28,084 nucleotides of DNA from Deltaproteobacteria bacterium (lineage in GTDB: Bacteria > Desulfobacterota > Desulfobulbia > Desulfobulbales > UBA5123): positions 1 through 28,084 of the forward strand of contig JAJYKH010000001.1 in assembly GCA_021788685.1 (NCBI GenBank), read 5' to 3'. This document shows positions 1 through 28,084 of the stretch, in pieces (the first letter of the stretch is position 1; each line of letters starts with the position of its first letter). Under the pieces are notes generated by a model. That model worked only from the letters and a program-made list of their open reading frames with translations. It did no database searches and was not told where the DNA came from. The translations under genes were made by a program, and so were the position numbers.

Positions 1-98
1 GTGAAGACCTTCTGCCGGCGCCGCAGGCCGCGAGCCGCCGGATGGGCCGCCAGGCGGGCGGCGATGAGGGTGGGAAGGACGCCAATGCTTTCGGACAT
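1..98 (-). CDS. Possible 5' end of a gene running off the left edge (MSESIGVLPTLIAARLAAHPAARGLRRRQKVF...), function unknown
   Basis: ATG at 98-96 follows an in-frame TAA (113-111) and the frame stays open to the window edge. It is divergent from aroB, the RBS is weak and no motif was recognised. Confidence 0.3.
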   Translation of the reverse strand, partial: MSESIGVLPTLIAARLAAHPAARGLRRRQKVF

Positions 99-269
99 CT
101 GCGTGAGACCTTAATCCGGACGATGGGTTGCGCTCACCTTATTGAATCGACGGTTCATAGCGCAAACTGCAACCAACCATGGCTTCACCCGTCGCCCTCC
201 GGGGCCTTTTCCTTTATGGTACTCCAGGACCCGGGCTCGATTCAAAGCAACGCCAGGGGGATATCCGGC

Positions 270-297
270 TTGCAACCTCGCCCGATCTTTTTATAAT
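270..297 (+). promoter_or_regulatory. Sigma70-type promoter candidate for aroB
   Basis: TTGCAA (270-275), 16 bp spacer, TATAAT (292-297), about 110 nt upstream of the aroB ATG. Confidence 0.55.
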
Positions 298-407
298 CCG
301 GAATCCGTCGGGGGCGTCCCGGAGTCAGCGAGAGCGCGGGCAGGGCGGCGGAACGTACCCCGGACGCACGGGGTTCGGCATTCCAGCGTTTTCACAAGGA
401 AACAGGT

Positions 408-1496
408 ATGAGAGAGATTCAGGTGGGGTTGGGCGCGCGGGCCTACCCGCTCATCATCAGGGAGGGAGCGCTCGCTTCAGTCGGGAGCGACCTCAAGGAG
501 CGGGCCATTGCCAAACGCTACGTGGTGGTGGCCGACGAGCACGTCAACGGCCTCTATGGCGAAAGCCTGCTCGCCAATCTGGGGCAGGCCGGCCTTGGCG
601 CGGAGCTGCTGACCTTCCCCCGGGGGGAGGCGAGCAAGAATCTCGCCACCGTGGGCGAGCTGGCGAGCCGCCTGGCCCGCCTGGGCATCGACCGCAAGGA
701 CGGGCTGATTGCCCTCGGCGGCGGGGTGACCGGCGACCTTACCGGCTTCCTCGCGGCGGTCTACATGCGCGGCATCCCATTCATTCAGGTCCCCACCACC
801 CTGCTCGCGCAGGTGGATAGCTCTGTGGGCGGCAAAACCGGGGTCGATATCCCGGAGGGCAAGAACCTGGTTGGCGCCTTTTACCAACCCCGGGCCGTCT
901 ATATCGATCCCCAGGTCCTGCTGTCGCTCCCGGCCGGGGAGATGCTCAACGGCTTGGCTGAGGTGATCAAGTATGGCGTCATCTACGACAGACCGTTTTT
1001 CGATCTCCTGGCCGCCCGGCGCGAGGATATCCTCCGCCGCGACCTCGGCGTGCTGGAAGAGGTGATTGCCCGCTGCTGCGAAATCAAGGCGGCGGTAGTG
1101 GCGGCCGATGAGCGGGAGGCCGATCTGCGGCGCATCCTCAACTTCGGCCACACCCTCGGCCACGCGGTGGAAGCGGCCTCCGGGTACGGCTTGGCCCATG
1201 GCCTCGCGGTGGCCATCGGCATGGTCGCCGCGGCCGAGCTGGCGGTGGGCATGGGGCTGCTGGCCCGGACGGAAGCGGAGCATCTGCGGGAGGTGGTGAC
1301 CGCCTACGGGCTGCCGAGCACAATTCCTGCCGGCCTGGAACCTCCCTTCATCAAGGGTTTTCTGAAGACGGACAAGAAGACGGTGGGCGGCCGGCCCTTC
1401 TTCGTGCTTCCCACCAAGCTTGGGGCCGTGACCATCACCGACCAGGTGGGGGAAGGGCTGATTGATCAGGTGATTGCAAGGCTGAAAGGGAAGTAG
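408..1496 (+). CDS. aroB: 3-dehydroquinate synthase
   Basis: 362 aa with ALGGGVTGDLTGF, RGIPFIQVPTTLLAQVDSSVGGKTG, KNLVGAFYQP, AEVIKYG and LNFGHTLGHAVE motifs. Confidence 0.97.
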   Translation: MREIQVGLGARAYPLIIREGALASVGSDLKERAIAKRYVVVADEHVNGLYGESLLANLGQAGLGAELLTFPRGEASKNLATVGELASRLARLGIDRKDGLIALGGGVTGDLTGFLAAVYMRGIPFIQVPTTLLAQVDSSVGGKTGVDIPEGKNLVGAFYQPRAVYIDPQVLLSLPAGEMLNGLAEVIKYGVIYDRPFFDLLAARREDILRRDLGVLEEVIARCCEIKAAVVAADEREADLRRILNFGHTLGHAVEAASGYGLAHGLAVAIGMVAAAELAVGMGLLARTEAEHLREVVTAYGLPSTIPAGLEPPFIKGFLKTDKKTVGGRPFFVLPTKLGAVTITDQVGEGLIDQVIARLKGK

Positions 1497-1504
1497 GATC
1501 TTTG

Positions 1505-1540
1505 AATTGGTTTTTGAAGTGCAAATCAAAAATCAGCTGC
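1505..1540. repeat. Family B intergenic inverted repeat (GCTGATTTTTGAAGTG...CAAATCAAAAATCAGC), copy 1
   Basis: ttggtttttgaagtgcaaatcaaaaatcagc. The 20-mer agtgcaaatcaaaaatcagc (1518-1537) is identical to 10270-10289. The copy overlaps the last codons and stop of the FGE-domain gene. Confidence 0.7.
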
Positions 1541-4189
1541 GCATCGGAAGCCCACAATATTCGAGCAGTGACTCTCCTTCTCGATAGTTCGATGGGCAAT
1601 GGTGACTCGACCGCCGGTGGCCCAGCTTCCCCCCTTGAGCACATAGACCAAGCCACGGCCGCCCCCCTTGCTGCCGTGGATGGTGGCCGTCCACTCGTAC
1701 ACGTTGCCGAGCAGGTCGGCCACCCCGAAGGGGCTCGCCGCTTCCGGTCCGTGCTCGTCCACCGGGGTGGTGCCGCCCCAGAGGGAGGCGAGCACGTTGG
1801 CCCGGGCGGGTGACCAGTCGTGCCCCCAGGGGAAGGGGCGGCCGTCGTGGGCGCCGGCCGCGGCCTCCCACTCCTCCTCGCTGGGGAGCCTTTTGCCCGC
1901 CCAGCGAACAAAGGCCAGGGCGTCGGCCAGGGTAACCTGCACCACCGGGTGGCGGTGCTTGCCCTGGATGGTGCTCTCCGGCCCGGCGGGATGCCGCCAG
2001 TCGGCCCCGTCCGCCTGGCGCATGCTGGTGCCGCGGTCGATGCTGAACACGGCCCGGCCAGTGGCGGGCTCCGTATGGTTGGCGAAGCGGCCCTCGTAGA
2101 CCAAGCCGTACCCCCGCTTTTCCGCTTCGGTCACGTAGCCGGTCTCCCGGACGAACAGCTCGAAAAGATCGTTGGTGACCGGGAACTGCCCGATGCGGAA
2201 GGACGGGAGCCGGACCTCGCGGCGGGGCAGCTCGCGCCCCTGGGGCTCCGGACTGCCCACCCGGTACGCGCCCGCGGGAATGCTGTGGTACCGGGGGGCA
2301 AACCGGCTGAGGATCTGCGCCAGGTACGGATCGTTGGCGGCCCCTGTGCCCCCGGTCCCGGCCTCCTGCTCGCCCACCAGCCCGGAAAGGGCTTCCAGCA
2401 GGCCCATGGTGTCCTCAGGTCCGGCGGCGGGATCGTGGCCAGCAGGATCTTCTCCCGCGTCGAGGGCAAGCTCCTCATCCGGCAGCAGCTCCACCTGTTC
2501 GATCTCCTCTTCTTCGAGGAGGTCGCCGGCCGCCATCTCTCCGCTATCGCTTGCTTGTTCCGGGGCCATCGAAGATTCCTCCCCGAGGACCTCTTCGAGC
2601 TCCTCGATTTCGTCTTCGAAAAAAACGGCCTCGGTTTCGATGACCGGCTCGTTCCCGGCAGCGGGAGCCGCTTCCCCCGGCGGCGTGCTCCCCGCATCCT
2701 GGAGGCCGGCCGCGCCAAGCGGTTCCACCGGGGTGGCGCTCGGCGCCTCCTCCGGCCCTTCCGCCAGCTCGACTTGCTCGACTTCATCCTCGGAGAAGAT
2801 GTCTTCGGCCTCAATGACCTCCCCGCCAGCGGCTCCTTCCGGGGATTGGAGATTCTCCCCGACCATCCCCTGTTCTTCGGTTTCAGGGGAAGCGGCAGCG
2901 TCCGGCCGTTCCGGCCCGGGGGCGGCCAGCGCCGCCGCTGCTTCCTCCGGCAGCTCGGCTTCCTCAATTTCATCCTCGTAGAGGATCTCCCCGGCCTCCA
3001 CCTCCTCCACGGCGGCGGCTGTTTCCCCCATTTCGGGCCCGACGGTCTCCTCGGTCAGTTGGCCGTCCCCTGACCGGTGGGCGGAGTCCGAAGCCTCCTC
3101 CGGCACCTCGGCTTCTTCAGTGCCGTCAACGGAGACCTGCCCGCCGACCAGGGCCCCGGTCCCGAATCCGGCCGAACCGCCAGCACCCACCCCGGGAGCC
3201 GCCGCGAGGATGGCCTCCGGTTCCGGATCATCCCCCGCCAGCTCGGCCTCCTCGATTTCATCCTCGAAGAAGACCTGCTCCGCCTCGATCACGGCCTCCC
3301 CTGCGCCGGCAGGGGCGGCTTCGGGCTGGAGCCCGCCATCGGCCCCGGATGTTTCCTCAGGGACTCCATCGATCTCGATTGCCTCGTCAGCGGACAGCTC
3401 CTCGACGGCCTCCTCGGCAATTTCCTCGAGGAGCGGGGCCGGGCTGCCGGCCGGTGGTGCTTCTTCGCCCGTTTCGCCGACGATCTCCACCTCCTCGGCC
3501 TCGATGATTTCCGCCTCACCGATGTCCGGCCCGGGCAGACCGGGGTGGCCTGCGGGGAGGGAATCGCCCCCGCCCGCGGCGTCTGCCGGCCATTCCGGAA
3601 AGGCGGTGTTCTCCCCTCCGGTAGGGAAAACAGGCGGGCCGGCATCCGGACCAGTTCCCGGCGCGAGGCCCCGTTCCTTCGCTGCCTGCTCCAGGTAGGC
3701 CTTGGTCTGCTCTAGTCCGGCCAGGAGCTCCTGGACCGCCTCGATCCCCTTCTCCTGAATGAGGGTGGAGAAAAGGGACTGGAAGGAGCTGAACGCCTCC
3801 TTCACGGTCAGGGCCGATTCCGCGCCTAGGCCAAGCTGCTCGATCAGGCTGTTCTTCTTTTCCTCGGAAACGATGAAGGCGTTCTCGCGGCCGAGAATGA
3901 TCCCCTCGGGGTTGAGTCCTTTCCGGCTCAGCTCCCGCAGACTTTTGTTGAGCGAAGACTTGAGGCCGCTGAGATTCTTCCGCTTCTGCTGGATCTCGCC
4001 GGAATCGCCGGTTTCCCACACCTGCCGGATGAGCTCCTCGGGGGGGATGGAGTCGATGGCCGCCAAACTCTCTTCGGTGGGGAAGTGGGAGCGGACCGCC
4101 ATGAGCAGGCGGTATTTGAGGGTGTCTTCCCGGAGGGCGAGATGGGCGATGGCCTCGTCGATGCCGGCGAGGGTGACCAGGGAAGCCAT
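1526..4189 (-). CDS. FGE-sulfatase (SUMF1/EgtB/PvdO family) domain protein with winged-helix-like N-terminus and long acidic repeat linker
   Basis: 887 aa, GGAGG RBS at 4198-4202. The C-terminal ~250 aa carry FGE motifs: IPAGAYRVGS, FRIGQFPVTNDLFELFV, HPVVQVT..DA.AF..WAGKRLPSEEEWEAAA, FPWG, FGVADLLGNVYEWT, KGGSW, GFRC. Confidence 0.9.
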   Translation of the reverse strand: MASLVTLAGIDEAIAHLALREDTLKYRLLMAVRSHFPTEESLAAIDSIPPEELIRQVWETGDSGEIQQKRKNLSGLKSSLNKSLRELSRKGLNPEGIILGRENAFIVSEEKKNSLIEQLGLGAESALTVKEAFSSFQSLFSTLIQEKGIEAVQELLAGLEQTKAYLEQAAKERGLAPGTGPDAGPPVFPTGGENTAFPEWPADAAGGGDSLPAGHPGLPGPDIGEAEIIEAEEVEIVGETGEEAPPAGSPAPLLEEIAEEAVEELSADEAIEIDGVPEETSGADGGLQPEAAPAGAGEAVIEAEQVFFEDEIEEAELAGDDPEPEAILAAAPGVGAGGSAGFGTGALVGGQVSVDGTEEAEVPEEASDSAHRSGDGQLTEETVGPEMGETAAAVEEVEAGEILYEDEIEEAELPEEAAAALAAPGPERPDAAASPETEEQGMVGENLQSPEGAAGGEVIEAEDIFSEDEVEQVELAEGPEEAPSATPVEPLGAAGLQDAGSTPPGEAAPAAGNEPVIETEAVFFEDEIEELEEVLGEESSMAPEQASDSGEMAAGDLLEEEEIEQVELLPDEELALDAGEDPAGHDPAAGPEDTMGLLEALSGLVGEQEAGTGGTGAANDPYLAQILSRFAPRYHSIPAGAYRVGSPEPQGRELPRREVRLPSFRIGQFPVTNDLFELFVRETGYVTEAEKRGYGLVYEGRFANHTEPATGRAVFSIDRGTSMRQADGADWRHPAGPESTIQGKHRHPVVQVTLADALAFVRWAGKRLPSEEEWEAAAGAHDGRPFPWGHDWSPARANVLASLWGGTTPVDEHGPEAASPFGVADLLGNVYEWTATIHGSKGGGRGLVYVLKGGSWATGGRVTIAHRTIEKESHCSNIVGFRCAADF

Positions 4190-4203
4190 GCGGCGGTCCT
4201 CCG

Positions 4204-4367
4204 CAGGGGTAAGCGGTCACAGGGCGGCGCATCTGCTTTGTCAGCGGTCTGTCCGCATACCTGGTGTATAGCGAACAGGCCGCTTTCGCGCATCTGCACG
4301 GCCCCTGTAACCGCTTGCAACTTGGGTGCATACGCGATACGTCGTACTTACCCCTGTGATCGGTTAC
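4204..4367 (-). other. Candidate structured 5' leader of the FGE-domain gene (nested helices)
   Basis: CAGGGGTAAG (4204-4213) pairs with CTTACCCCTG (4348-4357). AAGCGGTCACAGGG (4211-4224) pairs 13/14 with CCCTGTAACCGCTT (4303-4316). Three small internal hairpins lie between. Confidence 0.35.
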
Positions 4368-4601
4368 GCGCAAGGGTGTGGTGATGTCGAGACTCTCGTG
4401 AAGTAGTACCAGGAACGGCGATGGTTGGAAACCGGAAACGGGAGAAGAAGGCAGCCAGAAACAGCAATCGGCGGTGCCGGGGCTTGGAGTCTCCTTGGCT
4501 CCGGAATGCCGATCTGAATTCCGTTTGCTTCTCATCGGGCATGGATTACCATTATTCTGCTTTCATGCCACAAGGAAAAAGAGGGAACGTGAGGAGGGAG
4601 C

Positions 4602-7219
4602 TTGATGGCAGCGCCGGTCATCATCGTCGAGTCCGAAGCCAAAGCCGCCCTGCTGCGGTCGCAGTTGGGAAAGGAAATGGAGGTGGCGGTCCTGCCGGCG
4701 GCCCCCGCCAAGGCCTCTTGGCTGGTCCCCAAAGACAAGCTGAAACGGGCGATGCCCCGGTTCGGCTTTGCTCCCCTCCCCGCGGCCAGGCCTCTGCTGG
4801 ATCGGCTGCACGCCGCCCAGGACCGGGACATCTACCTGGCCCTGGAGAACAATGTCCAGGGGGAATACTGGAGCTGGCTGCTGAGCGGCCACCTGGCGGA
4901 GGTTACCAAGGGGCGGCTGGTGCCGGGCCGCCTGCGGCTGTGCGGGCTCAACCGGGAGGAGATCCAGCAGGGGCTTCGGCTGGTGGACACGATCCGGGAG
5001 GAGGCGGCCATCCACGCCCATATCCGCCTGCTCCTCAACGCCTGCCTGGGCAAGCACCTGGACCGGCTGCTGGGGACCCGCTACGGCCCGCAAAATCTGC
5101 CGCTCGATTTCTGCACCCTGGCGGTCCTGGGTCTGCTCCGGGAGCGGGAGGCGGAGCTGGCGGCCCATACGCCGCCGGTCAGGTGGCAGGTGCGGACCAC
5201 TCTCGCCTGCGATGACAGGCCGCTGGCCGCCCGCCTATCCTTTGCGTTCGGCCTCAGCGAGGACGGCTTGTTCGGGCAGGCTGCGGAAGCCAAGGCCGCC
5301 ATCGAGCTCTTCCAGGGGCAACCCGCCATCGTCCGGGAGATCCGCCGGGAGGAGACCCTGCTGGAGCCGCCTCCGCCGTACCGCTGGCCCGAGCTGGTCC
5401 AGGAGGCCTTCCGCCTCCACGGTTTTTCCCCCCTGCTCGTGATCCGGTCCCTTGAAGAGCTCGCGGCCGGGGTGCAGCTCGACGGGGGACCAGTCGCGCT
5501 GATCGGCTCCTCCTGGTGCCTGGCGCCGGTCTCCTGCGCCTCGGTGGCCGGGAGGTGCAAGGCGTATCTGGCAGGGCAGGGGACGGCCGCCGGAGACACC
5601 GGAGACGGAACGGAGCCGGAAGGAGGGGGCCTGTCTCCGCTCCGGCCGGAAATCGGCCCGGAGCGGCTGCCGCCGGCCCTTCCCGCCGAGGCCCGCATCA
5701 TCTACGGCATGATCCGGTCGCGGGCCCTGGCCAGCCAGATGACCCCGGCCCGGGTCGAAACCGCGGAAGTGGTGCTCGGGGCCGGCGACGCCTGCCGGTT
5801 CAGCGCCGCCCTGCGGCGGGTGCTCGCCCCGGGGTTCCTGGATCTGCCTCGACCATTCACGAGCAGGATCTGCGTGAGCCCTCCGCCCTCGAGCACATCC
5901 GGGAAGGGGAGGAGCTTGCCATCCTCCAGATCGCGCCGGGGCCGTATACCACCCCGCCCGAGCTGTACAGCCTCTCCTCCCTGGTCGCCGATCTCGAGGA
6001 ATACGGGCTGGGTGCCGATCCGGTGGTCCCCGCCCGGCTGGCCCGGATGGCCGAGGCCGGCTATATCGAGCTGCTGCCGGAAGGGGGGCTGCGGCCCGGG
6101 GACAACGTCGCGAAGACCGCCGCCGTCCTCGACCGGACGCTGCCGACCCTGACCGGCCTCCAGCTGCCGGGGCTGATGGGCCAGCTGGCCCAGGAGATGG
6201 CCGCCGGCCGCAAACCCCTCGATTTCGGCCTGCATCAGCTGGAGCAGACCCTGATCATGCGGGGCAATGTCCAGGTGAAATCGGAAGCGGCGATTGCCCT
6301 TCCGCATCGCCGGTCGGCCCGCAGCATCATCAAGGCGGAGCCCCCTTCCTCCACCCCGGGGCGGGCACCCGCCCTGCCGACGGAGCCGGCCGAGCGCCCG
6401 GAGTCCCCTGCCGGTCCGGAAGTGATCGTGGCCGATCAATCGCCGCCGGCCCCTGTCCCTGCGGAGCAGTCCGCCACAGAGCCCGCGGCCGAACCGCCGT
6501 TGCCCGCACAGGCGGAACAGCCGGAGGGTTACCCGGGTGCCCCGCCGGAAGCGGTAATGGAAGCGGAGGCGGTGGACACCGTCCCTTTGGAGCCCGAGTC
6601 GTCCACCGAGAGCGTCGGCCGGGAGTCCGGGGCCGCCGGGGCATTCGGGACGGAAACGGCGGATGCCGAAGAGCTGGCAGCGATGGCGGCCGCTCTTCCG
6701 GCGGAAGCCGCGGAAGCCTTTCTGTCGGAGGAGTCGGGTGCGGGCCGGCCCTGCCCGGCCTGCGGGCAGCCCCTCGTGCACAAGGAAGACCGGTTCGGCC
6801 CTTATGTGGCCTGCTCCGGGTTTCCCGCCTGCCGATATGTCGAAGCGGGCCGGCAGGAAGAGGAGATCATGGCCTGTCCCTTGTGCCGGCAGGGGGGCAT
6901 CATGGCAACCCGAACCGCATCCGGCCGCACCATCTATGTCTGTCGTTCCGAGGGCTGCGATTTTCTTGCCTGGAGCCGCCCCCATGCCGGGAGGTGCCCG
7001 GTCTGCCAAGCGCCTTATCTAGTGGAAAGGAAGCGGGCGGACGGCGGCACCGTGCTCGGGTGCCCCCGGAACGGCTGCAGCTACAGCCAGGAGCAGGGGC
7101 TGATGGCGGAGCCGACAGCCCCGGATGGGCCCCGGAAGGTGCGGGTGCGGGTGGTCAAACGGGCCGGCGCCGCCCCGGCCGGCAAGCGGAAGGTGGTGGT
7201 GGTCAGGAGGAAAAAGTAA
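4602..7219 (+). CDS. Type IA topoisomerase (TopA)-like protein lacking catalytic residues, with three C-terminal C4 zinc ribbons; split by a -1 frameshift near 5844-5860 (ORFs 4602..6152 and 5516..7219)
   Basis: First frame: IIVESEAKA (Toprim start), PPPPYRWPELVQEA, IYGMIRSRALASQMTPA, APGFL. Second frame: IREGEEL, TTPPELYSLSSLVADLEEYGLG, CPACGQPLVHKEDRFGPYVACSGFPACRY and two further C4 ribbons. GGAG-rich RBS before 4602. Confidence 0.85.
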
Positions 7220-7288
7220 CGATTAACGAGTGACAAGTAACGAGCAACGAGCCTACCTGTCCTGAGCTCGTCACTTGTCACCTGTCAC
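7216..7288. repeat. Family A heptamer (GTRACRR) tandem + inverted repeat at convergent junction, copy 1
   Basis: GTAACGA-TTAACGA-GTGACAA-GTAACGA-GCAACGA (7216-7250), then inverted TCGTCAC-TTGTCAC-CTGTCAC (7268-7288). The stop codons of both flanking genes lie inside units. Confidence 0.8.
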
Positions 7289-8148
7289 TTGCCGCTCTTC
7301 AGCTTGGCGATGTACGCGCTCAGGTCGCCCGCCAGCTTCTGATTGTCGATCAAGAGCGAAAATTCGTGGTTGTAAGCGAGGGCGGCCTGGGTCAGGTTGT
7401 GGCTGCCCACGAAGCAGAATCGATCGTCAATCACCACCAGCTTGGCGTGGGTGGTGGTCCGGGGGCTGTCGAAGGTCACCGTTACCCCCTTGGCACGCAG
7501 GGCCCTCGCGACTCTCTCGTTTTCCCGGTTGAGCTCCTCGTCATGATCCGAGCGCTCGAGCAGCACCTGTACATCAACCCGCCGTCCGGCTGCGGCGGTC
7601 AGCTCCTTTAGAAGGGTCGCCGGCCGGTTCTGCGGCGAGTCATTCATCTTGAAGAGGAACATGACGATTTCGATTTTCCGCTCCGCCTGCCGCAGATACT
7701 GGCGCAGGGTGTCATAATAGGCGGCGTCCGGCAGGAGGACGATTTCCCCGGGGTAGGTCCCCATGATGCGGGTCTGGACCCTGAGACAAACGGCGGCGGG
7801 CTTGTCTGCCGCTTCGGGCTCCCCCCGGAGGGTGGTGGGGCCGGTTAGAGTGAGGTAGGGCCTGATCGCCTCGAAGCTCCTGCCGCCGATGGCTTCGCTG
7901 GCGAGGAGCTCGTCCAGGCTCTTGAAACGGCCGTGGCGCTGGCGGTATGCGAGAATGGCCCGGGCCCGGGTCTCGCCGATGAAGGGAAGGAGCTGCAGCT
8001 CCTTCAGGGTGGCGGTATTCACGTTGAGCTGGCCGCTCAAGCCCCAGGCCGGGGGCGAAGAGAGCAGGCAGACGAGCAGCAGTGCCGCCATGCCGGAGAA
8101 TCGGGCCTTGCCCGGGTTGCGGAACCACCCCATTTTCTCCTCCTCCAT
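7285..8148 (-). CDS. Secreted ComEA-type helix-hairpin-helix DNA-binding domain fused to a single-HKD phospholipase D-family (Nuc-like) domain
   Basis: Signal-peptide-like ALLLVCLLSSPPAWG; ComEA motif LNVNTATLKELQLLPFIGETRARAILAYRQRHGRFKSLDEL; PLD motif THAKLVVIDD...GSHNLT...NHE. The start may be at the second or third Met. Confidence 0.85.
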   Translation of the reverse strand: MEEEKMGWFRNPGKARFSGMAALLLVCLLSSPPAWGLSGQLNVNTATLKELQLLPFIGETRARAILAYRQRHGRFKSLDELLASEAIGGRSFEAIRPYLTLTGPTTLRGEPEAADKPAAVCLRVQTRIMGTYPGEIVLLPDAAYYDTLRQYLRQAERKIEIVMFLFKMNDSPQNRPATLLKELTAAAGRRVDVQVLLERSDHDEELNRENERVARALRAKGVTVTFDSPRTTTHAKLVVIDDRFCFVGSHNLTQAALAYNHEFSLLIDNQKLAGDLSAYIAKLKSGK

Positions 8149-8276
8149 CGGCTGTTTTAAGGCTTGAGACCGAAGGTAAAATGGTCAGGGGCGATGGGTC
8201 CCATCGGACCTGGCAGACCGATCGGACCGGCTGGACCGCCCCGGCGTTTCGCAGTCTTTTGTTTCCTGGCCCTGCC

Positions 8277-10001
8277 TTATTTCGGCCACCAATCGGGTTT
8301 CAGGCGGCGGATCACGTTGAAGCCGCCGCCCAGCCCCAGGGTGTTGGTGCAGCCCACGCTGTCGAGGAAGCTCTGGATCTCGTAGGAACGGGTGCAGGCA
8401 TCGCAGATGATGATGAGCTGCTTACCGGCGGGGATTTCCCGGTAGCGGCTCCGAACCTGGTCGTAGGGGATGGAGAGCCAGCGATCGCCGTACGTGTCGA
8501 GGAAGGGCTGGACTTCCTTGGGATGGCGCACGTCGAGGGCCATCCAGTCGGGGGCCACGGCGGCATCCCGCATCCAGGCCTGGAAATCATCGATCGAGCA
8601 GTAGCGCAGGCGGCCGGCGGCCAGATTGTCGGCCACGTTGGCCGTGGCGTTGAGGGCGTCGAGCGCGGTGGAGAACGGCGGGGCGTAAGCCATCTCCAGC
8701 TTGCTGAAATCGTCGATGGTCCCCCCCTTGCTGAGGAGGGCGGCGGCGGCGTCAATCCGGGCGAGCACCCCGTCGCCCATGGGGCCGAATCCCTGCACGC
8801 CGAGGACCCTGCGGCTCCGTCGATCGAAAACCATCTGCAGGGGCATGATCGCCTGCTGCGGGAAGAAATGGGCGCGGTCGGATTGGGCGGTGATCACCGC
8901 CGCCGCATCGAACCCCTCCCGGCGGGCGCTGTCCAGCGTGAGGCCGGTGGCCCCCACGCACACCTCGAACGCCTTCATGATGAAGCTGCCCACCACCCCT
9001 TCGAAGGTGGAGAAGATACCCGCCAGGTTGTCGGCCACCACCCGGCCCTGGCGGTTGGCGATGGAGCCGAGCGGCGCATAGCACTTCCGGCCACTCACCA
9101 GGCTGGTGACCTCCACGCAGTCGCCTGCTGCGTAAATGTCGGGATCGGAGGTCTGAAGGCGGTTGTTGACCACGATGCCGCCGCGGGGGCCTACCAGCAG
9201 GCCGGCGCTCCGGGCCAGCTCGTCCCGGGGCCGAACGCCGGCGGCCATGACCACTAGGTCGGCATCAAGGGTCCGCTTGGCGGTCACCACCCGGCAGACC
9301 TGGCCCTGGTCGCCCGCCTCGAGCCGCTGGGCGCCTTCGCCGGTGTAAATGGTGACCCCCTTGTCCCGCATGTGCTGGGCCAGCATCCCGGCAAAGGGCC
9401 GGTCGAGCAGGTTGGGCAGCAGCTGGTCCATGAACTCGATGAGGGTGGTCTCCACCCCCCAGAGATCTGTGAACGCCTCGGCCATTTCGATGCCGATGGC
9501 GCCGCCGCCGATGACCACCGCCTTCCCCACCTCCCCCTTGGCCAGGCGCGCCTTGATGGCGATCGCCTGGTGCATGTCGCTGATGACGAAGACCCCCTGC
9601 AGGTCGGTTCCCGGGATGGGCAGCACGTTGGGGCGGCTGCCGGTGGCGAGCACCAGCTTGTCGTAAGGGATGCGGTCTTCCTTGCCGGTGGTGACGTTCC
9701 GGACCAGCACCTCCTTCTGCTTGCGGTCGATGGCAGTGGCGCAGGTGGCGGTCAGCGTCTCCACTCCCTTGGCATCATGGAAGAATCGTTCGTCACGGAC
9801 CATGTGGAAGCTGGTGGCGCGCAGCTCCTGCTCATCAGAGACGTCGCCTGACACATAGTAGGGGATGCCGCAGCCGCCGTAGGAGATCAAGGTGTCCTGA
9901 TCGATAATGGTGACCTGTGCCTCCGGCAGGAGCCGCTTGACCCGGCAGGCGGTCTTGGGGCCGGCCGCCACGCCGCCGATGATGACGATTCTGGTGCTCA
10001 T
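8277..10001 (-). CDS. FAD/NAD(P)H-dependent CoA-disulfide / persulfide reductase with C-terminal rhodanese domain (CoADR-RHD / Npsr-like)
   Basis: 574 aa; GGVAAG FAD motif, SYGGCGIPY redox-Cys motif, VIGGGAIGIEMAE NAD motif, TSDPDIYAAGDC, YAPPFS dimerisation motif, then LDVRHPKE...IICDACTRS rhodanese domain. Confidence 0.88.
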   Translation of the reverse strand: MSTRIVIIGGVAAGPKTACRVKRLLPEAQVTIIDQDTLISYGGCGIPYYVSGDVSDEQELRATSFHMVRDERFFHDAKGVETLTATCATAIDRKQKEVLVRNVTTGKEDRIPYDKLVLATGSRPNVLPIPGTDLQGVFVISDMHQAIAIKARLAKGEVGKAVVIGGGAIGIEMAEAFTDLWGVETTLIEFMDQLLPNLLDRPFAGMLAQHMRDKGVTIYTGEGAQRLEAGDQGQVCRVVTAKRTLDADLVVMAAGVRPRDELARSAGLLVGPRGGIVVNNRLQTSDPDIYAAGDCVEVTSLVSGRKCYAPLGSIANRQGRVVADNLAGIFSTFEGVVGSFIMKAFEVCVGATGLTLDSARREGFDAAAVITAQSDRAHFFPQQAIMPLQMVFDRRSRRVLGVQGFGPMGDGVLARIDAAAALLSKGGTIDDFSKLEMAYAPPFSTALDALNATANVADNLAAGRLRYCSIDDFQAWMRDAAVAPDWMALDVRHPKEVQPFLDTYGDRWLSIPYDQVRSRYREIPAGKQLIIICDACTRSYEIQSFLDSVGCTNTLGLGGGFNVIRRLKPDWWPK

Positions 10002-10024
10002 GGTAAACCTCTATGAATGATGAA

Positions 10025-10146
10025 AAATGGGGAGAGGAAAATCGCAGGTCTCGCAAAGACCTCCGCCGAACCGGGAAAAAGCAACAACCCGAGAGGCGAA
10101 ACCGTCGGCGGAGCGCCTCTGCAAGGCCGACAAATCTCGAAGTCTC
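10025..10146. repeat. Family C structured repeat, copy 1 (in predicted 5' UTR of the reductase-rhodanese gene)
   Basis: Core gtcggcggagcgcctctgcaaggccgacaaa (10104-10134) matches 17082-17113. Flanking words tctcgc, ccgaacc and caacaa are shared in the same order. Confidence 0.55.
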
Positions 10147-10151
10147 CACGC

Positions 10152-10180
10152 AAATTAGCTTGAAGCACTCTCCGTGTCAA
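10152..10180 (-). promoter_or_regulatory. Sigma70 promoter candidate for the reductase-rhodanese gene
   Basis: Minus strand TTGACA (10180-10175), 17 bp spacer, TAATTT (10157-10152). Confidence 0.6.
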
Positions 10181-10218
10181 ATCTGATTTAAAGCATTTAA
10201 GGACATTCTAAAAAATCC

Positions 10219-10270
10219 TTGACAATCCGGAAGGAGGATTTCTAAATTGGGCATATGTTCATAATGAGCA
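10219..10270 (+). promoter_or_regulatory. Sigma70 promoter candidate for the NifX-family gene with overlapping palindromic operator
   Basis: TTGACA (10219-10224), 18 bp spacer, TAAATT (10243-10248); palindromes TGGGCATATGTTCA (10248-10261) and TGTTCATAATGAGCA (10256-10270). Confidence 0.5.
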
Positions 10271-10300
10271 GTGCAAATCAAAAATCAGCAATTAAAATCG
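10270..10300. repeat. Family B repeat, copy 2 (right arm only)
   Basis: agtgcaaatcaaaaatcagcaattaaaatc; the first 20 nt are identical to 1518-1537. Confidence 0.7.
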
Positions 10301-10309
10301 GAGAACGCC

Positions 10310-10699
10310 ATGGAATTCAACTTGATTGCGGTGCCGTCGGAGCTTCCCGGCGGGCTCGCCAGCAACCGCTCGGGCCATTTCGGCCATTGCGAGCTCTTCA
10401 CCCTGGTTTCGACCCGTGGCGGGAGGGCGGGCGAGGTGTCCCTGCTGGCCAATCCTCCTCATGGCGCGGGCGGCTGTCTGGCCCCCATCGGCCTGCTCCG
10501 GGAGCGGCAGGTGGATGCGATCGTGGTGGGCGGGGTAGGCAAGCGGCCCCTGCAGGCGATGGGGGAGGCGGGAATCGCGGTCTTGTTCGCCCCCATGAAT
10601 GAGTATCCGACGGTGGGGGCCGCGGTGGAGGGGGTGCTGCAGGCGAAGCTGCCGCGCATGGCGTTGCAGCAGGCCTGCACCGGCCACGATTGCCATTAG
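10310..10699 (+). CDS. NifB/NifX family (dinitrogenase Fe-Mo cofactor biosynthesis-like) metal-cluster binding protein
   Basis: IAVPS...SGHFGHCELFTLV...NPPH..GGC...L....VDAIVVGGVGKRP family pattern. The start was moved from 10271 to the ATG at 10310, which has a GGAG RBS. Confidence 0.85.
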   Translation: MEFNLIAVPSELPGGLASNRSGHFGHCELFTLVSTRGGRAGEVSLLANPPHGAGGCLAPIGLLRERQVDAIVVGGVGKRPLQAMGEAGIAVLFAPMNEYPTVGAAVEGVLQAKLPRMALQQACTGHDCH

Positions 10700-10832
10700 C
10701 TGGGCCAGAACGGTCCTGCCCGAGAGCTGCGTTGCTCAGTCGCCGAAAAAATGGTCGCGCAAGGATTATGCTCCGCTTTTTCCGCTCCCTCGCGCCATGC
10801 ACTCGAATGAAATCCTTATTGCTGAATAGCCA

Positions 10833-11153
10833 CTAATCAGTCTTCATCCGAGACGGACCGGCTGCGGCTGCTTTCTCCTCTCCTTCCAGGATCAGGGCCG
10901 CCCCTTCGGTGAGGGCGCGGGCCACCTTGCCCCGGGCCGCCGCGAGGATCCGCTGGACCGTTCCCCTGGAAACGCCCATCCGCCAGCCGGCCTGCTCCTG
11001 GGTCAATCCTTCCAGATCGCAAAGCCTGAGAGCCTCCAGCTCGTCCCGGTGGAGGGGGATCTGTTTCAGCACATTCAAGGGGACGCAGGTGGGCTTGAAG
11101 GCTTTGCCGCACATTTTTCCCTCGCAGCGGCGCTGTTTCTTTGGCCGGGCCAA
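10833..11153 (-). CDS. DUF134-family predicted DNA-binding (HTH) protein
   Basis: MARPKKQRRC...FKP...L..DELEALRLCDLEGLTQEQAGWRMGVSRGTVQRILAAARGKVARAL. The TTG start at 11153 sits 7 nt after AAGGAGG (the ORF track starts at 11201). Confidence 0.85.
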   Translation of the reverse strand: MARPKKQRRCEGKMCGKAFKPTCVPLNVLKQIPLHRDELEALRLCDLEGLTQEQAGWRMGVSRGTVQRILAAARGKVARALTEGAALILEGEEKAAAAGPSRMKTD

Positions 11154-11356
11154 AATGAAACCTCCTTCATTATATGGATGGCCGGGAGCGGTCTGGCTCA
11201 TTTGGTGTGGAGTCTAATCACACCCTCCCGGAGGGGGGAAATAAATTTCTCAACCGAGAAAAAAAATTACCCATTTACAAAATTTATGATACCCTTTTCT
11301 TCGGTTGTGCCCACGCTGCTGACCGGCAGGGAAACCCCTCATATTCACGGCGGAAA

Positions 11357-11444
11357 TTGACGGCTGCTCCTAGGGCCGTACCATGTTTTTTTGTTGACAA
11401 AGGAAGGGGAGCTGGATAAGGTCCCTGGACTGAATGCTCATTCA
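11357..11444 (+). promoter_or_regulatory. dsrA promoter region: two tandem sigma70 candidates and a downstream palindrome
   Basis: TTGACG-16-TACCAT (11357-11384); TTGACA-17-TAAGGT (11394-11422); palindrome TGAATG-CT-CATTCA (11431-11444). Confidence 0.5.
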
Positions 11445-11538
11445 AAATTGGGTTATTCTCACCCTGCTATGAACCTTCGGGGGCTGCCTCACGATCTCGG
11501 GGGAAGGCAGTGGGGTGAACCTGGTTCGGGTTTGCGAA

Positions 11539-11551
11539 AATCAATTGTTTA
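11539..11551 (+). promoter_or_regulatory. IHF consensus match just upstream of the dsrA RBS
   Basis: AATCAA-TTGT-TTA fits WATCAANNNNTTR exactly; a short motif that could be chance. Confidence 0.3.
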
Positions 11552-11566
11552 GCAAGGAGGAATCAA

Positions 11567-12847
11567 ATGGCCAAACATGCTACGCCCCTGTTGGATGAAC
11601 TGGAGAAGGGTCCTTGGCCGAGCTTTGTCACGGACCTGAAGCGGCAGGCTGAGAAGAGCCCGCAGTGCTGGGATATTCTGGGCCAGATGGAGCTGTCCTA
11701 TAAGGACAGGATCACCCACTGGAAGCACGGCGGCATCGTCGGCGTTTTCGGTTATGGCGGCGGCATTGTCGGCCGGTATTCCGACAGCCCCGACAAGTTC
11801 CCCGGGGTGGCCCATTTCCACACCGTGCGCCTGAACCAGCCCTCGAGCAAGTTCTACCGCACCGACATGCTCCGCAAGGTTTGCGACATCTGGGAGAAGC
11901 GCGGCTCCGGCATGACCAACTTCCACGGCTCCACCGGCGACCTGGTCCTGCTCGGCACTACGACCGACCAACTGGAGCCCCTGTTCTACCAGATGACCCA
12001 TGAGCTCAACTGGGACCTCGGCGGCTCCGGCTCCAACCTCCGGACCCCCTCCTGCTGCCTGGGCAAGGCCCGTTGCGAGTACGCCTGCTACGACACCCAG
12101 GCGGCCTGCTACGGCCTCACCATGAAGTATCAGGACGAAATCCATCGTCCGGCCTTCCCCTACAAGTTCAAGTTCAAATTCTCCGGCTGCCCGAACGACT
12201 GTGTGGCCTCCATCGCCCGTTCCGACCTGTCCGTCATCGGCACCTGGCGGGACGACATCCGGATCGATCAGGCCATGGTCAAGAAGTACATGGCCGGCGA
12301 GATTCCGGCCGAGGGCAATGCCCACGGCAGCCGTAACTGGGGCAAGTTCGACATCCAGAAAGAGGTCATCAACCTCTGCCCGACCGGCTGCATGTCCCTG
12401 GACGGCGGCGCGCTGAAGATCGACAACGCCAACTGCACCCGCTGCATGCACTGCATCAACGTCATGCCCCGCGCCCTGCGGCCCGGCACCGACACCGGCG
12501 CCACCATCCTCTGCGGCGCCAAGGCCCCCATCCTGGAAGGGGCTCAGTTCGCCACCATGATCATTCCCTTCATGAAGATCGACCCGGAGAACGAGTTCGA
12601 GGAGCTGGTCGAGCTCATCGAGAAGATCTGGGACTGGTGGATGGAAGTCGGCAAGAACCGCGAGCGCGTCGGCGAGACCATGCAGCGCCTCGGTCTGCCC
12701 ACCTTCCTCGAGGTCATGGAGCTCGATCCGCTGCCGCAGCATGTGAAGGAGCCCCGCTCCAACCCCTACGTCTTCTGGAAGGAAGAGGAAGTGGAAGGCG
12801 GCTGGGAGCGCAATGTCAAGGAATTCCGGAAGCGCCACAACATGTAA
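11567..12847 (+). CDS. dsrA: Dissimilatory sulfite reductase alpha subunit
   Basis: MAKHATPLLDELEKGPWPSFV, HWKHGGIVGVFGYGGG, HFHTVR, siroheme-[4Fe-4S] ligands CLGKARC and KFKFSGCPNDC, ferredoxin insert CTRCMHCINVMP; AAGGAGG RBS. Confidence 0.99.
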   Translation: MAKHATPLLDELEKGPWPSFVTDLKRQAEKSPQCWDILGQMELSYKDRITHWKHGGIVGVFGYGGGIVGRYSDSPDKFPGVAHFHTVRLNQPSSKFYRTDMLRKVCDIWEKRGSGMTNFHGSTGDLVLLGTTTDQLEPLFYQMTHELNWDLGGSGSNLRTPSCCLGKARCEYACYDTQAACYGLTMKYQDEIHRPAFPYKFKFKFSGCPNDCVASIARSDLSVIGTWRDDIRIDQAMVKKYMAGEIPAEGNAHGSRNWGKFDIQKEVINLCPTGCMSLDGGALKIDNANCTRCMHCINVMPRALRPGTDTGATILCGAKAPILEGAQFATMIIPFMKIDPENEFEELVELIEKIWDWWMEVGKNRERVGETMQRLGLPTFLEVMELDPLPQHVKEPRSNPYVFWKEEEVEGGWERNVKEFRKRHNM

Positions 12848-12910
12848 AAAGCCGGTTGACCGACTTTTAACCTATATATTTGAGTTCCTAACGATATAAG
12901 GAGGTTTATC

Positions 12911-14041
12911 ATGGCTTACGATCCGAACAACCCAATGGCCGACAGAATCACCGACATCGGCCCGCCACACTATGAGCAGATGTTCCCGCCGGTCATCAAG
13001 AACAACTACGGCAAGTGGCTCTATCACGAGATCCTGCAGCCGGGCGTTCTGGTGCACGTCAGCGAGACCGGCGACGAGTGCTACACCGTCCGCGTGGGCA
13101 GCGCCCGCCTGATCTCCATCGAGCACGTCCGCGAGCTGTGCGATATCGCCGACAAGCACTGCGGCGGCTACCTCCGGTTCACCACCCGGAACAACGTCGA
13201 GTTCATGGTCGACTCCAAGGCCAAGGTGAAGCCGCTTCTGGACGACCTGGCCAGCCGGGGCAACAAGTTCCCCGTTGGCGGCACCGGCGCCGGCGTGACC
13301 AACATCGTCCACACCCAGGGCTGGGTCCACTGCCACACCCCCGCCACCGACGCCTCCGGCGTGGTCAAGGCGGTCATGGACGAGCTGTTCGAGTACTTCA
13401 CCAGCATGAGCCTTCCCGCCCAGGTCCGTATCGCCCTGGCCTGCTGCCTGAACATGTGCGGCGCGGTGCATGCCTCGGATATCGCCATCCTCGGCATCCA
13501 CCGGAAGCCGCCGATGATCGACCACGACACCATCACCGGCGTCTGCGAGCTGCCCCTGGCCATCGCCGCCTGCCCGCTGGGCGCCATCAAGCCGGCCAAG
13601 GCCACCCTGGCGAACGGTGACGAGATCAAGACCGTTTCCGTCAATGCCGAGCGCTGCATGTTCTGCGGCAACTGCTACACCATGTGCCCCTCCATGCCGC
13701 TGGCCGATCCCGAGGGCGACGGCATTGCCATCCTGGTGGGCGGTAAGGTTTCCAACTCCAAGTCCGCCCCCAAGTTCTCCAAGCTGGTCATTCCCTATCT
13801 GCCCAACCATCCGCCCCGGTGGCCGGAAGTGGTGCAGTCGGTCAAGAAGATCCTCGTGGCCTATGCCAAGAACGCCAACAAGTACGAGCGGCTGGGCGAG
13901 TGGGCCGAGCGGATCGGCTGGGAGAAGTTCTTCGAGGCGTGCGACATTCCGTTCACCATCAAGAGCATCGACGACTACCGGTTGGCTTACAACACCTGGC
14001 GGACCACCACCCAGTTCAAGTTCACCAGCCACGTCAAGTAA
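12911..14041 (+). CDS. dsrB: Dissimilatory sulfite reductase beta subunit
   Basis: [76 protein letters not shown]; AGGAGG RBS. Confidence 0.99.
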
Positions 14042-14062
14042 TCTTCTCACAAGGAGTGCGCC

Positions 14063-14302
14063 ATGGCACTGAGCAAAGATGAGCTGAAGGCAGCGATTCT
14101 GAAGAAGGCGATGGAATCTCCGAAGCCGCAGCTGTACGTGAAGGACTTCTATGCCTGCGATCCTGATACCAAGCCGCGGGACATCAAGAAGGCCGCCAAC
14201 GAGCTGGTGACCGACGGGAAGATGGTATTCTGGTCCAGCGGCAGCACCACGATGTACGCTGCCAAGGGCCGGGCCAAAGACGAATCTGCTCGCGGGGTCT
14301 GA
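14063..14302 (+). CDS. dsrD: DsrD, small winged-helix activator of DsrAB
   Basis: 79 aa directly after dsrB; KPQLYVKDF...PRDIKKAANELV..GKMVFWSSGSTTMY signature; AAGGAG RBS. Confidence 0.95.
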   Translation: MALSKDELKAAILKKAMESPKPQLYVKDFYACDPDTKPRDIKKAANELVTDGKMVFWSSGSTTMYAAKGRAKDESARGV

Positions 14303-14326
14303 TCCGGGAGCGAGCTTTCGAAGACG

Positions 14327-14363
14327 AAAAAAAAGCAGAGGCTTCGGCCTCTGCTTTTTTTTT
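14327..14363. terminator. Bidirectional intrinsic terminator between dsrD and the TPR cassette
   Basis: A8-GCAGAGGC-TTCG-GCCTCTGC-T9: perfect stem, cUUCGg tetraloop, A/T runs on both sides. Confidence 0.92.
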
Positions 14364-14446
14364 GCCGGTTAGGGTGAACCTGTCTCCCTTACCCGCTGGT
14401 GCGGGAGGCAAGCCGCCCCCCCCCAGCGGTGGATGGAAAGGGGAGC

Positions 14447-15022
14447 TCAAGCGGCCGGAGCGCCCTTTTCGGCGTCGGCGGCCTTGGCCCGCAGCTGCTC
14501 GGCCAGGATGGTGTGCTTGAAATCGGCGTGGATGGCAGCGGCGGTGCGGTAGGCGTCGGCGGCCCTGTCCCGGTCACCCTTTTCGAGATGGACCTCGGCC
14601 AAGGATTCCAGGACTTCAACGGAACGCCGGGGATTCTTGAATTCGCCGAAGATATCCAGCAGGTCCAGATAAATTCCGATGGCCGCGTCGTACTCCTTCA
14701 AGCCCCGGTGGACGATCGCCAATTTCCTTTTGAGGCTCATGACGCTGAACAGGTCTTTGGCCTTCTCGCAGAGCGCATAGGCCTTCTGGTAGTGCGGCCT
14801 GGCCGCAGCGTAATCCCGGCGCTTGAGGCAGAGGTCGCCCAGCTTGTCGGCGGCATTGGCGACACCGTTGTCGTCACCCTTCTGCTCGTAGCCGACCAGG
14901 GCGTTGTGGAAGGCGTTGGCGGCCTGGGCCAGGTCCCCGTTTTTCAGGAGCTCCTGTCCACGCTCGTACTCCGCCTGGACAGGGTCCTGCGGCTTTTCCT
15001 TTTCTTTGTCCTCGTCAGTCAC
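14447..15022 (-). CDS. Tetratricopeptide-repeat protein (long-helix, SNAP/rapsyn-like repeats)
   Basis: 191 aa; repeated TPR-like units (A..ADKLGDLC...DYAAA..HYQKA; LA.VH.EKGDRDRAADAYRTA); start overlaps the stop of the upstream gene. Confidence 0.8.
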   Translation of the reverse strand: MTDEDKEKEKPQDPVQAEYERGQELLKNGDLAQAANAFHNALVGYEQKGDDNGVANAADKLGDLCLKRRDYAAARPHYQKAYALCEKAKDLFSVMSLKRKLAIVHRGLKEYDAAIGIYLDLLDIFGEFKNPRRSVEVLESLAEVHLEKGDRDRAADAYRTAAAIHADFKHTILAEQLRAKAADAEKGAPAA

Positions 15023-16145
15023 GGCTTGATTCTCCTTGTGGGCGGAGGAGGGAGAGCGCTTCGCGGGCCTGCTTGCCGACCGTGGTGGCGTTCGGCTCCC
15101 CTTCCTCGTAAATGATCAGCTCAGCGTGATCGTCCTGCAGTTTTTCCATGGCGGCGGCCGCTTCGGTCGCCTTGATCCGGCCCAGCAATCGCAGCATATG
15201 GCCGCGCACCGCCGGCTCTTCGTGATCAAGCAGGGGCAGCAGCTGAAAGAAAGGCGTTCTCCGGATCAGGTCCGGCCGGTGCCGGGCGATGGTCCCCAGC
15301 CCCCAGAGGGCCGCGATGCGGGTTGCCGGATCCCGGACATAGGGCAACAGATGCCTGGTGAAGGCGCCGAAAATGTCCGAGCGGGCGGCCACGATGGCGC
15401 CGACCGATTCGATGAGACCCCAGTTGGTCGAGGCCGAATCTGAGCTGGACTCAAACAGGCGGTGGAGCAGGTCGCTCACCGGCCCGGGCTGCCGGGTGGA
15501 AAGCCGGGCGCAGACCTGGCCGAGGAGATGGGCGGTGAGCCAGCGCTGCCGCTCGCCGGGCTCGTAGAGCAGCCGCTGGAGGAAGCGCAGGGTCCGGATG
15601 TCGTCGAAGGTGAGATCGACCAGGCCGTCGATGTCCTTGGCCAGAACCAGCTTGAGGACCAGCTTCTTGTCGGCCCGCTGCCGTTGGCGTTTCGGGTGGC
15701 GCTCGGGCTCGATGGCCGGAGCGGGGGCGGTCCCGGCGGCGGCCGGCTCCTGTTTCTCGCGCAGCCGTTTGCTCAGATCGGCCAGCTCCTTGTGCAGCCG
15801 GACAAAATAGATCACGCCCCGGATTGCCCGGCCGTCCAGGTTTCTGGCTTCGAGCACCTGATGGGTCTGCTCGTCGTAATTCTCGATTCGACCCGTCAGG
15901 TAGTCGTCCCCCGGGATAAGCTCCCAGGCCAGGTCCCAGTTGTCGTCACAGGCGTAAACCAGGGCCTCCACCATGGCGGCGCCGACGTTGTGGCCGGTGG
16001 GATCGCTGGTGTAGACCGCGCCGCACTGGCAGCTGCCCACGGAGAACTCCCCGAGCTTGCGCTGCACCGGTGGCTGCGGCCTGCCAATGGTTTGCCCACA
16101 GAAGGGACACCACGGCGGGGTCTTGATGGCGGCGGCTCGTGGCAT
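15015..16145 (-). CDS. Two-domain protein: N-terminal CxxC...CxC metal-binding-like domain + C-terminal HEAT/PBS-lyase repeats (resembles DVU0298-like proteins of sulfate reducers)
   Basis: CPFCG...CQCGAVY..DPTGHN.GAA..EAL..AC..NWDLAW, then HEAT units (RIAALWGLGTIA, PLLDHEEPAVRGHMLRLLGRI). The family name is recalled, not verified. Confidence 0.75.
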   Translation of the reverse strand: MPRAAAIKTPPWCPFCGQTIGRPQPPVQRKLGEFSVGSCQCGAVYTSDPTGHNVGAAMVEALVYACDDNWDLAWELIPGDDYLTGRIENYDEQTHQVLEARNLDGRAIRGVIYFVRLHKELADLSKRLREKQEPAAAGTAPAPAIEPERHPKRQRQRADKKLVLKLVLAKDIDGLVDLTFDDIRTLRFLQRLLYEPGERQRWLTAHLLGQVCARLSTRQPGPVSDLLHRLFESSSDSASTNWGLIESVGAIVAARSDIFGAFTRHLLPYVRDPATRIAALWGLGTIARHRPDLIRRTPFFQLLPLLDHEEPAVRGHMLRLLGRIKATEAAAAMEKLQDDHAELIIYEEGEPNATTVGKQAREALSLLRPQGESSRD

Positions 16146-16147
16146 CG

Positions 16148-16780
16148 TTACCGCCCGGCCTCTTCGAGGGCCGCCTGGAAGCGCGAATCCACCGGGTAGC
16201 CGAGCTCTTTGGCCTTCTGGGCCTCCTTGCGGGCGGCTCCGTGCTCGTTGTTGTAAAAAAGGGCAACGGCCAGGTTGTTGCGTCCCATGGGAAAGTCGGG
16301 CTCCAGCCGGACGGCCTCCCGGGCGCTTTCCAGGGCTTCCTTGAGGTGGCCCGCCTGGAGGTGGGCCGAGGTGAGGTTGACCCAGGCGGTGGCCAGCTTG
16401 GGATCGTGGCGGGTGGCCTCGGTGTAGGCCGCGATCGCCTTTTCGGCGTCCCCCCGGTGCTGCCAGACCAGACCCATGTTGGCATGGGCCCGCGCCGACT
16501 CGGAGTTGATCCTGATGGCCTTCTCGTTGGCTTCCTGGGCCTTTTCCACGAGCCCCCGCTCGAAGTAGATGCCGCCCAGATTGACGTAGGCCTCCACTGA
16601 GACCGGGTCGATGGCGAGCACCTGCTCCAGCTCTCTTACGGCATCGTCGATGCGGCCGGCCTGGCGGTAGACCAGGGCCAGCTGGTGGTGGGCCATCACC
16701 GATTCGGGAAGCTCAGCGCACTTCTTCTCGAGCTCCGCGATCACCTCATGCAAATCCGCCTGCTTCAGCTGCTCAGCCAT
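16148..16780 (-). CDS. Tetratricopeptide-repeat protein
   Basis: 210 aa with about five canonical TPRs (AYVNLGGIYFERG, AHANMGLVWQHRG, AWVNLTSAH, GRNNLAVALF); GAGGGA RBS. Confidence 0.9.
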   Translation of the reverse strand: MAEQLKQADLHEVIAELEKKCAELPESVMAHHQLALVYRQAGRIDDAVRELEQVLAIDPVSVEAYVNLGGIYFERGLVEKAQEANEKAIRINSESARAHANMGLVWQHRGDAEKAIAAYTEATRHDPKLATAWVNLTSAHLQAGHLKEALESAREAVRLEPDFPMGRNNLAVALFYNNEHGAARKEAQKAKELGYPVDSRFQAALEEAGR

Positions 16781-16795
16781 AATGTTCCCTCGGAG

Positions 16796-16832
16796 AAAAA
16801 AATGGGCGCGCCGGGGTGGGAAACCCCGGCCC
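16796..16832 (-). terminator. Terminator-like hairpin + U7 located 16 nt upstream of the TPR-cassette start codon
   Basis: GCCGGGGT/ACCCCGGC 8-bp stem (16810-16817 / 16823-16830), extendable across a 4-nt bulge, followed on the minus strand by T7 (16802-16796). Confidence 0.45.
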
Positions 16833-16848
16833 GAATGAATCGACTATC

Positions 16849-16940
16849 CCTGAAATCCGTGACGATGGTTCGCTCGTTGGACCTATCCGATGAATCGATG
16901 ACTCATGGCACAACTGCGGATGACCGTTCACGGATTCAGG
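16849..16940. mobile_element. MITE-like element family D, short copy (92 bp)
   Basis: Terminal inverted repeats CCTGA(A)ATCCGTGA / TCACGGATTCAGG; internal 16872-16919 is 42/49 identical to 19622-19670. Confidence 0.6.
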
Positions 16941-17004
16941 TTATGGTAATCATCATCGGGTGGATTGCAAGGGAGGGAGGATACCACATCGGCCATTCGG
17001 CGTC

Positions 17005-17132
17005 AAAAATGATGATCTCGCCAACCCCCCCGAACCCCGGTGAGCGGAAACGAGGAAACAACAAGTTACACGGCGCGGACGGTCGGCGGAGCGGCATATT
17101 GCGAGGCCGACAAAAATCCTGTAGCGTCTTCC
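17005..17132. repeat. Family C structured repeat, copy 2
   Basis: gtcggcggagcggcatattgcgaggccgacaaa (17082-17113), same orientation as copy 1; includes IHF-like AAACAACAAGTTA. Confidence 0.55.
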
Positions 17133-17143
17133 AGACGGGCCGA

Positions 17144-17172
17144 TTGGCGGCGGCCGGCAAAGGGGGTATACT
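17144..17172 (+). promoter_or_regulatory. Sigma70 promoter candidate for dsrN
   Basis: TTGGCG (17144-17149), 17 bp spacer, TATACT (17167-17172). Confidence 0.5.
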
Positions 17173-17211
17173 GACTTCTTTTTTCGCTATTCTTTTTCGG
17201 ATGAAGAGAAA

Positions 17212-18639
17212 ATGACCTCTCTGGATCGAGAACCATCCTGTTGCACGGCGGGCGCCCCCCGCGGCCTGGTCGTCGCCGGCCTTGGCGGGGGCTCGGGAAA
17301 GAGCGTCATCGCGGTGGGCCTGACCGCAGCCCTGGCCCGTCGCGGTCTCCGCGTGGCCCCCTTTAAGAAGGGCCCGGACTACATCGATGCCGGCTGGCTC
17401 CAGCTCGCCGCCGCCAATCCCTGCTACAATCTCGACCCGTACCTCATGACGCCTTCGGCCCTGATCGATTCCTTCCGCCGCCACAGCCGCAGCGCCCAGG
17501 CGGTGGTCATCGAAGGCAACCGGGGGCTGTACGACGGGGTGGACGCGCAGGGCTCTTACAGCACGGCCGAGCTCGCCATCCAGCTCGGCCTGCCGGTGCT
17601 GCTGGTGGTGGACTGCACCAAGACCACCCGCACGGTAGCCGCCATGGTCCTTGGGTGTCAGCGGCTCGACCCGCGGGTGGCGATCCGGGGCGTGGTCCTC
17701 AACCGGATCGGCAGCCCCCGCCATGAGCGGATCATCCGCGAGGCGGTGGAGCGGTATACCGGGGTGCCGGTGCTGGGCGCGGTGCCCCGGCTCAGAGATG
17801 TCTTCCCGCAACGGCACCTGGGGATCACCCCCTGCCCGGAGCACACCGAGGCGGACGGGGCGGTGGCTGCCCTCGCGGCCATGGCCGAAAGCCATCTCGA
17901 TCTCGATGGCGTCCTGGGGGCCATGGCGGAGGTGGAGCTGCCCGCCGCCCCCGGGGCGGAGCCCGGGTGCCCCGCAGCCGCGGCCTCGGCGGTGCGCATC
18001 GGCATCCTCAAGGACGCCGCTTTCCAGTTCTACTATGCCGAGAACCTGAAAGCGCTCGCGGACGAGGGGGCGGAGCTGGTGGAGATCGACGCCCTCCGCG
18101 CCCCGGAGCTGCCGGAGCTGGCGGCACTCTATATTGGCGGTGGATTCCCGGAGACCAGCGCCAGGCAGCTTGCCGCCAATGGACCGTTCCGGGCCTCCCT
18201 CAAGGAGCGGGCCATGGCCGGTTTGCCGGTCTATGCCGAGTGCGGCGGGCTGATCTACCTGGGAGAGAGCATGATCCTGGAAGGGGAGGAGTTTCCCCTG
18301 GTGGGGGTTTTCCCGGTGAAATTCGGCCTGGAGAAAAAGCCCCAGGCCCACGGCTACACCATCCTCCAGGCGGTGGCGGACAACCCTTATTACCCGCGGG
18401 GGGTCGAGATCCGCGGCCACGAGTTCCGCTACAGCCGGGTGCTCGAATGGCGGGGGGAGACGGCAGGCCTCGCCCTGCAGGTCAAGCGCGGGGTCGGGTT
18501 CGCGGACGGCCGCGACGGCCTGGTCCACCGGAACGTGCTGGCCCTCTACACGCATGTGCACGCGGTGGGGACCCCGCTCTGGGCCAAGGCACTCGTAGCC
18601 AAGGCGAGAGAGTATCAGAAGAAGATAAGTGACGAGTGA
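17212..18639 (+). CDS. dsrN: Cobyrinate a,c-diamide synthase family amidotransferase; in this context siroheme amidase DsrN
   Basis: GGGSGKS P-loop, FKKGPDYID, IEGNRGLYDG, FQFYY.ENL, YIGGGFPE, YAECGGLIYL, GHEFRYS. The CobB/CbiA family call is certain; the DsrN call rests on dsrABD proximity. Confidence 0.85.
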   Translation: MTSLDREPSCCTAGAPRGLVVAGLGGGSGKSVIAVGLTAALARRGLRVAPFKKGPDYIDAGWLQLAAANPCYNLDPYLMTPSALIDSFRRHSRSAQAVVIEGNRGLYDGVDAQGSYSTAELAIQLGLPVLLVVDCTKTTRTVAAMVLGCQRLDPRVAIRGVVLNRIGSPRHERIIREAVERYTGVPVLGAVPRLRDVFPQRHLGITPCPEHTEADGAVAALAAMAESHLDLDGVLGAMAEVELPAAPGAEPGCPAAAASAVRIGILKDAAFQFYYAENLKALADEGAELVEIDALRAPELPELAALYIGGGFPETSARQLAANGPFRASLKERAMAGLPVYAECGGLIYLGESMILEGEEFPLVGVFPVKFGLEKKPQAHGYTILQAVADNPYYPRGVEIRGHEFRYSRVLEWRGETAGLALQVKRGVGFADGRDGLVHRNVLALYTHVHAVGTPLWAKALVAKAREYQKKISDE

Positions 18640-18694
18640 CAGGTGACGAGCGAAGGGCAGGATGTCCTCTTGCTCGTCATTTGTTACTTGTCAC
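18629..18694. repeat. Family A heptamer tandem + inverted repeat at convergent junction, copy 2
   Basis: GTGACGA-GTGACAG-GTGACGA (18629-18649), then inverted TCGTCAT-TTGTTAC-TTGTCAC (18674-18694); the dsrN TGA lies in the second unit. Confidence 0.8.
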
Positions 18695-18697
18695 TGT

Positions 18698-19021
18698 CTA
18701 ATGAACGGGCCGGGTGCCGAGCACCTTGGCCTCGATCCTCTTTTTGGCCTCCGGGGCCGGCTCGGGCTTGCTCCAGTGGATGAAGGCTTCGATGACCCGG
18801 GCGAAGGCGCCATTGTCCTGCTTGCACTGGTCGCAGATCGACAGGGCGCCGTCCCGGTACATGATGACCTTGCTGGCAGGCTCCCCATCCTTATCGACGG
18901 CGGCCATTTTCCGGCAGCCGCACGCCAGGCGGACCACCGCCACCCCGATGCCGTCCGGGCTGCCTTCCAGGATGCCTTCGATCATCGCTTCTTCCGATTT
19001 TTCTATGGTTCTCTTCGTCAT
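18698..19021 (-). CDS. Conserved-looking hypothetical protein (107 aa) with CxC and CxxC motifs
   Basis: MTKRTIEKSEEAMIEGILEGSPDGIGVAVVRLACGCRKM...ICDQCKQD; natural-looking composition. The ATG at 19021 is preferred over 19084. Confidence 0.7.
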   Translation of the reverse strand: MTKRTIEKSEEAMIEGILEGSPDGIGVAVVRLACGCRKMAAVDKDGEPASKVIMYRDGALSICDQCKQDNGAFARVIEAFIHWSKPEPAPEAKKRIEAKVLGTRPVH

Positions 19022-19220
19022 GTCGTCTCGACCGTGGTTGAGGCCAAAAGGGCTCTTCCCCCAGGGGAATTCCTTCATGGGCACCTGCTGCCCCGTGAAA
19101 CGTTCATCCTAAAGGATCGCCCGGCGGCGGTCAACTCCTCGCGGCAGGCCGCCGGGATTCGGCTTGACCGGCCCGCCGCCCAAGCGGAGCCGGCTTTTTC
19201 TATTGACAAAAAAATGAGGG

Positions 19221-19249
19221 TTGATTAGAGGAGTATTGTCTCTTATCAT
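19221..19249 (+). promoter_or_regulatory. Sigma70 promoter candidate for the ferredoxin gene
   Basis: TTGATT (19221-19226), 17 bp spacer, TATCAT (19244-19249); an additional TTGACA at 19203. Confidence 0.5.
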
Positions 19250-19349
19250 GTAAAACGGCAAGTCGGATAAAGCAACGGATAAGGCCCTGCACCCCCTTGG
19301 GTGGCGTGGCTTTTATTCACCATCCCTTTCTCTTTTGGAGGTTACGATT

Positions 19350-19535
19350 ATGTTCCAGATTGAAGTGAACAAGGACAAGTGCACGGGCGATGAGGAATGC
19401 GTCAATGCCTGCCCTGCGCAGGTTTACGAGATCGTCGACGGCAAATCCGAGCCGGTCAACTCCGACGAGTGCCTCGGCTGCGAGACCTGCGTCGAGGTCT
19501 GCCCGGAAGGGGCGATCACCGTCACCGAAGTCTGA
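19350..19535 (+). CDS. fdx: Small dicluster ferredoxin (61 aa), first site CxxDxxC
   Basis: CTGDEECVNACP and CLGCETCVEVCP motifs; ATG at 19350 with GGAGG RBS at 19337-19341. Confidence 0.93.
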   Translation: MFQIEVNKDKCTGDEECVNACPAQVYEIVDGKSEPVNSDECLGCETCVEVCPEGAITVTEV

Positions 19536-19563
19536 TTGACGTTATTGCCGCCGCGGTTATGAT

Positions 19564-19598
19564 GGGCCTGTCTCCTGCGAGGCAGGCCTATTTATTTT
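19564..19598 (+). terminator. Intrinsic terminator after the ferredoxin gene
   Basis: 11-bp stem GGGCCTGTCTC/GAGGCAGGCCT (two G-U pairs), 4-nt loop, tail ATTTATTTT. Confidence 0.75.
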
Positions 19599-19783
19599 CC
19601 TGAATCCGTGAGGACGGGTGAGCTCGTTGGACCTGTCTCATTGATCGATGGCTCATGGCACCAACTGCGGCCGTGCATGGCGTCCCCGTCGCTCTTCGGG
19701 GCGTCCGTCCGCACGCCATCTCCTTTGACGGCAACCGTTCGATAAAGCCCACTTTAATCGAACGGGCGCCTTCACGGATCTGG
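19599..19783. mobile_element. MITE-like element family D, long copy (~185 bp)
   Basis: Left end CCTGAATCCGTGA, right end TTCACGGATCTGG, core shared with 16872-16919, internal hairpins ATGGCGT/ACGCCAT and CCGTTCGAT/ATCGAACGG. Confidence 0.6.
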
Positions 19784-19959
19784 CACACGGACGAACGCTC
19801 CCGGTTCAGAACTTTGGGAAACGATCAGCAGCGGCTGCGTCGGCCAAGCCCACCGCGGCAACTTAGCCCGCAAAATTTTTCTCGTATCTTCGCTTGCTGA
19901 CGCTTATCGGCAGGGGCCGGCGCAACCACTCTCCTTTGCAACCTTTTTCCATATCCTGA

Positions 19960-20382
19960 ATGAGAGGAAAGCTCACACGATACAAACCCGGGGCCACCAT
20001 CCGGACCCATCTGCTGGTGGCGGCCGCCATCTGGTCGCTGGTGGGAGCCATGCTGATGGTCCGGGGGCTGCTCGGCCTTGCCGCCCCCGATCGCTCTCTT
20101 TTCGGGCTGGCCGGGGTGGCGGCCGGAACCCTCAAGTCGCGGCTGGTGCTCGACCGGACGGCCCGCCGTAACATCCGGCGCCTCCTCGCCTGCGAGAACG
20201 GGATGTGCCTGGGGGCGGTCTATACCGCCAGAATGTGGGGGCTCATCCTGCTGATGATCGCCGGCGGCCGGTTGCTGTGGGCGTTTGGCCCGGCCCGCGT
20301 TGCCGGGCTGGTCTACGTGGCCATCGGCTGGGCACTGCTCCTCTCGAGCCGGCTCATCTGGCGGCAATGGAAAACAATTTGA
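19960..20382 (+). CDS. Hypothetical integral membrane protein (about 4 TM segments)
   Basis: 140 aa with four hydrophobic stretches; co-oriented upstream of alr. Confidence 0.75.
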   Translation: MRGKLTRYKPGATIRTHLLVAAAIWSLVGAMLMVRGLLGLAAPDRSLFGLAGVAAGTLKSRLVLDRTARRNIRRLLACENGMCLGAVYTARMWGLILLMIAGGRLLWAFGPARVAGLVYVAIGWALLLSSRLIWRQWKTI

Positions 20383-20433
20383 TTTTTGAAGTGTGATTAT
20401 TCAAATCAAAAATCAGCGATCAAAATCAAAAAT
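20378..20433. repeat. Family B repeat, copy 3
   Basis: TGATTTTTGA (20380-20389) pairs perfectly with TCAAAAATCA (20406-20415), with extra AATCAAAA units; contains the TGA of the membrane-protein gene. Confidence 0.75.
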
Positions 20434-20448
20434 AGGACGCGCGCGTCC

Positions 20449-21579
20449 ATGAGCCATTCCCTGAATCGGGTCGAGATCGACCTTGGTGCTCTCCGCCATA
20501 ACTACCGGGCACTGCAGGAGCAGGCGGGGAAAGGGGCCGAGGTCCTTGCCATGGTGAAGGCGGATGCCTATGGCCACGGCCTGGTGCCTGTGGCCCGGAC
20601 CCTGGCAGCGGCCGGGGCGCGTACCTTCGGCGTGGCCGAGATCGAGGAGGGGATCGCCCTGCGCCAGGCGGGCCTCGAAGGCGAGGTCATCGTTCTCTTG
20701 GGAGCGCCGGCGGACAGGCTGGACGAGGTGATCGTCCACCGGCTGAGCCCGGTGGTCTTCGACCTGGAAATGCTCGCGGAGCTCTCCCGCCGGGCCGTAT
20801 TGGCGGAGACCCGGGTCGACGTTCACCTGAAGGTGGACGTGGGCATGGGCCGCCTGGGCATTCTGCCCCCGGAGCTGCCCCACTTCCTGGACTCGCTCTC
20901 CCGCTTGCCCGGGGTCCGGCTCGCCGGGGTTTCCAGCCATCTGCCCATGGCCGACCGGCCCCAGGCGGCGGTCACCCGGGAGCAATGCCGGCTTTTCATG
21001 GAGATTGCGGCGCGGGTGAGGCAAGCGAGCCCGGAGGCGCGGTTTCATCTGGCCAATTCCGCCGCGCACCTCAACCTGCCCGAAACCCGGCTCGACATGG
21101 TGCGGCCGGGGATCGCCCTCTACGGCGGCCAGCCGGGCGGGCCGACAGCCGGGGGATTCCGGCCGGTGATGAGCTTCCGAAGCCGGATTCAGCAGGTGAA
21201 GGAGGTCCCGGCCGGTACCGGCCTCAGCTATGGTCACACCTTCGTCACCTCCCGGCCGAGCCGGGTGGCCGTGCTGCCGGTGGGCTACGATGATGGGCTG
21301 CTCCGCCGTCTCTCCAACCGGGCGGCGGTGCTCATCGGCGGCCGGCGGGTCCCGCTGCGGGGGAACATCTGCATGAACGCCTGCATGGCGGACGTGACCG
21401 ATTTGCCGGCAGTGCGGCCCGGGGACGAGGTGGTCCTCCTGGGCCGCCAGGGCGGGGAGGCGATTACCGCCGGGGAGATCGCCGGCTGGCTGGAAACCAT
21501 CGACTACGAAGTACTGTGCCTCGTCGGCGGCCTTAATGCGCGGCTGTACGTCGGGGCGGAGAGAGGAACAGGGGAATGA
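20449..21579 (+). CDS. alr: Alanine racemase
   Basis: EIDLGALRHN, PLP lysine motif VKADAYGHG, HLKVDVGMGRLG, HLANSA, VRPGIALYG, GLSYG, LPVGYDDG, G.ICMN. The start is set at ATG 20449; the upstream extension is repeat-derived. Confidence 0.97.
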   Translation: MSHSLNRVEIDLGALRHNYRALQEQAGKGAEVLAMVKADAYGHGLVPVARTLAAAGARTFGVAEIEEGIALRQAGLEGEVIVLLGAPADRLDEVIVHRLSPVVFDLEMLAELSRRAVLAETRVDVHLKVDVGMGRLGILPPELPHFLDSLSRLPGVRLAGVSSHLPMADRPQAAVTREQCRLFMEIAARVRQASPEARFHLANSAAHLNLPETRLDMVRPGIALYGGQPGGPTAGGFRPVMSFRSRIQQVKEVPAGTGLSYGHTFVTSRPSRVAVLPVGYDDGLLRRLSNRAAVLIGGRRVPLRGNICMNACMADVTDLPAVRPGDEVVLLGRQGGEAITAGEIAGWLETIDYEVLCLVGGLNARLYVGAERGTGE

Positions 21580-23234
21580 TCAGGCAACGGCTGCAGCAAA
21601 AACTGGATTGGTGCTTTGCGGAAGGGGTGGCGCGGGGCTGGTGGTCGGCGGCGGCCAAGGCCGACTACGTGCTCGAAGTGCCTAAGCGGGAAGGGCACGG
21701 GGACTTCTCCACCAACATGGCCCTCGTGATCGCCGGCCGGGAAAAGCAGAAGCCCCGGGCGGTCGCGGCCCGGCTTCAGGAGCTGCTCGGCCCCGAGGCC
21801 GGGTTCATCGCCAGGCTGGAGGTGGCCGGCCCCGGCTTCCTCAATTTCTTTCTGGCCCTGGAAACCTGGCAGTCAGTGCTGCCGGAGGTCTGCCGGCTGG
21901 ACGCCGCCTACGGCCTTTCTTCCATCGGCGGCAGCAAACGGGTGCTAGTCGAGTTCGTGAGCGCCAACCCCACCGGGCCCTTGAGCGTCGGCCACGGCCG
22001 CCAGGCGGTGCTGGGGGACGCCATCACCCGGCTGCTCGCGGCCGCCGGCTTCGCCATCACCCGGGAGTACTATTACAACGACGCGGGCAGGCAGATGCGG
22101 GTGCTGGGGGAATCCACCCGTGCCCGCTATCTGGAGCTCCTGGGGCTGCCTGCTTCCTTTCCGGAGGACGGCTACCAGGGCGAGTACATCGTCGACATCG
22201 CCCGGGAGCTGATCGCCGAAAAAGGGGATTCCCTGAAAAACGTGGCGGAGGTCACCCCCTTCAAGGAAAAGGCCGAGCAGGTCATCTTCAAGGACATCAA
22301 CGGCACCCTGGCCCGGCTCGGCATCCATTTCGACAACTATTACAACGAGCACACCTTGTACGAAGAGGGCAAGATCGATGAGGTGATCGCCGTCCTCCGC
22401 CAGAAAGGGTTGGTCTACGAGCAGGATGGTGCGGTCTGGTTCCGCACCACCGAATTCGGGATGGACAAGGACCGGGTCATCGTCAAGAACACCGGCGAGC
22501 CCACCTACCGGCTCCCCGACATCGCCTACCACCGGGAGAAGTTCCGGCGGGGCTTCGACTGGATGGTGAACATTTTCGGCTCCGACCACATCGCCACCGT
22601 GCCCGACGTGCTGGCCGGCGTGCGCGCCCTGGGCTTCGACGACTCCAAGGTGACGGTGGTCATCCACCAGTTCGTCACCCTGGTGCGGGAGGGCAAGCAG
22701 GTGAAGATGTCCACCCGCAAGGCCAATTTCGTGACGGTGGACGAGCTGCTTGACGAAGTGGGGCCGGACGTGGCCCGGTTCTTCTTCCTCATGCGGCGGG
22801 CGGACAGCCAGCTCGAGTTCGACCTCGACCTCGCCACCAAGCAGAGCCAGGAGAACCCGGTCTACTACGTCCAGTATGCCCACGCCCGCCTCTGCAGCAT
22901 CCGCAAGCAGGCGGAGGCCAAGAGCGCGGCGGCCGGCGACCTGGCTGGCGCGCCGCTCCACCGGCTGGAGCTGCCCGAGGAGATCGAGCTGCTCAAGGCC
23001 ATGGCCTCCTACCCCGAGCTGGTGGAGAACGCGGCCCTCGCCCTGGAGCCGCACCGGGTGGTCTTTTTCCTGCAGGACCTTGCCGGTCAATTCCACAGCT
23101 ATTACAATAAGCACCGCGTGATTTCCGAAGACGCCGATCTGACCAGGGCGCGGCTGTGGCTGGCCGAGGCCCTGCGGGTGGTTTTCCGTAATGGTCTGGA
23201 GCTGATCGGGGTCAAGGCCCCGGAAACCATGTAA
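21576..23234 (+). CDS. argS: Arginyl-tRNA synthetase
   Basis: HGDFSTN, GPGFLNF, EFVSANPTGPLSVGHGR (HIGH), REYYYNDAG.Q, KMSTRK, NPVYYVQYAHAR; ATGA overlap with alr. Confidence 0.98.
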   Translation: MIRQRLQQKLDWCFAEGVARGWWSAAAKADYVLEVPKREGHGDFSTNMALVIAGREKQKPRAVAARLQELLGPEAGFIARLEVAGPGFLNFFLALETWQSVLPEVCRLDAAYGLSSIGGSKRVLVEFVSANPTGPLSVGHGRQAVLGDAITRLLAAAGFAITREYYYNDAGRQMRVLGESTRARYLELLGLPASFPEDGYQGEYIVDIARELIAEKGDSLKNVAEVTPFKEKAEQVIFKDINGTLARLGIHFDNYYNEHTLYEEGKIDEVIAVLRQKGLVYEQDGAVWFRTTEFGMDKDRVIVKNTGEPTYRLPDIAYHREKFRRGFDWMVNIFGSDHIATVPDVLAGVRALGFDDSKVTVVIHQFVTLVREGKQVKMSTRKANFVTVDELLDEVGPDVARFFFLMRRADSQLEFDLDLATKQSQENPVYYVQYAHARLCSIRKQAEAKSAAAGDLAGAPLHRLELPEEIELLKAMASYPELVENAALALEPHRVVFFLQDLAGQFHSYYNKHRVISEDADLTRARLWLAEALRVVFRNGLELIGVKAPETM

Positions 23235-23253
23235 GGGCGCCGGCGGCGCTACG

Positions 23254-23312
23254 GATTGATTTTCGAAGGCTGATTTTTGAAGTGAAAAAGCAAAAATCGG
23301 CAATCAAAAATC
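23254..23312. repeat. Family B repeat, copy 4
   Basis: GCTGATTTTTG (23269-23279) pairs with CAAAAATCGGC (23291-23301), flanked by further GATTTT / AATCAAAAATC units. Confidence 0.75.
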
Positions 23313-23325
23313 ATGAGTGACATCC

Positions 23326-24054
23326 ATGGCCAATAACCAGCGGAAAAAGAAGAAGAGCATCCAGTTCGAGATGGGCATCCTGGGCTTCCTCGGCCTGGGC
23401 GTGGTCACCTTTATGGTTCTCGTTTGGGTGTTCCTGCTCGGCATCTGGGCGGGGCAGACCATCCTCCAGCCGGAGAGCGGGGACAAGGTGGCGGCGAGCT
23501 CCGGAGTGCCGCCCGACATTCTGGCGAAGCCGGCCCCTGCGGCGGTTGCCCAGGCGAAGAAGCCGGATGAGGCCAAGAAGCCGATGGATGAGTCCCCCGA
23601 GGCGAGCGAGCCTGACGAGCCTGCCGACGAGCCGCCCGAAATGGCCGCGGCTTCGGCACCGGAGACCTCCTCCAAAGCTTCCGACGCCATCCAGCCCCCA
23701 CAGGCGCAACCCGAGGCCAAATCCGATGGGACCGCGTCTCCGGCCGATGATGCCAAGGCCGCCGGGGCCGGTGGGAAGTCCTCCTCCTCCTCCTCCTCCT
23801 CCTCCTCCTTCTTCTCCCTGCAGGTGGCGGCTTTTTCGGACGCGGAGCGGGCCGACAAGGAAGTGGCTGCCTGGCGGGCGCGCGGAAAGGAGGCGTTTTC
23901 CCTGCCGCCGGAGGAGGGGGGAGACGGCCTCTACCGGGTGTGCGTGGGCCGCTTCGCCGAGCTGGCCGATGCCAACCGGGAGGCGAGCCGGCTGGAGGAA
24001 GCCGAGAACATCAAGACCTTCATCACTTTAGTCCCCAAGGCGCGGCAACCCTGA
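23326..24054 (+). CDS. SPOR-domain cell-division protein (FtsN/DedD-like, single TM, Pro/Ala/Glu linker)
   Basis: Basic N-terminus, TM segment, low-complexity linker, C-terminal SPOR (FSLQVAAFSD...A......G..A......LYRVCVGRF). Position after argS is typical. Start is ATG 23326 or GTG 23317. Confidence 0.88.
   Translation: MANNQRKKKKSIQFEMGILGFLGLGVVTFMVLVWVFLLGIWAGQTILQPESGDKVAASSGVPPDILAKPAPAAVAQAKKPDEAKKPMDESPEASEPDEPADEPPEMAAASAPETSSKASDAIQPPQAQPEAKSDGTASPADDAKAAGAGGKSSSSSSSSSSFFSLQVAAFSDAERADKEVAAWRARGKEAFSLPPEEGGDGLYRVCVGRFAELADANREASRLEEAENIKTFITLVPKARQP
23779..23808 (+). repeat. (TCC)10 perfect trinucleotide microsatellite encoding Ser10
   Basis: Ten uninterrupted TCC units immediately before the SPOR domain. 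Confidence 0.95.
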
Positions 24055-24257
24055 CGGCGACCCTTGGCTCTGGTCCGCCACAAGCCGGCAGCGTGGACTC
24101 TGAGGGAGCAGGCGCGCACGGCGCTTTGCTCCCGGGCGAGGGGCATACGGGGGAGAGGTTTCCCCCCCAGCCGCCCCGCCTGCGAGCGTAACCAAGAAAA
24201 CCTTCGATTTCAGCTGAATAAGGGAGAATTTCGGCCCTGCTGCCGCGGGGAGTCTTC

Positions 24258-24286
24258 TTGACCTGCTCCGGATGCTGGGGTATGAT
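24258..24286 (+). promoter_or_regulatory. Sigma70 promoter candidate for the argA-like/secA/argJ genes
   Basis: TTGACC (24258-24263), 17 bp spacer, TATGAT (24281-24286). Confidence 0.65.
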
Positions 24287-24482
24287 GGCTGTTTGCGCAA
24301 ATAGGCCGAAAATCCGCCGGCAGCCGTGATTAGCAACCCTGAGGCCCCGGGCATGCCGAGCCGGTCCCCGGGGGCCTTTCCGTTTCTTCCCCAATTCTTC
24401 AGAGCAGCAGCCCCGCGCCGGCCGCGTTTGCGATAAGCCTTTGCCTGCAGGTCCGCCTCGCAGCGGCAGGGAGCGAAGAAGC

Positions 24483-24971
24483 ATGGACACCGCAATCCGC
24501 AAAGCCCGCATGGAGGACATCAAGCCCATTTACGGGCTCCTCAAGCATTTCGGGGAAAAAGGGCTGCTGCTGGGCCGCTCTCTCAGCTCGCTCTACGAGC
24601 AGCTGCGGGACTTCGAGGTCTGCGAGATCAGCATCGGCGACGATGCCCGGGTGGTGGGGGTCTGCGCCCTTCACATCTGCTGGGAGAACCTGGCCGAGAT
24701 CCGGTCGCTCGCCATTGCTGAGGAGTGGCAGGGGAAGGGCGTGGGCACCCGCCTAATCGAGTCCTCCCTCGCCGAGGCCAAACGGCTCGGGATCAACCGG
24801 GTCTTTACCCTCACCTATCAGCCGAGCTTCTTCAGGCGCCTGGAGTTCCGGGACATCGACAAGAACGAGCTGCCGCACAAGGTGTGGAGCGATTGCCTCC
24901 ACTGTCCCAAATTTCCGGACTGCAACGAGGAGGCCCTCATCTGGGAGCAGCAGCCCGGGGCGGTATCCTGA
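24483..24971 (+). CDS. argA: GNAT N-acetyltransferase, short-form N-acetylglutamate synthase (ArgA-like)
   Basis: IRKA...D...I..L...F...G.LL.RS...LYEQLRDF, CALHICWENLAEIRSLA, QGKGVGTRLI, FTLTYQ..FF..L.F, LP.KVW.DC..C; argJ lies nearby. Confidence 0.75.
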   Translation: MDTAIRKARMEDIKPIYGLLKHFGEKGLLLGRSLSSLYEQLRDFEVCEISIGDDARVVGVCALHICWENLAEIRSLAIAEEWQGKGVGTRLIESSLAEAKRLGINRVFTLTYQPSFFRRLEFRDIDKNELPHKVWSDCLHCPKFPDCNEEALIWEQQPGAVS

Positions 24972-25022
24972 CCGCCCCGCAGGCGGAAGCCTCTCCTTTT
25001 CCGATGGAGGAAGAAGAAAATC

Positions 25023-27560
<2,538 letters not shown>

Positions 27561-27571
27561 ATAGGAAGCCG

Positions 27572-27687
27572 TATTTTTGAAGCTTGATTTTTAAAGTACC
27601 ACCCAAATTACGTAGCAAAGGCTTCGTAAAGCAGGATACCTGCTTCGGGGTTTGATTTTGAATTCGAAAAATCAAAAATCAGCAATT
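27572..27687. repeat. Family B repeat, copies 5-6, flanking a small hairpin between secA and argJ
   Basis: tatttttgaagcttgatttttaaagt (27572-27597) and tttgattttgaattcgaaaaatcaaaaatcagcaatt (27651-27687); AAGCAGG-ATA-CCTGCTT hairpin (27629-27645). Confidence 0.65.
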
Positions 27688-28084
27688 GAGAAATCTGAAA
27701 TTTCACGGGTCGATGGTTTTCGGGCGGCGGCGGTCGAGGCGGGGATCAGGAAGCAGGGGCGGCTTGATCTGGGGCTGATCGCCTGCGACCGGCCGGCCGC
27801 GGTAGCCGGGGTCTTCACCACCAACCGGGTGAAGGCCGCGCCGGTGCTCCTCGACATGGAGCGGGTGCGGTCTGGTCGGGCCCAGGCCATCCTGGTCAAT
27901 TCCGGGATCGCCAACGCTTGCAGCGGCGCGGAAGGGATGCGCATCGCCCGGGCGACCGCCAAGGCGGCGGCCGACGCCCTGGGAATCGCCGAGGAGCTGG
28001 TCCTGGTGGCCTCCACCGGGGTCATCGGCGAGCTGCTCGACACCGCCAAGCTCGACCGGGCCCTGCCGGGCCTCGCGGCAGGCT
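27658..28084 (+). CDS. argJ: Bifunctional ornithine acetyltransferase / N-acetylglutamate synthase, 5' part only (runs off the right edge; start uncertain)
   Basis: Manual translation VDGFRAAAVEAGIRKQGRLDLGLI...AGVFTTNRVKAAPV...AILVNSGIANACSG..G...LVASTGVIGE matches ArgJ. The secA-argJ adjacency is conventional. There is no in-frame ATG; TTG at 27658 is the best candidate. Confidence 0.92.
   Translation, partial: MNSKNQKSAIEKSEISRVDGFRAAAVEAGIRKQGRLDLGLIACDRPAAVAGVFTTNRVKAAPVLLDMERVRSGRAQAILVNSGIANACSGAEGMRIARATAKAAADALGIAEELVLVASTGVIGELLDTAKLDRALPGLAAG

Follow-up and report, generated by a model that had tools for sequence, protein, structure and literature searches.

Why would a bacterium keep a second type IA topoisomerase gene in which the catalytic residues have been replaced? 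The question is raised by a gene in the window, by which we mean the whole stretch of 28,084 nucleotides analyzed here, from a Desulfobulbales genome (contig JAJYKH010000001.1). A preliminary description, made from sequence alone, had read this gene as a colinear TopA homolog with three catalytic elements replaced (DxD, SAGRVQS and the Tyr), carrying 12 Cys in three C4 ribbons, a basic tail, a Pro/Ala/Glu linker and a ribosome-binding site. All of these claims held, and the coordinates of the three replacements were exact. We refer to the gene product as pseudo-TopA. Its layout is as follows.

4590..4599, plus strand: Shine-Dalgarno sequence GAGGAGGGAG, 5 nt upstream of the ATG at 4605, read directly from the sequence.
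4602, plus strand: in-frame TTG, an alternative start of the pseudo-TopA gene.
4605..7219, plus strand: pseudo-topoisomerase I gene, ~871 codons when a C missing at 5845/5846 is counted (from the ORFs and the inserted C in independent contigs).
4605..4991, plus strand: degenerate, Toprim-like domain I; the Glu of IVES is retained (4620-4646) and DxD has become ENN at 4845-4853 (from alignments and the lack of a Pfam Toprim match).
4992..5177, plus strand: first part of domain IV, with the family motif H-L-x-R-L-L-G-T...L-P-L in place of GRVQS and LPLDFCTLAVL at 5097-5129.
5370..5681, plus strand: equivalent of domain III, with Ser (TCC, 5508-5510) at the catalytic Tyr position and R321, T322 and D323 replaced too.
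5951..6271, plus strand: second part of domain IV; GRPSTY is gone and the family motif (S/A)GRK...Q(F/L)(D/E)QT is gained (from alignments and a tblastn of the shorter "mini" form, described below, onto the window).
6272..6736, plus strand: acidic, disordered, Pro/Ala/Glu-rich linker (from charge and identity across the family and the pLDDT of an ortholog model).
6737..7090, plus strand: three Top1-type C4 zinc ribbons, with 12 Cys at 6752-7078 in three CxxC...CxxxxC units (Pfam Zn_ribbon_Top1).
7091..7216, plus strand: polybasic C-terminal tail RKVRVRVVKR...KRKVVVVRRKK, kept in all full-length and mini members; net charge about +9.

Homology to TopA is significant. The window protein scores 55.7 bits against Pfam Topoisom_bac (PF01131; gathering threshold 35.1) and 43 bits against Zn_ribbon_Top1 (PF01396; cut-off 32). 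No match to Pfam Toprim is found in it, whereas the canonical TopA of the same genome scores 77 bits for this domain. TIGR01051, with a cut-off of 456.4 bits, gives 59.1 and 31.9 bits for the two halves of the window protein and 115-118 bits for intact orthologs. NCBIfam offers no dedicated model for the family, and its topA, topB and reverse gyrase matches all fall below threshold. A phmmer search of the PDB with an ortholog as query retrieves TopA 6ozw at 1e-22. For the structure, an intact ortholog, P0001, stood in for the window protein. Its AF2 model (core pLDDT ~90) matches 1cy2, 1ecl and 6ozw at a TM of 0.75-0.77, with 0.76 over ~575 columns against E. coli TopA 67K. The family has thus kept its TopA homology and, as predicted by the model of this ortholog, the four-domain toroid fold.

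The active site has been thoroughly altered. The segment GPVALIGSSWCL occupies 5487-5522, and its TCC (Ser) codon aligns with the catalytic Tyr of GLITYMRTD, both in a MAFFT alignment with canonical TopAs and in the phmmer alignment of an ortholog to 6ozw. The loss is shared: Tyr, R321, H365, GRVQS and GRPSTY are absent from all 19 paralogs examined. The Tyr position is taken by S, T, A, V or G (Ser/Thr in 15 of the 19), and no alternative conserved Tyr lies near it, as far as alignments alone can tell. In canonical TopAs of the order (n = 9, including seven from genomes that carry the paralog), all 20 positions compared are invariant, Tyr included. The metal site is more variable. In the window copy DxD reads ENN and E115 reads Gln, and the catalytic Glu of Toprim is retained; about half of the paralogs retain the DxD Asp residues, and many keep Lys13 with one or both Asp. 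The alignments therefore show that the Tyr, the Arg/His helpers and the ssDNA-groove motifs are replaced family-wide, and that the loss of DxD holds for the window copy.

With Ser/Thr at the Tyr position in most paralogs and DxD Asp in about half, residual or altered chemistry cannot be formally excluded. One may then hypothesize that pseudo-TopA is still an enzyme, in which Ser/Thr would act as a nucleophile in the manner of a serine recombinase, together with the residual acidic residues of Toprim. The conservation of GLIS(S/T) as a motif of the paralogs, and the frequent presence of Lys13 and one or both DxD Asp, speak for this hypothesis. Against it, three members have Ala, Val or Gly at the Tyr position, R321, H365 and E115 are gone, DxD in the window copy has turned into ENN, and the whole domain is missing from the mini relatives. 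We consider a surviving enzyme very unlikely.

Could the gene simply be decaying? In the window it is split over two frames, 4602..6152 and 5516..7219, and one extra base is needed for the switch.

5845..5846, plus strand: very probable assembly error, one C missing, so that the gene is broken over two reading frames.

The preliminary description had listed this frameshift for repair, and we correct it here to an assembly artefact rather than a lesion. The missing C is present in Logan contigs of sequencing run X1, which have a depth of 6.5 and show 0 further differences, and again in contigs of an unrelated run, X2, which stem from a relative ~90% identical. Its insertion yields GFLDLASTIHEQDLR and a length equal to that of all orthologs. 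Synonymous differences also track frame 0 before 5845/5846 and frame 2 after it. The frameshift was thus very likely introduced when this MAG was assembled, which leaves an uninterrupted ORF of ~871 aa as the true gene. A programmed -1 frameshift or a genuine lesion at 5845 was considered and rejected: the extra C occurs in independent contigs and no ortholog is shifted.

Intact full-length orthologs (796-912 aa, 33-41% identity) are found in 23 of 40 Desulfobulbales genomes, and none of the 23 contains a stop. A separate intact canonical topA lies behind dprA on another contig of the same genome. The dN/dS of the paralog core ranges from 0.11 to 0.35 and is ~0.3 along the window's own lineage; for the cores of canonical topA, the same genome pairs give 0.13-0.14. 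Domains I-III of the Desulfobulbales proteins, at an identity of 0.36-0.42, also have a core dN/dS below 0.35. Within the family, conservation is highest in the zinc ribbons, followed by the second part of domain IV. Pseudo-TopA is therefore maintained by purifying selection, and the earlier proposal of a long-lived non-catalytic homolog, as opposed to recent decay, is supported by the ortholog, selection and topA checks alike.

The pseudogene hypothesis, in which a duplicated topA would drift neutrally and the frameshift would be its first lesion, can draw on the frameshifted window sequence and on the tree, where the window copy is the longest branch among full-length forms. It is contradicted by the frame restored in independent contigs, by synonymous changes that follow the proper reading frame before and after 5845/5846, by 23 open orthologs, by a dN/dS of 0.1-0.35 and by the conservation of new, family-specific motifs. 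We regard it as all but excluded. No RNA covering the gene was found in two metatranscriptome runs of the same study.

The strongest clue to function, absent from the preliminary description, is the neighboring gene.

1526..4189, minus strand: partner gene, divergent from the pseudo-TopA gene; its product combines a winged-helix-like domain at the N-terminus and long acidic repeats with an FGE-sulfatase-like domain at the C-terminus (from Pfam and the fold of the N-terminal domain).
4190..4601, no strand: divergent intergenic region common to the two genes, presumed to hold the promoters of both, which are unmapped.

No convincing sigma-54 -24/-12 element emerged when the region preceding the window gene and 18 related upstream regions were searched for the consensus. 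The window partner is orthologous to the partners at loci L017-19, L036 and L052-61. It adjoins the TopA-derived gene in the window, at L017-19 and at nine of 11 mini loci, and the two genes are variously arranged in tandem, divergently or convergently. Among 40 relatives, both genes occur in 21 and neither in 17; the paralog occurs without the partner in two, both times at a contig end, and the partner never occurs alone. In a complete genome, the neighborhood is collinear without the pseudo-TopA/partner block. The linkage of the two genes is obligate and nearly without exception. The pair is missing from many members of the order. In a genome of the same genus (G001, 89% complete), neither paralog nor partner was found, an absence from which we draw no conclusion because the assembly is in 570 contigs. 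As a side observation, the full-length form also turns up in one genome that belongs to a different family of the phylum, where contigs are short and contamination is 5%; we could not decide between contamination and transfer.

Other Desulfobacterota carry a "mini" form of ~500 aa that consists only of domain IV, the linker, two ribbons and the tail, without domains I-III. BLASTP aligns the mini protein P0129 to P0001 over domain IV and the ribbons at 2e-32, and a tblastn search of the window with the mini form matches at 5010-5204 and 5948-6265; the first part of domain IV (4992..5177) is thus a segment also present in the mini form. In the tree, mini and full forms are sister clades, and a long branch separates both from canonical TopA. 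Some mini loci also hold a ParA ATPase and a small acidic partner. Neither is present at the window locus or at L017-19. The small acidic partner, searched with a single query (P0175:1-100), was not found in genomes G000, G002, G008, G017 and G019; as these are incomplete, genome-wide absence is unproven.

How may such a protein work? We favor, with moderate confidence, the view that pseudo-TopA is a catalytically dead, selectively maintained TopA paralog that would serve as a DNA-anchored adaptor working with its partner; DNA binding, contact and cellular role are all inferred, without experiments. In this model, the ribbons and polybasic tail would hold the protein on nucleoid DNA irrespective of sequence, the FGE-like protein encoded next door would dock onto the remodelled domain IV, and the acidic disordered linker (family median net charge -22, 23% identity, pLDDT <50 in the ortholog model) would join the two parts. 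Pseudo-TopA and partner would thereby make up an assembly on DNA. The pair recurs in sister lineages with its TopA part cut down to domain IV, and there the ParA-type ATPase and the small acidic partner accompany it, an arrangement suggestive of nucleoid positioning. Since neither ParA nor the small partner turned up in five Desulfobulbales genomes, this positioning idea may not apply to the full-length form. C-terminal DNA binding is inferred from the known role of ribbons and tail in TopA, in the absence of binding data, and the contact between domain IV and the partner from gene linkage alone. The core has a net charge of -9 to -28 in the paralogs, against -2 to +11 in canonical TopA; from this charge we infer that the toroid itself is not likely to bind DNA.

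The preliminary description had suggested an ssDNA clamp. In this alternative, toroid domains I-IV would open and close on ssDNA, RNA or an R-loop without cutting, as a topological clamp or sensor read out by the partner. The confidently retained toroid fold of the ortholog model, the persistence of purifying selection on domains I-III in Desulfobulbales and the retention of zinc ribbons, which bind ssDNA in TopA, are in its favor. It is weakened because the ssDNA-groove motifs GRVQS and GRPSTY, together with R321, are all gone, because the core is acidic, and because sister lineages have deleted domains I-III and yet kept the partner. We find the clamp unlikely. Still, domains I-III remain under purifying selection and must therefore do something that the adaptor model leaves unexplained.

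Pseudo-TopA might alternatively regulate or compete with TopA or RNA polymerase, its ribbons and tail taking TopA's sites on the polymerase or on DNA and so tuning supercoiling locally. The C-terminal domains of TopA are known to contact RNA polymerase. In line with this hypothesis, the last two ribbons share 40-49% identity with their counterparts in the phylum's canonical TopAs, and RNAP-TopoI complexes (9gda) rank among the best structural matches of the P0001 model. However, this hypothesis accounts neither for the obligate FGE-like partner nor for the remodelled, highly conserved domain IV, and the pair is absent from many members of the order. It too appears improbable.

The adaptor thus remains our preferred reading, and we are likely dealing with an undescribed pseudoenzyme family, probably a new non-enzymatic DNA-associated protein, whose function is inferred. 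Full-text literature searches returned no account of dead type IA paralogs or of a module of FGE, ParA and TopA remnant; pseudoenzymes derived from type IA topoisomerases have apparently not been described so far. Databases label these proteins 'DNA topoisomerase', and topoisomerases are therefore overcounted in genome annotations of the order. Active TopA, full-length dead paralog and domain-IV-only remnant form a natural series, which reveals the parts of a topoisomerase scaffold that can be reused without catalysis. We tie all three stages of this series to one partner; the adjacency data cover the full-length and mini forms. The obligate association with an FGE-like acidic-repeat partner, which in sister lineages extends to ParA, points to unexplored cell biology in sulfate-reducing and sulfur-disproportionating bacteria. 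A bolder reading, which we offer tentatively since we would not yet put it ahead of its negation, is that the TopA-derived protein and its FGE-like partner constitute a nucleoid-associated machine of Desulfobacterota that has not been described before. In it, an entire type IA topoisomerase would have been exapted as a non-cutting scaffold, which sister lineages would have pared down to domain IV and linked with a ParA positioning ATPase. If this were true, the Desulfobulbales form would be an evolutionary intermediate between an essential enzyme and a structural or positioning protein.

Among known systems, the closest is bacterial TopA (type IA; TIGR01051; E. coli 1ecl/4rul, S. mutans 6ozw), to which the window protein is colinear from end to end. 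The two have in common the predicted four-domain toroid (TM 0.76, from the ortholog model) and the Top1-type C4 zinc ribbons, and the basic C-terminal tail resembles those of actinobacterial TopAs. Unlike TopA, the window protein lacks the catalytic Tyr, R321, H365, GRVQS and GRPSTY, has a degenerate Toprim and an acidic core, and carries an inserted acidic linker of 150 aa; its gene is not beside dprA and adjoins the FGE-like partner gene instead. With the mini proteins (P0129, P0146) it shares the remodelled motifs of domain IV, the acidic linker, the last two ribbons, a RRRVVRRKR-type tail and the adjoining FGE-like acidic-repeat partner; it differs in retaining domains I, II and III (~870 vs ~500 aa) and, usually, a third ribbon.

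E. coli YrdD is a stand-alone homolog of the zinc-ribbon C-terminal domain of TopA. Like pseudo-TopA, it is a non-catalytic, TopA-derived protein that keeps a zinc-ribbon nucleic-acid-binding module, but it lacks the topoisomerase core, the linker and the polybasic tail, and has no FGE-like partner; this comparison draws on general knowledge, and the sequences were not compared. PhaM of Ralstonia and PhaF of Pseudomonas are nucleoid-anchoring adaptors with histone-like basic tails, and McdB is a ParA cargo adaptor. No sequence or fold relationship links them to pseudo-TopA, any cargo of which is unknown; by analogy, they would have in common with it a protein-binding domain combined with a basic DNA-binding tail and, in sister lineages, the link to ParA.

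Two overlapping ORFs of the forward strand jointly encode a single TopA-like protein, with Pfam matches to Topoisom_bac in its N part (55.7 bits, cut-off 35.1) and to Zn_ribbon_Top1 in its C part (43 bits); Toprim has no Pfam match in the window protein. The preliminary description had placed the ENN triplet, the stretch LPLDFCTLAVL, the Ser codon, the cysteines and the tail listed here, and these coordinates held exactly.

Features of the TopA-like gene
4602..6152, + strand, overlapping ORF 1 (ORF listing)
5516..7219, + strand, overlapping ORF 2 (ORF listing)
upstream of ATG 4605, + strand, strong RBS
4845-4853, + strand, ENN at the DxD position
5097-5129, + strand, LPLDFCTLAVL
5508-5510, + strand, Ser codon TCC at the Tyr position
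6752-7078, + strand, 12 Cys
ending at 7216, + strand, polybasic tail

Immediately past the stop codon, we also observed a series of heptamers resembling GTAACGA/GTGACAA, then their inverted copies (7216-7290). On the upstream side, a search for the sigma-54 consensus yielded no convincing -24/-12 element, either before the window gene or in 18 related upstream regions.

The frames of the two ORFs join at 5845/5846. We compared window positions 5400-6300 with Logan contigs from two metagenome runs. The contig from run X1 (mine drainage, depth 6.5), which is probably the source sample of the window, shows no difference besides an extra C, while that from run X2, a separate study, represents a relative about 90% identical to the window. 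Both contain one additional C after 5845 that is missing from the MAG sequence. With this C restored the protein reads GFLDLASTIHEQDLR, and its length there equals that of every ortholog. Furthermore, where the window and X2 differ synonymously, the changes fall at third positions, in frame 0 before the site and in frame 2 beyond it. Based on the extra C, the ortholog length and this frame tracking, the frameshift is most likely an artefact and the real gene an uninterrupted ORF of about 871 codons. Codon changes relative to X2 comprise 17 synonymous and 17 non-synonymous, with a dN/dS of roughly 0.3. Low-coverage (about 6x) assembly errors of the missing-C type may split further genes of this genome.

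The preliminary description had called for a separate intact topA. Such a gene is indeed present in this MAG (2.9 Mb, 429 contigs, 84% complete): the canonical topA lies on contig C392, immediately downstream of dprA, and its Pfam scores are 77 bits (Toprim) and 432 bits (Topoisom_bac).

To describe the catalytic loss, we aligned 19 paralogs with 9 canonical TopAs, all from the same order, and compared 20 positions with catalytic or ssDNA-groove roles; 7 of the canonical TopAs come from genomes also carrying the paralog. The canonical TopAs are invariant at all 20 positions. Among the paralogs, the catalytic Tyr is replaced by Ser (10), Thr (5) or, in the remainder, Ala, Val or Gly, and R321, H365, the GRVQS Arg and GRPSTY are kept by none; Glu9 is mostly Asp. 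The same Tyr to Ser correspondence appears in a phmmer alignment of an ortholog with the S. mutans TopA structure. The preliminary description, which saw Tyr, DxD and GRVQ all replaced, would have been refuted by orthologs retaining Tyr and DxD, or by another Tyr in the active site. Loss of Tyr, R321, H365, the GRVQS Arg and GRPSTY is common to all 19 orthologs and no other conserved Tyr lies near the catalytic position in the alignments. The DxD aspartates are retained in about half.

An AlphaFold2 model of one ortholog (P0001), built with a 20-sequence alignment, shows a confident core (residues 1-560, pLDDT about 90), a disordered linker (pLDDT <50), zinc ribbons (pLDDT 70-87) and a disordered tail (pLDDT <50). 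In Foldseek, the model aligns over about 575 columns with 1cy2 and 1ecl (both E. coli TopA 67K) and with 6ozw, at TM 0.75-0.77 and 17-19% identity; its best match is the full-length structure 4rul. The prediction that dN/dS would fall below 1 held, with values of 0.11-0.35 for the paralog core.

Nei-Gojobori dN/dS over the first 560 codons (core) between pairs of genomes
L008/L009: paralog 0.35
L012/L013: paralog 0.20; canonical topA of the same pair 0.125
L015/L016: paralog 0.25
L016/L025: paralog 0.24; canonical topA of the same pair 0.141
L015/L025: paralog 0.11

The paralog is thus clearly constrained, yet evolves faster than canonical topA. Mean identity is highest in the ribbons (0.55-0.60) and domain IV (0.51-0.53), compared with 0.36-0.42 in domains I-III and 0.23 in the linker. 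The linker has a net charge of -22 and the tail of +9; the core ranges from -9 to -28 in paralogs versus -2 to +11 in canonical TopAs. We have here a full-length TopA paralog that is dead, selectively maintained and endowed with a new conserved domain IV surface, and that retains the nucleic-acid-binding C-terminus of TopA.

A six-frame search across 40 relatives returned open orthologs of about 800-910 aa (33-41% identity), plus a few more divergent ones, in 23 genomes of the order, as expected of a gene that is kept rather than decaying. All of these genomes encode a canonical TopA as well (about 760 aa, 24-28% identity). The group was assigned to Desulfobulbales by source names (Desulfobulbaceae MAGs, Thiovibrio sp. 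JS02). A wider survey of 300 genomes from across the phylum recovered the full-length paralog in this order alone, save for one doubtful outlier. In that genome of another family (G249, contamination 5%), it lies on short contigs (C245:423-2087 and C566) with 34% identity (E 5e-107); either mis-binning or transfer could explain it. Much more divergent full-length members occur in some families of the order (L026, L027, L028 and L029, in G030, G016, G007 and G037); their N-terminal Toprim remnant lacks even the (E/D)S motif, e.g. MAEIFLVAGAAQ, with domain IV, ribbons and tail still recognisable. A profile search against 1.84 billion representatives ranked about 60-85 family clusters ahead of the first canonical TopAs; the ESM Atlas contains a single cluster, with 58 members and no Toprim annotation.

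The same profile search retrieved proteins of about 470-540 aa whose match is limited to the profile's second half. These mini proteins align to P0001 residues 139-190 and 455-558, which are both parts of domain IV, here fused without a break; an acidic linker, two ribbons and a RRRVVRRKR-type tail follow. They lack domains I-III entirely, and Pfam detects only sub-threshold TopA traces. The mini form occurs in at least 7 other families of the phylum and in no Desulfobulbales. In a maximum-likelihood tree of 280 shared columns, the canonical branch is long (1.42, support 100), the split of full-length against canonical plus mini sequences has support 97, and the mini clade 98. Rooted on canonical TopA, these supports make mini and full forms sisters, although long-branch effects cannot be excluded.

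The window and three other Desulfobulbales genomes show the TopA-like gene divergent from a partner gene of 820-990 aa, which in the window occupies 1526-4189 on the - strand. Pfam recognises only a C-terminal FGE-sulfatase domain in the partner; ahead of this FGE-like domain, the protein has EEAE-type acidic repeats and, at its N-terminus, a conserved domain of 120 aa. The N-terminal domain (about 120 aa) folds confidently (pLDDT 90), and is closest to OmpR/PhoB winged helices and ScpB (Z 6-7.5, about 80 residues); given these modest scores, the predicted winged-helix likeness is a lead only. This domain is present in 21 of the 40 relatives, all with the paralog, and the two genes are adjacent on the same contig in 20; in the exception (G039), a partial partner match sits at the beginning of a different contig. 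Two genomes have the paralog only, at a contig start in both, and 17 have neither gene. Being related, these genomes do not count as independent observations, yet the distribution requires several joint gains or losses. The sat-DHQS ... CoADR-dsrAB order is collinear across the order. In one complete genome (L064, G024:C1:331000-350000) the FGE-like/TopA-like/HhH-PLD block is missing without trace, leaving a 288-bp gap, and two others (L062, L065) lack both pair members but have the HhH-PLD neighbour, which in the window is:

7285-8148, - strand, convergent downstream gene, HHH_3 + PLDc_2

This gene occupies the same place in most pair-carrying genomes; since genomes without the pair retain it too, it probably does not belong to the unit.

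Of 11 mini loci, 9 have this same partner next to the mini gene, with tandem, convergent or divergent arrangement. In four mini loci, we also found a ParA/MipZ-like ATPase and a small acidic protein (about 200 aa, conserved 100-aa N-terminus, no Pfam match), forming with the mini gene an operon-like row (L036 6438-9599; also L052, L054, L060). In two of the four, both genes lie directly between partner and mini genes. The row directly adjoins the FGE-like gene in L036 and L054 and lies about 2 kb away in L052; the L060 sequence starts only at ParA, which puts the partner out of view. The paralog is genetically linked to one partner.

We infer that the C-terminus would anchor the paralog on DNA and that domain IV may contact the partner; together, the two proteins would build an assembly associated with the nucleoid, and in sister lineages ParA would position this assembly. 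This model does not account for domains I-III in Desulfobulbales. The main rival explanation is a non-cleaving clamp. The paralogs constitute a pseudoenzyme family of type IA topoisomerases that has a partner of its own. We did not find it in the literature searched: no publication there deals with dead type IA paralogs or the module, NCBIfam has no model for the family, and source annotations call its proteins 'DNA topoisomerase'. Compared with the mini remnant, the window locus represents a full-length intermediate, which ties that remnant to TopA.
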